NCBI GenBank assembly: GCA_902553145.1
Contig: CACDKD010000002.1
Location: 160,990-224,989, forward strand
Origin: an uncultured Gammaproteobacteria bacterium
GTDB lineage: Bacteria > Pseudomonadota > Gammaproteobacteria > Steroidobacterales > UBA11654
DNA length: 64,000 bases
Direction: 5' to 3'
Made by a program: the position numbers and the translations under genes
The notes under the pieces: generated by a model
The model's database searches: none
What the model was told of the DNA's origin: nothing
Seen by the model: the letters and a program-made list of their open reading frames with translations, nothing else
Part shown: positions 1 through 64,000 of the stretch, in pieces
How the letters are laid out: each line of letters starts with the position of its first letter
Numbering within the stretch: position 1 is the stretch's first letter

Positions 1-578
1 GCATCAATTAAGAATTTATCAAAAAAGGATTTGTAGTAAGTTCTTACCCTTCGGTAACCATCAATGAATACAGCAGTGTAATCATGAAGATGCACTTCAT
101 CTGCAAATGCTGCAAGATAATACTGTGCAGTTCCATACCCTTGAGTACTGTAAGCAATCACTTTCTTGCCAGAGGTTTTAAATTCAGTGATTTCATTTGC
201 AATCAATTCAAGCTTTGTGCTGCTTCCGCCAGAAAAGTCATCTGTGCTGATTAGCAGTGTTGAAATATCTTCATTGTCTTTTGCATGACTTATCACGCGG
301 ATTACGTCAGTAATGAGTGTTTCGGTTTGCGATTCGCCAGAAAACTGCGAGAATGCTCTCTCAAAATCTGACTGTGAGAGTTCCTCTACTAAAGCTCCTT
401 TTATATTCAGATTCAATATCGCGCCCTCTTCTATTGGGTCATCATCAGATGGAAATAGTCCTCCAATGATTGATAAAGATATGAATAGAAGCACTACAAA
501 TATTGCGGTTCTTTTTAAGAAGACTCCTGATGCATCTAAAAAACTTCCTAGTTTAGATATTTTCTCTTTCACGCTCAT
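1..578 (-). CDS. sppA: signal peptide peptidase SppA (protease IV), N-terminal part; the 3' end lies beyond the left window edge
   Basis: Missing from the ORF track because it runs off the edge. Reverse translation from ATG 578 gives MSVKEKISKLGSFLDASGVFLKRTAIFVVLLFISL...ISHAKDNEDISTLLISTDDFSGGSS..EFKTSGKKVIAYSTQGYGTAQYYLAAFADEVHLH. This is collinear with the E. coli SppA TM anchor and first domain (RQAKDDRNITGIVMDL..EFRDSGKPVYAVGENYSQGQYYLASFANKIWL). Confidence 0.8.
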   Translation of the reverse strand, partial: MSVKEKISKLGSFLDASGVFLKRTAIFVVLLFISLSIIGGLFPSDDDPIEEGAILNLNIKGALVEELSQSDFERAFSQFSGESQTETLITDVIRVISHAKDNEDISTLLISTDDFSGGSSTKLELIANEITEFKTSGKKVIAYSTQGYGTAQYYLAAFADEVHLHDYTAVFIDGYRRVRTYYKSFFDKFLID

Positions 579-690
579 TTATGATCCTTAAATATATTTA
601 CGTTTATATTGATGAACTATAACTCATACCCATCCAAAAATATTGAATTAAATATGGAGTGTAAATCAGTTTTAGGTTTGATTAGTTGGG

Positions 691-1032
691 TTAGACTTTT
701 TCTTTAATTCTGGCAGATTTACCGCTTCTCTCACGAAGATAGTAGAGTTTTGCTCGTCTGACATCGCCTTTACGCTTCACCTTAACCTCGGTGATGAGTT
801 TACTGTGGGTTTGAAAGACACGTTCAACGCCTTCGCCATTTGAAATTTTTCGAACAGTAAATGAGGAGTTAAGACCTCTATTTTTTTTGGCAATAACTAC
901 ACCCTCAAATATCTGAAGCCTCTCCCTTTCTCCTTCTCGAATCCTTACTTGAACAGCCACTGTATCTCCTGGCGAGAACTCAGGAATATCGTCTCTTAAC
1001 TGCTCTTTTTCAATTTGTTCAATAATGTTCAT
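691..1032 (-). CDS. rplS: 50S ribosomal protein L19
   Basis: 113 aa, full-length match to L19 ([57 protein letters not shown]). It is the last gene of the rpsP-rimM-trmD-rplS block. Confidence 0.97.
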
Positions 1033-1092
1033 TTCAATTTCCGTAGTCTGAAATTTTGAGCATTGTATATCAAGCCATGTATATGTTAAAGA

Positions 1093-1830
1093 TTATTCTG
1101 GATCATTTTTTATAGCATCAATAATCTCAATCTCATCTTCACTAAGATTGGATCTATCAATTAAGTCAGGCCTCTTTAGGTAGGTATTCCTCAAGGATTG
1201 CACTCTTCTCCACTGATTTATTTTTTGATGATCACCGCTTAGTAAAATTTCTGGTACTTTATCTCCATTAACCTCTGTAGGTCTCGTGTAGTGAGGATAT
1301 TCCAATAGGCCATCACTGAATGATTCCTCAAGAATAGACTCCCTGTCGCCTAGAACCCCTGGAATCAGTCTTGAGATGGAATCTATCACTACAGCACATG
1401 CTGTTTCTCCTCCTGAAAGGATGTATTCGCCAATTGAGAGTTCCTCATGGTTATCAGTTTGATCGATCGCTCTTTGATCAAGACCTTCATATCTTGATGA
1501 AACAATTATAATCTCATCAAGTTTAGAAAGCTCTTTTGCCTTATCTTGATTAAATGTTTTTCCTTGTGGGGATAAGAAAACTACCGGAATATTGATATCA
1601 CCATTTCTTGCTTGCTGAATTGACTTTAAAACCGGCTCAGCTTGCATAACCATACCAGGCCCTCCACCATATGGCTTATCATCAATGGAGTTATGCTTAT
1701 TATCAGCATGTATCCTTGGATCATGGCAATCAATTCTAATTTTATTATCATTTATTGCATTGCCAATAACTCCATAATTCAATGACCGCATGAGTTCATT
1801 GGGAAAAATAGTGATAATATTAAATTTCAT
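1093..1830 (-). CDS. trmD: tRNA (guanine37-N1)-methyltransferase
   Basis: 245 aa. Carries TrmD motifs: ITIFP, DDKPYGGGPGMVM, SPQG..F.Q, CGRYEG-like SSRYEGLDQR, EEISIGDY-like ELSIGEYILSGGE. Synteny supports the call. Confidence 0.95.
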   Translation of the reverse strand: MKFNIITIFPNELMRSLNYGVIGNAINDNKIRIDCHDPRIHADNKHNSIDDKPYGGGPGMVMQAEPVLKSIQQARNGDINIPVVFLSPQGKTFNQDKAKELSKLDEIIIVSSRYEGLDQRAIDQTDNHEELSIGEYILSGGETACAVVIDSISRLIPGVLGDRESILEESFSDGLLEYPHYTRPTEVNGDKVPEILLSGDHQKINQWRRVQSLRNTYLKRPDLIDRSNLSEDEIEIIDAIKNDPE

Positions 1831-1836
1831 CGGCTC

Positions 1837-2349
1837 TTATTCTCCATCATTCCAATCGACTGAAATTATCTTTTTCTTTAGATCTACTTTTTTTACCACT
1901 TCGACATTGATGAAAGGGATTAGCATCCTATTCTTATTACTACCTATTACAATCATTACATCATTAGAGCCGGTCTCAAAAAAAGAGTCTAAAATGCCTA
2001 AATTAAGATTATCTTCGTTATGTACTTCAAAGCCAATAAGATCTCTCCAGTAATATGAATTGGGCGATAGTTCTGGTAAATCTCTTCTATTAACAACAAT
2101 CAGACATTTAACTAATTCTTCTGATTGGTTTCTATCATCGATACCTGCAAGCTTTACTCTTATTATTTTTCCGCTAAATGAATAGTCTTGAATATCATAT
2201 GGTAAATACTCATCTTCCTTTTTAAGGAAAATAGATTTGTAAGAAAAGATATTATCAACCGGATCTGTGTAAGAAAGAATTTTCAACCATCCTTTTATAC
2301 CATGAGGCGAAGATACTTGCCCTATGACCACTTTTTCTTGGTCATTCAT
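1837..2349 (-). CDS. rimM: 16S rRNA processing protein RimM
   Basis: 170 aa. Has the G.V..PHGIKGW.K. N-terminal motif and a PRC-barrel C-terminus (LIPF....V..VDL..K.I). Sits between rpsP and trmD. Confidence 0.92.
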   Translation of the reverse strand: MNDQEKVVIGQVSSPHGIKGWLKILSYTDPVDNIFSYKSIFLKKEDEYLPYDIQDYSFSGKIIRVKLAGIDDRNQSEELVKCLIVVNRRDLPELSPNSYYWRDLIGFEVHNEDNLNLGILDSFFETGSNDVMIVIGSNKNRMLIPFINVEVVKKVDLKKKIISVDWNDGE

Positions 2350-2394
2350 AATTAGTTTAGAAATCCTGGAGGGTTAAAGAAGCAAGAAGATAAT

Positions 2395-2823
2395 CTAGCT
2401 CTCATCCTTTTTCTTATCATCTTCCTCTGCTGGAGCTTCCTCTTCAGCTGGAGCTTCCTCTTCAGCTGGAGCTTCTTCCTCTGCTGGAGCTTCAGCGGCT
2501 AATTTAGCAGCTTTCTCAGCTTCTCTTTTGGCTTGTTTCTTTTGGAGCTTATTTAATTTTTTTGAGTCTCTATCTTCTCTTGATAGTTCTTTAAGTTTAA
2601 TCAGATTAAGAACACGGTCACTGATTTGAGCGCCAACTGATTTCCAATAATCAAGTCTCTCTGAGTCGATAACAATATCTTCCTCGTTATCTCTTGCTCT
2701 TGGATTAAAGTAACCCAATCTCTCGATGTATTTACCATCTCGAGGATTTCTACTATCAGTAGCTACTATGTGATAAAAAGGACGCTTTTTAGAACCGCCT
2801 CTTGATAATCTAATTTTAACCAT
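2395..2823 (-). CDS. rpsP: 30S ribosomal protein S16 with a ~60-aa charged C-terminal extension
   Basis: N-terminus [41 protein letters not shown] is canonical S16. The protein is 142 aa versus 82 aa in E. coli. The tail holds a K-rich segment followed by (APAEEE)n. Confidence 0.95.
2421..2495 (-). repeat. 18-nt in-frame tandem repeat (about 4 copies) inside the rpsP 3' end, encoding APAEEE hexapeptides
   Basis: Plus-strand units are cttcctctgctggag (2421-2435), cttcctcttcagctggag (2436-2453), cttcctcttcagctggag (2454-2471) and cttcttcctctgctggag (2472-2489). Confidence 0.9.
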
Positions 2824-2963
2824 TCTTGTTACTCATCAAATATATTTAAGTTATGGCGCGGAATTGTACGGTAAATTGCATATGAGGTCTAGATAGTTTT
2901 CTTGACACAATCTCCATCAAGTATGAAAATAGCCGAATATTAATAATAAAGGAGTCGCTGTAA

Positions 2964-4250
2964 TTGAGCGATGACATTCCGCTGGAATACCTTTTTGTAA
3001 TTCTAGCCATACTAATCTTACTATCTGCATTCTTCTCTGGAACGGAAACTGCACTCATGAGAGTGAATAAATACCGTGTAAGACATCTTGCAAAGAAGGG
3101 GGACAAGAGTGCAAAACTAGCCGAAAAACTTCTAAAGAAGCCAGATAAGCTAATTGCTTTCATTCTTCTTGGAACAAACTTGGTTAACTTCATTGCCGCA
3201 TCTCTTGTGGGGGTCGTATCTATGGAAATAGGTGGGCCAACAGGAGTTGTTGTTGGAACAATCTTATTAACTGCAGTGGTATTACTCTTTTGTGAATCAA
3301 TACCTAAAACGGTCGCGGCAATCTTTCCTGAAAAAATAGCTCTTCCGGCGAGCAGGATTTATCACCCGCTAGTTAAATTTACAAAACCTTTTCTAGGGGT
3401 TATCAATTTTTTCACCAATATGGTTCTTAAACTCCTGGGGTCAGGCCCAAATGATCAGGAAGAAAAAATATCAGTTGATGAACTCAAAACAATCATTACA
3501 GACGGACTTACTAAAACTGCTTTTGATAGACAAAACATCATGATGGGTGTTTTGGATCTGGGTAGTATGACCGTTGAAGACATAATGCTTCCCCATAATG
3601 AAGTGGTAGGAATTGATTTGAGCAAATCAGATGAAACAAACATAAGGGTAATTCAAAAAAACTTCCACTCCTCTTTGCCAGTTTATGAAGATGTTCTTGA
3701 CAACCTAAAAGGGGTGCTTGATCTAAATGAATTCCTGATGAATGTTGATCTTGATTCTTTTAGTAATGATTCAGTGATGCAACATATGAAAAAGCCATAT
3801 TTCATTCCAGAAACAACCTCATTGAGTCAGCAACTCGTTGAGTTTAAATCTAAAAAACAAAAAACAGCTTTCGCGGTGGATGAATATGGGAATATCCAAG
3901 GGCTCATAACGATAGAAGATATTTTTGAAGAAATTGTAGGAGATTATCTTGAAGGAACCCAGAAATTAAACCAAGAAATGAAGCCTAAGAAAGTAAATGA
4001 TTCCTATATTGTCAATGCGTCTTCTAATATCCGGGTTCTAAATAAAATGATGAATTGGGATATACCTATTGATGAAGCTAAAACAATCAATGGTGCCGTT
4101 CTTGAAAATCTTGGATATATTCCTAAAGAAGGAGCCGATTTCAGACTCGGTAATTATGTCATTGGAATTGTTTCAACCAAAGAAAATGCAGTTGAAACAG
4201 TTACGATTAAAAACTTAGATGAAGATTATGAGCTAAAAGTTGTTTCTTAG
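2964..4250 (+). CDS. CNNM/HlyC-CorC family membrane protein (DUF21 + CBS pair + CorC_HlyC domain)
   Basis: 428 aa. TTG start sits 9 nt after AAGGAG. The N-terminus LLSAFFSGTETALM is the DUF21 signature. A CBS region (VEDIMLPHNEV) and a C-terminal transporter-associated domain follow. It lies divergent from the rpsP operon, as E. coli yfjD does. Confidence 0.85.
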   Translation: MSDDIPLEYLFVILAILILLSAFFSGTETALMRVNKYRVRHLAKKGDKSAKLAEKLLKKPDKLIAFILLGTNLVNFIAASLVGVVSMEIGGPTGVVVGTILLTAVVLLFCESIPKTVAAIFPEKIALPASRIYHPLVKFTKPFLGVINFFTNMVLKLLGSGPNDQEEKISVDELKTIITDGLTKTAFDRQNIMMGVLDLGSMTVEDIMLPHNEVVGIDLSKSDETNIRVIQKNFHSSLPVYEDVLDNLKGVLDLNEFLMNVDLDSFSNDSVMQHMKKPYFIPETTSLSQQLVEFKSKKQKTAFAVDEYGNIQGLITIEDIFEEIVGDYLEGTQKLNQEMKPKKVNDSYIVNASSNIRVLNKMMNWDIPIDEAKTINGAVLENLGYIPKEGADFRLGNYVIGIVSTKENAVETVTIKNLDEDYELKVVS

Positions 4251-5635
4251 AATTGCTCATATTCGGGACTCCAGTTCTCAAACTTCGTATAACGCCCTAC
4301 CCACGTTAGATTGAATTTACCGATTGCCCCATTCCTTTGCTTGGCAACATTAATCTGTGCTATTCCTTTTTTGTCTGTTTCAGGATCATAGACCTCTTCA
4401 CGATATATGAATGCAATAAGATCAGCATCTTGCTCAATTGCACCTGACTCTCTTAGATCAGACATTTGTGGAACCTTATCAGTACGCTGTTCAACACTTC
4501 GGTTCAATTGAGAAAGAGCAATAATCGGGACATTTAACTCCCTAGCTAAAGCTTTTAGATTTCTTGATATCTCTGATATTTCAGTAGCTCTATTTTCTTT
4601 ATTTCCATGAACCTGCATAAGCTGGAGATAATCAATCAAAATAAGAGACAATCCTTTTTCTCTCTGAATTCTTCTTGCCCTTGCTCTCAGCTCAATGGGC
4701 GTAAGGGACGGCGCATCGTCAATATAAATTGGTGCATCTTTGATTTGCTGAATTGCACCATCGATCCTGTTCCAGTCTCTTTCTTCAAGCTTACCCGTCC
4801 TCATGGAATGTGAATTGACTCTCCCTAAAGATGAGATCATCCGTTGAGCAAGTGAGCTGGCTGACATTTCCATACTAAATACAGCGACAGGTTCTTTATC
4901 AGCGAGTGCTGCATGTTCAGCAATATTGAGTGCAAAAGCAGTTTTACCCATTGAGGGTCTACCAGCAATGATAATGAGTTCGCCCTTCTGCAAACCTGCA
5001 GTCAAGTTATCGAGTTCTCTAAAGCCTGATGAAACACCAGTCAATCCGCCACCGCCCTGTGATCTTTTATCTAATTCATCATAAGTTTCCTTCACAAGGT
5101 CGCTCATGTGTGCAAAAGTGCCTTTCTTTGTGCCACGTTCAGCGATCTCAAATATATATGACTCTGCAATATCTACTAGCTCAGTAGGTGTTCGTCCTTC
5201 GGGTTTATAAGCATTTTGAGATATATCATTACTGATCTGAATAAGCTCTCTTAGAAGTGCTTTTTCTCTGATTATTTTTGCATACTCAGTAACATTAGAG
5301 CTTCCTGCTGTCGTTTCAATGATTTCAGACAAGTATTCAATTCCTGATTCAGGCATGTCAGCATCATTCGAGTCAAGATAATCAGAAACAGTCAAAACAT
5401 CAGTAACTTTTGAGTCTTCTCTTAACTCTTGTATTGCTATAAATACTGCTTTATTTTCTGGGTGATAAAAATCACGGTCCGAGACTAGGTCAGCAATCTT
5501 GTCGTATGCTTCCCCATTAGGATCCAAGATAAGCCCGCCAATAAGGGCTGCTTCCGCCTCTGTAGAATGAGGTGGTAATGATATTTGTCCTAATGATTTA
5601 TTTGATCTATCGGTCTCTGCTGCAGATTTTGCCAT
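4247..5635 (-). CDS. dnaB: replicative DNA helicase DnaB
   Basis: 462 aa. Motifs: PPHS.EAE.A..G, Walker A GRPSMGKTAFALN, IDYLQLM, and SQLNR..E.R.DK.P..SDLRESG.IEQDAD. Confidence 0.97.
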   Translation of the reverse strand: MAKSAAETDRSNKSLGQISLPPHSTEAEAALIGGLILDPNGEAYDKIADLVSDRDFYHPENKAVFIAIQELREDSKVTDVLTVSDYLDSNDADMPESGIEYLSEIIETTAGSSNVTEYAKIIREKALLRELIQISNDISQNAYKPEGRTPTELVDIAESYIFEIAERGTKKGTFAHMSDLVKETYDELDKRSQGGGGLTGVSSGFRELDNLTAGLQKGELIIIAGRPSMGKTAFALNIAEHAALADKEPVAVFSMEMSASSLAQRMISSLGRVNSHSMRTGKLEERDWNRIDGAIQQIKDAPIYIDDAPSLTPIELRARARRIQREKGLSLILIDYLQLMQVHGNKENRATEISEISRNLKALARELNVPIIALSQLNRSVEQRTDKVPQMSDLRESGAIEQDADLIAFIYREEVYDPETDKKGIAQINVAKQRNGAIGKFNLTWVGRYTKFENWSPEYEQF

Positions 5636-6175
5636 TTATTCGGATTCTTCGGTATTTTCAGTATCAATGTTTTCTTCATTGATATTATCTTCTTCCTCTT
5701 CAGAATCCAAAGTATTTTTAATGGCGACTTCACCACCGACAACTTCCACGTTAATGATGACCTGAATTTCTGGATGAAATAGTAACTCTACATCATGTGA
5801 CCCAATCGTTTTAATTGGTCCCTCAGGCATATTGATATAACTTCTTTCTAGCTCTATGCCTTTTTCATTTGCTGCATTTGCTATATCAATTGTTCCAATT
5901 GAACCATAAAGCGTGCCCTCTTCTGTCACATTCGCTTCAATGGTCAATTTTAATCCCTCAAATGTCTGAGCTTTTTCTCGAAGCAAGGAGAGTTCTCCTT
6001 CTTGTTTCTTTCTGAGTTCTTCTTTTTGCTGTTCAAGGTTCTTGAGATTATCAGCAGTTGCGAAAACTGCCTTGCCCTGTGGAACAAGAAAATTTCTTCC
6101 ATAACCTGGCTTAACAGAAACAACGTCTCCTATTTCACCCAGGTTCTTAATGTCTTCTTTGAGTATAACTTCCAT
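5636..6175 (-). CDS. rplI: 50S ribosomal protein L9 with an acidic C-terminal extension
   Basis: MEVILKEDIKNLGEIGDVVSVKPGYGRNFLVPQGKA is canonical L9. The protein is 179 aa versus 149 in E. coli and ends ...DSEEEEDNINEENIDTENTEESE. Its stop directly abuts the dnaB start. Confidence 0.95.
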   Translation of the reverse strand: MEVILKEDIKNLGEIGDVVSVKPGYGRNFLVPQGKAVFATADNLKNLEQQKEELRKKQEGELSLLREKAQTFEGLKLTIEANVTEEGTLYGSIGTIDIANAANEKGIELERSYINMPEGPIKTIGSHDVELLFHPEIQVIINVEVVGGEVAIKNTLDSEEEEDNINEENIDTENTEESE

Positions 6176-6185
6176 AACTATCTTC

Positions 6186-6449
6186 TTATCTATGTTGATC
6201 TGTAAATGGTAACAAAGCTAAAAATCTTGCTCTCTTAATAGCTACAGCAAGCTGTTTTTGATAATTAGCTTTTGTTCCTGTGATTCTGCTAGGTATTATT
6301 TTTCCAGTCTCAGTGATGTATTTCTTTAAAACATCGATGTCTTTATAATCGATTTGATCAACACCCTCAGCAGTGAATTTACAGAATTTATTTTTATTTC
6401 TGTTTACACCTTTCTTTCTTCTAAAGTCTTTACCCTTCTTTCTTTTCAT
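6186..6449 (-). CDS. rpsR: 30S ribosomal protein S18
   Basis: 87 aa. [64 protein letters not shown] aligns throughout with E. coli S18. An extra basic N-terminus is present. Confidence 0.95.
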
Positions 6450-6972
6450 CGGTCTCTTCCTCTACTTTATCTTCTTCAGTGGTTTCGGTTTGATTTTCTG
6501 TATCGACAGCCTCTTCTTGGGTTTCCTTTTTAATCTCCTCATCAACTTGCTCTTCTTCTTTAGCATCTGATACTGGGGTGTCTGATTCACTCTTAGTTTC
6601 TTTCTTTTCGACTGCAGGTCTATCTTTGGCTTTTTTTGAATCGTCTTTCTTATTGTTTAATTCAAAGAGTTTTGAGTCACCTGTTTCAGCTTTTTTCATT
6701 TTGACTATCAAATGTCTCATTATTGAATCATTAAACTTGAATAACGATTCCAGTTCGGCGATCACGCCTTCATTGGATTCAATGTTCATAAGGACATAAT
6801 GCGCTTTATGCATATCCTCGATGGTATACGCAAGAGGCATTCTGCCAATATCTTCAGTTCTATGGATCACTCCGTCAGATTTCTTGACGGTTTCCTGATA
6901 CCGGTTAATCATTTCCGGGACTTGCTCACTCTGGTCTGGATGGACCAGCAACACTAATTCATAATGTCTCAT
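6430..6972 (-). CDS. rpsF: 30S ribosomal protein S6 with a ~75-aa acidic C-terminal extension
   Basis: [25 protein letters not shown]...[11 protein letters not shown] is canonical S6. The protein is 180 aa. Its tail overlaps the rpsR start by 20 nt, and no priB lies between them. Confidence 0.93.
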
Positions 6973-7072
6973 GTTTTTCCTTTTGGTTTAAAGCTACCCA
7001 ACTTTAGTATTGGTGCAGCAAGGTTATTTATATTGTCAGCGGATCGTACAGAAATTATTCCGATAATTCAAA

Positions 7073-9114
<2,042 letters not shown>

Positions 9115-9303
9115 CTAGAAAAAAAAGTTCATTAAGATGACACCCATTATAATCAAGATAAGGCCTGTAATCCTTATTGAATTCTCATCCGTGTTGAGCA
9201 TTTGCATCAGCAGATATTTATAAAGCTTTGGTGAAATAAAGGGCAAGAGGCCTTCCAGTATTAAAAATACCGACAAAGCAAAGACTAACTCGCTGACCCC
9301 CAT
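9115..9303 (-). CDS. DUF2065 small membrane protein (YjeT-like)
   Basis: 62 aa with two TM segments and the LEGLLPFISPK motif, comparable to E. coli YjeT LEGLGPMLYPK. It occupies the syntenic slot between hflC and purA. Confidence 0.75.
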   Translation of the reverse strand: MGVSELVFALSVFLILEGLLPFISPKLYKYLLMQMLNTDENSIRITGLILIIMGVILMNFFF

Positions 9304-9318
9304 CGCTAAAAATATTGA

Positions 9319-10179
9319 TTATTCTGGGGATTGATTGTTTAAATACTTGAAGAAATCTCCTTCCGAATCAAGAACAAGTATGTCATTGGATGTCCCAATG
9401 GATGTCTTGTATGCCTCGATACTCCTGTAGAATGAGTAAAATTCACGATCTTTATTATATGCCGTTGCATAAACATTGGCAGCAGTTGCATCGCCTTCAC
9501 CTTTAATGATTTGTGAATCACGATTTGCGTTTGCAAGAATCTCTGTCCTTGCCCTGTCAGCTTCTGCTCTAATCACAGTGGCTTCTTCGCTTCCCTCTGC
9601 TCTTAGCTCTGAAGCGATTCTGGCTCTTTCCTGTCTCATTCTGTTGTAAACAGACTCACTGACGTCATCCGAGAGCTCGATTCTTTTTACTCTGACATCG
9701 ACTAATTCGATTCCTAAATTTCTCGCATTATTTGCCGCATCAGTCAACATTCCAGACATGAGCTCTCTTCTTTCCTTTGAGACAACCTCGACCACTGTTC
9801 TCTTTGCAAACTCAGAACGAAGTCCGTCTTTGACATTCTCTAGAAGTCGTTGTGCTGCTACAAGCTCATCGCCACCTGTTGATCTGTAGTAATCTGTTGA
9901 GTTAGCGATTCTCCATTTGATAAAAAAGTCCACAAATAGATTTTTCTTTTCAGCAGTCAAAAACAGTTCCTGAGGGTTATTAATCGTCAAAATCCTCTTG
10001 GGATACTTGTTTACATTATTCACAAACGGAAATTTAAAATGGATGCCTGGCTCATAATCAGATTGAATGATTTCACCGAATCTGAATTTAAGCGCCATCT
10101 CTCTCTCATCTACAGTAAATACACTGTTTGAAATGATTACAAATATAGCTACAAGTACGAATATAAATAAATTTTTCAT
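9319..10179 (-). CDS. hflC: protease modulator HflC (SPFH/band-7)
   Basis: 286 aa. N-terminal TM followed by an SPFH domain (F.V.E.E.A...RFGE). It immediately follows hflK. Confidence 0.92.
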   Translation of the reverse strand: MKNLFIFVLVAIFVIISNSVFTVDEREMALKFRFGEIIQSDYEPGIHFKFPFVNNVNKYPKRILTINNPQELFLTAEKKNLFVDFFIKWRIANSTDYYRSTGGDELVAAQRLLENVKDGLRSEFAKRTVVEVVSKERRELMSGMLTDAANNARNLGIELVDVRVKRIELSDDVSESVYNRMRQERARIASELRAEGSEEATVIRAEADRARTEILANANRDSQIIKGEGDATAANVYATAYNKDREFYSFYRSIEAYKTSIGTSNDILVLDSEGDFFKYLNNQSPE

Positions 10180-11273
10180 TATCTGACCCTCCTCATTCTA
10201 GGATCTTGAGAATTGGTAGTTGAATTCTGACGAGATGGTTGTGATGTTGCATTATTGCTTGTCTCGTTTTTCTGAGTGGAGTTTTGCTGAAGAAGCTTAT
10301 CTATTGGCAGGTACATCAAATTTCCACTGCCATCAGAGTCCATCAGGACCTTGTTTGAATTTCCATAAACATTTTCAATTGCTTCTATGTAGAGCCTCTC
10401 CCTGGTGACTTCTGGAGCCTTTTGATACTCTACCAATAACTTACTGAATCTTTCAGCCTCACCTTCTGAATCGGCAATTACTTTGGCTTTATATGCTTCA
10501 GCTTCCTGAATCATTTTAGCTGCATCACCTCTTGCTTTTGGGACGATATCATTCGCATACGCTTCAGCTTCGAAAGCATATCTCTCTTTATCCTCTCTCG
10601 CTTTGATTGCATCTTGTACAGCATTTTCTACTTGAACTGGAAAATTTGCATCTTGCAATGCAACCTGAGTTACAGTAATTCCTGTTCCGTATTCATCAAG
10701 TGTATTCTGAATAACTTCTTGTGTTTGAATGGCAATCGAAGAACGTCCTTCGGTCAATATAAAATCAAGATCCGTTTTCCCTGCAACCTCTCTGATTGCG
10801 CTTTCACTGACTTCGCTTAATGTCTCCTCTGGATCCCTAACATTAAAGAGATAGTCAACAGGATTTGTTTTTCGGTATTGGACGACAAGATCAACAACAA
10901 TGATGTTTTCATCTGAGGTAAGCATAGTGGTTTGTTGTTTAAATCGATTGACCACATTTACATTGACTATTTCAACTGACTCAATCGGCCATGGAACATG
11001 CCAACGAAGACCGGGTGTGGTTGTTTGACTGTATTCACCAAATCTCAATACAACTCCCCTTTCAGAGTCATCCACCTGATAGAGGCCAGTGAGAATCCAT
11101 AAAAATAAGCCGAGCACGATTAGTAGACTAGAAGGAGGCCCTTTCTTTTGTGAGCTTCCATTTGATGATCCACCAAAAAGTGTATTGAAACGTTTTTGCC
11201 ACTCATCAACTATCTGATCTAAATCAGGCGGTTGATCTTTTGAATCCCAAGGTGATTTACCGTTATTTGTCAT
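10179..11273 (-). CDS. hflK: protease modulator HflK (SPFH/band-7)
   Basis: 364 aa. N-terminus SPWD....PPDLDQI...QKRF, then a TM and an SPFH domain. Overlaps hflC by 1 nt. Confidence 0.92.
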   Translation of the reverse strand: MTNNGKSPWDSKDQPPDLDQIVDEWQKRFNTLFGGSSNGSSQKKGPPSSLLIVLGLFLWILTGLYQVDDSERGVVLRFGEYSQTTTPGLRWHVPWPIESVEIVNVNVVNRFKQQTTMLTSDENIIVVDLVVQYRKTNPVDYLFNVRDPEETLSEVSESAIREVAGKTDLDFILTEGRSSIAIQTQEVIQNTLDEYGTGITVTQVALQDANFPVQVENAVQDAIKAREDKERYAFEAEAYANDIVPKARGDAAKMIQEAEAYKAKVIADSEGEAERFSKLLVEYQKAPEVTRERLYIEAIENVYGNSNKVLMDSDGSGNLMYLPIDKLLQQNSTQKNETSNNATSQPSRQNSTTNSQDPRMRRVR

Positions 11274-11295
11274 TGTCTGTTTAACTCCAATTTAA

Positions 11296-12570
11296 TCAAT
11301 GATTCGCTATTTTACTCTGTATGGCTTCAATTTTTTCATTTTTTTTAAGTCTATCAAAACTGACATCATCCATTTCACACAAAATCTCAATTTGATTGTG
11401 ATCGTTTACGATTTCTTCAATCACATTTGATGACTCATAAATCTCAGAACGAATCCTTGATTGACCAAGCTCTAACTTGATTCTTCTAAGCGTCATCTCA
11501 GGCTCTAACATCGAGCTCACTTTATCAATCAATTCATCTAGGCCCGAACGGTTCTGTGCAGAAACTGCTGCAGCATTTTTAATTGAGAATACTTCTGATT
11601 TATTTTGAATGAGATCAATCTTATTACAGACATTGACTACAGGTATATTTTCGGCATTAATCTGCTTCAATACTTTTTCCACTGCATGTTTGTTCTCATA
11701 AAAATTACGATCACTCATATCCAATACATGAAGGATTAAATCTGCAGAACAAATCTCCTCCAAGGTTGATAAAAATGCTTGAACCAACGTCTCTGGTAAA
11801 TCCCTTATAAAGCCCACGGTGTCACTCATGATGATTTCTTGTTTATTCGATAATTTCAACGGTCTAAACAAAGGATCGAGTGTTGCGAACATTTGATCTG
11901 CAGTAAATGTATCTGCAGATGTCAGTGCATTGAATAATGTGGATTTTCCCGCATTTGTATATCCAACAAGTGCCACAGTTTTTGCTGATCTCATTCTTGA
12001 TTTTCTATTCACAGCTCTTTGCACTTCAATTTTTTTAAGCCTAGCTTTTATGGTTTTAATTCTTATTCCAAGCAATCGACGATCTGTTTCGAGCTGTTTC
12101 TCTCCCGGTCCCCTAAGTCCAATACCCCCTTTTTGTCTCTCCAAGTGGGTCCAACCTCTGACTAATCGTGTGGATAAATGATTAAGTTGAGCCAATTCAA
12201 CTTGCAATTTACCCGCCGAACTTTGTGCCCTCTTCGCAAAGATATCTAAAATTAAACGCGTTCTGTCAATAACAGGACATTTTAGGATTTTTTCAAGATT
12301 TCTTTCTTGTGAGGCAATTAAATCATGGCTGAATACCAATAAATCAAATTCTTCATCGGAAATTTTCTTTATCAGATCATCGATCTTTCCCTTTCCAATC
12401 AAAGTATTTCGATTGTAAGATCTCACATTGATGTAAGTAATTCCTGCAATGGAAGAACCCGTTGAAAGGACCAATGAAATGAATTCCTCATTATCATTAG
12501 CAACAGGGCTATCGGGTCCATTGACAATAACCAAATGGGTTCTGATCTCTGAGTGTTTGTGATTAATCAA
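11296..12570 (-). CDS. hflX: GTPase HflX
   Basis: 424 aa. HflX N-domain (RLILDIFA.RA.S..GKLQVELAQL) and G-domain (VALVGYTNAGKSTLFN, DTVGFI, NKIDL). Confidence 0.93.
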   Translation of the reverse strand: MINHKHSEIRTHLVIVNGPDSPVANDNEEFISLVLSTGSSIAGITYINVRSYNRNTLIGKGKIDDLIKKISDEEFDLLVFSHDLIASQERNLEKILKCPVIDRTRLILDIFAKRAQSSAGKLQVELAQLNHLSTRLVRGWTHLERQKGGIGLRGPGEKQLETDRRLLGIRIKTIKARLKKIEVQRAVNRKSRMRSAKTVALVGYTNAGKSTLFNALTSADTFTADQMFATLDPLFRPLKLSNKQEIIMSDTVGFIRDLPETLVQAFLSTLEEICSADLILHVLDMSDRNFYENKHAVEKVLKQINAENIPVVNVCNKIDLIQNKSEVFSIKNAAAVSAQNRSGLDELIDKVSSMLEPEMTLRRIKLELGQSRIRSEIYESSNVIEEIVNDHNQIEILCEMDDVSFDRLKKNEKIEAIQSKIANH

Positions 12571-13505
12571 TCTTTATCTTCAAAATGATTATATATGATG
12601 CCTTCTATAGTTTTGAATTTTTGCTTATCCAATGGATCAAGCTTATATTCATCGTCCAACGATCTCAACCATGTCAGTTGTCTTTTTGCGTATCTTCTGC
12701 TCGATACTTTTGCAGATTCTATTGCATCATCTAGAGTCATTTTGCCAAGGATATGATCAATCATTTCTCGGTAGCCTATCGACTGCATCGAATGGCTTTC
12801 ATAAGAAACAAGTTTTTTTTCGATTAATTTTGAAACTTCATCCAATAAACCCTCCTCAATCATGGAATCAAAACGTCTATTAATATTTCTATACAAAGCT
12901 TCCCTGTCATTTGGCATTAGACTGATATCGAGATATTCAAATTCATTATCAATTCTAGTTTTTCGTCTTAACTTTGACATGGGTATGCCTGAAATCATGA
13001 ATACTTCCATCGCACGTTGTATCCTTTGTTTATCATTCGGTTTTATTTTTTTTGCTGCATCGGGATCAATTTTCTCAAGCTCAATATGCATGTCTGGCCA
13101 GCCAATTTCTTTTGCCTTTATATCTATTTTTTTTCTGATCTTCTGATTGGCACTCGGTAACTCGCTTAAACCGTCTTGGAGCACTTTAAAATACATCATG
13201 GTTCCACCAGCCAATAAAGGAATTCGATCATTTGATTGAATCTCTTTTATTTTCTTATGAGCATCATCAATAAACCTACCGGCAGAATATTTATCGTTCG
13301 GCTCACATATATCTATCAAATGATGAGGATACTTTTTTAAAATGTCTTGAGATGGTTTTGCGGAACCAATATCAAGCCCTTTATAAACCATCACAGAATC
13401 AACACTAATGATATCAATGGGATATTTTTCAGCTAATTTTAAAGAGAGTTCCGTTTTTCCTGAAGCAGTCGGTCCTCTAATGATTATGGCATTCTTAGCT
13501 TTCAA
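12567..13505 (-). CDS. miaA: tRNA dimethylallyltransferase
   Basis: 312 aa. Motifs: I.GPTASGKT.LS..LA, IISVDS..VYKG.DIG.AKP, GGT.MYFK.L..GL. Confidence 0.93.
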   Translation of the reverse strand: MKAKNAIIIRGPTASGKTELSLKLAEKYPIDIISVDSVMVYKGLDIGSAKPSQDILKKYPHHLIDICEPNDKYSAGRFIDDAHKKIKEIQSNDRIPLLAGGTMMYFKVLQDGLSELPSANQKIRKKIDIKAKEIGWPDMHIELEKIDPDAAKKIKPNDKQRIQRAMEVFMISGIPMSKLRRKTRIDNEFEYLDISLMPNDREALYRNINRRFDSMIEEGLLDEVSKLIEKKLVSYESHSMQSIGYREMIDHILGKMTLDDAIESAKVSSRRYAKRQLTWLRSLDDEYKLDPLDKQKFKTIEGIIYNHFEDKD

Positions 13506-13512
13506 AACATTT

Positions 13513-14535
13513 TTACTTAAAGTGAGGCATCACTTCTTTGCCAATAATATCCAACGCATCCATTGGATTATCATGTAAGCGGAGTGATAAATGTGTTTGA
13601 CCCATTTTTTCAAATTGCTTAAATCTGTTTATTTCTGAATCAAGATCTGTCAGGTCGCCAGTCGAAGTAAAAACACTGCATAGCTTATTAGCAAGATCAA
13701 TATCTATGTCTTTTATGTCTCCTGAGCGATCAAAATATGCCTCAACAAATGATTCAAATTTATTTGTGATCTCCTCGCATTCTTCCTCTGGAAAATAATG
13801 TTCCAACAGAGATTTATCTAATTTCCTTGCTCTCCATGCGAGCTCCCTTCTTGATTCCTTGAATGCCTCCTCTCTATTACTCTTAATATGCCAAGCCCAA
13901 AAGGAATTGATCAAAACTTCGTCCTTTTTTCCTGATCTCTTATCTTTACCGATATAGATATTCTCCATGGCTTCTTTCAAAACTTCTGGCGGTGTTGCTC
14001 CAATGTAAACACCGTCGGCGACCCTGCCCTCCATTCTCATCATCATATGGCGATAAGCAGTACCATAAACGATAGGTTTACTTTCTTTTGCCCAACCATA
14101 ATCACAAGGCAGCGATACGTTAAATATTTCTCCATCATAGCCCTCTTTTAAATCATTTGAGCATGCCCGAATGATGATCTCCAATGACTCTCTGACTGCA
14201 AGTACAATTTTCTTTGGCGTATCCAAATTCATTGCCGTGAGATTTCCTTCTCCAGCGCCAACAGCAACCTGCGCCCTTCCATTGCTGATCTCATTCAGAG
14301 TCAAAACAGAGTTGGCTATTTTGAGAGGGTGCATTTCAAAAGGACTGACAGCCAAAATGCCTAGCTTTATTTGACTGGTCTTGTTTGCAAGTTGTGTCAA
14401 GCTGATAAAAGGATCCCAATGAGAGAAGTAATTTGACGTCCATACAGACTCAATCCCATAGTTTTCAGCAACCATTCCGAGCTCACAAATTTGCTCAGGC
14501 GTAAGATCGGGCTCTAAAATAATATCAATCTTCAT
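13513..14535 (-). CDS. luciferase-like (LLM class) flavin/F420-dependent oxidoreductase
   Basis: 340 aa. TIM-barrel LLM pattern: G..SVW.S......DPF..L..LA..T..I.LG.......HP...A....TL.E.S.GR....VGAGE. It sits in the slot that mutL occupies in E. coli. Confidence 0.65.
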   Translation of the reverse strand: MKIDIILEPDLTPEQICELGMVAENYGIESVWTSNYFSHWDPFISLTQLANKTSQIKLGILAVSPFEMHPLKIANSVLTLNEISNGRAQVAVGAGEGNLTAMNLDTPKKIVLAVRESLEIIIRACSNDLKEGYDGEIFNVSLPCDYGWAKESKPIVYGTAYRHMMMRMEGRVADGVYIGATPPEVLKEAMENIYIGKDKRSGKKDEVLINSFWAWHIKSNREEAFKESRRELAWRARKLDKSLLEHYFPEEECEEITNKFESFVEAYFDRSGDIKDIDIDLANKLCSVFTSTGDLTDLDSEINRFKQFEKMGQTHLSLRLHDNPMDALDIIGKEVMPHFK

Positions 14536-15722
14536 TTCTTTCCCAGGTCTTTTCTTGTAGTGGCACTGTAGCTCTTGAGTCCTCTAACAATTGCTTCAAC
14601 AATTTTGTCTTGGTTTCTTGGGTTGATTAAAAATTTTTCGTCATCCTTATTTGAAAGATAGCTTGTCTCAATCAAAACTGAGGCGACTGAAGTTGATTTC
14701 AAAACTGCAAACTCAGCTTCACGAGGTGTTTTCTTACGAATCCTTACATCCTTTTTCATCTCTTTGAGAATATGTTTTCCTATCTCAATGCTCTGATCTT
14801 GAGCATCGATATCATCACCTGTAACCCTACTTAAAGATTTCCTCGAAGAGGTAGATTTTAGTTTTACATTATTTTTTGTTTTTGGCCGATACATTACTTT
14901 ATAGTCACTGCCTCTCCTGATCTTCCTCGAATCAGATAGAGCATATAAAGTTGCTCCTCTGACAGATCTATCTGAGAAAGCATCCGCGTGAATAGAGATT
15001 AATAGATCCGCTTTACCCTCTTTTGCTCTCGTGATTCTTTCTGATAGTGACTCCTGTTGTCGGCAATTGCTTCTATTATCTGGACAAGGAAACGAATCAT
15101 TGTCTCTGATTAAGAATGCACTCATTGTTTTCTCCTGATCGATTAATTTCTTTAATTTCTTGGAAATCTTCAAAACTAATTCTTTTTCTATGACCTGACT
15201 GCCCTGAGCTCCTGGATCTTTGCCGCCATGGCCAGGGTCAATTGCAACAATAAACTTCTTCCTATTTACCGACGAAGCAGCAACCTTCTTGCTTCCTTCA
15301 AATGCTTTTTTTAGATCGATGACTAAACGATGATTTGGATTTGGGTTCTTTGGAATTGCGCTTAGCCGGTAAAAAAGAATTTCACTAGTCTCTATTACCA
15401 TCCTTATCCGTCTTGAATTATTCCTTGCAATCCTAATACCATTGATTAATCCAGCCTTATTGAAATTTGTCTTGAGGCCTTTACCCAAATCTGCCTGATA
15501 CAGATCAATGACTATGCGGTCCGGTCGATTGAGTGTAAAAAGCTTATATTTAACTTTTTCACTTAAATCTAAAACCAATCTGGTTTCATTCTCTGATTGA
15601 TTAATTCTGACGTCCTTTAGAATTGATTTGGATTCTGCCGTATTGGCAAAAAAAGAAAATATAACTGCAAATAAAATAAATGTAGTTTGTTTCTTCATAG
15701 ACAGTGCATTTAAATGAATCAA
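14532..15722 (-). CDS. amiB: N-acetylmuramoyl-L-alanine amidase (AMIN domain + Amidase_3)
   Basis: AMIN domain: VRINQSENETRLVLDL...PDRIVIDL. Amidase_3 domain: VAIDPGHGGKDPGA, LISIHADA, ASVLIETSYLSN. The real start is probably M9 at 15698 (MKKQTTFILFAVIFSFFANTAES signal). The symbol is assigned from synteny after tsaE. Confidence 0.85.
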   Translation of the reverse strand: MIHLNALSMKKQTTFILFAVIFSFFANTAESKSILKDVRINQSENETRLVLDLSEKVKYKLFTLNRPDRIVIDLYQADLGKGLKTNFNKAGLINGIRIARNNSRRIRMVIETSEILFYRLSAIPKNPNPNHRLVIDLKKAFEGSKKVAASSVNRKKFIVAIDPGHGGKDPGAQGSQVIEKELVLKISKKLKKLIDQEKTMSAFLIRDNDSFPCPDNRSNCRQQESLSERITRAKEGKADLLISIHADAFSDRSVRGATLYALSDSRKIRRGSDYKVMYRPKTKNNVKLKSTSSRKSLSRVTGDDIDAQDQSIEIGKHILKEMKKDVRIRKKTPREAEFAVLKSTSVASVLIETSYLSNKDDEKFLINPRNQDKIVEAIVRGLKSYSATTRKDLGKK

Positions 15723-15729
15723 AAGAATT

Positions 15730-16194
15730 TTATACAGAGGATAGATTATTTTTCAATTTATTGGAAAAATCTTCAAAAAAGATCTCTCTGTGGTTTGGGT
15801 TCTCCAGTGTTTTAAATTTAATTCTAAGATCTGGTGAGAGAATTATATCCTCTCCTTTTTGAGGCCATTCAATCAAGTGGATTGAGGGCTTATCCAAATA
15901 GGATTCTTCGTGCAGATCCAGTTCAAATATTTCTGACTTGTTATTAATCCGATACAGGTCAACATGAAAGATATAGTGTTTTTGAAGTTCTATCCTCTCA
16001 ATCAAACTGAAAGTTGGACTATTGACCACTTCTTCAAAATTCATTCCCTTCATGAAGCCTTTTACAAATGTTGTTTTACCTGCTCCCAGATCTCCTTCTA
16101 AAAAGATCACGTAATTTTCATCTACTTGATCAAGCATGACTTTGCCGAGATCTCCAGCAGTTGCCATCATTTCATTCTCTGATTGTATATTCAC
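15730..16194 (-). CDS. tsaE: tRNA t6A37 biosynthesis ATPase TsaE
   Basis: 154 aa. L.GDLGAGKTTFVKG and SPTFSL motifs. Sits between nnr and amiB. Confidence 0.9.
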   Translation of the reverse strand: MNIQSENEMMATAGDLGKVMLDQVDENYVIFLEGDLGAGKTTFVKGFMKGMNFEEVVNSPTFSLIERIELQKHYIFHVDLYRINNKSEIFELDLHEESYLDKPSIHLIEWPQKGEDIILSPDLRIKFKTLENPNHREIFFEDFSNKLKNNLSSV

Positions 16195-17675
16195 GAATTA
16201 ACCAATTGTCTTATATACGGAAGCAAATCAGAAGCAATTAAACCTCTTTCGCCATCAAGTGATGCTAAATCTCCAGATTTGGAATGGATATGAGCCCCGA
16301 TAGAGATAATTTTTCCTGAGTTTTCGGTCCCGTATTGACCTAACAATGAGCTTATCACACCGGTCAATAAATCACCCATTCCGGCTGTTGCCATGCCTGG
16401 ATTACCAGAAGTGATCATGCATGGAATATCATTAACAGAATCTTTGATCAGTGAGAACTTTCCTTTCAGCAAAACGTTGGCTGAATATTTTTTTGTCAAC
16501 TCAGCGATTGCGCTCAGCCTGTCTTCTTGAATCTCGCTGACTGATGAGCTCAATAATCTAGCTGCCTCCCCTGGATGCGGTGTCAGTGTCCAATTTCCTC
16601 TTTTGATGGGATCGGAGGAAAGTATGTTCAATGCGTCGGCATCCACTACCAAATGCTTCTCAGATTCCAATGCATGGTTGTATAGATTAACTGCCCAATC
16701 ATCTGTGCCTAAACCTGGGCCAATTCCTATAATGTCTGCTTTATCAATCAAAGAAGAAATTGATTCTTGCTTAGAGGCATCATGACACATCACTTCGGGT
16801 CTGAATTGGTTGATAATTTGACAACTATTTTTAGTGGAGAGAACGCTTACAAGTCCTGAACCAGATCTCAATGAAGCTTCAGAAGCTATCCTAATAGCAC
16901 CTTCCATACCCTTATTCCCGCCAATGAGTAAGACGTGGCCGTGATCGCCCTTGTGACTTGCTTGATTTCTTCGAGTCAAAACATCACTCTTATCTTTATC
17001 CGAAACAATCTGGATTTGAGGTTGAGCATCAGAATAAAAACATTCGTCAATATTTAAATCCGAAAAATGGATTGTCCCTGCATAATTTGGGCCAGAATCA
17101 AGATAGAGGCCTGATTTTTTGCCCACATAAGTTGTGGTTATATCTGCTGAGACTGCTTCCCCAAATATCTTGCCTGTATTTCCACATAAGCCCGATGGAA
17201 TATCAATGGATAGGACCTTTGACTTTGATTCATTGATTGATTGGATTGCTTTTTGATGAAGGTTATCAAGATCCCTATTTATACCAATTCCGAATATTGC
17301 ATCTACTATCCAATCGCAAGTCAATTCAAGCTCTGATGACCATGTTTCAGTCTTTCCACCAGCATTCAAAAAGCTTTCTTTAGCTCTTTTTGCATCGCCC
17401 TTAAGATTGTCATTTGGATCGATGATCATGACATTTGCTTTTAAGCCTGATTCAATGGCGAATGTCGCCAATAAATATCCATCGCCAGCATTATTTCCTG
17501 ATCCACAAAATACAATGATGGATGCTGGTTTTTTGTTTTTTAGAATTTCAAATGAGAATTTAGCAGCCTTACGCATTAATTCAAACCCATATTCAGGCCC
17601 ATTGTCTCTAATCGCATCACTATCAATTTTTGCAACGGTGCTTGAGCTAAATACATATTTCTCGGCAAGTCTCAT
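16191..17675 (-). CDS. nnr: bifunctional NAD(P)H-hydrate repair enzyme Nnr (epimerase + ADP-dependent dehydratase)
   Basis: YjeF_N motif (CGSGNNAGDGY) and carbohydrate-kinase C-domain (HKGDHG..L.IGG, TPHPGE, GNPGMATAGMGD.L.G). The track ORF extends to 17756. I prefer M28 at 17675 (MRLAEKY...), which removes the overlap with the divergent queG. Confidence 0.88.
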   Translation of the reverse strand: MRLAEKYVFSSSTVAKIDSDAIRDNGPEYGFELMRKAAKFSFEILKNKKPASIIVFCGSGNNAGDGYLLATFAIESGLKANVMIIDPNDNLKGDAKRAKESFLNAGGKTETWSSELELTCDWIVDAIFGIGINRDLDNLHQKAIQSINESKSKVLSIDIPSGLCGNTGKIFGEAVSADITTTYVGKKSGLYLDSGPNYAGTIHFSDLNIDECFYSDAQPQIQIVSDKDKSDVLTRRNQASHKGDHGHVLLIGGNKGMEGAIRIASEASLRSGSGLVSVLSTKNSCQIINQFRPEVMCHDASKQESISSLIDKADIIGIGPGLGTDDWAVNLYNHALESEKHLVVDADALNILSSDPIKRGNWTLTPHPGEAARLLSSSVSEIQEDRLSAIAELTKKYSANVLLKGKFSLIKDSVNDIPCMITSGNPGMATAGMGDLLTGVISSLLGQYGTENSGKIISIGAHIHSKSGDLASLDGERGLIASDLLPYIRQLVNS

Positions 17676-17721
17676 GCTTCTTATTATACTTGTCCTAAAT
17701 GAAAATAATCCTTCATAAAAA

Positions 17722-18774
17722 ATGACAGATCTTAAAAAACTAAAAAGCGATATCAAAAAATGGTCAGTAGAACTCGGTTTTGATCAGATGGGTGTGTCAG
17801 GCATTGAGGTTAAAAACGATGAGGAAAAACTGATTCAATGGCTCAAAAATAATCATCATGGATCAATGAAGTATATGGAAAAGCATGGTAAAAAAAGAGC
17901 TCGTCCACATGAGTTGATTCCAGGAGCATTGAGGGTAATTTCATTTAGGATGACTTATCACTTCTTTGATAAAGAGCTCAGTGAAAAACGGTTAAATGAC
18001 AGTAAAAAAGCCTACATTGCAAACTATGCTTTAGGGCGGGATTATCATAAGACAATCAGATCAAAGCTTAAGCAGATAATTGGCCGCATCAGTGATCACT
18101 CAAATATAAAAGAAAAAAATTACTTTGTGGATTCAGCGCCTGTATTAGAACGCGCCTTGGCAAGAAATGCTGGATTGGGTTGGATTGGAAAGAACACAAA
18201 CCTTATCAATAAAAATCATGGCTCGTGGTTTTTTATTGCAGAAATCATTACAGATATTGAACTTGAATTAGATCGACCCTCTACTGATCACTGTGGCAGT
18301 TGCAATGAGTGCATTGATGTTTGTCCGACATCAGCAATCATTGCTCCCTATGAACTTGATGCAAGAAAATGTATCTCCTACCTGACAATAGAAAATAAAG
18401 AATCGATTCCAACAGAAATGAGGGAACCGATTGGCAATAGAATTTTTGGTTGTGACGATTGTCAAATCTTTTGTCCGTGGAATAAATTTGCAAAAACACC
18501 CGTGATTGATGATTTTATGCCAAGAGATGTCTTTGAAGATGCATCTCTAAAATCACTGTTCAAATGGACAGAAGAAGAATGGGATGAGAAAACCAAAGGT
18601 TCAGCAATTCGAAGAAGTGGTTATCAAGGTTGGTTGAGAAATATAGCTGTTGCATTGGGAAATTCAGAAAAAGAAATGGACACGGTGAATCTTCTTAAAT
18701 CCAAAAAAGGGAAAGTCAGTTCAATGGTGGATGAGCACATTGACTGGGCAGTTGAGCAACAACTATCAGATTAA
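17722..18774 (+). CDS. queG: epoxyqueuosine reductase
   Basis: 350 aa. Ferredoxin-type Cys clusters CGSCNECIDVCPT and CDDCQIFCPWN, plus GLGWIGKNT.LI. It lies divergent from nnr, as E. coli yjeS/yjeF do. Confidence 0.9.
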   Translation: MTDLKKLKSDIKKWSVELGFDQMGVSGIEVKNDEEKLIQWLKNNHHGSMKYMEKHGKKRARPHELIPGALRVISFRMTYHFFDKELSEKRLNDSKKAYIANYALGRDYHKTIRSKLKQIIGRISDHSNIKEKNYFVDSAPVLERALARNAGLGWIGKNTNLINKNHGSWFFIAEIITDIELELDRPSTDHCGSCNECIDVCPTSAIIAPYELDARKCISYLTIENKESIPTEMREPIGNRIFGCDDCQIFCPWNKFAKTPVIDDFMPRDVFEDASLKSLFKWTEEEWDEKTKGSAIRRSGYQGWLRNIAVALGNSEKEMDTVNLLKSKKGKVSSMVDEHIDWAVEQQLSD

Positions 18775-19439
18775 GAAAATGCAGCGGCAGTATTATTGAA
18801 AAAATGTTTTCCGAACTTCACATTTTTGAGTTCAGAAAATAGCATTTCAAAATGGTCGTCATTGTGAATAGGGTCGATATTTTCGGCATTCACAACCAAA
18901 AGCGGGGACCCTTCGTAATAGTAAAAAAACTTTGCGTATGAATCAGCAATCTTCTCTAGGTAGGAAGAATCAATAAGAAGATCAACTGAAGGAGAGCGCA
19001 TTCTGATTCTAGATAAAAGAACTTCCACAGGTGCCTGGAGATAGACAACTAAATCTGGGGAAGGATGCGAGACTTTTAAGGAATCTTTTACTTTTTTGTA
19101 TAAATCTATTTCTTCGTGAGTGAGGTTTATTTCTGTAAATATATTGTCTTTATCGAAGATAAAATCTGTAATGCTTATATTAGAAAACAAATCTTCCTGA
19201 TTTATATCCTCAAGTAACTTTGATCTTTGAAATAAGAATGAAAGCTCGGTTGGCAATGCATTCGATCTTGGATCCTTATAGAAATTTTCAAGAAAAGGAT
19301 TGGTTTCTGGCTGTTCGAGAATCAATTTTCCCTCTAAATGGTCTGCCAACTTTTTTGCCAGACTTGTCTTGCCTGATCCGACTGGACCCTCAATTGCGAT
19401 ATATTTCGTATCCGAGCTGATTATGATTGGTTCTTCCAT
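18771..19439 (-). CDS. deoxynucleoside kinase family protein
   Basis: 222 aa. P-loop IAIEGPVGSGKTSLAKKLA, then E......NPFL..FY.D and a dNK-type ERS-like FQRS motif. A lid region lies near RIRMRS. Confidence 0.7.
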   Translation of the reverse strand: MEEPIIISSDTKYIAIEGPVGSGKTSLAKKLADHLEGKLILEQPETNPFLENFYKDPRSNALPTELSFLFQRSKLLEDINQEDLFSNISITDFIFDKDNIFTEINLTHEEIDLYKKVKDSLKVSHPSPDLVVYLQAPVEVLLSRIRMRSPSVDLLIDSSYLEKIADSYAKFFYYYEGSPLLVVNAENIDPIHNDDHFEMLFSELKNVKFGKHFFNNTAAAFS

Positions 19440-19476
19440 ATTAGATTTATATTAGCAAAAATAAGGGTCGATTTTC

Positions 19477-20508
19477 CTAGAGTAAATCTTCTTGCTGAAT
19501 GATTTCTTTTGGAGGCTTTATCCCAAAATGCTCGTATGTTTTTCCAGATGCCATTCTTCCTCTTGGTGTTCGAATTAAGAAGCCTCCTTGAATAAGAAAC
19601 GGCTCTATTAAATCCTCAACGGTGCCTCTCTCTTCTCCAATGGCAGAGGCTATGGCATCGATCCCAACTGGACCGCCATCAAATTTATCGATGATTGCTG
19701 TTAGAAATTTTCTGTCTAAGTAGTCGAATCCATTGATATCAACTTCCATTAGATTCATTGCATCATTCACTAAATCAGCATTTATTCGCCCATCGCCTTT
19801 CACCTCACAATAATCTCTTGCCCTTCTCAAGAGTCTATTCGCAATCCTTGGTGTGCCTCTCGATCTAGACGCAATCTGTTCTGAACCCAACTGGTCAATC
19901 TCAACGCCGAGTATTCCTGATGATCTATTAACAATCTTTGTGATTTCATCAACCTTATAAAAATCCAGTCTTTGAGAAATACCAAATCGATCTCTTAATG
20001 GCGATGTAAGCAAACCCGCTCTGGTCGTGGCTCCAATCATTGTGAATCTTGTTAAGTCTAGTTTTATTGACCTTGCGGATGGTCCTTCGCCAATAACAAG
20101 ATCAAGTTGATAATCCTCAAGTGCTGGGTATAAGATTTCTTCCACTACTGAACTCAAACGATGTATCTCATCCACAAATAAAACATCTCTCTCTTCAAGA
20201 TTGGTCAAGATTGCCGCTAAATCTCCTGGCTTCTCAATCGCAGGTCCCGATGTATGCTTTAAATTCACACCAAGCTCATTGGCGATGACATGAGCGAGTG
20301 TGGTTTTCCCAAGCCCCGGTGGTCCAAAGATCAGAACATGATCCATGGCTTCATTCCTTTTCTTGGCAGCCTCAATGAAAATATTCATTTGATCCTTGAC
20401 GGATTCTTGGCCTATGTATTCATCAAGCACTTGCGGTCTGAGAACTTGCTCTACAGACTCTTCACCGTCCTGAACTTCTGGGGCTATGATTTTTTCTTCG
20501 TCTGTCAT
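19477..20508 (-). CDS. ruvB: Holliday junction branch migration helicase RuvB
   Basis: 343 aa. Motifs: [42 protein letters not shown]. Confidence 0.97.
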
Positions 20509-20513
20509 GCAAA

Positions 20514-21101
20514 TTATTTATTTAGTGATTTTAATGCTTGTCGAATGAGATCCTCCACCGAGAGTTCCTCGCTGTCAATTTTATCAAGAATATTCTTTGC
20601 ATCTTTTGTTTTGTATCCCAAGTTTACGAGAGCATTTATTGCTTCTGCAACAGCACTGTTGACCCCAGAATCTTGCAGATTGTGCTGTTCATCTGAGATC
20701 TCAGAAATCTTATCCTTCATTTCCACAACAAGTCTCTCTGCTGTTTTTTTACCTATGCCTGGCAAGTGGACAAGGGCATCAATATCCTCATTCACAACAG
20801 ATTGGATGAATCCAGTCACATTTGTCCCGGAAAGAATTGTGATTGCCAATTTAGCTCCGACTCCGCTGATCTTTATAAGCGCTCTGAATAGTTTTCTCTC
20901 TTCCTCAGTGGCAAATCCATAAAGAGAATGTTGATCCTCCCTAACAACCAAGTGCGTTAATAGGAAGGCTGATTCGCCGACCTTGGGTAACTGAAAACTC
21001 GTTGATAAAGGAATAGAAATCTCGTAACCAATTCCGTTGACTTCTAGAAGAATTGCCGATGGCGTCTTTTCTTTAATCAGACCTATTAGAGATCCAATCA
21101 T
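20514..21101 (-). CDS. ruvA: Holliday junction DNA-binding protein RuvA
   Basis: 195 aa. MIGSL.G.....[11 protein letters not shown], HhH motifs ([21 protein letters not shown]) and a C-terminal domain III. Confidence 0.95.
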
Positions 21102-21595
21102 TTTGACGACGCTTCTATCTTGGCTTTAATGGATTGAGAGTGTGCATGGCAGATACCGACTGCAAGAGCATCTGATTCATCCAGATTCAGCTTTACTTGC
21201 TTTATCGACAGTATCAATTTAACCATTTCCATGACTTGTTCTTTTTCTGCCTTACCTGTACCTACTGTGGATAGTTTAACCTCTCTTGGTGAATACTCGA
21301 AGATATTAATGTTTGATTCAAAACTTGCACAAATTGCAGCAGCCCTTGCATGTCCTAGTTTCAATGCGCTGCTGGCATTCTTATGAACAAAAACAGTCTC
21401 AACAGCCATTTGATCTGGCTTATGTTCTCTGATTATTTCTGCAAGCGATTCAAAGATTATCTTGAGTCGATTATTAAAGGAATCTTTCTTTGCGTCTATA
21501 ACGCCAGATGTGACATAAGAGGTATTCGACCCATTAGAATCAATGACGCCATATCCCGTTTTAATTGAACCTGGGTCTATGCCTATTATTCTCAT
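21098..21595 (-). CDS. ruvC: crossover junction endodeoxyribonuclease RuvC
   Basis: 165 aa. MRIIGIDPGS..TGYGVI, VE.VF...N..SALKLG.ARG, D.ADALA...CH. Confidence 0.95.
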   Translation of the reverse strand: MRIIGIDPGSIKTGYGVIDSNGSNTSYVTSGVIDAKKDSFNNRLKIIFESLAEIIREHKPDQMAVETVFVHKNASSALKLGHARAAAICASFESNINIFEYSPREVKLSTVGTGKAEKEQVMEMVKLILSIKQVKLNLDESDALAVGICHAHSQSIKAKIEASSK

Positions 21596-21610
21596 ACAGA
21601 TAGTATTGAT

Positions 21611-22360
21611 CTAATCACTGATGGATGAAAGAATTTCATCGGAAAACTCTATGTTTGAATGAACCCTTTGAACATCATCAAGATCATCAAGGGTATCTAA
21701 TAATTTCATCATGCTTTCTGCATTTTTTCTCTCGACTGATACCTCGGTCGAGGCCTTCATCATGAGCTGATTAATATCTACATTTATTCCAGCGCCAACA
21801 ATTGATTCCTTTACATCAACTAGATTTTGAGGAGTCGTCTCTATCCCTATTGATCCATCGTCATTTATCTCAATATCCTCTGCTCCCGATTCTATGGCGA
21901 GCTCCATTAAGCCATCTGGATCATTTGAGTGATTGATTGAAATATAGCCTATCTGATCAAATAGATATGCAACCGAACCTTCAGTCCCTAAATTACCTCC
22001 GTGTTTGGTTAATGCATGCCTCACTTCTGCAACTGTTCTATTTTTGTTATCGGTCATGCACTCGATCAGTATGGCAACTCCTCCGGGTCCATAGCCCTCG
22101 TAAAGAACTTCCTCAAGTGCAGTACCCTCTTCTCCTCCGGCGCCTTTGGCGATCGCTCTATCGATATTGTCCTTTGGCATGCTTTGAGATTTTGCATTAT
22201 CCACTGCTGCCCTAAGTCTTGGGTTTGATCCAATATCGGAGCCTCCGATTCTTGCAGCAACTGTGATCTCCCTAATAAGCTTTGTAAAGAGTTTTCCTCT
22301 CTTCTTATCTTGTCTGCCTTTTCTATGCTGAATATTAGCCCACTTACTGTGACCTGCCAT
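21611..22360 (-). CDS. yebC: YebC/PmpR family transcriptional regulator
   Basis: 249 aa. MAGHSKWANIQHRKGRQDKKRGKLFTKL.REI..AAR.GG.D...NPRLR is canonical. It sits upstream of ruvC, as in E. coli. Confidence 0.93.
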   Translation of the reverse strand: MAGHSKWANIQHRKGRQDKKRGKLFTKLIREITVAARIGGSDIGSNPRLRAAVDNAKSQSMPKDNIDRAIAKGAGGEEGTALEEVLYEGYGPGGVAILIECMTDNKNRTVAEVRHALTKHGGNLGTEGSVAYLFDQIGYISINHSNDPDGLMELAIESGAEDIEINDDGSIGIETTPQNLVDVKESIVGAGINVDINQLMMKASTEVSVERKNAESMMKLLDTLDDLDDVQRVHSNIEFSDEILSSISD

Positions 22361-22418
22361 TTTTTACCTCGTGAAATGCATCTAATAAAAGTATATCAAC
22401 TCGAGTATCTTAACTAAA

Positions 22419-23360
22419 ATGTTAGAAGAAAACTTTGGTATTGTATTGATTATGATCAAAAAGAATCTTGCAAAAAAACCAGCATTAATAACTTTACTAA
22501 TCTTAAGCTTGCCAATATCTGCTGAAAGTTTTCAAGATGGCCTTATCGATAAGCTTAACAGCTCAATAACCGATATCGGATTCAAAAAAGATCATATTAT
22601 TAGTGATGATGGAGTGATGATTAATTACTACATCAAAGGTTCCAAGAAAAATGCCCTGGTGTTTGTGCATGGCTATAGTTGCAGCAGTGAATACTGGTGG
22701 CCACAATTGGAATATTTTTCAAAAAAATATACCACAATTGCTGTTGATCTTGCGGGTCATGGGAAGTCAGGATTAAATAGAAAAGAATACAGCATGGACG
22801 CTTTTGGAGATGATGTTAAATCTGTTATTGAACATCTCGATCTTGATCAAGTAGTCCTTATAGGGCACTCGATGGGAGGCCCTGTTATTGTTAAAGCTGC
22901 TGGAAGTTTAGGGGCAAAATCTCGCCTAATAATAGGCGTGGATACATTTCATGATTTAACAACAGAAGGTATAGGGAGATTCGCTAGAATAGCTGTAAAC
23001 TCGATGTTTCAGCTTTTCTATGATTCAATGACTAAAAACAGTATCGATGATTTTTTCATTGATAAAACAGACGAAGATCTTGAAGATTGGATCAGGAATG
23101 ATGCATTAAAAAGCCCAAAGAATATCTCTCAAGGCACCCTTGATGCTTTGCTTACGATGAATTATCCGGAAAGTTTAAGTGAGTTGTCTATTCCGATGAT
23201 TGCTTTGAACGCTAGAAGCTTCAGGGAAACAAAATTGGATTCAAATTTTGATACGTACAAAGATATTCAAATTGAGTTCATGGAAGACGTCGGTCACTTT
23301 ATCATGCTGGAAAGACCGGATGAGTTTAATAAATGGTTAGAAGCTAAAATCTCTGAGTGA
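22419..23360 (+). CDS. alpha/beta hydrolase, probably exported
   Basis: VFVHGYSCSS..W..Q, nucleophile elbow GHSMGG, and a C-terminal GHF..LE.P. The likely true start is M12 at 22452 (MIKKNLAKKPALITLLILSLPISAES signal). Confidence 0.75.
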   Translation: MLEENFGIVLIMIKKNLAKKPALITLLILSLPISAESFQDGLIDKLNSSITDIGFKKDHIISDDGVMINYYIKGSKKNALVFVHGYSCSSEYWWPQLEYFSKKYTTIAVDLAGHGKSGLNRKEYSMDAFGDDVKSVIEHLDLDQVVLIGHSMGGPVIVKAAGSLGAKSRLIIGVDTFHDLTTEGIGRFARIAVNSMFQLFYDSMTKNSIDDFFIDKTDEDLEDWIRNDALKSPKNISQGTLDALLTMNYPESLSELSIPMIALNARSFRETKLDSNFDTYKDIQIEFMEDVGHFIMLERPDEFNKWLEAKISE

Positions 23361-23361
23361 A

Positions 23362-23979
23362 TTACAGGCTATTTATGTAATCAATACAATCGTCAGCAGA
23401 TATGACTTCACCGTATCTTCTTGAAATGTCACGAAGATTATCGCTATGCGGCCTGTCCTCTACATCGCCAACGCAATCTTCTGGAACAAAAACCCTATAG
23501 CCATGAGAAAAAGCATCAATGACAGTGGCTCTGACACAACCACTGGTTACACAGCCAGTTATAATGACCGTGTCAACACCCTTTTTGTGAAGAAATGTAG
23601 TTAATGGCGTAAGAAAGAACATTGAAGGAGCATTCTTGCAAAAATTAAAATCGTAATCAGGGTTATGTACCCTAGGATCCATTTCTGTACATGGGTGCCC
23701 ATGATAAAACTCATCTCTTACTGCTTTCACTTTCCAGAGTGGCATATCTTCAAGGCTATCGTAAGCGGTATAACAGGAGGCAACGGGAATATTATTGTTT
23801 CTAGCGACATCAAGAAGCTCAGCCGTTCTATTAGTGGCTTTATCGACCATTGGCATATCCCCATTGGGAAAAGATGGATCGGTGAACGCTAATTGAAGGT
23901 CAACCACTAAAATGGCAGGGTTTTTACCAAATTCTATGGTTTCAGATGCATATCCTTTATTTTTGTACTCTTCAGACAT
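23362..23979 (-). CDS. isochorismatase-family cysteine hydrolase
   Basis: 205 aa. NPAILVVDLQ..F (Asp), a conserved Lys region, and ITGCVTSGCVRATVIDA (nucleophilic Cys). Confidence 0.75.
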   Translation of the reverse strand: MSEEYKNKGYASETIEFGKNPAILVVDLQLAFTDPSFPNGDMPMVDKATNRTAELLDVARNNNIPVASCYTAYDSLEDMPLWKVKAVRDEFYHGHPCTEMDPRVHNPDYDFNFCKNAPSMFFLTPLTTFLHKKGVDTVIITGCVTSGCVRATVIDAFSHGYRVFVPEDCVGDVEDRPHSDNLRDISRRYGEVISADDCIDYINSL

Positions 23980-24490
23980 AATTTTTTTAACCTTATTGAT
24001 CTATAAAAGTAATTTGAACAATAAATGAGTATAAATGCCATTAAATCGATCGAAACTGAAAAATAAAGCTTTTGTAAAAAAACGATTATTAAAATACTTA
24101 AATATTGCTTTTTAATTAATCCTTTTATTTATATTTTTGATATAAATACATGATTATTATTATATTTTTGTATATTACTATTAGTTATATAATGCTCATT
24201 TTTGAGGTATATTTTGTGGTTTTTTTTTACAAAGATGATTTTGGTCGGCGATTTTAGAAATTTAACTATGGGTACTAAAAAAGCGATAAAAAATGATCAA
24301 AAATATATCTACTTCTGAGTCCAATTCATTACAACTATCGATAAAATTGAAGATTTGAATGCATTTAATTTGGTGATTAAGAGTTATATCTCTTTAATAA
24401 TCAGTTATTTATAAAAAATAACGTTGATTCTTATGAACTGTTGACTACCCTACTCTATTTTTGGTGTTTTTCAATTATAAGTGATTGATA

Positions 24491-25927
24491 TTATTGAACA
24501 TATTTAATTATAGACTTTACAAATCGCTCCATCTTCATCGCTCTGGACCCTTTTATCAAGATAATACCCCCTTGCGACTTGAAATATCTATGCACGATAC
24601 CTTTGGATTTTACAGAACTCTCTCTGGTGAGCTCTAAATAAGGAAAATCGTCTACCCTGTTCTCAATTTGTATGACTTTTTCTCTTTCCTTATCATTAAG
24701 ATCTTTAATTTCATTTTTGAATTTATCACCAACCAATATCAGTTTTTTCAAATTATTCATCTCTAATGCGTATTTAATCACCTTCTTATGTTCTTCACTT
24801 GCATGATCTCCAAGATCATACATATCTCCGAGTATAAGCATCCTCCCTCTTTCATCTTCCCAATCATTTATTGTTTTCATTGCTGATTGCATGGATGTTG
24901 GATTTGCATTGTATGTGTCATCAATCACCAAGTAGTTACTTATTTCATGAATATGAAATCTATTCATTAATGGGTTTTTGAATCCAGATAAGACCTTCAT
25001 AGACTCATTAATATCATATCCAAATTGCTCTAAAGCCAATGACGCTAAAACTGCATTTAAACAGTTGTGCTCAATCGACGCTTCAAATTTAATTTGCCTA
25101 TCAGCATTCTCAGTGTTCAATGAGATCAGATATTTATCATTCTGTTCAGAATCTTTTTCACAACCGTAAAACCAAGCTGTATTAAGGTTTAAATCATTCG
25201 AATCATATAGTTTTATCTCACTTGATTCTTTCAACAGCTTATGATTCTTAGAAAGATCTTTAAATGCTGCTTCTATTACATTCCCTGATTTTTTAACGGC
25301 CTTGGTCAGCTCCAACTTTGTTCGAATAATATTTTGAATACTTCCAAATATTCCGACATGACTATTATTGATGTTAGTAATAACAAGTTGATCAAATGAA
25401 AAATGTTCAGCGATTTTCTGAAAGTCTCCATCATGTCTAGCGCCGCATTCTAGAACGAGATTTTCAGTAGACGATGTGCATCTGAGAATTGTATAAGGAA
25501 TTCCAAATTGATTATTTTCATTGCTTTTTGTAATGATTGTTTTACTGCTGTCTAAGACAGTTCCCATCATTTCTTTGACAGTTGTTTTCCCATTACTTCC
25601 GGTAATGGCAATTGTTCTTGGGTTAATTTCCTTGTGGTGATGGCCAGCAATTTTAAGAAGTGCGTCATATGTATCTTTCACTAAAATAAATCTACCAAGC
25701 GTCTCTGGATTATCTGTGATTACAGCAATTGACCCGTTTGCTATTGCATCCTGGCAAAAAGTATCGCCATCAAAACTCTCTCCTTTCAGAGCTAAGTAAA
25801 CTGTTCCATTCACCTCTTCTCTTGAATCAACAGTGATTCCTGTAAAGGGCTCATTATTAGAAAAGAGTTCCCCGCCGATGATATCGGAAAGTGTTTTTAA
25901 ATCATTTATGCCTTCAATTGTAAACAA
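24491..25927 (-). CDS. murF: UDP-N-acetylmuramoyl-tripeptide--D-alanyl-D-alanine ligase
   Basis: 478 aa. Mur ligase P-loop ITGSNGKTT, DDTYNANP, MurF-type GDM.ELG and a C-terminal IKGSR.MKME. It is not in a dcw cluster here. Confidence 0.8.
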   Translation of the reverse strand: MFTIEGINDLKTLSDIIGGELFSNNEPFTGITVDSREEVNGTVYLALKGESFDGDTFCQDAIANGSIAVITDNPETLGRFILVKDTYDALLKIAGHHHKEINPRTIAITGSNGKTTVKEMMGTVLDSSKTIITKSNENNQFGIPYTILRCTSSTENLVLECGARHDGDFQKIAEHFSFDQLVITNINNSHVGIFGSIQNIIRTKLELTKAVKKSGNVIEAAFKDLSKNHKLLKESSEIKLYDSNDLNLNTAWFYGCEKDSEQNDKYLISLNTENADRQIKFEASIEHNCLNAVLASLALEQFGYDINESMKVLSGFKNPLMNRFHIHEISNYLVIDDTYNANPTSMQSAMKTINDWEDERGRMLILGDMYDLGDHASEEHKKVIKYALEMNNLKKLILVGDKFKNEIKDLNDKEREKVIQIENRVDDFPYLELTRESSVKSKGIVHRYFKSQGGIILIKGSRAMKMERFVKSIIKYVQ

Positions 25928-25941
25928 GATAATACCTCTAA

Positions 25942-26018
25942 TGGTGCCCCGAAGAGGATTCGAACCTCTGACCTTCGGATTAGGAATCCGACGCTCTATC
26001 CTGCTGAGCTACCGGGGC
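25942..26018 (-). tRNA. tRNA-Arg (anticodon CCT)
   Basis: Reverse complement: GCCCCGGTAGCTCAGCAGGATAGAGCGTCGGATTCCTAATCCGAAGGTCAGAGGTTCGAATCCTCTTCGGGGCACCA. It folds as a cloverleaf with a 7-bp acceptor stem, anticodon stem TCGGA/TCCGA, loop TTCCTAA, T-loop TTCGAAT and an encoded CCA. Confidence 0.93.
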
Positions 26019-26027
26019 CTAAGATGA

Positions 26028-26036
26028 ATTATAACA
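26028..26036 (-). promoter_or_regulatory. extended -10 promoter element (TGTTATAAT) for tRNA-Arg, and probably murF
   Basis: The minus strand reads ...agaagTGtTATAATtcatcttag followed by tRNA position 1. The -10 ends 9 nt before the tRNA 5' end. No good -35 is present, which fits a TGn extended -10. Confidence 0.4.
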
Positions 26037-26071
26037 CTTCTAATTTTTGCGATTTTTGCTATTGTTCCCCC

Positions 26072-26674
26072 ATGAGTAAAAAGGCGCACAGTAAATTGAT
26101 AAAGATAGGGACTTTACATGCGCCAGAACTGAGCTCGATTGTCAGTCGTAATGGAATGATTTCTATTGATGTACCTAAAAATCTTGACGTTTTTGACTGT
26201 TTCGCACAAACGGTTGTGGAACAACAACTCTCCTACAAAGCGGCCAAGAGTATTTGGATCAAAGTTACTGACTCGGCTAAAAATATGAATCTAGAACTGA
26301 TTGATTACTTTGATATGAAGAATTTCAAATTAATCAGAGAAAATGGCCTCTCACAAAATAAAATTAAATCGATAATGGGTGCCAAAGAAGCCATTCAAAA
26401 TGGTGCTATATCAATGAAAATAATCCAAGAATTGCCTTATGAAGAATATAAAGATTTGGTTAAGAGCCTATGGGGTTTTGGAGATTGGTCAGCAGAGATG
26501 ATTGCCATTTTTTATCTTGGGCGAACCAATGTATGGTCTGATGGTGATCTAATGTTGAAAAAAGGAATTAATGAAATCTGTGAAAACTCAAATATCACTC
26601 CTCAAGAATTGATTGAGATGGTTGATCCTTTCCAGTCTTACTTGGCTCTTCATATCTGGCGACATAAAGATTAA
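26072..26674 (+). CDS. DNA-3-methyladenine glycosylase II-like HhH-GPD base excision repair protein
   Basis: HhH-GPD pattern: VVEQQLSYKAAKSIW, LWGFGDWSAEMIAIFYLGR...WSDGDLMLKKG with the catalytic Asp. The track start 26024 is 5 nt from the tRNA. M17 at 26072 (MSKKAHSKL) is more plausible. Confidence 0.7.
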   Translation: MSKKAHSKLIKIGTLHAPELSSIVSRNGMISIDVPKNLDVFDCFAQTVVEQQLSYKAAKSIWIKVTDSAKNMNLELIDYFDMKNFKLIRENGLSQNKIKSIMGAKEAIQNGAISMKIIQELPYEEYKDLVKSLWGFGDWSAEMIAIFYLGRTNVWSDGDLMLKKGINEICENSNITPQELIEMVDPFQSYLALHIWRHKD

Positions 26675-27874
26675 TTATTTTTTAAATACGAGAGAGGCAT
26701 TTGTGCCTCCAAAACCGAAGCTATTAGACATTACAATCTCAAGCCCTGCTCCCTCAATTAGATCCGTAACTATATTGAAACCTGCTGCATTCTCGTCAAG
26801 ATTCTCAATGTTAATCGATGGAGAAATAAAATCATTTTGAAGCATGAGTATCGTATAAATTGCTTCGTGGACTCCAGCAACACCAAGAGAATGCCCTGTC
26901 AACGATTTGGTTGAGGTAATCCTCGGAGTGTTGGCACCGAACACTTGTCTAACCGCTTCCAGCTCTCTCATATCACCAACGGGCGTGCTCGTTCCATGTG
27001 CATTCAGATAATCAATTTTGTCATTATTCTGCATTGCTTGTTGCATGCATCTCATCGCACCTTCTCCAGATGGTTGAACCATATCAAACCCATCTGATGT
27101 TGCACCATATCCAATAAGCTCTCCATAGATATTAGCTCCCCTTGCAATCGCGTGTTCATATTCTTCCAATACAACAACTCCACCACCGCCAGAGATAACA
27201 AAGCCATCTCTGTTGGAGTCAAATGGTCTTGAAGCAATCGTAGGGTTGTCATTATAAGATGCTGATAATGCTTTCATCCCATCAAAAAATGATGCAAGAA
27301 CCCAGTGAACTTCATCCCCCGCACCAGCAAAAACAACGTCTTGTTTATCAAACTGAATGAGTTCTGCTGCATTTCCAATACAATGTGCACTGGTTGCACA
27401 GGCAGAGCTGATTGAATAATTAATGCCTTTAATTTTAAATGCGGTACCTATAACACCAGAATTACCGCTGGCCATGGAACGTGTCACAAGAAAAGGACTT
27501 ACTTTTCCTTTCTCCCTTAAGGAGTCAGCGCCAGAGACAATGGTTTCAGGAGAGCCTCCGCCATTGCCCATAATCAATCCGGTTCTTATGTCGCTAACCT
27601 CATCTTCAGAAAGACGACTATCTTCTACTGCTTCTTTCATAGCAAGATAATTAAAACCAATTCCATCGCTCATAAAGCGTTTTAGTTTTCTATCAATATG
27701 CTCTGTTAGGTCAAGTTTGATTGATCCAGCAACTCGACTCTTTAATCCCATTTCCTCAAAATCTTCCCGATAATCAATTCCCGAAGCGCCTTTCTTTAGT
27801 GAGTCCAAAACTTCGTCTTTATTGTTGCCAATAGAACTTACAATTCCGATTCCGGTAATTACAACTCTTCTCAT
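26675..27874 (-). CDS. fabB: 3-oxoacyl-ACP synthase I
   Basis: 399 aa. MRRVVITG.G.VS..G, active-site SSACATS, and HGTSTP.GD...GHSLGA.G. It is paired with fabA. Confidence 0.92.
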   Translation of the reverse strand: MRRVVITGIGIVSSIGNNKDEVLDSLKKGASGIDYREDFEEMGLKSRVAGSIKLDLTEHIDRKLKRFMSDGIGFNYLAMKEAVEDSRLSEDEVSDIRTGLIMGNGGGSPETIVSGADSLREKGKVSPFLVTRSMASGNSGVIGTAFKIKGINYSISSACATSAHCIGNAAELIQFDKQDVVFAGAGDEVHWVLASFFDGMKALSASYNDNPTIASRPFDSNRDGFVISGGGGVVVLEEYEHAIARGANIYGELIGYGATSDGFDMVQPSGEGAMRCMQQAMQNNDKIDYLNAHGTSTPVGDMRELEAVRQVFGANTPRITSTKSLTGHSLGVAGVHEAIYTILMLQNDFISPSINIENLDENAAGFNIVTDLIEGAGLEIVMSNSFGFGGTNASLVFKK

Positions 27875-27876
27875 AA

Positions 27877-28410
27877 TTATATCTCTGATAAATCAGTGAA
27901 TAAGCCGACTCTAAGATCTTGCCCTGTATAGATTACTTTATCATCGGCTTTAAGCGTGGCATCTGCTATGCCCATCATCAGCTTAGACCGAATGACTCTC
28001 TTAATGTGAAGATGGTAGGTAATCAACTTTGTTTTTTGTGTCACTTGACCAGAAAATTTAATTTTTCCTCCACCCAAAGCCCTTCCTCTTCCTTGTCCGC
28101 CAGACCAACCAAGAAAAAATCCTATGAGTTGCCACATGGCATCAACACCAAGTGATCCAGGCATGACTGGGTCTTTAAAAAAATGGCAATCAAAAAACCA
28201 TGCATCCTTTTTTATGTCTAATTCTGCAATGATTTCTCCTTTGTCATATTCACCGCCTTTATCGCTAATGTGAGTGATTCGATCAATCATTAACATGGGT
28301 GGGAGAGGAAGCCTAGCATTGCCTGGGCCGAAAAGTTTTTCTTTGGCGCAGTCCATTAGGTCTTGCAAATTATATGAGTTCTTTCTTTCCATGGCGGTAA
28401 TTTTAATCAA
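27877..28410 (-). CDS. fabA: 3-hydroxydecanoyl-ACP dehydratase/isomerase
   Basis: 177 aa. G.G.ARLP.PPMLM.DRIT.IS..GG.Y.KG...AELDI..D.WFF.CHF..DPVMPG.LG.DA.WQL.GF. Confidence 0.95.
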
Positions 28411-28433
28411 ATATTGGAATCTTTAGTATATTT

Positions 28434-29021
28434 TTAAGCGCCATAAGTCAGTTGAAGAGTTTTGACTTTGCCGAACCAAGGTACGGTGACAATAAATAGC
28501 TGATCGTTATTATTTAGAGAGTCTAAATTAATATTTTTACTCCCTTGCAATTCAACAACAAGTCTAGATAGGTTTTCAGGGTGAGAAATAATGAGAACGA
28601 TTTGACCCGAATGATCGTCTTTGATCGATTCAATAAAATTCTCAACGATATCTTGATCAACAATATTTATGGGTAAATCTAAAAGACGCGATATTGGTTC
28701 AGCGGTTTCTTGTGTTGCTCTATAAGAGGTCGCATATATCGCATCTAAACCGGAGACTACGTCCACCGTCGACAAGGTTGATGCCAGAGAGTTTGCTCTT
28801 TCCATGCCTTGACTACTTAGGCCTGAATTTGAACTCAAATCGGTCTCAAGCTCTGCATGAGTGGCAATAATGACCGTTGTTGTTACCTGAGATTCAAAGA
28901 ACCAAGAGAGCAATACTGCGAAGCCTGTAAAGAACAGAGCAAATGCAATGCGTCTTAACTTTCGCTTTTTTCTTCTGGACTTGTATTCATCAATTCGATC
29001 AATCATCACGTTCTCTGTCAT
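28434..29021 (-). CDS. membrane-anchored histidine phosphatase family protein (variant RHG motif)
   Basis: N-terminal TM (IAFALFFTGFAVLLSWFF). Then VIIATHAE (THA in place of RHG), LSSQGMERANSLA, IYATSYRATQETAEPI, and IISHPEN. Confidence 0.55.
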   Translation of the reverse strand: MTENVMIDRIDEYKSRRKKRKLRRIAFALFFTGFAVLLSWFFESQVTTTVIIATHAELETDLSSNSGLSSQGMERANSLASTLSTVDVVSGLDAIYATSYRATQETAEPISRLLDLPINIVDQDIVENFIESIKDDHSGQIVLIISHPENLSRLVVELQGSKNINLDSLNNNDQLFIVTVPWFGKVKTLQLTYGA

Positions 29022-29238
29022 CTAGAACCGTATATTCTGCATCAATTATTGTCTCATCTGAATCCTTATTTTTCTCATTCTTCATAAAGAAACCTCGTAT
29101 GTAAAAACCAATGATCGCCAATATTAAAAATCCAATAATAGTCATCAACACCAAACCACCAAAAATGATCGAAAGAACGAATATGCCGAGTCCAAATAGG
29201 ATACCTAAAGCTCTGATGATTAAATCAATGGGTGACAT
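28999..29238 (-). CDS. small two-TM membrane protein, unknown function
   Basis: 79 aa. Two hydrophobic helices followed by an acidic tail. It overlaps the downstream gene by 23 nt. No recognisable family. Confidence 0.5.
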   Translation of the reverse strand: MSPIDLIIRALGILFGLGIFVLSIIFGGLVLMTIIGFLILAIIGFYIRGFFMKNEKNKDSDETIIDAEYTVLDDRERDD

Positions 29239-29359
29239 ATTTTATTGCGGAGTATATTTGATGTTGCATAAGAGGTTATTAAACTTTATATCATTTTGGT
29301 AGGCAACTACAGATAAAGAATGCCGTTTAAAAAACTTTCAAAAAATTAGTAATATTTTA

Positions 29360-29388
29360 TTGAATGTTCTCTTTTTGTTCTCTATTAT
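29360..29388 (+). promoter_or_regulatory. putative lexA promoter (-35 TTGAAT, 17-nt spacer, -10 TATTAT) with an embedded GTTC-N7-GTTC direct repeat (candidate LexA operator)
   Basis: TTGAAT 29360-29365 and TATTAT 29383-29388. TGTTCTCT occurs twice (29365-29372 and 29376-29383) with an 11-bp period, filling the spacer. The element lies 27 nt upstream of ATG 29416. Confidence 0.5.
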
Positions 29389-29415
29389 CTAATTAATAAA
29401 AAATTGAGAAAAAAA

Positions 29416-30024
29416 ATGTTAACTCCAAGCGAAACCAAAACCTTAAAATTCATTCAAAAGTACTGCATTGAGAAGGGCTGCTCGCCTACCCTTACAGAAA
29501 TTGCCGATGGAATTGGTATTAAATCCAGGGGCGTTGTGCATCGATATATCAAGTCTCTTGAGTCCAAAAAATTACTCAGCGTAGCATCCAATAGAAAAAG
29601 AGGTATATGCCTCAATCTGGAAGCCTATGAAAATCAGTCCATCGCTCCCATTATTCCGCTGTTGGGGCGTATAGCAGCCGGGCAACCAATCGAAGCAATT
29701 GAGGATAGACATGAAATCAACCTTGCGGACTTTATCATGGATCCCGATCGATTTGCCTTACAGGTAACTGGTGAGTCAATGATGGATGCTGGCATACTTG
29801 ATGGGGACACGGTCATCATTAAGCATCAAAACACCGCAAACAATGGCGATATTGTTGTTGCCCTTATCGATGGTCTTGAGGCAACGCTGAAGCGCTTTAA
29901 AAGACTTCCCAAAGGAATGATACTTTTAATTCCAGAAAATAAATCCATGGAAGCAATTGCATATGAGGCTGAGCGTATTCAGATACAAGGAGTAGTTGTT
30001 GGCCAACTTAGAAGCTACCAATAA
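29416..30024 (+). CDS. lexA: SOS repressor LexA
   Basis: wHTH N-domain (MLTPSETKTLKFIQKY...PTLTEIADGIGIKSRGVVHRYIKSLE), cleavage site GRIAAGQPI, Ser VTGESMMDAGI and Lys ATLKRF. The track start is TTG 29404. ATG 29416 aligns better with LexA N-termini. Confidence 0.93.
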   Translation: MLTPSETKTLKFIQKYCIEKGCSPTLTEIADGIGIKSRGVVHRYIKSLESKKLLSVASNRKRGICLNLEAYENQSIAPIIPLLGRIAAGQPIEAIEDRHEINLADFIMDPDRFALQVTGESMMDAGILDGDTVIIKHQNTANNGDIVVALIDGLEATLKRFKRLPKGMILLIPENKSMEAIAYEAERIQIQGVVVGQLRSYQ

Positions 30025-31246
30025 AGATTCTTGGCCAAGAATCATCGCTCTGGTTGATATGAACTCTTTTTTTGCATCCATCGAGCAAATGGATTATCCG
30101 GAGTTGTATGGAAGACCCGTTGGCGTTACAAATGGTCTACAAGGGACTTGCATCATCACCTGCTCTTATGAGGCTCGTTCTTGGGGCATCAAAACGGGCA
30201 TGCGGTTAAAAGAAGCTAGAAAATTATGTCCAGACATCATTCAAAGGCCCTCCAGACCCAAAAGATATGCGCAAATTTCCACTCGTATCATGTCTGCGCT
30301 CAAGGCCGTTACTCCCGATATTGAAGTCTTCTCTGTTGATGAGGCATTCTTAGACCTAACCCACTGCAAGAAGATTATTCATTCACCAGAGCAAATAGCA
30401 AAAAGAATTCAAGATCTTGTATGCAACGTATCAGGAATATCTTGTTCGGTTGGTATAAGCGGAGATAAAACGACTGCAAAATATGCTGCCAAACAAGACA
30501 AGCCTTATGGGATCACAATCATCCCTCCTCTTGATGCTGAGTCTAGATTGAAGAATGTTCCAGTAGATCAATTGTGCGGTATTGGAAAAGGCATAAAAAG
30601 ATTTCTCAATTCGCATGGAGTATATAAATGTGGCGATATGAAAAACATTCCAATCAGTGTTCTTGGTAAGCACTTTGGGCATCCAGGTCGAAGAATTTGG
30701 CTGATGGCTCAAGGCAAGGATCCTGAACAAATACAGACCACTGTCGCTCCGCCAAAATCAATAGGTCATGGAAAAGTTATGCCTCCAGATACTCGTGATA
30801 AAAGAGTCATCCTTACTTACTTACAGCACATGAGTGAAAAAGTGGGTGCACGACTTAGAAAACACGACTTTAAATCTTCGGCATTCTTCATTGGATTAAA
30901 ATCTAAAAACGGTTGGATAGGATCAAAACTAAAACTTGCCTACTCTATTGATGATGGCCTGAAGATCATGCAGCTCGGGGAAAATATGATTAGAAGCAGA
31001 TGGCATGGAGAAGGCATTCATCAGATACAAGTTACTGCTCTTAATCCACAACAATCAAACCAGCAAATTGATTTCCTGGAACAAGGCGAACATGCGAATA
31101 TTGCTGTTAAAAATAGAGTCATAGATTCAATCAATGAGAAATATGGCAACCTAACGATCGCACCCAGTAACTTAATGCATAGGTCAAGCATGCCTGATGT
31201 AATTGCACCGGCTTGGAAACCATCCGGCCATAGACAAACAATATAA
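29996..31246 (+). CDS. dinB: Y-family DNA polymerase (Pol IV / UmuC-like)
   Basis: 416 aa. IIALVDMNSFFASIE, TCSYEARSWGIKTGM, catalytic SVDEAFLDLT, and GISGDKTTAKYAAK. The only in-frame start upstream of the catalytic Asp is TTG 29996/29999, inside the lexA 3' end. Subfamily (DinB versus UmuC) is uncertain. Confidence 0.85.
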   Translation: MLANLEATNKDSWPRIIALVDMNSFFASIEQMDYPELYGRPVGVTNGLQGTCIITCSYEARSWGIKTGMRLKEARKLCPDIIQRPSRPKRYAQISTRIMSALKAVTPDIEVFSVDEAFLDLTHCKKIIHSPEQIAKRIQDLVCNVSGISCSVGISGDKTTAKYAAKQDKPYGITIIPPLDAESRLKNVPVDQLCGIGKGIKRFLNSHGVYKCGDMKNIPISVLGKHFGHPGRRIWLMAQGKDPEQIQTTVAPPKSIGHGKVMPPDTRDKRVILTYLQHMSEKVGARLRKHDFKSSAFFIGLKSKNGWIGSKLKLAYSIDDGLKIMQLGENMIRSRWHGEGIHQIQVTALNPQQSNQQIDFLEQGEHANIAVKNRVIDSINEKYGNLTIAPSNLMHRSSMPDVIAPAWKPSGHRQTI

Positions 31247-31250
31247 CGAC

Positions 31251-31661
31251 ATGTGTGGCGGAGCTTCATATACGCATAACGGTGATCACATGAGGGTATA
31301 TTTCCCAAATCCAAAAGCAAAACTCCCTGTCATCACGAAAGAAAGTGATACGAAATTAATACTCTGGGGAAGGCGTAAAGGACAATCGGGAAAACTTCCA
31401 TTAGGAGGATGGGCAAGATTAGATTCGATTCATGCTGGAATATGGGACAGATGGTTTCCAAAACCTGTAAAAATACCCGTATTGAGCTTTATGGAAAAAG
31501 ATCATGAGGGAAAAAGTCATTGGTTTGATTTAGTTAAAGGGCAGTGGATACAAGGTTTAATAGCAGTAGAAAAACAAGAACAGAGACTATACGTAGTAAC
31601 AATTGAACCGGAGCTTGAACACAGCATTCATGATCGATGGCCTAGGGTTATGAGTGGTTAG
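31251..31661 (+). CDS. short SRAP (SOS response-associated peptidase, YedK/DUF159)-like protein
   Basis: Starts MCGG (Cys2 nucleophile position). LILWG, GWARLDS (compare INARVET), FME (compare FEW) and IHDRWPRV (compare IHDRRPLV) are collinear with E. coli YedK. It is only 136 aa. The track ORF starts at 31203 inside the polymerase gene. Confidence 0.6.
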   Translation: MCGGASYTHNGDHMRVYFPNPKAKLPVITKESDTKLILWGRRKGQSGKLPLGGWARLDSIHAGIWDRWFPKPVKIPVLSFMEKDHEGKSHWFDLVKGQWIQGLIAVEKQEQRLYVVTIEPELEHSIHDRWPRVMSG

Positions 31662-31667
31662 AGCGAG

Positions 31668-32336
31668 TTAATCTCGCTTTCGGTTTTGCCTTCTCCAATC
31701 TTCAGGATCTAAAAAATCACCGCTCCAAATACCTGCTCTATTAACCATGGCTTCTATCATCTCTTCTTCGTATCGAGTCGAATAGCGAATATAAGCAACT
31801 GCCATTCCGGTTCTGACCATTTCAGATTGCAAGTCGACACCGTTTGCATAGCAGATACTCAGCGTTCTTCCATATTTATCCTCGCCTTCATCTGTGCATT
31901 CAACTTCATTTTTTCCAATGAGCTTCTTTAAAGCAGCGGTAGCCTTCTTTCCACAAGCCCAAATTTTTCCATTGGGTCTTTCGCAGTACTGAGTCAATCC
32001 ATAGTAATAGGATTCAGGAGCATCAATGCCACTGAATCTGATCTTAGTGTTGCCGATGGTAATGGTATCTCCATCAACAACGGTGGCTTTTCCTTTGATA
32101 TAGATCTTATCTTTTCTCTCTTTTTGATTCGCTCGTTCATCTCCCAGAGTATCTTCACGATAGTCCTCTACAAGATTCATAGGTATCTCGTCCGATTGAA
32201 TTGGTGAGTCAGTCATCGGGATATCAAATGGATCCGGCTCATCATCAATTTCCTGAGCGATGATGTTAAATGCAAAGAATGAGATAACGACTAGGAAATA
32301 CATTACTGGTTTGCTTATTTTCATAGATCTGGTCAA
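31668..32336 (-). CDS. secreted staphylococcal-nuclease-like (SNase/thermonuclease) protein
   Basis: Signal or TM segment at the N-terminus. Then VVDGDTI......IR..GIDAPE and D.YGR....C......L...MV..G.A. Confidence 0.8.
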   Translation of the reverse strand: MTRSMKISKPVMYFLVVISFFAFNIIAQEIDDEPDPFDIPMTDSPIQSDEIPMNLVEDYREDTLGDERANQKERKDKIYIKGKATVVDGDTITIGNTKIRFSGIDAPESYYYGLTQYCERPNGKIWACGKKATAALKKLIGKNEVECTDEGEDKYGRTLSICYANGVDLQSEMVRTGMAVAYIRYSTRYEEEMIEAMVNRAGIWSGDFLDPEDWRRQNRKRD

Positions 32337-33136
32337 TTGGGCATCCTTTTATTGGTTAAATACTTACCTACTGTTTTGGTTAATATCTTCGGAATAACCA
32401 TTGAGATTAAAGCAAAGAACTTATTTAACCAACCATTAATGATTAAATTTTTTCCGCTCATAACCGCTTTATATCCTTGCTCTGCTACCTTTTCTGAACT
32501 CATCCATAAAAAATCAGGTGTGTTTGCAACCTCAGGCATATTTGCGGCAATATGAAATTCACTTCTGGTGAGTCCTGGACACAATGCCGTACAAAAAATG
32601 TTTTGATCCATGTATTCATAATGGATCCCTTCTGAGAGTTTGATTTGATAAATCTTTACAGGGCTGTAAAGACCCCCTCTGTCTGCGGGAGGTATATAAG
32701 GAGCCAAAGATGCAACGTTGATAATTCTTCCATACCGTCTATCGATCATTCCAGGCAAAAAGATATGTATCAGTTCTGTCACGGAACCAATCATCACCTG
32801 AATAAAATCGGAATGCTCATCCCATCTTACTTTTTCAAATGATTGTGGATTACCATAACCTGCATTATTAACCAGCGCATCAATGTGGATATTTTGCTCT
32901 TTGCAAAAGTTAAATATTTCTCTTGGTGCAACTTCATTGCTCAAGTCAGCTGAAATAATATGAATCTCTTGATTCTTTGATGTTTGCAATAAATTGGCTT
33001 TGATTGCTTCCAATCTATCCGTTCTCCTTGCGGTCAATACAAGATTGAAACCATTCTTAAAAAATACCTCTGCAAATGATTTGCCAATCCCTGCTGAAGC
33101 GCCAGTGATTAGAACAGTCTTGTTTTGATCACTCAT
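32333..33136 (-). CDS. short-chain dehydrogenase/reductase (SDR)
   Basis: 267 aa. VLITGASAGIGKSFA, NNAGYG, and the S...Y..K pattern (YSPVK). Hydrophobic C-terminal helix. Confidence 0.85.
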   Translation of the reverse strand: MSDQNKTVLITGASAGIGKSFAEVFFKNGFNLVLTARRTDRLEAIKANLLQTSKNQEIHIISADLSNEVAPREIFNFCKEQNIHIDALVNNAGYGNPQSFEKVRWDEHSDFIQVMIGSVTELIHIFLPGMIDRRYGRIINVASLAPYIPPADRGGLYSPVKIYQIKLSEGIHYEYMDQNIFCTALCPGLTRSEFHIAANMPEVANTPDFLWMSSEKVAEQGYKAVMSGKNLIINGWLNKFFALISMVIPKILTKTVGKYLTNKRMPN

Positions 33137-33161
33137 TTCAATTCTTTATAAGATTGAAACC

Positions 33162-33299
33162 TCATGAATCTTCCTTTATCAGATCTTTGATTTCTTTCTT
33201 TTGATTTTTTCTTTTATATCTTTTTTTAGGCTCATGAATTTTCGAAATAGCATGAGCAGGTGATTTTTTTCTAGTTTTAATATTCTTCTTGTCTGTCAT
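33162..33299 (-). CDS. candidate 45-aa lysine-rich basic protein (below the ORF-track size cutoff)
   Basis: Hand translation: MTDKKNIKTRKKSPAHAISKIHEPKKRYKRKNQKKEIKDLIKEDS*. Its ATG overlaps the TGA of the upstream cytochrome gene as ATGA. It fills most of an otherwise empty 159-bp gap in a tight operon. The AT-rich background makes K-rich ORFs easy to get by chance. Confidence 0.35.
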   Translation of the reverse strand: MTDKKNIKTRKKSPAHAISKIHEPKKRYKRKNQKKEIKDLIKEDS

Positions 33300-34312
33300 T
33301 GCATCTCACTAATCCATTCTGTAATAAGATCAATGGCCTCAATATGCATCAGAGATCTTCCTGATTCAGGCATCATGATGTCTGGTTCATTGGAAAGCAT
33401 TCGAAATAAAAGGATCGATTCTTCAGGATGGCCCGGAACAATCGAGTAGCTCAGCCCCCCGCTTCCTCTTCCCGCAGCAACCGGTTTCTTGTATATGCCA
33501 AATTCTTCGTCATCAATTGATAAATACAAACCCGATGAACTTGCAGAACCTTCTGAAGAATGGCAATGGCCACAATTTATATCTAGATATGATCTTGCTC
33601 TATTGTCGATATCATAATTCTGATCAAATGCATCCACCATTAAATAATTTGAATACCTCTTTTCCTCTAGAAACCCCAAGGTTGTCCAATGACTAATTTG
33701 ATTGGTCATTTCTTGGTTCTGATAAGAAATCGCCTTATTGATGTTTCTTGGCTTGGGTCCTATAGGTTCTACAACATCATTCTTTAAATGGCATTCTTTG
33801 CATTGATTCTTGTTCGGTGCTCTATACCTTATGCTGGCTGCATTTGAAGGAGTGATGACATCAGTCACTTCAATGGTCTTGCCGCCCAATGCCAAGTAAG
33901 CGTCTCCTTTCTCAATATCCCAGACATACGTCAATGCATCCCATCCATTTTTTCTATTAAGCAATAAACGAGTTTCAAGCAGCAGTGTCCCGCCATCGAT
34001 GTTTTGATAAGAAAAAGTTTTAATTAGTGCTGCACCGATCGGAAAATTAAAAACTTCTTCGCCATTATATTTTGCAGTTGTGCCATCCGGTAGATAAACA
34101 AAACGGTGCTTATCCGTGTAGTCAGAGAAGAGTGATGTGATGAGCTCATAAGGGACCACATCATCGTTTGGGATTTGCCTTAATGGATCAGAAAAAAAAT
34201 TAAACTCAGACAATGTCTTTGGTGTTTGATCAGAAAGAATCGCATCGTCATTTACTGCAATAGCACTGCTTGAGAAGCATATCAAAATGAAACAAATCAG
34301 TAGGTTCTTCAT
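33296..34312 (-). CDS. periplasmic diheme c-type cytochrome (SO_2930/HNE_0200-like family)
   Basis: 338 aa. Signal peptide and two CXXCH motifs (NQCKECH and INCGHCH). It is paired with a parallel beta-helix protein, the known partner of this family (recalled TIGR03805/TIGR03806 pairing). Confidence 0.7.
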   Translation of the reverse strand: MKNLLICFILICFSSSAIAVNDDAILSDQTPKTLSEFNFFSDPLRQIPNDDVVPYELITSLFSDYTDKHRFVYLPDGTTAKYNGEEVFNFPIGAALIKTFSYQNIDGGTLLLETRLLLNRKNGWDALTYVWDIEKGDAYLALGGKTIEVTDVITPSNAASIRYRAPNKNQCKECHLKNDVVEPIGPKPRNINKAISYQNQEMTNQISHWTTLGFLEEKRYSNYLMVDAFDQNYDIDNRARSYLDINCGHCHSSEGSASSSGLYLSIDDEEFGIYKKPVAAGRGSGGLSYSIVPGHPEESILLFRMLSNEPDIMMPESGRSLMHIEAIDLITEWISEMQ

Positions 34313-34318
34313 GTTTTC

Positions 34319-35572
34319 TTAGTCAATTATGACTGGGGTTAGGGGTGTTATTGTTCCAGAATATGCAGACTGATCCCGACTAAGTTGATTTGGTAATGAA
34401 AGCATGTACCTTATCGGATTCATTACAGCAAAACCTATCTCCCCATTATCTTTTATAATCAATCTATCTTCTTCGGGCTGTCCTAAAATCATTTGTTTTA
34501 TGGGTAAAACGCCGTCCCAGAAAACATCCGGCATATCCCCTTTTGATATCTCAAATAGAATGGATGCAATGTCCTTATCTAAATCTGGGTTATTGCCTGA
34601 CCGACTGATTGCATTATTGTGTATTTGAACCGATTTAGGATGTGGATAATATCCAGAATCAGTAAAATCAACCGAGTCACCGTCATTGATGTAACTCACC
34701 ACAGCAATGCCAACGGTTTCATGATCCTCAATTTGATTATTAAAGATCTCGACATTTGAATTTGCCATGATAATTATTCCTGTTCCACGAGGGACTTCCC
34801 CAACAATGTTCCCTTCGGGAGCGAAATTATCTGTGTTGTTATCCGATATTGAGTTATCAAAAACCCTCACATCATGCCCGCCTTGCTGCGGTAAACCAGG
34901 CAAATCGAAGACTAGGATTCCTCCTGTATTATTGACAGCGGTATTGTTGTAAACATCGGCATAATAAGAATTTTCAATCTCAATTCCTGCGACATTAAAT
35001 TTTGCAATGGAGTTTCTAACAATAATATTCTCAGACTGGCCGACATAGATGCCTGCATCAGATGCTCCAATTGCAATGCAACCCTCTATAAGGACATTTT
35101 TTGACTCCACTGGGTATAAGCCATAAGCCCCATTCGTTGACAAAGGTCCACCCGACCATTCAGTTCTAATATTGATAAAAGATATTCCATCGCTGCCTTT
35201 AACTTTGATGGCATCTCCTTTTGTATCCAATACAGCAAAGTCTCTCAAAACGACATCATCCGAAGTAACCATAAGTCCTTGCGCACCTGATTTTTGCTCA
35301 GAAAAATCTAAGATCGTTTCTTCGTGACCATTCCCTTGAATCGTAACACTATCAATATCCAAAGAGAGACTGTCTTCAAGCTCATAAATGCCTGAAGTGA
35401 GCTGAACAATATCGCCAGGCTCTGCAAGAATTAGAGCCTCTTGTAGTCGCTCCTGAGAGTTTTCAGAAGGTGCAATGATGATCACTTCAGAATAAACATC
35501 AAATGACAATGCTAAAAAACATCCGATGATTAGAATCAAGAAATCCTTTCTCAAACGTTTTACCATCCGCAT
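34319..35572 (-). CDS. exported parallel beta-helix repeat protein (NosD-like)
   Basis: 417 aa. Signal peptide, then repeated beta-helix turns: VLIEGCIAIGASDAGIYVGQSENIIVRNSIAKFNVAGIEIENSYYADVYNNTAVNNTGGILVF. Confidence 0.75.
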   Translation of the reverse strand: MRMVKRLRKDFLILIIGCFLALSFDVYSEVIIIAPSENSQERLQEALILAEPGDIVQLTSGIYELEDSLSLDIDSVTIQGNGHEETILDFSEQKSGAQGLMVTSDDVVLRDFAVLDTKGDAIKVKGSDGISFINIRTEWSGGPLSTNGAYGLYPVESKNVLIEGCIAIGASDAGIYVGQSENIIVRNSIAKFNVAGIEIENSYYADVYNNTAVNNTGGILVFDLPGLPQQGGHDVRVFDNSISDNNTDNFAPEGNIVGEVPRGTGIIIMANSNVEIFNNQIEDHETVGIAVVSYINDGDSVDFTDSGYYPHPKSVQIHNNAISRSGNNPDLDKDIASILFEISKGDMPDVFWDGVLPIKQMILGQPEEDRLIIKDNGEIGFAVMNPIRYMLSLPNQLSRDQSAYSGTITPLTPVIID

Positions 35573-37368
35573 GCCCTTCCCTCATTTTGATCATCCAGCC
35601 ATTCTTTCAAAGGCTCATAATAATTTAACAATGATTTTCCACTGAGTGTCCGCTGACCAGTGATTTTCTCAAGAGCATCGGGCCAAGGCTCACTTTGACC
35701 AACAGCCAACATATTTCTCAAACGTAAACCCGCTTCCTTATTTCCATAAATAGAGCATTCATGTAAATCTCCATCAAACCCCATTGACTCACACAATGCT
35801 TCATGAAACTGGTACTGCAATACCCTTGCAAGATAATATCTTGTATAAGGTGTATTACCTGGAATATGGTATTTTGCTCCGGGATCAAAAGCATCTACTG
35901 GTCTCTCAATCGGAGATGCAACGCCTTGATATTTCTCCCTCAATTCCCACCAGTAGTCATTGAGTTGATCGTCACTCAGATTTCCATCAAAAACAGCCAT
36001 TCTCCATTTATCAAGCATCAAGGTCCATGGCACAGCAACAACTCCTTCTAATGCTTGTTTCATTAGCAAACCAATCGCATTTTCCTTGCTTCTCTCAGCC
36101 TCTTCCTCAGATATAAAATCAATGTCTTTCAAATAACTTGGCGTGATTGACAAGGACAATAAATCTCCCACAGCCTCATGAAATCCATCATTTGCCCCAC
36201 TCTGAAAGACCTCAGGAAGGTCGGCATATGCCTGATAGTAAAAGATATGTCCAAGCTCATGATGAATAGTAATAAAGTCTTCTTCATTCTTTTGTATACA
36301 CATTTTAATTCTAAGATCTTGTTTTTGACTGTCTATATCCCAAGCGCTCGCGTGACAAACAACATCTCTGTCTTTTGGTTTTACAAATAAAGATCGATCC
36401 CAGAAAGTATCCGTCAATGGATCAAAACCCAATGACAAAAAGAATGATTCAGCAATCTCGACCATTTCGACCTCTGATAGCTCTCTATCTAATATGATTT
36501 GAGTGAGATCTATTGAACTGGTGTCATCAAAATCATAGACAATATCTGAGATATTACTCCAAGATTGAGCCCACATATTGCCGAGCAAGTGAGCAGGTAT
36601 AGGCTTATCGATAGGAACAATTTCATCTCCATAATAATCATTCAGCTCAGCCCTGACATGGCATTGCAAACTTTCATAAAGTGGACGCATATCTTCATAG
36701 ACCTGATCAACAAGCAAAGAAAATTCCTCGTTGGACATGTCGTATTTACTGAACCAGAGATCCGATAAGCCACTAAATCCAAGATCACTTGATCCTTGGT
36801 TTCCAATTTCAACCATTCTTAAGTACTTGTCCTTCATGGGTGGGCTGATTTGCCTCCAACCGCTCCATGCTTTCAAAAGCTCATCGGGATCTCTTGAGTT
36901 ATCAATAATTGACTCAAATGCTTCCAAGTCATAGCAGTCGTCTTCCCTAAAACAATGTTTGCCCGTGCCATACATGGCTTCAAGTTCAGTCATAATCTGA
37001 GAGAGTTCACCGGCAAGATCTTCATCGAGTGGAGGTGGCATAACAAAACCATTCTTGATTAAATTAAGGGCTCTTCGATCCAAAGGATCAAGGTCTAAAC
37101 CGTCAAATGATGCAGCTGTTCTGGCAGACTCTAAAGCATCAAGGGTATATCTCTTTGAGTAATCTGCAGCGATCACTTGGGAATCATGGCTGATAAAGTT
37201 TGATGCTATCCAAAAAGCTGAAGATATCACAGGAGCATCTTGAGTGTATTTCTTCTCGTACTCAGAAAGGAATTCCTTAACGTCATCTTCTGAAAGGTTA
37301 CTTCCTTGATCATTGGAGCAACCAACAATGAGAGCAAGAATGCATATGCTTAAAAATATTTTTTTCAT
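35560..37368 (-). CDS. peptidyl-dipeptidase A / angiotensin-converting-enzyme-like M2 metallopeptidase, lipoprotein
   Basis: 602 aa. Lipobox LIVGC. Zinc motif HHELGHIFYYQAY plus downstream FHEAVGD, matching the ACE HHEMGH...HEAIGD arrangement. Confidence 0.8.
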   Translation of the reverse strand: MKKIFLSICILALIVGCSNDQGSNLSEDDVKEFLSEYEKKYTQDAPVISSAFWIASNFISHDSQVIAADYSKRYTLDALESARTAASFDGLDLDPLDRRALNLIKNGFVMPPPLDEDLAGELSQIMTELEAMYGTGKHCFREDDCYDLEAFESIIDNSRDPDELLKAWSGWRQISPPMKDKYLRMVEIGNQGSSDLGFSGLSDLWFSKYDMSNEEFSLLVDQVYEDMRPLYESLQCHVRAELNDYYGDEIVPIDKPIPAHLLGNMWAQSWSNISDIVYDFDDTSSIDLTQIILDRELSEVEMVEIAESFFLSLGFDPLTDTFWDRSLFVKPKDRDVVCHASAWDIDSQKQDLRIKMCIQKNEEDFITIHHELGHIFYYQAYADLPEVFQSGANDGFHEAVGDLLSLSITPSYLKDIDFISEEEAERSKENAIGLLMKQALEGVVAVPWTLMLDKWRMAVFDGNLSDDQLNDYWWELREKYQGVASPIERPVDAFDPGAKYHIPGNTPYTRYYLARVLQYQFHEALCESMGFDGDLHECSIYGNKEAGLRLRNMLAVGQSEPWPDALEKITGQRTLSGKSLLNYYEPLKEWLDDQNEGRACGW

Positions 37369-37408
37369 ACAAAGATTATAACTATTTTATGAAGATTTAG
37401 ATAAGTGA

Positions 37409-37603
37409 TCAGAATAGATCTGTTTCATTGGTGTAAGTAACCTTATCAAACTCATTTTCCTGATTAATGGTAATTATGATTGGTGAGCAGCAAACAAAAC
37501 AATCTTCAGTATATTTTTGTTCACTAATTGAGGCATCAATTACAATCGTAATTCGTTCACCACAGTTTGGGCAAACTATTTCATATTCATCAAGAAGTGA
37601 CAT
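37409..37603 (-). CDS. CPXCG-motif cysteine-rich small protein (zinc-ribbon-like)
   Basis: 64 aa. CPNCG ... CFVCC, i.e. four or five Cys arranged as two knuckles. Confidence 0.7.
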   Translation of the reverse strand: MSLLDEYEIVCPNCGERITIVIDASISEQKYTEDCFVCCSPIIITINQENEFDKVTYTNETDLF

Positions 37604-37658
37604 TGAAAACTGAGAGATTAAGAATCATATTACATAAAACAATATCAATGGCAGACTC

Positions 37659-37748
37659 TGGCGGAGAGGGAGGGATTCGAACCCCCGGACGGTTTAACCC
37701 GTCAACGGTTTTCAAGACCGCCGCATTCGACCGCTCTGCCACCTCTCC
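37659..37748 (-). tRNA. tRNA-Ser (anticodon TGA)
   Basis: Reverse complement: GGAGAGGTGGCAGAGCGGTCGAATGCGGCGGTCTTGAAAACCGTTGACGGGTTAAACCGTCCGGGGGTTCGAATCCCTCCCTCTCCGCCA. 90 nt with a long variable arm, anticodon loop CTTGAAA and an encoded CCA. Confidence 0.93.
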
Positions 37749-37900
37749 ATGAGATTCAGATAAGTATTCTATAGAGAATCATAAGGTTTTAAAACAATAA
37801 ATAGAAAGCCTGAGTGATGTTTATTCGCAACTTGATATAATAAAGTAATAAATACAACATAAAGCAATATGCTCAGTTCAAATCAAATTTCAATAAGCCC

Positions 37901-38317
37901 ATGGTTGTAGTTCAAAAAAGCGTTGCTCACCCTTGGATGTGTGATGTTTTAGGCCATATGACGACTCGTCATTACATAGCAATGTTTGATGACGCAGCTT
38001 ACCACATGCTTTATGAAGTCTTTGGATGGACGGGTTCTAGCGACGATGAAAATAAAATTGCATGGGCAGATGTGAATCACACGATTGATTATAAGTCTGA
38101 AGTCTCGGCGGGCGACATACTTGAAATTGAGGCTAAACTCACAAAAATAGGCAATAAATCGATCACCATATATTACGAAATGAAAAATCTTGGAAAAAAT
38201 GAAGTGGCTGCTTCACTACAAGTTATTTCTGTTCTTTTTGATCTAGAGTCAAGAGAGTCCGTTAAAATCTCAGAGGAATTAAAAGAACTCGCATCTAAAC
38301 ATTTAGATAACAACTAA
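37901..38317 (+). CDS. acyl-CoA thioesterase, 4HBT/hotdog fold
   Basis: 138 aa. The D..GHM....Y...FD.A pattern is typical of the YbgC/4HBT class. It is a paralogue of 44395..44874. Confidence 0.7.
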   Translation: MVVVQKSVAHPWMCDVLGHMTTRHYIAMFDDAAYHMLYEVFGWTGSSDDENKIAWADVNHTIDYKSEVSAGDILEIEAKLTKIGNKSITIYYEMKNLGKNEVAASLQVISVLFDLESRESVKISEELKELASKHLDNN

Positions 38318-38355
38318 AAGGACAACTTGAAGTCATTGACTTAGGCTTATCAGCT

Positions 38356-38889
38356 CTATGAATACCAAGAGTGTTTTCCAAATTGATTTGGTTTGACTTG
38401 TGTTTTGTGCTCATAAAAATACTCAAACCCTCTCATAACATTATCCAAGTATTTTTGAAGCTGCTTTCTGATAAAAAGGTTCCAAGCAAACCAACTTATG
38501 ACTGCATTCTTATATGGTAGTTTGGGGTTAACCTGAATGCTAAACACCGTTCTCTTATCAACCTCAAAAACTCTCCAATTCACGATGGTACCTCTTTTTC
38601 TTGCTCCAATCTTAAGATCATAGCCATCGTCGTTCCAGTTAAAGAATTCACGAGTATACTTAAGTCCATTTAGGTAAGTGATTTCATCTACGGACCCATC
38701 GCCTGGCCATTTTAAGGCAATATTGGAATGGCAATACGGATGAAACTGCTCAAGATTTCCCGGTCTTCTAATGATTTCCAATATCTCATCCTTAGAGCAT
38801 TCAAAGTTTGATTCTGCTTTTATGTATCGAATATCTAATCCTTGTCTGATAAATGATTGGGAGAAAGCAAATAGTGAGAGACAAACCAC
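38356..38889 (-). CDS. SRPBCC (START/polyketide-cyclase-like) superfamily protein
   Basis: 177 aa. The size and beta-rich pattern with a C-terminal helix resemble SRPBCC ligand-binding proteins. The start is uncertain: the track start overlaps the upstream gene by 55 nt. Confidence 0.4.
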   Translation of the reverse strand: MVCLSLFAFSQSFIRQGLDIRYIKAESNFECSKDEILEIIRRPGNLEQFHPYCHSNIALKWPGDGSVDEITYLNGLKYTREFFNWNDDGYDLKIGARKRGTIVNWRVFEVDKRTVFSIQVNPKLPYKNAVISWFAWNLFIRKQLQKYLDNVMRGFEYFYEHKTQVKPNQFGKHSWYS

Positions 38890-39860
38890 TCCTCTCCTCT
38901 ATTGATGCTAAAGAATTCTGAGCATGCAATATAAAATAATCTCCACCTGTAAAAATGGATGGATGGTTTTTGGTAATGTTGTTTAAAGATGCTGATGATC
39001 ATTTCCTTTTTTTGATCATGAATTTTAAGCCATTCATCAAGAGTTCTTGTGTATTGTGCACCATTGACTCTCCATATTTTCTTTACATCGAATGCATCGA
39101 AATAAGAAAAAATATCATTTGATGGCATTATTCCGCCTCTAAAAAAATTGCGTGTCATCCAATCTTTTTCACCGGATTCCTCATACAGGTATGCAGTTTC
39201 TTTGTGGCAGAAGATATGAATAAAAAGCAATCCATCTGGTTTTAGAAAATGTTTAACTTTTTCCAAAAGGTCTTTGTAGTTTCTCATGTGCTCAAACATC
39301 TCAATGGAGACAACGCGATCAAATTCTTTTTCTAAACTCAATGAATTTACATCTTGCACTTCAGGATGAATATTTTTGAGATTTTTTTCTTTTGCTATAT
39401 TTTCTATGTGTTCGATCTGATCCTTTGAGTTGCTCACAGAATAAACATTGCAATTGGGAAATCGCTCTGCGAGAAACAATGACAAACTTCCCCATCCGCA
39501 TCCTAGGTCAAGAATTGTTTGACCGTCTTCTATTTGTGCTCTTTCTAAATACAATTCCATCATCTCAATTTCTGCCTCTCCCAGTGTTGTGGTCTCTTCA
39601 TCAAACAAACAACATGAATACTTGAGTCTGGGTCCGAGCACTGCTTTGAAATAGTCTGCTGGGACCTCATAGTGTTGCTCATTGGCATCAATGGTATTTT
39701 CAGCAATTGGTCCTCTGTTTAAGCCATCGATGACCGATTTCTTCTTGTCTTCGCTCATTGCTTCAGTGAGTCGAGAGAGGCTGAATTGCTTGATAAAGAG
39801 CCTGAGCAATGAATCGGGAACCAATCCACGTTCTGCAAGATAAATTCCAAATGAAATCAT
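38835..39860 (-). CDS. cyclopropane-fatty-acyl-phospholipid synthase family SAM-dependent methyltransferase
   Basis: 341 aa. HYE.P..FF...LG..L.YSC.. (CMAS N-region), SAM motif I ILDLGCGWGSL, and FD.VVSIEMFEH. Confidence 0.8.
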   Translation of the reverse strand: MISFGIYLAERGLVPDSLLRLFIKQFSLSRLTEAMSEDKKKSVIDGLNRGPIAENTIDANEQHYEVPADYFKAVLGPRLKYSCCLFDEETTTLGEAEIEMMELYLERAQIEDGQTILDLGCGWGSLSLFLAERFPNCNVYSVSNSKDQIEHIENIAKEKNLKNIHPEVQDVNSLSLEKEFDRVVSIEMFEHMRNYKDLLEKVKHFLKPDGLLFIHIFCHKETAYLYEESGEKDWMTRNFFRGGIMPSNDIFSYFDAFDVKKIWRVNGAQYTRTLDEWLKIHDQKKEMIISIFKQHYQKPSIHFYRWRLFYIACSEFFSINRGEEWFVSHYLLSPNHLSDKD

Positions 39861-39862
39861 TT

Positions 39863-40483
39863 TTATTGTGCCGTTGTGGGATTAATGATTGGAATCCAAT
39901 CTATGACTTCTGCCACATTGCTTGTCTGGGTTTGTGCGCCCATTTCATTCTCAAATAAGAGGTTTCTATTGAGGTTGTATTTTCTCGCAATGACTGTATA
40001 AACAGTTGTCGAGGCAAAAAGAGCTTTGCCTTCGTAGGCACCCTCCTTGATGATATTGGTGCCAGGTTCTACCTCTAGGGGATCTTTGAGAAATGCCGAA
40101 GTTAAATCTCCAGTGGATTTGTATCTCATGCATTTTCTTTTATTGATTTTATTTTGAGTGTTCAAAGTACAAACCGAATCATCTCTGATGATCTCTCTGG
40201 TTTCTGAATCATTGGAAAGAATGACAAAAAATGGGAAATCATTTTCCAATGACAGTTCTGCAGATCTCAAGAGGGAATAATCGACCACCTTTTGTGCTTC
40301 AGCGTCGGACTTGTTGATCCACTGAGAACCTTCATAGACAACCCTGTAGTGATTTGCTCCTCCGTCAATAAGCTCTTCCTTGAAACCGTCGATGATGCTC
40401 TGGTTGAGATTGCCAGTGGAAGTACAAGCTAGAATCATTGAAGTTGATGCAATGCTTAGTATATTTCTTATGCGATATTTCAT
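39863..40483 (-). CDS. hypothetical lipoprotein
   Basis: 206 aa. The signal ends in the lipobox MILAC. No recognisable domain. Confidence 0.55.
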   Translation of the reverse strand: MKYRIRNILSIASTSMILACTSTGNLNQSIIDGFKEELIDGGANHYRVVYEGSQWINKSDAEAQKVVDYSLLRSAELSLENDFPFFVILSNDSETREIIRDDSVCTLNTQNKINKRKCMRYKSTGDLTSAFLKDPLEVEPGTNIIKEGAYEGKALFASTTVYTVIARKYNLNRNLLFENEMGAQTQTSNVAEVIDWIPIINPTTAQ

Positions 40484-40484
40484 T

Positions 40485-41291
40485 TTAGGTTTCTTTTTTC
40501 TCGTATCTTCCAGGCGCGAGTGTATTTTCCAATAAGCGAATAAACCAATATGGAGTCGCCTTCAACAGAAATACCAAAATTTTATAGGTTTTTGTTGGAA
40601 CGCATATAGATTTCCCCTTAAACATGGCATCCACTCCTTCTTTTGCGATTCTCTCCGCACTGAATTTCATAAATGAAGGGACATCATCCATCATCTTTTG
40701 AACATTGCTGGCTGTGTGAAAATTTGTCACAGTAAAGCCGGGGCAAACAGAGGTAGACGTGATCCCAATATGGTTGTAACTGGAGTTCATTGCATCACTG
40801 AATCTGTTCATGAAGCTTTTGATTGGACCATAAAGAACCTGAATCGCAGAAGGAGGTGCAAATGCTGCAACGGAAGAAACGATCATGATTTTACCGTTGC
40901 GCTTCTCGACCATGTCTCTGACAAATAGTTTAGTGAGACTGATCACAGACGTTGCTAAAACCCGTATGAATTTCTCTTCATCTTCCAAAGAGGTCACATG
41001 AAATGGCGTGGCTATACCATACCCCGCATTGTTTATAAGAATCTCAATGTTGTATCCCCTTTCTTTTGTGGTTTGGTAAATATGTCTTACAGACTCTTTA
41101 TTGGCCAAGTCACTGGAAATATAATCGGATGTAATTCCAAATTCTTCTGATAACCGCTTGCAGCAATCCTGAAGATTTTGTTCATTTCTAGAAACCAAAA
41201 CTATGTTATATCCTCTGTTCGCAAGATCTTTTGCAATTTCGAAACCGATGCCAGATGAACCGCCCGTGATTAGTGCAAATGAATTACTCAT
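40485..41291 (-). CDS. short-chain dehydrogenase/reductase (SDR)
   Basis: 268 aa. ALITGGSSGIGFEIA, NNAGYG, YGPIK. Hydrophobic C-terminal helix, like the SDR at 32333..33136. Confidence 0.85.
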   Translation of the reverse strand: MSNSFALITGGSSGIGFEIAKDLANRGYNIVLVSRNEQNLQDCCKRLSEEFGITSDYISSDLANKESVRHIYQTTKERGYNIEILINNAGYGIATPFHVTSLEDEEKFIRVLATSVISLTKLFVRDMVEKRNGKIMIVSSVAAFAPPSAIQVLYGPIKSFMNRFSDAMNSSYNHIGITSTSVCPGFTVTNFHTASNVQKMMDDVPSFMKFSAERIAKEGVDAMFKGKSICVPTKTYKILVFLLKATPYWFIRLLENTLAPGRYEKKET

Positions 41292-41330
41292 AATTTAACA
41301 ACCCTTTTTCTTTATTTTGCTCGTATTAAG

Positions 41331-41960
41331 TCATGGAATCAACCAGGATGCTTGATGCTCCCCGGTCGTCCAATTGTGAATGGCTCTTCGGTGACCGCTC
41401 TTTTTTAGGTACAAGAATTCCATCGATTCAAACTGGAATACGAGCACGCAAAAATTTTGAAATCCATCATTAGACTCAAGATCAAATGTAGAAGGGTCAT
41501 ATTCAGAGGGATCTTCAATTTTTGTGCCTGGAGGACCGCCGACAAAATAACACTCTTTTGACATTTCTTGAGATAATGCCCAGGAACCTTTTGTCACCTC
41601 GTCCTTATGATGAAGGTTTATCTTTCCATCAAACCTTATTTGGATCTTTAAACTTGGATCATAACCATGAACCGATGCATGAGAGTCTTTCCTAATTTGC
41701 TCTAGCTTTATTGACCTGAAATCAGTATGAAATCTGATCAACCTTTTTTCTGGATCAAATTCTCTTAAAACCATTGTACGAGTTGAAACCCTTTTGCCAT
41801 CGAAGGTTGATAACGTTGGAGTATGGAAAAGAGTGTGCCTATTTTTTGATGCAATCTCCAAAATATGAAATGCAGAGTCCAACGTTTGATCAAGCTCTAT
41901 ATATTCCTCGGGTAAGGATAAGAGCCCTGTGGATTTTTCATTCAGTTTCTTTTGGATCAT
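41331..41960 (-). CDS. pyridoxamine 5'-phosphate oxidase-like FMN-binding protein
   Basis: Split-barrel pattern: G.VSTRTMVLREFD...L.FHTD.RS.K..QI. The C-terminal LEF......HRR resembles the PdxH IEFWQG..RLHDR. Likely start is M8 at 41960 (the track gives 41981). Confidence 0.55.
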   Translation of the reverse strand: MIQKKLNEKSTGLLSLPEEYIELDQTLDSAFHILEIASKNRHTLFHTPTLSTFDGKRVSTRTMVLREFDPEKRLIRFHTDFRSIKLEQIRKDSHASVHGYDPSLKIQIRFDGKINLHHKDEVTKGSWALSQEMSKECYFVGGPPGTKIEDPSEYDPSTFDLESNDGFQNFCVLVFQFESMEFLYLKKSGHRRAIHNWTTGEHQASWLIP

Positions 41961-42010
41961 TATCAAAAATTTTAAGTACAATACTCTGATTATATTTGAT
42001 TTAAATTACT

Positions 42011-43585
42011 ATGAGTGAAAATGATTACCCAAAGGTCGGTGGAAGATCAGCAAAAATAGCGCTGGTTCTTCTTGTCATTGTTTACATATTTAATTTTGTA
42101 GACAGGCAAATACTTTCGGTCCTTGCAGAAGAAATTAAGGCTGATCTGAATATCACTGACAGTGATTTGGGTTTTCTTTTTGGCACCGCATTTGCAGTTT
42201 TTTATTCAATTTTTGGAATTCCGCTTGGAAAATTGGCGGACACTTGGTCTAGAAAAAATTTACTAAGCATCGGTCTGGCACTTTGGAGCTTAATGACTGC
42301 ATTATCAGGTACGGCAAAATCATTGACTGCATTATCCGTTTATCGAATTGGTGTGGGGATTGGTGAATCGACAGCCAGTCCTTCCTCCTATTCAATCCTT
42401 TCGGATTATTTTTCACCTAAAGTCCGATCAACCATTCTATCGATCTATTCGAGTGGCGTTTATCTTGGTGCAGGAATTGGTCTTTTTCTTGGTGGCTGGA
42501 TTGTTGAACTCTGGACAGAAGCATACCCAGATCCTAGTCTCGCTCCTCTGTCCCTCAAGGGATGGCAAGCTGCATTTGTACTGGTTGGATTACCAGGTGT
42601 TTTGCTTGCATTCTTTACATGGCAAATAAAAGAGCCCAAAAGAGGTGGAAGCGAAGGAATCGAATCAATCATAACCACTGATCCATTGACTGCATTAAAA
42701 GATGAATTCATTGGTATCTCACCTTTTGTTATCTTTTCAGCAGATAATCGACTCAGAGCCACCGTGATCAATTTACTCATGGCATCACTCATCAGCTCAT
42801 TGTGTTTCACACTCTATAAACTCACAGGGGATCTGATTCAATGGCTCGCATTCGGTTTGGGCGCATATATTTTGAGTTGCTGGATTCAGGGACTCAAATT
42901 CAGGGATCCAGTGACCTTTGCTCTATTATTTAAAACAAAATCACTCATTTTTACAGTCGTCGGATTTCCATTCATATCATTCGTAACCTATTCAATTGCA
43001 GCATTTGGGCCAGCTTTTTACATGCGGAATTTTGGAATTACCGAGGGTGAAGTTGCAACAATTCTCGGACTAATTACTGCTGTTTTCGGAACATTGGGCG
43101 TGGTTATTGGAGGATATATTGGGGATCGATTAAGAGAGAAGCATGTCAATGGAAGGCTTTATGTAGGTTTTGGGTTAATCGTACTTGCTGTGCCAATGGC
43201 AATGGGAATGTTATTCACAGAGAGTCTTTTAATGTCCTATGTTTACTACTCACTCTTCCAGATTGCCACACCGATGTGGGTTGGAATTGCGCCGACAACT
43301 GTTTCTGATTTAGTGCTTCCAAGAATGAGAGGAGTTGCAGGCGCCTACTACATTCTAATGGTCAGTATGCTGGGGCTTGCACTTGGTCCTTATACCATTG
43401 GATATATCAGTGACTACTTCTTTTCTCTTGGATATTCCGATGCCATTTCACTCAAGTATGCATTGGCTTGGGGTCAGTCTGCACTTTTGATAACTGTGAT
43501 TGCTCTTATAGGTGCTTGTTATTATCTGCCGAAAGAAGAGCCAACAAAATTGGACAGAGCAAGAAAGCTGGGTGAATCTGTCTAA
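42011..43585 (+). CDS. MFS transporter
   Basis: 524 aa with about 12 or more TM segments. MFS motif A-like GKLADTWSRKNLL, and FVDRQILSVLAEEIK typical of spinster-like MFS proteins. Confidence 0.8.
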   Translation: MSENDYPKVGGRSAKIALVLLVIVYIFNFVDRQILSVLAEEIKADLNITDSDLGFLFGTAFAVFYSIFGIPLGKLADTWSRKNLLSIGLALWSLMTALSGTAKSLTALSVYRIGVGIGESTASPSSYSILSDYFSPKVRSTILSIYSSGVYLGAGIGLFLGGWIVELWTEAYPDPSLAPLSLKGWQAAFVLVGLPGVLLAFFTWQIKEPKRGGSEGIESIITTDPLTALKDEFIGISPFVIFSADNRLRATVINLLMASLISSLCFTLYKLTGDLIQWLAFGLGAYILSCWIQGLKFRDPVTFALLFKTKSLIFTVVGFPFISFVTYSIAAFGPAFYMRNFGITEGEVATILGLITAVFGTLGVVIGGYIGDRLREKHVNGRLYVGFGLIVLAVPMAMGMLFTESLLMSYVYYSLFQIATPMWVGIAPTTVSDLVLPRMRGVAGAYYILMVSMLGLALGPYTIGYISDYFFSLGYSDAISLKYALAWGQSALLITVIALIGACYYLPKEEPTKLDRARKLGESV

Positions 43586-43588
43586 TAC

Positions 43589-44398
43589 CTAATTTGGGTC
43601 GTAAATGGCCCAAATCTTTACTACTCCCTGAGGCACTATGAAATCTCCTTTCCATCCTGTTGGAACTATGATGCCCTCTCCGGGATTGATTTCAGAAGAA
43701 TTGCCAGCTTCGTCAATCATCAGTATCTGGCCTGAAATCACATACATGAATTCATCATAGGTCCAATCCGATGGAATATTGGCTTTACTGGATTCCCAAA
43801 ATCCTAAAGAAAAAGATTCATCCGCATTATTGAATGTCTGCTCTTCTTTTGTTCTAAGACCATTTTTCCCTTCATCGAATTTTTTCATGGCCATAGAATT
43901 CATGATGAAATCGGAACGATAATTAAGTCTAGCATCACCGTAGATGTCTCTGTCTGGATCATTCATTGTTGCAACCAATCCATCATAAAAATAAATGGCT
44001 TCAAGATCTTTTGTGATTTCAAATGTTCCCATCCAACCTTTTGGAATCAATAGGCCCTCACCTGATACAAATTTATTGGATTCTCCTGAAGTTGTTTTTG
44101 TCACTATTTCACCGGACTTGAGTAAAAAGAAAACATTGTATGGATAAGGCGTATCAATCTCTTCTGAACCCGCTTTTGATTTCCAAAGACCAATGCTGAA
44201 GTTTTCGTCCTGACTCATAAAAAGCTCAATATCGGCAGAATCCCAAAGCCCATAACCTGAATCATATTCTGAAAATGGCATTGACTTAAGCCTTTCAATC
44301 GAAGAGTCATTTATCAGTTCTGCTCCATTAATATTGATGGATGCAAAAAAGGTTGATGCTATTAAATATTGAATTACTCTTTTCATTCTTTTTCTCAT
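43589..44398 (-). CDS. exported bicupin protein (two cupin_3/DUF861-like domains)
   Basis: Signal peptide followed by two homologous halves: GLWKSKAGSEEI...FFLLKSGEI...GEGLLIPKGWMGTFEI and GFWESSKANIPS...MYVISGQI...GEGIIVPTGWKGDFIV. Confidence 0.65.
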   Translation of the reverse strand: MRKRMKRVIQYLIASTFFASININGAELINDSSIERLKSMPFSEYDSGYGLWDSADIELFMSQDENFSIGLWKSKAGSEEIDTPYPYNVFFLLKSGEIVTKTTSGESNKFVSGEGLLIPKGWMGTFEITKDLEAIYFYDGLVATMNDPDRDIYGDARLNYRSDFIMNSMAMKKFDEGKNGLRTKEEQTFNNADESFSLGFWESSKANIPSDWTYDEFMYVISGQILMIDEAGNSSEINPGEGIIVPTGWKGDFIVPQGVVKIWAIYDPN

Positions 44399-44874
44399 TT
44401 ATTTATTTTTAATCTGATATCAAAGCCATCGATTGGATATCTAGTGTGCTGTTCATAAACCGATTTAACCCTATCCAGAAGTGTCTCAGGCATATTGGAT
44501 GCTTTTCTAGACTTCATATCGACATGGACAACGAGTGTCTCAGAAATGGCCGATAGTTTTCTATCTTTATTCATCAAGACACCAACTATGTGAATTAGCT
44601 TTTTATTAAAATCATGAATCCTAAACATTGATATTACATCTTCCCCTTCCAAGAATTCATACATGTATCTCAGACTGTCTTCAATTGCAAAGCAAGAATA
44701 TCCCATTTGCAAATAATCCTCATCGAACCCAATTTCTTCGAAAAGGTTTCTTGAGTTCTCATCAAAAGCTTGCAGGTAATAAGCCACATTCATATGACCG
44801 TTTTGATCACACATGTCATTCGAAACAGAAAATGTTGGGGCTACGTATGGAAGGATATTCTCAAAATCAGTCAT
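44395..44874 (-). CDS. acyl-CoA thioesterase, 4HBT/hotdog fold
   Basis: 159 aa. DMCDQNGHMNVAYYLQAFDE motif. Paralogue of 37901..38317. Confidence 0.7.
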   Translation of the reverse strand: MTDFENILPYVAPTFSVSNDMCDQNGHMNVAYYLQAFDENSRNLFEEIGFDEDYLQMGYSCFAIEDSLRYMYEFLEGEDVISMFRIHDFNKKLIHIVGVLMNKDRKLSAISETLVVHVDMKSRKASNMPETLLDRVKSVYEQHTRYPIDGFDIRLKINK

Positions 44875-44883
44875 TAAAAAATC

Positions 44884-45339
44884 CTAAGTTCTATTTTTTA
44901 CATACATGTTAATCTTTGCCCTAAAGACAATTTGATCATTGAGGTCTTTAATTTCTACTGGAACAACTATGGTGCCTTCCTGATTCCAATCAATTTCAGA
45001 TCCGTCTGAAACGGCAATTAAGTTTGTTTCTGCTTTTTTTAGATATTCCACAGTCATCCCTGATGGAATCCATTGTTTGTCTCTTGGCAATGATGCTTCT
45101 ATCATCAATCCTCCAGACAACTCTGCCATGTTGCACATGGCTATTGCATGAACGGTTTTAATGTGATTCGTAACAGACCTTCTCTTCTTGAGTCGGACCT
45201 CACATCTGTTTTTCTTTAATTCAGTAATTTGCGACCGAATGGAGAAAAAATATGGGGCATTCATGCAGACCATGAATGTAAATATTCTTTTGCCAAATGG
45301 AATTCCTTCTAACTTTTCGAATAAATCTAAAACTTTCAT
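44884..45339 (-). CDS. hotdog-fold protein (DUF4442/PaaI-like thioesterase)
   Basis: The pattern N....VHAIA..N.AEL..G, followed by GM.VEYLKKA, is typical of DUF4442. I prefer M17 at 45339 (MKVLDLFEKL). The track start 45387 would overlap the divergent gene. Confidence 0.55.
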   Translation of the reverse strand: MKVLDLFEKLEGIPFGKRIFTFMVCMNAPYFFSIRSQITELKKNRCEVRLKKRRSVTNHIKTVHAIAMCNMAELSGGLMIEASLPRDKQWIPSGMTVEYLKKAETNLIAVSDGSEIDWNQEGTIVVPVEIKDLNDQIVFRAKINMYVKNRT

Positions 45340-45375
45340 CTTGTCATTGCTCCTTAAGAACGTGATTATAGTGGG

Positions 45376-46221
45376 ATGAGTAATCAATCTAAGTTACTTC
45401 TTTTGGCATCTATTATAGGCACATTTCTAGCCATCTATTCAATCATGGAAACCAATAAAAATTTCTCCTCGCTTCCTGACAATATTATTGCAACTGTCAA
45501 TGACAAAATCATACCCAGTGATAAATATCAAACCATCATTAATTTGATTCAAAATGACAAACGTGATGAATTGACAAAAGCTGATCGGGAAATGGCATTA
45601 GATCGAATTATAGAAGAGGAGCTTTTGGTTCAATATGCCTACAAGAATGGGTTCCTGGAAGCAGATGATCTTTTGAGAAAAAGCATTGTCAGATCAGTGG
45701 TTGATTCAATAGTAGAGCAAGCATTATCGGTAGTACCAACAGAACAAGATCTGCTGAAATTCTATGAAGTCAATCGACAAACCTTTGCAATCGATGAAAA
45801 GTATCGAGTTGTGATACTCTCTTCCCAGAATCGATCAGATATCGATGAGGGCAAAGTAATTTGGCAAAGTAACTATGATTTAACGTTATTGAGGCAAACA
45901 TTTAAAAGCATTGACCGATTGGATATTCCTACTGGATTTATTTCAAAAATCAGATTAGGAACCTTGATTGGCCCTTTGCTCAGGGACAAAGTTTTGTCTC
46001 TGCAAGTGGGTGAGACAAGTCAAACATTAAAGACGATCTATGGATACTCAATCGTTACATTGGTTGACAAGAAGGATCGAGTTATCCCAGAGTTCAAAGA
46101 AATTAGCGAAATTGTATTGCAGGAATATAAAAGACAACAACGAGAGGAGATACTTGAAGAATTATTGAAAGATTTAAAAAGGCAATCTGACATTAAAATC
46201 AATGAGGGTTTCACAAATTAA
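45376..46221 (+). CDS. membrane-anchored SurA-N/parvulin-like peptidyl-prolyl isomerase family protein (degenerate)
   Basis: 281 aa. N-terminal TM, a helical chaperone-like region, and a C-terminal LQVGETSQTLKTIYGYSIVTLVD resembling the parvulin G..S.P..T..G.HII motif without the His. Confidence 0.45.
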   Translation: MSNQSKLLLLASIIGTFLAIYSIMETNKNFSSLPDNIIATVNDKIIPSDKYQTIINLIQNDKRDELTKADREMALDRIIEEELLVQYAYKNGFLEADDLLRKSIVRSVVDSIVEQALSVVPTEQDLLKFYEVNRQTFAIDEKYRVVILSSQNRSDIDEGKVIWQSNYDLTLLRQTFKSIDRLDIPTGFISKIRLGTLIGPLLRDKVLSLQVGETSQTLKTIYGYSIVTLVDKKDRVIPEFKEISEIVLQEYKRQQREEILEELLKDLKRQSDIKINEGFTN

Positions 46222-46227
46222 TCATCG

Positions 46228-47430
46228 ATGAGTATTTTTAGGGCAATATTCATAGCATCATTGATTTTCTTATCTTTTCAGGATCTTTCGTTCGCTCATA
46301 CAAAAAGTGTGTCTTACTCGACTTGGATAATCCAAGAAGATCAGGCGATTCTTGATTTCACAGTCTCATCTAGAGAAGTAACAAAATTGAAGGAATATCA
46401 ATTAAATTATCCAGATTTAGAGAAAAGCATAACGAATCATTTAGTCAAAAATATTACATCGGAGCAGATTCTTCCTAGTCCCTCTGTGAATATTCTCAAT
46501 ACAGAAATCGGCACAACAGGCATTTCTCTTAAATTTGATATCAACCAGGCCGATGATTTTACTATCGATATGAATGTATTTTTTGATCAAATTCCAGGTC
46601 ATATTCACTATGCAAAAATTAATCAAAAAGACTATAAAAAGACTATAGCACTCAATCAAAATAGTCATGAAATAGTTATCTTGAATAATGAGAGCGAAAC
46701 GATAAAACCAGTGCCTTTTGATTCATTCAAACAGCATGTTGGTCTTGGCTTTGCCCACATTCTTGAAGGGATTGATCATTTACTTTTTTTACTCGCTTTA
46801 CTTATTTTATGCAACTCGCTCAAAAGTCTTATTTTTGCTGCGACAGGCTTTACCATTGGCCACAGTTTAACCTTGGCACTTGCAGCCTCTAATGTAGTCA
46901 TTCCTCAAGTCAATATAATTGAATCCTTGATTGGATGGACAATTGTCCTGGCAAGCATTGAATCTTTAAATCTTCCAAACAATGAACTCAAAAAAATACA
47001 GTGGGTTATTTCAGCCATAGCAATCATGTCATTCATTTTCATTGTTTTTAATATGATTGATCTCAGTGGTGGTTTTATTTTTGGGCTTGGCCTTTTGTCA
47101 CTGGCAATACTGAAATTGAATGAAGACGTCGAGCAAGCTAATAAGTTGAGACCAATGCTGGCAATTATTTTTGGAACCATCCATGGATTTGGATTTGCAA
47201 ATATTCTCAATGAAATCAGTTTGGATAGAGCAAATTTTTTAGTTTCACTTGTGGGATTCAATATCGGTGTTGAAATCGGTCAGATACTCGTTCTTTTGAT
47301 CATGTGGTTCATTGTGTCCTTTCTCATGAGAAGAATACTGGCTGAACACATGCAAAAGATAACCGAGATAGTCTCTTCATTCTTATGTTCAATTGGTCTA
47401 TATTGGTTTCTGATGCGTTTATTTGGATAG
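46228..47430 (+). CDS. HupE/UreJ family metal (Ni/Co-type) transporter with an extra N-terminal periplasmic domain
   Basis: 400 aa. The signal ends LSFA|H, so the mature N-terminal residue is His. After about 170 aa comes GLGFAHILEGIDHLLFLLALL (HupE/UreJ signature) and about 6 TM segments. Confidence 0.7.
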   Translation: MSIFRAIFIASLIFLSFQDLSFAHTKSVSYSTWIIQEDQAILDFTVSSREVTKLKEYQLNYPDLEKSITNHLVKNITSEQILPSPSVNILNTEIGTTGISLKFDINQADDFTIDMNVFFDQIPGHIHYAKINQKDYKKTIALNQNSHEIVILNNESETIKPVPFDSFKQHVGLGFAHILEGIDHLLFLLALLILCNSLKSLIFAATGFTIGHSLTLALAASNVVIPQVNIIESLIGWTIVLASIESLNLPNNELKKIQWVISAIAIMSFIFIVFNMIDLSGGFIFGLGLLSLAILKLNEDVEQANKLRPMLAIIFGTIHGFGFANILNEISLDRANFLVSLVGFNIGVEIGQILVLLIMWFIVSFLMRRILAEHMQKITEIVSSFLCSIGLYWFLMRLFG

Positions 47431-47450
47431 AATACTTTAAAGGGGGAACA

Positions 47451-49754
47451 ATGACTAAAAGTGTAAAATATTTGCTTCTGATATTGGTTTTGGCTTTGAT
47501 TGGAATATCAGCTTTTATTCTCACGACGTCGCCTCATAGCTATAAAAAATTTACAACAGACTATTACGATACCAATCCACTAACCAATCAAGATCCAACA
47601 GACATCAAAAGACCGATTGATTTGATTGATGACGATTCAAAACAAATACTCTGGGGAGATACGCATGTTCACACGACTTATTCGATGGATGCGTTTTACA
47701 TCTCTTTACCTCTTATGCATGGATCAAGAGGTGCATTCCCGCCTGCGTTTGCTTGCGATTATGCCAGGTTTATTTCACAAATCGATTTTTACGTATTGAC
47801 GGATCATGCTGAATCGTACACGCCAAGAACATGGAATGATCAAGTCGAAAGCATCAGACAATGCAATGCAATTTCTGGCGAAGAAAATCCGGACTTGGTG
47901 GCATTCATAGGATGGGAATGGACACAAGCCGGAAATACACCCGATGATCATTATGGTCACCACAACGTATTCTTCAAAGATTACAAGGAAGGACAAATCC
48001 CTGACCGACCAATTGCTGCGGGCGGGGCTCTTGCATTGGTTCTCAGGCTTCAACTGGCCGATGTGAATCGTAACTTGTATCTCTTTGATCCTGTAAACAG
48101 TGATTATTATTTTTCATTTGCAGACTACCTCGACATGTTGCTTGAAACAGAATCGTGTCCAGAGGGATTGCCATCGAATTATTTGCCCAAAGATTGCTAT
48201 GAAACGGCTCAAACACCTGCGGATCTGTACAGCAAACTCGATGACTGGGGGTTTGAGACCGAGGTGATTCCTCATGGAACAACATGGGGTTTTTATACGC
48301 CACAAGCTGGGGATTGGAAAGAATACATGCGAGATGAGGACAACATTAGACCCGATTACAACAGTGTAATTGAAATCTACTCGGGTCATGGAAACTCAGA
48401 AGAATATTTTGATTTCAAAGTCGTCGATTTCGATGAAAACGGAGAGATGATTTGTCCAGAGCCTACAAAGGACTATCTGCCGACATGCTATCAAGCAGCG
48501 GTGATTAATAAGAACAGATGCTTAGAAGAAGGAAATTCTATAGAAGTTTGCGAGGAATTGGCCGAACAAACAAAAAAACAAGTGAATGACTTTCCAGGCG
48601 CTACAGGAGCGAGAGTCCTATTTGGTGTTGATGACAATGCATGGCTGGATGCTGGACAAGCCAGAGGAGCCTATCTTCCCGCATTTAATTACCGACCTAA
48701 GAAATCAGTTCAATACGGTCTAGCTTTAAGGAATGAAGAATTCGAAGACGGCAAAGAACGATTCAAATGGGGATTTATAGGATCCAGTGATACCCATACT
48801 TCAAGAGCAGGACATGGATTCAAACAATTGCTTCGAGTCGGTGGAACCGAAGCAAGAGGTGCTGTCAGCGAGAGATGGAGACACTTGCTCAATGACGTGA
48901 CAACTGAAAAAACAAAATCCGGGCTGAGAACAATAGAAGAACTGAATGAATTGACCGGTGCCTCTCCCATTGATGTGGAAAGAGCTGCAAGCTTCTGGTC
49001 GCTTGGTGGTCTCATGGCTGTGCATTCCTCTGGAAGAGATCGTGATTCAATCTGGCAAGCGATGAAACGAAAAGAAGTATATGCAACAACCGGGCATCGA
49101 ATCTTACTGCATTTTGATTTAGTGGATGAAGACTCAATCAAACCCATGGGAAGCATCATTGAAACTTCTTCAAATCCAATATTTCGTGTGAAAGCAATGG
49201 GCTCATTCATACAACTCCCTGGATGTCCAGACTATGTTCATGAGGCGCTTTCAGAAAAGAGGCTTCAAAAAATTGCCAATGGTGAGTGCTATCATCCTTC
49301 GGATGAGCGACATCGATTAGAGCGAATAGAGGTCATAAAAATCACACCGCAAAACAGCAAAGATGAAGACCCATCAACATTAATTTTTGATGCATGGAAA
49401 TCATTTGACTGTGGCCCGGAACAAATACAGTGCGAGGTTGAATTCACTGATGAAGATTTTTCAGCCAGCCAAAGAGACGTTGTTTATTATGTAAGGGTCA
49501 TTGAAGAGGACACGCTGCTGGTCAATGGAGGCAATATGAGAACTCAGTTTGATGCCGATGGTCATCCAATCTCTATTAACCCATGCAATGCCGATTATAG
49601 GGAAGATTATGAAGAAGAATGTTTAGGGCCCGGTGGTCATCGAGCTTGGTCTTCTCCAATATTTGTCGATTACAAAGAGCAAGTTATTAATGCTAACATT
49701 GAGAGTGATATTCAGGCCACAATAGAAATAAATGAGCAATCTGCAATTAACTAA
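47451..49754 (+). CDS. DUF3604 domain protein (PHP-like metal-dependent hydrolase fold), exported or membrane-anchored
   Basis: The ATG at 47451 is preceded by AAGGGGG. N-terminal anchor MTKSVKYLLLILVLALIGISAF. ILWGDTHVHTTYSMDAF is the DUF3604/PHP His motif. Many Cys residues are present. The track ORF start 47385 overlaps hupE. Confidence 0.7.
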   Translation: MTKSVKYLLLILVLALIGISAFILTTSPHSYKKFTTDYYDTNPLTNQDPTDIKRPIDLIDDDSKQILWGDTHVHTTYSMDAFYISLPLMHGSRGAFPPAFACDYARFISQIDFYVLTDHAESYTPRTWNDQVESIRQCNAISGEENPDLVAFIGWEWTQAGNTPDDHYGHHNVFFKDYKEGQIPDRPIAAGGALALVLRLQLADVNRNLYLFDPVNSDYYFSFADYLDMLLETESCPEGLPSNYLPKDCYETAQTPADLYSKLDDWGFETEVIPHGTTWGFYTPQAGDWKEYMRDEDNIRPDYNSVIEIYSGHGNSEEYFDFKVVDFDENGEMICPEPTKDYLPTCYQAAVINKNRCLEEGNSIEVCEELAEQTKKQVNDFPGATGARVLFGVDDNAWLDAGQARGAYLPAFNYRPKKSVQYGLALRNEEFEDGKERFKWGFIGSSDTHTSRAGHGFKQLLRVGGTEARGAVSERWRHLLNDVTTEKTKSGLRTIEELNELTGASPIDVERAASFWSLGGLMAVHSSGRDRDSIWQAMKRKEVYATTGHRILLHFDLVDEDSIKPMGSIIETSSNPIFRVKAMGSFIQLPGCPDYVHEALSEKRLQKIANGECYHPSDERHRLERIEVIKITPQNSKDEDPSTLIFDAWKSFDCGPEQIQCEVEFTDEDFSASQRDVVYYVRVIEEDTLLVNGGNMRTQFDADGHPISINPCNADYREDYEEECLGPGGHRAWSSPIFVDYKEQVINANIESDIQATIEINEQSAIN

Positions 49755-51255
49755 ACGTGATTTTTTAAAGTATGGCACCAGCTTAATAACCGCTGCTGCC
49801 CTCCCTTATACTTATCAAGTGGCTCTTGCAAAAGAGCAATGGGACACAATCATCATCGGAGCTGGAACCGCTGGAATACCGGCAGCGATATTTGCTGCAG
49901 AAAGAGGTCTGAAGGTGCTGGTGATTGAGAAGGCATCTGTGATTGGAGGTACGCTTTTTGTCTCAACCGGTCAAATAAGCGGGGCCGGCACAGTCTTTCA
50001 AGAAAGAAAGGGCATAAAAGATTCTCCCGATCAACATTTCGATGACATCATGAGAATTAACAACAATACTTCTGATCCAACACTCACAAGAATACTGACC
50101 GATCATGCCGGTCCGACAATTAATTGGCTGGCAGCCAATGGCTACACAATTTTTGATAATCATCCAGTTAAAAAGATGGCTCACGATGCATTCTCAGTGG
50201 CCAGATATCAACAAGGGCCAAAAGGGGCGACATCACCTTGGGGTGGCGGCCTCGCAATTCTCAATGCAATGAAACCTTTGTTTGATAAAGAAGTCAGTAA
50301 AGGTTCAATTACCATTCTCCTAGAAACGAGTGCGGTTGATCTAATCCAAGAAAGAAATGGCGAGATCAATGGAGTTATTGCACAAAATAAGGAAGGTAAA
50401 AGCATTGAGTATAAAGGTCGCAGTGTCATTCTTGCATCGGGTGGATGTGCGTCAAACCCAAGAATGTATGAAGAGCTTCATGGAATTCCGCTTTATTGTC
50501 AAATGGCCTATCCTCAAAGCCAGGGTGCTGGCCTGATTCTTGGGCAAGCCGTTGGTGGATATTTGAGAGGCGGAGAAAAATACTCACCCCTCTACGGCAT
50601 GATCTTGTCAGATGATAAAGTGCCATCGACTCCTTACGGTGTTGCCATCAATGCGATGGAGCGACAACCTTGGGAAATTGTGGTCAATTCAGATGGCAAA
50701 AGATTTGTTCAAGAAGATCATGAAAGTGTCGATCATATTGAACACCAAATTGGGAAGCAGTCCGCTCATCGCCATTGGACAATAATGGACCAAAGGATGC
50801 TGAATGAAATGCCGCCCATGATCTACGATTGGTCCAATGAGAGAATTGCAAAAGAAGCCGACAATCATGTCATGTTTAAAAGTGGATCTAGTATTAGAGA
50901 ATTGGCCATCAAAACAGGACTTCATCCGGTGAATCTTGAAAACACAGTAAATGACTTTAATAACAACATCAAAAACAATCAATCAGATTCATTTGGGAGA
51001 TTGCATCGACCATTGGCCATTGAGCAAGGACCGTACTATTCCGTTCGAATGAGTGGCTGGTCCCTGTGTTCATTTGCAGGTTTAGGTGTCAACGAAAATT
51101 TTGAAGTTATCAGACCCTCTGGCGAACCCATTAAAAACCTTTATGCCATAGGCGAAGTCATTGGATTTGGAGCGACCTCAGGAAATGCTTATGTCAATGG
51201 AATGGGCGTCACGCCGGCACTCACATATGGAAGGCTTCTCGGTCAGAGAATCTAA
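49732..51255 (+). CDS. FAD-dependent oxidoreductase (FAD_binding_2, fumarate reductase/KstD-like) with a Tat-like signal peptide
   Basis: 507 aa. N-terminus MSNLQLTKRDFLKYGTSLITAAALPYTYQVALA. Dinucleotide fold IIIGAGTAGIPAAIFAAERGLKVLVIEK. C-terminal NLYAIGEV motif. Confidence 0.8.
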   Translation: MSNLQLTKRDFLKYGTSLITAAALPYTYQVALAKEQWDTIIIGAGTAGIPAAIFAAERGLKVLVIEKASVIGGTLFVSTGQISGAGTVFQERKGIKDSPDQHFDDIMRINNNTSDPTLTRILTDHAGPTINWLAANGYTIFDNHPVKKMAHDAFSVARYQQGPKGATSPWGGGLAILNAMKPLFDKEVSKGSITILLETSAVDLIQERNGEINGVIAQNKEGKSIEYKGRSVILASGGCASNPRMYEELHGIPLYCQMAYPQSQGAGLILGQAVGGYLRGGEKYSPLYGMILSDDKVPSTPYGVAINAMERQPWEIVVNSDGKRFVQEDHESVDHIEHQIGKQSAHRHWTIMDQRMLNEMPPMIYDWSNERIAKEADNHVMFKSGSSIRELAIKTGLHPVNLENTVNDFNNNIKNNQSDSFGRLHRPLAIEQGPYYSVRMSGWSLCSFAGLGVNENFEVIRPSGEPIKNLYAIGEVIGFGATSGNAYVNGMGVTPALTYGRLLGQRI

Positions 51256-51752
51256 GCTTTTTCAGCCGAACTGATAAAATATTCTTTCGTAGCCCAAGCA
51301 CTATAGAATAGAAGTGAAAAGAACACGGTGCTCATCATAAGCCGTAAATCAAAAGGAATGGCTAAAAGATAGGTTTGCGCAAGGGAGCTTCCATCATGTC
51401 CATTTAGATATACACCAAAATTAACCACAATGTGCCAAATCAAAACACTGCCGACAGAGTACTTCATTAAAGACAGCAGTGACCCCGTTGACTGATATCT
51501 GGAAATCAAAGCGATGAATATCAAAGTGGCGTATACAAAAAACATTGTTTGACCATAGAACCCTAAGAAAATATCAGTGATTAAAAGAACGCTTACGGGC
51601 ATTAAAATCTGAATTGATTTATTTCTAGTCACATATGGCATAAAGAGCGCCAAAGCCAAAACAGGAGTCCAATTGGCCGGTAATAAAAATCTTGCGGCAA
51701 TAACACATGCCAAAACAAATATAAGAGGTTTAAGTACCTGATAATTTTTCAT
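51252..51752 (-). CDS. polytopic membrane protein, unknown function (possibly DUF6580-like)
   Basis: 166 aa with about 5 TM segments. The N-terminus NWTPVLALALF resembles the NFSP.GA.ALF motif of DUF6580. This is a weak call. Confidence 0.45.
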   Translation of the reverse strand: MKNYQVLKPLIFVLACVIAARFLLPANWTPVLALALFMPYVTRNKSIQILMPVSVLLITDIFLGFYGQTMFFVYATLIFIALISRYQSTGSLLSLMKYSVGSVLIWHIVVNFGVYLNGHDGSSLAQTYLLAIPFDLRLMMSTVFFSLLFYSAWATKEYFISSAEKA

Positions 51753-51813
51753 AAATATGTTCCTGTCTAGGTAGATGAAATTATAACAAAGCCTTTAAAA
51801 AATGGTTCATATT

Positions 51814-52317
51814 TTATTCCGAATAGACCAATTTAAAATGCTCAACAATGATGGGCATGTCATCAGTGCATGCACGACCATATGGTTCTAGAACATTGTT
51901 CCAATAGTCTCTATGAAGAGGGATCCATATTTCAGGGTCTCTGACTGGCGGTCCATCGATTTTTGTAACTTCATAATCTACTTCACCAAACGTTGTCTTC
52001 TCAATTTTTGTAATTTGAACCACAATCTCGGGCTTTCCGTCGTATGAGAGAAGTATTATGGGTTGTCCGGTTTGGCTATCAGGTATATTTTCACTCTCCA
52101 TTAACCATGGCAATGAGAAGGTACCTACCTTTTCTCCCTCTTTGATGAAATCAATGATTAGGCCAGTTGTTTCTTCATCGATACCAATGGAACGCATCTG
52201 GTGATCAACTGCGAGCTCAGGTTTTGATTCGATAACTCGATTCCAATAATCATCAATTGGTTTTGTATCAGGATTCTTTAGTGCTCCTCCTCCGAGGATG
52301 GCATTGATTCTTTTCAT
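51814..52317 (-). CDS. ASCH domain protein
   Basis: 167 aa. The pattern GIDEETTGLIIDFIKEGEKVGTFSL ... VQITKIEKTTFGEVDYE ... YW resembles ASCH/YqfB-like proteins. Confidence 0.55.
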   Translation of the reverse strand: MKRINAILGGGALKNPDTKPIDDYWNRVIESKPELAVDHQMRSIGIDEETTGLIIDFIKEGEKVGTFSLPWLMESENIPDSQTGQPIILLSYDGKPEIVVQITKIEKTTFGEVDYEVTKIDGPPVRDPEIWIPLHRDYWNNVLEPYGRACTDDMPIIVEHFKLVYSE

Positions 52318-52400
52318 AATTTTTAAAATGAATTTCTATTGCATGTTAGAATTTTTACATATTGAGAGAAACCAATTCAACGATAATTTACCTTTAACGT

Positions 52401-54695
52401 ATGAAATTTAGATTAGCAATTGGAAGTTTATTGATACTGATGACGATGTCATCAAATATCAATGCACAAATTGATGCCAATCAGGCCATATCCGAATTGT
52501 CAATTCTGCAAGAGTCTCTGAATCAATCCGAGATCAATGAGCGAACAATAAAGGATACCAGAGAGAAAGCAGTTGAAATCAGAACAGATGCACTGATTTG
52601 CGTTGATCAAATTGAACCGCAAGTGGAAACTCTCAAACTTGAAGTTGAAGCACTTGAACAAATCAGTCCAGATGTCGATATACAGATTTATGAAAGGCTA
52701 TCAGAAGCAAGAAGTCGACTGACAGCTGAAGATGCCAAATTAAAAAACTGCTCTTTAACGGTTGTTCGCTCAACAAGAATCATTGATCTATCAAATAGAT
52801 TGCTCAATGAGATAACGACTGAGCTTCTCAGCGAGAAAAATGAGGATATTTTTGATGCCATCGCTACTTTGCCTGCTCAGCTGAAACAACTTCCAGATCT
52901 AATCTTTAATGACAAAGCCATTCAGAGAATCACAAATGAAACCCTTTTTCTCCTTATTTTGTTTTTAATTCTTGGTTTTAGTTTTGGTTATTTCTTTGGG
53001 GATCAAATCAAAAAAATTCAGTACTCAGATCCATTCAAATCAATCGATCGTTCAATCATCTTAAAGTTAAGAGCTTTATTTAAACCGTTTGGAAGAGTGC
53101 AATCCCCTATCCTCTTTGGTTCGCTTGGAATATCAGGAGCCATTGCTCTATCATTATCGATATCGCCCTCTGATTCATGGATCATTCGCTTGGGGCTAAG
53201 TCCCTTTTTAGCTGCAGTCCTCTACCTTCTAATCAATTGGATTACAGGACCCTTCTCACCAGCAAACATAGATGAGAACTCCATTTCAGATGCGGCTAGG
53301 AATTTAAAACAGAAACTCAACTTTTTTACACTCATTGTGGTTATTACTTATATTATTTTTGGCCCCGATTGGCTCTCAAGTGAGCTGGCAAATGACCAGT
53401 CGCTTATTCGAATCGCGCTCGTCTCATTAATGATCTTTGCTTTGATACCTGTGATGAATAGTTCAACAAGCTTGTTTATGGAAGAAGGTCAGTATGGAGT
53501 CATTAGGTTTATAGGATATTCTGCTTTAGCACTTAGTTTCATTTCTGAGTTGTCTGGTTTTCACAATCTTTCTAGTTTTATATTAAATGGTTTCATTTTG
53601 ACCCTTTTCTCAACATACCTGCTCTGGTCCCTTTTGGCGATGACAGAAAATTCTGTTGCCTGGATCAATGAGTCAACAAATCTTATAGGAATCAGAATCA
53701 GATCTGCATTGGATCTAACGAGAGATTCGGGTAAATCTAAATTGGCAATCTATCAACTCTTTTTTGATGCTTCCTTCTGGATAATATATCTGTCTGTCTT
53801 GATAAGGGTTTGGGACCCAACAGGGACTCTTGTGGAAACACTCTCATCGTACGCAACTGATGGCATTCCAATGGGTGATATCCGAGTTATTCCGACAAAT
53901 ATACTAGCTGGAATTATTGCATTTGCAGTGCTCACCGGCATTACGGGTTGGGTGAAAAGATGGATTGATAAAAGATGGTTGAGACAAATCACACCTGATA
54001 GAGGCGCGAGGGATGCACTTGTGACTGTGGTTGGCTATACCGGATTTACGATCTCGTTGTTGGTTGGCCTATCCATCAGTGGCGTAAACATCACAGGCAT
54101 CGCAGTTGTTGCCGGTGCCTTGTCAGTTGGTATTGGTTTTGGCTTGCAAGCAATTGCCAATAATTTTGTTTCTGGAATTATTCTTCTTTTTGAAAGGCCA
54201 ATTAAATCAGGTGACTTTGTAACCGTTGGCGATGTTGAAGGCTTTGTTAGAAAAATAAGCATCAGAGCTACAGAAATCGAAACTCTTGATAATCAGGATA
54301 TGCTTATCCCTAACTCTGAACTTGTTTCAGGAAGAGTCACAAATTGGGTACTTCATAACCCATATGGAAGACTGATCGTAAAAATTGGTGTGGCTTATGG
54401 GAGTGAAATTGAAAAAGTATCAAAAATTTTAGAAGAAACAGCAAATGAACACGATCAGGTTATCAGCGATGGAAGGGCATCGCCTCCAAAAGCCTTATTT
54501 ATGGGTTTTGGCGACAGTTCGCTTGATTTCGAATTAAGAGTAAGAATAGTAGATATCAAGAAACGATATGACGTATTAAGTGACCTTAATTTTGCCATTA
54601 ATCAGAAATTTGCTTCAGAAGGTATTGTCATTCCATTTCCTCAAAGAGATCTTCATATTAAAGATTGGTCAGAGGACAGTAAGAAGAAGAAATAA
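52401..54695 (+). CDS. mechanosensitive ion channel, MscK/MscM-like (MscS family)
   Basis: 764 aa. Signal peptide, periplasmic coiled-coil, multiple TM segments, then the MscS core GALSVGIGFGLQAIANNFVSGIILLFERPIKSGDFV.VGD.EG.V..I.IRAT. Confidence 0.88.
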   Translation: MKFRLAIGSLLILMTMSSNINAQIDANQAISELSILQESLNQSEINERTIKDTREKAVEIRTDALICVDQIEPQVETLKLEVEALEQISPDVDIQIYERLSEARSRLTAEDAKLKNCSLTVVRSTRIIDLSNRLLNEITTELLSEKNEDIFDAIATLPAQLKQLPDLIFNDKAIQRITNETLFLLILFLILGFSFGYFFGDQIKKIQYSDPFKSIDRSIILKLRALFKPFGRVQSPILFGSLGISGAIALSLSISPSDSWIIRLGLSPFLAAVLYLLINWITGPFSPANIDENSISDAARNLKQKLNFFTLIVVITYIIFGPDWLSSELANDQSLIRIALVSLMIFALIPVMNSSTSLFMEEGQYGVIRFIGYSALALSFISELSGFHNLSSFILNGFILTLFSTYLLWSLLAMTENSVAWINESTNLIGIRIRSALDLTRDSGKSKLAIYQLFFDASFWIIYLSVLIRVWDPTGTLVETLSSYATDGIPMGDIRVIPTNILAGIIAFAVLTGITGWVKRWIDKRWLRQITPDRGARDALVTVVGYTGFTISLLVGLSISGVNITGIAVVAGALSVGIGFGLQAIANNFVSGIILLFERPIKSGDFVTVGDVEGFVRKISIRATEIETLDNQDMLIPNSELVSGRVTNWVLHNPYGRLIVKIGVAYGSEIEKVSKILEETANEHDQVISDGRASPPKALFMGFGDSSLDFELRVRIVDIKKRYDVLSDLNFAINQKFASEGIVIPFPQRDLHIKDWSEDSKKKK

Positions 54696-54717
54696 AACGC
54701 TTTTATAAGACATAAAT

Positions 54718-55767
54718 ATGAGTATTCGAGACACATACTTGTCTAATGAAGATATTGAGCCTGATCAAAATCAAACCAATATCGTTAATCGCTTTGAAGA
54801 ATTGCAAAAAGAGATTATTGGTGAAAAAAAAATCTCAGGAATGATTCTCTCTTTATTTCAAAATGACCAACACAGGTCAAATGGCATCTATTTATGGGGC
54901 GATGTTGGCAGAGGAAAAACATTTTTGATGGATCTTTTCTTTGAAAGTCTGTCCATCAAAGAAAAGGATAGAAAACATTTTCATCGATTAATGGAAGAAA
55001 TACACAATGGAATCGATGAATTCAAAGATCATCCTGACCCAATTAATGAAGTAGCAAACTCAATCGCCAGTAAAAAAGAAGTGCTATGCATTGATGAATT
55101 TTACGTAGAGGATATTGCCGATGCGACAATTATGGCAAGACTGATCAAATCACTCTTAAATCAAAGAATAAGGCTGATAATTACTTCCAATTGCAAGCCA
55201 GACGATTTATACAAAAACGGTCTACAAAGAGATCTTTTCATTCCAGCCATAAAACAAATCAAGCAAAGCCTTGAGATTACACATATTGGTGATGGTAGGG
55301 ACTATAGACACTTTATTAAAGGGAAAGGCATTGATCGTATCTCAATACACAGTGAAAATAGCATGGTGAGTCTTGCAAGACACCTCGGATGTGACATCGA
55401 TGATATTAAAAATAAGAAATCCATCTTAGTTGTGAGGGGCAGAGAGATCGAATGCATTGCAAAAAACGATCGATTGGCTTGGTTTGATTTTGATGCAATA
55501 TGTGGGCATAAGAGAAGCGTGAAAGACTACATTGATATTGCCGATGAATTTAAGACTGTCGTGATAACAAATGTGCCCTTATTCAATGAGGAATGCGAGA
55601 ACGAAGCAAGAAGATTCATTGCCCTGATTGATGAATTATACGATCAAAATATTGATCTTTATATGACGGCATCAAGACAGTGTGAAGATCTTTATCATGG
55701 AAAAAAACTGAAAGATGAATTTAGAAGAACGACGAGTCGCTTGGTGAAAATGAGCAGAAACGATTAG
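54718..55767 (+). CDS. zapE: cell division protein ZapE (AFG1-like ATPase)
   Basis: 349 aa. YLWGDVGRGKTFLMDLFF (Walker A), VLCIDEF.V.DI.DA (Walker B), and TSN..PD.LY. Confidence 0.88.
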   Translation: MSIRDTYLSNEDIEPDQNQTNIVNRFEELQKEIIGEKKISGMILSLFQNDQHRSNGIYLWGDVGRGKTFLMDLFFESLSIKEKDRKHFHRLMEEIHNGIDEFKDHPDPINEVANSIASKKEVLCIDEFYVEDIADATIMARLIKSLLNQRIRLIITSNCKPDDLYKNGLQRDLFIPAIKQIKQSLEITHIGDGRDYRHFIKGKGIDRISIHSENSMVSLARHLGCDIDDIKNKKSILVVRGREIECIAKNDRLAWFDFDAICGHKRSVKDYIDIADEFKTVVITNVPLFNEECENEARRFIALIDELYDQNIDLYMTASRQCEDLYHGKKLKDEFRRTTSRLVKMSRND

Positions 55768-57035
55768 ATTCTTTCTCTATTTTGCATATACGGTCTTAGA
55801 ACATCAGGAATGGTGACGGAGCCATCCTCATTTTGATAATTCTCTAGAACAGCAATAAGGGTTCTTCCAATAGCCAACCCTGAACCATTGAGGGTATGAG
55901 GGTAATCGGTTTGCTTGGATTTAGAATTTTTATACCTAGCTTTCATTCGCCTTGATTGAAACGACTCGCAATTGCTACAAGATGATATCTCTCTATAAGT
56001 CTCCTGTGAGGGGAGCCATACTTCTAGATCATAAGTTTTTGCGGCTGAGAAGCCTGTATCTCCGGAGCAGAGAAGCATCAATCTATATGGCAGTTTAAGT
56101 TTCTGCAGAATGGATTCTGCATTTTTTGTAAGTTCCTCAAGAGCTTCGTAAGATTCATCCGGCTTGACGATATGAACAAGCTCTACTTTTTCAAATTGAT
56201 GTTGCCTAATCATTCCCTTGGTATCTTTTCCATAAGAACCGGCTTCTTGCCTGAAACATGGTGTATGTGCGGTCATCTTGATTGGCAATTCATTCTCTTC
56301 AAGAATGCTTTCTCTGATTAAATTTGTAAGAGGAACTTCAGCTGTTGGAATTAGATACAAACCCTCCTCATTTTCAATCTTATATTGATCCTCTGCAAAC
56401 TTTGGTAACTGGCCAGTGCCCTCCAAGCAATCTGATCTGACGATATTTGGGACATACATTTCAGTATAGCCGTTCTCTTCAGTTTGAACATCGAGCATAA
56501 ATTGCTTCAAAGCCCTATGAAGTCTTGCATACCCATCCTTCATAACAACGAATCTTGAACCCGATAATTTCGCGGCAGATTCAAAATCAATACCGCCGTT
56601 ACTTTCACCCAGTTCGGAATGATCTTTTGGCTCAAAATCAAATTTTGGTAATTTACCCCATGACCTTACTTCGATATTCTCTTCTTCACTGGAACCTTCA
56701 GGCACAGATTCATCAAGAATATTAGGAATCTCTAAGCCCATCTTTTTGGTTTGCTCGGAGAGTTCGTTGAGTGATTGCTCTGATTCTTTTAGTTTTTTAT
56801 TGATAGTTCCAACCTCAGAAATTAGGTCAGACTTGTCATTTTCTGAAATTTCAGGACTGGCAATACTTTTATTGATGTTATTTTTTGACGACCTAAGCTC
56901 CTCAACCATTGAGATTAGATCTCTCATTTTCTGATCCATTTTTAAATAAGAATCAAGATCAAAATCAGAACCTCTTTTTTTCAGTGAGAGACTAACTTTT
57001 TTGGTTTCCTTTCTAAGTGTTTTTGAATCTAACAT
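55764..57035 (-). CDS. serS: seryl-tRNA synthetase
   Basis: 423 aa. N-terminal coiled-coil arm and class II motifs (FRQEAGS.G.DT.G.IR.HQF.KVE, GSGLA.GRT..A.LEN.Q). Confidence 0.97.
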   Translation of the reverse strand: MLDSKTLRKETKKVSLSLKKRGSDFDLDSYLKMDQKMRDLISMVEELRSSKNNINKSIASPEISENDKSDLISEVGTINKKLKESEQSLNELSEQTKKMGLEIPNILDESVPEGSSEEENIEVRSWGKLPKFDFEPKDHSELGESNGGIDFESAAKLSGSRFVVMKDGYARLHRALKQFMLDVQTEENGYTEMYVPNIVRSDCLEGTGQLPKFAEDQYKIENEEGLYLIPTAEVPLTNLIRESILEENELPIKMTAHTPCFRQEAGSYGKDTKGMIRQHQFEKVELVHIVKPDESYEALEELTKNAESILQKLKLPYRLMLLCSGDTGFSAAKTYDLEVWLPSQETYREISSCSNCESFQSRRMKARYKNSKSKQTDYPHTLNGSGLAIGRTLIAVLENYQNEDGSVTIPDVLRPYMQNRERI

Positions 57036-57442
57036 GCTTTGGTACTTTTTATCTTGTTAAGTATATCTTTTTTAAATACATGAATAAAACTTAAGAAAAT
57101 ACCAACTACGTCTGCAAACAAATCCAGCCATTCGAACGTCCGATAGGCAACGGTCATTTGCAATAACTCTAAACTAAACGCATATACAGTCATAAAAATA
57201 ATAATCACTAATGCTTGATCAGGCCTCACTATCAAGAAGAACCATAGCGATGACAGGTAGAAGAATGCGATATGGGCCAATTTATCAATGGAAAATGATG
57301 TATCTATATCAACATCAGGAACTTGCATTAAATGCAAATATAGACCCATTGTGACAATGAAGAATGAAACAACTATCTTGAAAACAATTCCAAATCTAGA
57401 TATCCCTGGCATGGAAAAATCTAATTTACTTTTTGGACTCAC
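57029..57442 (-). CDS. VanZ-like membrane protein
   Basis: 137 aa with 4 TM segments. DKLAHI..F and E.LQ......R.F...D..AD..G are VanZ hallmarks. It occupies the slot where rarA lies in E. coli. Confidence 0.6.
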   Translation of the reverse strand: MSPKSKLDFSMPGISRFGIVFKIVVSFFIVTMGLYLHLMQVPDVDIDTSFSIDKLAHIAFFYLSSLWFFLIVRPDQALVIIIFMTVYAFSLELLQMTVAYRTFEWLDLFADVVGIFLSFIHVFKKDILNKIKSTKAC

Positions 57443-57972
57443 TGAACAATCACTTCTGCGTCAGCAGGGATTGAGGAATAGAAAAAATCGTCACTAATAT
57501 TTGAGTCTAACTCAACTTGTTCCATGGTAATTTCAAATTCATCCTTTCCGGAAAGATAGATTGCAATGGATCTTATCTTGTCGCCCTCTTTATCTATGAC
57601 AAATTCTCTTAACTGAGAATCCATAAGTAGTGACTTATAAATAATTCTAGTAGAGAAATCACTTCTTTCTGTGATGCTATCCAAGTAACTTCTGGCATCT
57701 CTATCAGTAAACACCCTTATCCATTTAGCCTCCTCAAATATGTCTATATCTGATTTCAATACTTGATTAAGATCGGGATCATAGATTGAGATACTATTAT
57801 TTACGATCAGGACGATTCTCTCTGTTGGTAATTTCACATGCCACAATATTGAATTTGGCTTGCTGATGAATAATTCACCGGTTGTTTTTGATGCTGAATC
57901 ATCATTCTCTGAAACTATAGTTTGAGTGAAAGAAGCAGTGAATGTTTCAAAATCAAAAAATTCATCCTCCAA
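57439..57972 (-). CDS. lolA: outer-membrane lipoprotein carrier LolA (mature part; the true start probably lies upstream at a non-canonical codon)
   Basis: FTASFTQ (E. coli FHASFTQ), G.L.I.KPN...W, and I.V.....S.YDPDLNQV. The track TTG start leaves no signal peptide. The in-frame upstream 57973..58032 encodes TIIFQRLIIISIIFSQPSFA. Confidence 0.8.
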   Translation of the reverse strand: MEDEFFDFETFTASFTQTIVSENDDSASKTTGELFISKPNSILWHVKLPTERIVLIVNNSISIYDPDLNQVLKSDIDIFEEAKWIRVFTDRDARSYLDSITERSDFSTRIIYKSLLMDSQLREFVIDKEGDKIRSIAIYLSGKDEFEITMEQVELDSNISDDFFYSSIPADAEVIVQ

Positions 57973-58044
57973 TGCAAAGGAAGGTTGAGAGAAAATGATT
58001 GAGATAATTATGAGTCTTTGAAAAATGATTGTTTACTCGATTAT

Positions 58045-60366
58045 TTAATCTTCGGGCGGTGGAGGAGCAAGGACTTCCCTCTTCCCGTTTGACTCCAATT
58101 CTCCAACAATCCCAATTTCTTCCATTTTTTCAACAATTCTAGCCGCTCTGTTATAACCAATCCTAAGTTTTCTTTGTACAGAAGAAATGGATGCATTCCT
58201 TGACTCCGTAACCAATGCAACTGCTTCATCAAATAATGGGTCCTTCTCTGAGTCGCCTTCACTGTCTGATGCTGAGGCATCTCCGGGAATTGGGGTTTCC
58301 ATTTGGCCTGATGTAACTTCGTCGATGAATACGGGTTGAGATTTGGATTGAAGATCGGTTGATACTGCATTGACCTCTTCGTCCGATACGAATGCGCCAT
58401 GAACTCTTCCAGGCGTTGACGAGCCAGGAGGTATGTAAAGCATATCGCCATTGCCCAATAAATTCTCTGCGCCCATTTGATCAAGAATTGTTCTGGAATC
58501 GACTTTGGCAGACACTTGAAATGCAATTCTTGAAGGTATGTTTGCTTTAATCAAACCGGTGATCACATCTACGGATGGTCGTTGAGTGGCAATGATCATA
58601 TGAATCCCAGATGCTCTGGCTTTTGCGGCTAATCGAGAAATCAATTGCTCTACCTTTTTTCCAACAGTGATCATCATGTCAGCGAGCTCATCAACCACAA
58701 CCACTATATTTGGGAGCGGTTCTAAATCAGGCGCCTCTATGTTCTCCGTGGTTTGAACTTCTTTTTTTGGATCAAACAAAGGATCTTTAATGGGTTGGCC
58801 GGATGCAATAGCGTCTTCAATTTTTTGATTCAAGCCCTTTAAATTTCTCACTTTGAGCTTTGACATTAACTTATACCGCCTCTCCATTTCGACAACACAC
58901 CATCTCAAAGCATTGGCGGCCTCTTTCATGTCAGTCACGACTGGGCATAGAAGGTGCGGTATGCCTCCATATACTGACAATTCAAGCATCTTTGGATCGA
59001 TTAGAATCATTCGTACATCTCTTGGAGTGGACTTGTATAGCAGACTGACGATCATTGCATTGATGCCGACTGATTTTCCAGAACCTGTGGTTCCGGCTAT
59101 CAGTAAATGAGGCATTTTTTGCAAATCAGCAACTATTGGGTTTCCAGCAATGTCTTTTCCAAGGGCAATCGTTAGTGGGGATGAAAATTCTTCAAAGGTT
59201 TTTGATCTTAGAATTTCACCCAAAGTCACCAAATCTCTTTTCTCATTTGGGATCTCAATGCCAACGAATGATTTGCCTTCAATGACTTCAACAACTCTTA
59301 CGCTCGAGACCGATAATGATCTAGCCAAATCCTTTGAGAGATTACTGATTTGACTGACCTTTACGCCTGGGGCTGGGTTGATTTCAAATCTCGTCACAAT
59401 GGGTCCTGGTAGAACCTCTTCAACCGTTGCAGTGATCCCAAAGTCCTTAAGCTTAAGTTCAAGCAGGCTTGAGAGCGCCTCTAGAGATTCTTTTGATGCA
59501 CCTTGCTGTTGAGATGGCGCTTTATCTAAAAGGTTGAGATCTGGAATAATGGATTCGGATGAAGAGTCAAACATTTTAACCTGTCTCTGTTCAGTCACCT
59601 TTTTGCTTTCCTCGATCGGTGGTGCAGATTTCTCAATCTTTATCTTTGATTCTTTCTTTTTCGTGCTTTTCTTTAGCTTTTCAACCACCTGCTCTTTGAG
59701 TGGCTTTTTCAACGGTTCTTCTGCTTCTGACTTGGGCGCAGACGGTTTCTTTATTGAAGGCTCATTTTGTTTTTCTTGAATCTTAGAAAGCAACCCAGAG
59801 AAGAGATCGAGCGTCTTATTGATCAATAAAAGTAAGTGCACTCCAATGAAATCAGCAACCTTCAGCCATGAAAATCCAATCATCAGTGGCAAAAATGAAA
59901 GAATCATTGCCATTAAGATTACGGTGCTTCCGGTCAAACCCAGATTTTCAATAAACCATGCAGACAAGAGCAAGCCTGTGATTCCACCAGAGCCCTCAGG
60001 GAAAGCATCGAGTCCAATATGAATGGAAAAAAGCGTTGATGATGAGAGAAGGAGAACCAAAAAAGATACGACTCTAATCGCGATTATGGTCCTATCAATC
60101 TTACTCACTGCATCTTTGATCAAGGTAATCCCAGCTGACAGGAAAAGTAGGGGTAGAAAATAACTCGCTAAACCAAAAAATGAAAAAAGAAAACTGGAAA
60201 AATAGGCTCCAAAAACGCCAATGTAGTTATTGACTCCATCATTGGTGCCTGTCGTATTAAATCCAGGATCACTTAGGTCATGACTCAAAAAAGAGATAAA
60301 ACTGATGGAGGCTAATCCGAGCAGAACAATAAAAATGGATTCCCTTAGAATAGAGAATGATGTCAT
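58045..60366 (-). CDS. ftsK: DNA translocase FtsK
   Basis: 773 aa. 4-5 N-terminal TM segments, a charged linker, a motor domain ([47 protein letters not shown]) and a gamma wHTH domain ([21 protein letters not shown]). Confidence 0.96.
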
Positions 60367-60502
60367 GAAAGATTTAAGATCTTTTTTCTTGATGACTTTC
60401 CTCTCTTTATTTAATTGCTTAATGAGTAATTATTTCAGAATAAATTATTCGTGATTGCATTATTATGATTCTTTATAGAAAATCTAACAACAGACTTTTG
60501 AA

Positions 60503-61462
60503 ATGACCGAATCAATACATCATAAATTAATCATCCTTGGATCTGGCCCCGCAGGCTATTCTGCGGCTGTTTATGCCGCTCGTGCCAATCTTAAGCCTGT
60601 CATAATCACTGGATCTGAACCGGGTGGACAACTCATGACCACAACAGATGTTGAGAATTGGCCAGGCGATCCTGAGGGCTTATTAGGCCCCGCTCTTATG
60701 GATCGGATGCTGGAACATGCAAAAAGATTTGATACAGAAGTCATTTACGATCACATTGAGAGTGCGGAACTTGGCTCAAGGCCTTTCACTTTAAATGGGG
60801 GCAATGCTAAATACACTGCTGATGCATTGATTATTGCAACAGGATCAACTGCTAGATATCTGGGCTTGGAATCAGAAGAGAAATACAAGGGCAAGGGTGT
60901 TTCTGCTTGTGCGACTTGCGATGGTTTTTTCTACAAGGATCAAGATGTAATCGTAGTTGGCGGCGGAAATGTTGCCGTTGAAGAGGCAATTTACTTATCG
61001 AATATTGCAAAAAACGTGACTCTAATTCATCGAAGAGATGAACTGAGAGCGGAAAAAATGCTTCAAGAAAAACTCTTTGAAAAAACAGGGGATAACGGAA
61101 ACATTAATATCCTTTGGGATCACGTTTTGGATGAAGTGCTTGGAGACGAATCCGGCGTTAATGGCATTGTGTGCTCCAATGTCAATGAACCATCAGATCA
61201 AACTCAGCTTGATGTTCAAGGCGTATTTATTGCCATTGGTCACGATCCAAACACATCGTTCTTTGGCGATGGTTTAACACTGGATGATTCCAATTACATC
61301 ATTCTCGATGAGTCCAATCCTCGATTTTCCACTCAAACAAGCATAGAAGGCGTATTTGCAGCTGGAGATGTCGCTGATCCAGTATACAGACAAGCTGTGA
61401 CCTCTGCAGGAAGCGGCTGCATGGCTGCGCTGGATGCAGAGAAATTCTTGGAACAAAGCTAG
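60503..61462 (+). CDS. trxB: thioredoxin reductase
   Basis: 319 aa. [17 protein letters not shown], redox CATCDG, GGGN.A.EEA.YL, and [23 protein letters not shown]. Confidence 0.96.
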
Positions 61463-61484
61463 TCATATCGAGTAAAATAGATTT

Positions 61485-61703
61485 ATGGCAAAAGAAGAAG
61501 CAATACAAATGAATGGGGTGGTCAAGGAAACACTACCCAATACTGTCTTTCGAGTCGAATTGGAAAATGGGCACATGATCACCGCTCACATCTCTGGAAA
61601 AATGAGAAAAAACTACATCAGGATACTCACTGGAGACAAAGTCCTTGTAGAAATCAGTCCATATGACTTATCCAAAGGAAGAATAGTCTTTAGAGAGACA
61701 TAA
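61485..61703 (+). CDS. infA: translation initiation factor IF-1
   Basis: 72 aa. Near-identical to E. coli IF1 ([58 protein letters not shown]). Confidence 0.97.
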
Positions 61704-61710
61704 TTTACTG

Positions 61711-61727
61711 TCAGATCATGGATCTGA
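61711..61727 (+). terminator. perfect 7-bp stem / 3-nt loop hairpin 8 nt after the infA stop (weak terminator candidate)
   Basis: TCAGATC-ATG-GATCTGA. The downstream sequence (tatcaaataaatc) is A/T-rich but not a clean U-tract, so function is uncertain. Confidence 0.25.
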
Positions 61728-61759
61728 TATCAAATAAATCAATAAATAGAGGGCAATAG

Positions 61760-61945
61760 ATGTTAAATATTTTCAAAATCTTTTCCTTATCTTTCCTTGC
61801 AATAATCCTCGTTGGTTGCAACTCCAATCTGCTTAATCAGGTCGACGATCAAGAGCAAGAATTGGCAGTCGAAGCTGAGACAGAGGATGAAAAGACTCCA
61901 GAAGAAGTATGGGAAGATCTCGCAGAAGAAAAAACTAAGAAGTAA
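61760..61945 (+). CDS. small acidic lipoprotein, unknown function
   Basis: 61 aa. Signal with lipobox ILVGC, then an E/D-rich mature peptide. The alternative-frame ORF 61812..62003 is rejected. Confidence 0.5.
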   Translation: MLNIFKIFSLSFLAIILVGCNSNLLNQVDDQEQELAVEAETEDEKTPEEVWEDLAEEKTKK

Positions 61946-61951
61946 TATCGC

Positions 61952-63958
61952 CTATAACTTTCTGTCGTATTTTGATCTCTCATTGGGATCGCTTAAGGTT
62001 TGAAATGCTTTTTGTATCTCTTTGAATTTTTCTGACGCATTTTTTGCTTTATTTCGATCAGGATGATACTTCATTGCTAGCCTTTGATATGCCTTCTTAA
62101 TGTCAGCCTGCGAAGCATTTGTGCTAATTCCAAGAATTTCATAGTAACTTTTTTTTGCTTTATTTGACTTCGTGCGCTTTGACGACCTCTTTTTTTTCTG
62201 TCTCTTTGATTGTTTTTTATCATCATAATTAGTTTGACTGCGCTGTGCTTTTTCTGAGTTCACTTCTTCTTTATCGCTTTCATCTGATGGATAGATCCAA
62301 TAATAAAGCTTCATAAATAGTGCACGAATCTTTGCTTTAATATTTCTTAGTAGGTTTGATACTTTATTTATTAAGCCTATTCTTACTCGCTTTAAATTCT
62401 CACCTATTCTTTGTTTTGTTAAATTCTCTTTGAGTCCTTTTATGATTCCCTTCATTCCAATTTCGGATACTGCTGCACTGAAAATAACAAAAACCATGAA
62501 AAGGATATCCAAAGCTAGGGATATCCTATTCTTTCTTGTATCACTCTCTCTTTTCAATTTTGCTTCAAGTTCTCTTTGTTCTTTTAGCCTAGCTAATCTC
62601 TCTTTCTCTGCTAACTCTGCTTCAAGCCTTCTCTTTTCTATAGCAATACTCTCTTTCCTTTGTCTCTCAAATTCTTCATTTTGGGCAATTCTGTCTTTTA
62701 TTTTTCTTTGAGTTAAAGAAATTTCCCCTTCTAATTCGTCTTTTTTCCGGTTGAAACGGTATTCGTTGATGTAATCAGCCTCTCTAAATGATTGAGGATT
62801 TACTATTCCCATAAGATTATTCGGATTTGGAAGCGAAGCATACTCGAGATGTATTGAATTCACTTCTTCTATCAAATCTTCTAACTGTTTTTTCCATTTG
62901 AGGGAATCTTTCTCTTTTTGAATCAAATTTCTATACTTAATAATCTCTCGTTTCAAGCTGTCTCTTTTACGAGGAAAACCTCTTTCTTCATCAAGATAGT
63001 CGTTATCATTAATCTTTAAGAGATATTCGGATGTGCTAATGTTGCTTCGACTTTTTGAATTTAAAACTAATTCATAACTCATCACTTGTTTTAATTCCTC
63101 TACTAAATCTTCTAACTCATTCTTTCGTTCAAAAGCATTGATCTCTTCAGCAATCTTAAAGCTCTGATTATTAAGTGAATTATCTTTTCGATCTTTTTCA
63201 TCCCTAATTTTCAATTCTATTGCTTTATTTAGAAGTTCTTCACGTAGGAGATTATTAGCTGCAAGCAGCGAGTCAAATTTCTTATTCAGATCATCATGAA
63301 ACTCTCTAATAAAGAAAATACACAATAAGCAGGGATTATTGGGCTCTACACGACTGTCAAATTGGTGACCATAAGACTTATATTTTTTGGTATCTGACCA
63401 CCATTCTATTGCGTCGGTATGCCCGCTTGTGCTGCCATTCATGCTGATATTGATTAATACAGGCAAACAACCATCCGAATCTAGTTGTCGATCACTGTGG
63501 ACTGCCCCAACTGGTGTATATGAGTAAAATGTCTGTTTCAAATAATACATAAATTCAGCATGGTCTTGATAAGACCTTCCTATTAAAAATTCACTATTGC
63601 TTTTTTCGTCAAATGGAATTTTTGAAATAAATTCATCAATTATTGAGTCTATTGGAACTTCGAGGAACTTCTGATTAAACATAAACTGATTGTATTCATC
63701 AGGAAACATCTCTTCCTTGCTTGGCAAATCTACAGAGTTAAAAATGGGATGATTCAGAAGATCACATACCTCATCAATAGTTGCCATTTTTCCAAATGAA
63801 ACATACTTCTGCTTTGTTTTTGCACTAGTAAGTATAAAATCTTTATCATTCTCAGCTCCATCTTGAAAAGACGAAGCATCTTGAGGAGCAAAAATCAGTG
63901 AGAAGGAAAGTGGTATAAAAATGAATAGCTTTTTTAAGCTGTTTTTGCTCTTAATCAT
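61952..63958 (-). CDS. membrane-spanning J-domain protein (signal peptide + large N-terminal domain + repeated coiled-coil + TM + basic linker + C-terminal DnaJ domain)
   Basis: 668 aa. N-terminal signal [26 protein letters not shown] at about aa 479-501 ([23 protein letters not shown]). K/R-rich linker. C-terminal J-domain [32 protein letters not shown]...[20 protein letters not shown] with HPD. Confidence 0.75.
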
Positions 63959-64000
63959 TGATTAAATATCAAAGAGGGATGATATGTATTCACTCTTCTG

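Follow-up and report, generated by a model that had tools for sequence, protein, structure and literature searches.

A predicted membrane-spanning J-domain protein with an orphan N-terminal domain, encoded in a hypervariable two-gene cassette of an uncultured marine gammaproteobacterium

The window, the whole 64,000-nucleotide stretch of DNA analysed here, ends in a gene for a 668-aa protein, preceded by the last codons of a small gene and faced at its 3' side by a convergent lipoprotein gene (Table 1). The ATG of the main gene is the earliest start possible because a TAA stands in frame two codons upstream. The visible end of the small upstream gene reads ...QKSEYISSLFDI* and is identical to the C-terminus of a 110-aa ORF at positions 9665-9997 of locus L001, from a near-identical strain. 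This partner is a polytopic membrane protein of 110-122 aa, hydrophobic without a break over aa 1-60 and again around aa 70-90, and was seen at L001, L003, L004-6, L007, L015, L016, L019, L020 and L022. In three divergent clades its ORF lies 3-19 nt upstream of the main gene or overlaps it; judged from the sequence, the main gene is translationally coupled to this small polytopic membrane gene. The 110-aa partner, the only linked membrane protein, has no family match. The lipoprotein gene adjoins every J-clade locus that extends beyond the stop codon, and its product is 70.5% identical between the window and L016; it lies in the conserved flank, outside the cassette described below, and its membership of the system is uncertain. 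No dnaK gene is linked to the locus. A scan for sigma-70 promoters and terminators gave nothing informative, promoter-like sites being fewer than in shuffled sequences, and Rfam reported two distant tRNAs only in the whole window.

Table 1 Genes at the locus and segments of the 668-aa protein, in window coordinates.
Feature	Position	Strand	Remarks
Main gene	61952..63958	-	668-aa ORF
Signal-like N-terminus, aa 1-24	63887..63958	-	Four K, then a 15-letter uncharged stretch
Orphan alpha/beta domain, aa 25-240, predicted periplasmic	63239..63886	-	Net charge -15, four Cys
CxxC motif, C210-L-L-C213	63320..63331	-	At or close to where the long helix into the stalk begins
Charged helical stalk, aa 241-478	62525..63238	-	Ends in an ER/K-rich helix continuing into the TM helix
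Internal repeat copy 1, aa 271-340	62939..63148	-	Shares 31% identity with copy 2
Internal repeat copy 2, aa 347-413	62720..62920	-	Smith-Waterman match to copy 1
Single transmembrane (TM) helix, aa 479-501	62456..62524	-	Kyte-Doolittle peak 2.53, aa 479-497
Basic linker, aa 502-603, predicted cytoplasmic	62150..62455	-	Amphipathic helix, then a disordered K/R/S-rich stretch
J-domain, aa 604-665	61964..62149	-	PF00226; HPD aa 632-634 = 62057-62065
Upstream partner gene, 3' end	63962..64000	-	Last 12 codons and TAA; rest beyond the window edge
Convergent 61-aa acidic lipoprotein gene	61760..61945	+	Lipobox LVGC

A first-pass annotation of the letters had described a 668-aa ORF with a signal-like N-terminus, a four-cysteine domain containing PCLLC, a duplicated unit of ~75 aa (~70 aa as found here), one TM helix, a K/R-rich linker and a canonical J-domain at the extreme C-terminus. 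All of these were found where it had placed them, and its conversion of the repeat, TM helix and J-domain to nucleotide coordinates is correct. The J-domain is matched by PF00226 over the full length of the profile (1-63 of 63; 90.8 bits against a cutoff of 27.8, E = 6e-26), with H632-P633-D634 invariant in five aligned J-clade sequences. Its best NCBIfam matches are the DnaJ and TopJ models, and it is 57% identical to the J-domain of E. coli DnaJ, including the helix II-loop region, so it is likely to stimulate the ATPase of DnaK. It is also the most conserved part of the protein, with no substitution relative to L001; aa 601-640 are 87% identical to L016, against 43% for the whole protein. 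The protein is not a class A/B DnaJ or a CbpA, in which an N-terminal J-domain is followed by a G/F region, a Zn-finger (class A) and C-terminal substrate-binding domains: the DnaJ_bact model reaches 90.3 bits against a cutoff of 377 and aligns at profile positions 1-64 only, the J-domain being C-terminal, and the NCBIfam CbpA model reaches 52.6 bits against 403. The linker that carries the J-domain consists of 30% K+R, giving a net charge of +21 against -15 in the N-terminal domain; in the AlphaFold2 model it forms a helix at 521-555, followed by pLDDT values below 50 over aa 554-605.

At the other end of the protein, the domain of four cysteines is an orphan. HMM and structure searches of this domain, suggested in the first-pass annotation, found no family or fold: the domain has no match in Pfam, NCBIfam or PDB profiles, and the entire non-J part has none in Pfam, NCBIfam, PADLOC, PHROGs, PDB sequences or Foldseek against PDB and BFVD. 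A full-length AlphaFold2 model was discarded for aa 1-235 (pLDDT below 50), and a domain-only model built on a deeper alignment was used instead (pLDDT 71.3, pTM 0.73). Foldseek returned no neighbours for it (best E = 3.7 in PDB and 0.23 in BFVD), only noise with TM-scores below 0.2. Because the model of the domain is only moderately confident (pLDDT 71), a new fold does not follow from the absence of a match. Among relatives 26-57% identical, the motifs G..A..(D/E)(V/I)C.L..HP.F, (E/F)(V/I)PID..I..F.S..P and C..CIFF are invariant, and 28 alignment columns are invariant across clades. The four cysteines (65, 164, 210 and 213, the last two in PCLLC) are invariant in the five aligned J-clade sequences. 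The CxxC pair (C186 and C189 in domain numbering) is present in all aligned sequences that span it and, in the same numbering, is modelled in a short helix at aa 187-191, ahead of a helix at 194-224. Furthermore, nucleotide similarity between cassette alleles survives in just two patches, and the CxxC motif lies in one of them (87.8% over 49 nt). Membership of the thioredoxin-like or Dsb oxidoreductases was considered and rejected: the CxxC does stand at or close to the beginning of a helix, but Pfam and NCBIfam gave no match to thioredoxin, DsbA or Redoxin, and Foldseek found no structure of the thioredoxin fold.

The stalk is predicted by AlphaFold2 as helices 264-293, 327-374 and 399-499, with pLDDT of about 80-90 over aa 270-480. 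K+R accounts for 22% of its residues and D+E for another 22%. The internal duplication is significant, with a Smith-Waterman score of 79 against 31 +/- 5.8 in 2000 shuffles (z = 8.3; 0/2000 reach 79), and the P0004 and L016 alleles carry a deletion of approximately one repeat unit (~75 aa) relative to the window protein. The label "coiled coil", given to this module in the earlier annotation, is unproven: heptad a/d periodicity was equalled by 12 and 19 of 200 shuffles. The membrane-proximal part, aa 420-478, bears a closer resemblance to an ER/K-rich single helix, with 50-57% E/R/K over about aa 420-480, and such a helix is present in every clade.

The Kyte-Doolittle profile of the 668-aa protein contains exactly two hydrophobic segments. 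The first, aa 6-29 (Kyte-Doolittle 1.3-1.5), has four K in its n-region, an uncharged run of 15 residues at aa 11-25 and an h-region of about 13-15 residues. An equivalent n/h-region is found in all nine family N-termini compared, with uncharged runs of 11-26 residues, preceded by K/R in eight of them and by none in one. No canonical AxA signal-peptidase site is evident, and therefore the segment may be either a cleaved signal peptide or an uncleaved signal anchor, the topology being the same either way. It had been asked earlier whether this segment might be neither a signal nor a TM helix; its retention in 9/9 members argues against that, the missing AxA site for it. The second segment, the TM helix, stands at the equivalent position in every full-length family member. 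K/R are also frequent just ahead of it, so the local positive-inside signal is weak and the wider charge balance alone is decisive. All four cysteines fall on the predicted periplasmic side and none in the predicted cytoplasmic part. Given the N-terminal segments, the single TM helix, the +21 linker, an apparently functional HPD J-domain that would need cytoplasmic DnaK and the placement of the cysteines, the predicted N-out/C-in orientation is the sole arrangement that fits, which supports the topology first proposed, with export and topology read from sequence features. In the P0010 clade, the tail after the TM helix is a K/E-rich coil paired with a 270-aa partner protein that, judged from its sequence, has no long hydrophobic segment; this is consistent with a cytoplasmic tail there.

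An exhaustive HMMER scan of 1.84 billion proteins gave seven matches, six of them genuine; the seventh, P0009, is a Thr/Ala-rich repeat protein aligned over five short stretches and was rejected as spurious. In GTDB, a scan with two J-clade peptide patterns gave no hit and one with a broader profile a single SAG, and PDB sequence and profile searches were empty. As for the distribution of the architecture, which the first-pass annotation had raised, every member found is of marine origin, and none lies on a virus or plasmid; the viral contigs, phage genomes and plasmids searched held no copy. PADLOC gave no match for the window protein, the partner or the lipoprotein, and PHROGs none for the window protein or the partner. 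Low-scoring hits of relatives to PD-Lambda-1 (19 bits) and IcmG/DotF (19.7 bits) fall on stretches of TM plus charged helix and were set aside as compositional, as was a TolA hit on P0011 (16.6 bits against a cutoff of 59). The ORFs are intact in more than nine lineages. The module that defines the family comprises the signal, the cysteine domain, the charged helices and the TM helix; sister clades carry, in place of the J-domain, a short basic tail, a coiled-coil tail or, in L021, a J-like domain without HPD. The J-domain is thus one exchangeable tail among several in a wider orphan family rather than the core of that family, and DnaK recruitment cannot be the core function of the family because sister clades do without a J-domain.

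Several known systems resemble parts of this arrangement. Pam18/Tim14, a J-protein of the mitochondrial import motor, has its N-terminal domain out in the intermembrane space and a single TM helix, its C-terminal J-domain facing Hsp70 (PMC5773037), and Pam18 and Sec63 are membrane-tethered J-domains that localise Hsp70 at translocons (PMC5773037). By prediction from its sequence, the window protein would agree with Pam18/Tim14 in an outer N-terminal domain, one TM helix and an inner C-terminal J-domain. Pam18 acts beside the polytopic Tim17/Tim23, as the window gene is linked to a polytopic membrane ORF; likewise, Pam16, the J-like partner of Pam18, is a degenerate relative lacking HPD, to which L021 is the counterpart in the present family. 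In contrast, Pam18 is small, with a short and unrelated outer segment, whereas the outer part here is about 450 aa, orphan and hypervariable; unlike that of Pam18, the J-domain is of the DnaJ type, and no translocon homologue is linked. DjlA acts with DnaK to weaken the IgaA-RcsD interaction (PMC11709261). It resembles the arrangement proposed here in that a single TM helix holds its cytoplasmic C-terminal J-domain at the inner membrane and in that it sends DnaK to membrane clients, but it has few periplasmic residues, an N-terminal TM helix and a cytoplasmic TerB-like domain. The window protein is not a DjlA: the NCBIfam model PRK09430 scores 33 bits against a cutoff of 162 in the J region only, Pfam gives no TerB match, and the TM helix follows a large region predicted to be exported. 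ZipN/Ftn2 of cyanobacteria and ARC6 of chloroplasts are bitopic, with a cytoplasmic or stromal J or J-like domain and a sizeable outer domain (PMC6391411). They differ in having the reverse orientation with the J-domain at the N-terminus, no signal peptide, a J-like domain that is probably Hsp70-independent, an unrelated outer domain and a role in FtsZ tethering; this reversed domain order, and DnaJ as the sole Pfam match of the window protein, exclude membership. DjlB and DjlC of E. coli are class-C J-proteins held in the inner membrane by one TM helix that work with HscC (PMC8215388); they differ in being tail-anchored with essentially nothing periplasmic, with divergent HscC-specific J-domains and linkage to hscC. 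The earlier statement that the architecture matches no described family holds for the orphan non-J part, and Pam18/Tim14 and ZipN/Ftn2/ARC6 are conceptual precedents for the whole.

The main gene and its partner form a hypervariable cassette of ~2 kb between fabH and infA. Compared with L016, the J-protein is 43% identical and the partner, which has diverged in step with it, 39%, against 90-99% for the flanking proteins. The nucleotide boundaries of the cassette are sharp; the recombination boundary lies inside the linker at about window position 62210 (aa ~583), just before the J-domain, and L024 is a recombinant of an L016-type cassette with a window-type flank (97% identical). The fabH/infA site holds at least four alleles, and the repeat copy number differs between alleles. 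Relative to the closest strain, dN/dS is 0.72-1.03 in the N-terminal domain and stalk and 0.08 in the TM helix plus linker, and the J-domain is without changes. Nonsynonymous and synonymous codon differences stand at 41:8, against 38:160 in the neighbouring genes (Fisher p = 4e-17), and 35 of the 45 amino-acid differences from L001 fall in aa 295-422, which covers both repeat copies. With its dN/dS near 1, the stalk could be merely a spacer. No mobility genes occur at the locus, whose surroundings are core housekeeping genes. This hypervariable two-gene cassette, invisible to the first-pass annotation, is the most unusual aspect of the locus.

Collectively, we consider it fairly probable that the protein is an inner-membrane-spanning class-C (type III) J-protein, N-out/C-in, that recruits DnaK and has a variable periplasmic input. 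The signal-like N-terminus would direct Sec-dependent export of about 450 residues, so that the orphan cysteine domain with its invariant CxxC would sit in the periplasm, borne by a helical stalk that is long and highly charged. Past the TM helix, the very basic linker would present the DnaJ-type HPD J-domain to the cytoplasm. The J-domain would draw DnaK-ATP to this spot of the membrane and trigger ATP hydrolysis, and DnaK would then clamp a client held beside the TM helix, most likely the complex of the J-protein and the small polytopic protein translated with it, or else a cytoplasmic stretch of the latter. The periplasmic domain and the partner would supply specificity or input, swapped as a cassette and diversifying fast, and the J-domain would be the constant output. 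We infer that DnaK is the Hsp70 partner, that the protein contacts the small membrane protein physically and that a periplasmic event is coupled to DnaK across the membrane.

The pattern of the cassette also speaks for an envelope conflict module, in which the variable domain and partner would meet a phage protein, DNA-injection machinery or a periplasm-crossing bacteriocin. Frequency-dependent selection would keep several deeply divergent alleles, and the J-domain would tie the encounter to DnaK for exclusion, for abortive signalling or through the DnaK dependence of the invader. Cassette proteins 39-43% identical between flanks of 90-99%, the sharp boundaries and the recombinant L024, the 41:8 ratio against 38:160, the varying repeat number and the four or more alleles at fabH/infA all agree with it. 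We nevertheless hold it to be unlikely: neither protein of the cassette matches PADLOC or PHROGs, no copy was found on viral contigs, phage genomes or plasmids, the surroundings are housekeeping genes, a periplasmic protein is not directly surface-exposed, and weak constraint on a spacer could equally give fast evolution.

Quite unlikely, in our view, is a purely structural tether or ruler of the envelope, in which the stalk would project the N-terminal domain towards the peptidoglycan or outer membrane and the cytoplasmic tail would only anchor the protein, or aid its own assembly or turnover, without signalling. TolA, in which a long charged helical segment lies between a globular head and one inner-membrane TM helix, is exploited by colicins and filamentous phages; the window protein would be its mirror image, the domain order being reversed, with no homology, and TolA is powered by TolQR and the proton-motive force, not by Hsp70. 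About 240 residues of confidently predicted charged helix between globular head and TM helix, the ER/K-rich helix kept in every clade, a stalk length that differs by one ~75-aa unit between alleles, the interchangeable cytoplasmic tails and a weak compositional likeness to TolA domain II favour such a tether, but no peptidoglycan- or outer-membrane-binding domain was detected and the TolA match stays far below its cutoff. Moreover, no segment is more strongly conserved than the J-domain, and its HPD is retained; this speaks for selection on an activity that depends on Hsp70 rather than for a passive anchor. Finally, it is very improbable that the N-terminal segment is no export signal, the protein then being a cytoplasmic or tail-anchored-like J-protein with an amphipathic or oligomerising "TM" helix, or that the gene is decaying: the missing AxA site, the short h-region and the dN/dS of 0.72-1.03 in N-terminal domain and stalk are set against a hydrophobic N-terminus kept in 9/9 members despite 26% identity elsewhere, a TM helix of Kyte-Doolittle 2.5 at a conserved position, intact ORFs with 28 invariant columns across clades, a dN/dS of 0.08 in TM helix plus linker and an unchanged J-domain.

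The reading of a DnaK-recruiting J-protein with variable periplasmic input may be carried one step further, to a polymorphic trans-envelope device with frequency-dependent alleles, in which capture in the periplasm would be followed by J-domain-directed action of DnaK at the membrane; this extension is quite improbable in our estimate. It would be either an Hsp70-driven ratchet pulling a polypeptide inward, as a bacterial counterpart of the Pam18/TIM23 import motor, or a device for the DnaK-dependent exclusion or sensing of phages or bacteriocins.

Membrane-tethered J-domains decide where Hsp70 acts, and to our knowledge the bacterial ones described so far, DjlA and DjlB/C, hardly extend beyond the cytoplasm. 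A bacterial protein that joins a J-domain to a large predicted periplasmic domain would be a candidate for wiring an envelope event to DnaK, and it would mirror the topology of mitochondrial Pam18. The evolutionary pattern, an allelic cassette between fabH and infA, is the more surprising part, as high divergence, a breakpoint and dN/dS near 1 are usual for surface and conflict genes and not for chaperone co-factors. The locus defines a protein family, and a domain, not described before, in uncultured marine bacteria that are abundant. Its members combine one outer module with a coil, a short tail, a J-domain or a J-like domain and would provide natural domain-swap controls.

The open reading frame of the J-protein encodes 668 residues, and its ATG start is unambiguous because the same frame has a TAA two codons before it; the gene stands as the first-pass annotation had delimited it. 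A complete J-domain, the only one in the window, occupies aa 604-665 (Pfam, E = 6e-26, 90.8 bits against a cutoff of 27.8) with the HPD tripeptide at aa 632-634. With the E. coli DnaJ J-domain it shares 57% identity, a 14-residue segment included. Beyond this domain no Pfam match was found in the protein, and the NCBIfam models of DnaJ, TopJ, CbpA, and DjlA touch the J-domain only, all far under their own cutoffs.

Hydropathy analysis identified exactly two hydrophobic segments, a signal-like N-terminus of four Lys followed by a 15-residue uncharged run and a strong transmembrane (TM) segment peaking at aa 479-497 (Kyte-Doolittle 2.53). The charge is asymmetric, with a net -15 in the N-domain (aa 25-240) versus +21 in the linker between TM and J-domain (aa 502-603, 30% K+R). 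Cys 65, 164, 210, and 213, the last two within PCLLC, all lie N-terminal to the TM and are invariant in five of five aligned sequences of the J-clade, the members with a C-terminal J-domain. The internal duplication (aa 271-340 versus 347-413) has 31% identity and a Smith-Waterman score of 79 versus 31 +/- 5.8 in 2000 shuffles. Signal-like segment, single TM helix, K/R-rich linker, four Cys, and duplicated unit are thus borne out, and the coiled-coil label is the sole descriptive claim left without confirmation, since the heptad a/d periodicity of the helical region is equalled by 6-10% of shuffles. AlphaFold2 predicts long helices at 264-293, 327-374, and 399-499 (pLDDT about 80-90), the last continuing into the TM; judged by composition (50-57% E/R/K), the membrane-proximal 60 residues look more like a single ER/K helix.

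The N-domain matched no family in Pfam, NCBIfam, PADLOC or PHROG, and PDB sequence and profile searches were empty. A domain-only AlphaFold2 model from eight diverse sequences (pLDDT 71.3, pTM 0.73) shows a mixed alpha/beta fold, for which Foldseek returned no neighbour (best E = 3.7 in PDB and 0.23 in BFVD, TM-scores <0.2). Columns common to a 26%-identical clade include C65, H70, D104, S112, W186, C210, C213, and D229 (full-length numbering). In the model the CxxC is placed where the long helix into the stalk begins, or close to that point, a placement common for redox-active CxxC motifs, but no thioredoxin fold was found for the domain.

Among 5.8 billion proteins searched by word index, four full-length relatives of identical architecture were recovered (97, 93, 52, and 45% identity). 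Furthermore, exhaustive HMMER searching of 1.84 billion cluster representatives with the N-domain profile gave seven proteins, one of them spurious, and a wider profile added two more. The family is present at one locus among 185,579 GTDB species representatives (L016, a single-cell genome of a gamma proteobacterium) and at nine marine metagenome loci, and no copy was found in the viral contigs, phage genomes, and plasmids searched. All members share a constant module of signal-like N-terminus, Cys domain, charged helices that finish with an ER/K helix, and TM. The part behind the TM is an HPD J-domain in the window and L016 clades, a J-like domain with KPI replacing HPD (...ALMYKPIEN...) in L021, and, in the P0010/L023 clade, a K/E-rich tail, some 115 aa long, that closes with a conserved YPFIDxYIDNR; P0006, P0011, and L022 have a short, basic tail. 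Since the tails vary behind a constant module, the J-domain is one among a set of exchangeable cytoplasmic outputs; the module carrying them is otherwise undescribed and predicted to be exported. The degenerate J-domain of L021 recalls the relation of Pam16 to Pam18, and two adjacent hydrophobic segments may follow its stalk. P0007 stops 7 residues past the TM, where the near-identical L023 copy runs on; a frameshift or mis-assembly in P0007 is more probable than a natural tail-less variant.

Ahead of the ATG, 42 nt remain before the window edge, and they encode ...QKSEYISSLFDI*, the C-terminal end of a polytopic membrane protein of 110 aa that is complete in the near-identical genome L001. 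In the window-type, P0003, P0004, and L016 alleles, as well as in the P0006 and P0011 clades that lack a J-domain, this small ORF precedes the main gene by 3-19 nt or runs into its start; family searches gave no match for it. The P0010 clade (L010, L023, L025) has in its place a gene for a 270-aa coiled-coil protein, which overlaps the main gene. The J-clade order is plsX, fabH, small membrane gene, J-protein, convergent lipoprotein gene, infA, trxB, ftsK, lolA, and serS. The predicted lipoprotein, highly acidic and without a family match, has its stop codon 6 nt from that of the J-protein, and its gene adjoins every J-clade locus reaching past that stop. At a single locus, L003, a TerB-domain ORF precedes the small membrane ORF and P0006 by about 200 nt, with an AhpC/Redoxin gene downstream; DjlA has a TerB-like domain too, and the co-occurrence may be meaningful. 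A membrane ORF whose L001 equivalent has a weak VanZ-like Pfam match occupies the lolA-serS position, where E. coli has rarA.

Coordinates of family genes and neighbouring features
Feature	Sequence	Coordinates	Strand	Remark
J-protein gene	window	61952-63958	-	668 aa
Segment with shuffled J-domain alleles	window	61952-62210		
Predicted lipoprotein	window	61760-61945	+	61 aa; lipobox LVGC, Asn at +2
Membrane ORF between lolA and serS	window	57029-57442	-	137 aa; overlaps serS start
KPI variant	L021	1-1548	+	
P0007	L002	431-1480		349 aa
Copy near-identical to P0007	L023	1236-2612		458 aa
P0010-clade genes	L010	4244-5056; 5053-6396	+; +	
TerB-domain ORF	L003	260-580	+	106 aa; Pfam 25.6 bits, cutoff 24.4

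The small membrane gene and the J-protein gene also behave as a hypervariable allelic cassette, which was unexpected. Between the window (or L001) and L016, PlsX, FabH, InfA, TrxB, and FtsK share 90.5, 93.8, 98.6, 92.8, and 94.7% amino acid identity, and the small membrane protein, J-protein, and lipoprotein 39, 42.7, and 70.5%. Nucleotide identity is 81% on the left until about 60 nt inside the small ORF. On the right it returns, at 88%, close to window 62210 (about aa 581-584 of the J-protein), a short way ahead of the J-domain. Across the intervening 2 kb or so, similarity is detectable in two patches only, one at aa 53-110 and one, around the CxxC, at aa 208-224. L024 carries an L016-type cassette (92%) followed by a window-type 3' flank (97%), and L016 shares 97% identity at its 3' end with the P0003 allele (L007); cassettes thus recombine between backgrounds that are closely related. 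Among the window, L016, L024, and L007, J-domain and N-terminal alleles are shuffled against one another. At least four alleles, ranging from 588 to 668 aa, share the site and appear to differ by roughly one stalk-repeat copy.

Against L001, dN/dS is 0.72 in the N-domain, 1.03 in the stalk, and 0.08 in the TM plus linker, with no substitutions in the J-domain and 0.03-0.10 in neighbouring housekeeping genes. The predicted periplasmic part carries 41 nonsynonymous to 8 synonymous codon differences, versus 38 to 160 in five pooled neighbours (Fisher p = 4e-17), and 35 of 45 amino acid differences fall within aa 295-422, the duplicated stalk units. The dS of the J-protein gene is 0.043 versus 0.09-0.18 in flanking genes, which suggests recent exchange of this allele. 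The gene is not decaying: each lineage retains an intact ORF, and 28 columns do not vary from clade to clade. The cassette-like diversification raises the reading that the periplasmic part may be in evolutionary conflict with phage or bacteriocin, as a rival or complement to the main reading given below; none of the searches gave a defence-family or mobile-element link. Less likely are a purely structural spacer role like that of TolA and a protein that is not exported.

The reading that fits together best is a bitopic J-protein of the inner membrane, oriented N-out/C-in. Its J-domain would recruit DnaK-ATP to the membrane and set off hydrolysis, and DnaK would clamp a client held beside the TM, most plausibly the complex formed with the small membrane protein whose translation is coupled to its own; specificity or regulation would come from the periplasmic head and stalk. 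What was observed is the sequence features, the pattern of conservation, and the coupling of the genes, whereas export, the partnerships with DnaK and with the small membrane protein, and any coupling across the membrane are inferred. There are precedents. For DjlA, membrane tethering and the J-domain are needed for DnaK to loosen IgaA-RcsD interactions (PMC11709261), Pam18 (N-out with one TM and a C-terminal J) and Sec63 place Hsp70 at translocons (PMC5773037), and ZipN/ARC6 crosses the membrane in reverse orientation (PMC6391411). Because it carries both the domain and the HPD, the 668-aa protein is a J-domain superfamily member of the heterogeneous class C. The earlier claim that its architecture matches no described family holds against DnaJ/CbpA, DjlA, and ZipN/ARC6, whose defining features it lacks, and is qualified by Pam18, to which the likeness is limited to predicted topology.

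In conclusion, the protein is best read as a membrane-anchored J-protein built on an undescribed, predicted-periplasmic module and family. The function expected of its J-domain is the ordinary part; what is unusual, and open to experiment, is the orphan domain, the swappable tails, and a locus that behaves as an allelic cassette although it lies next to core genes.
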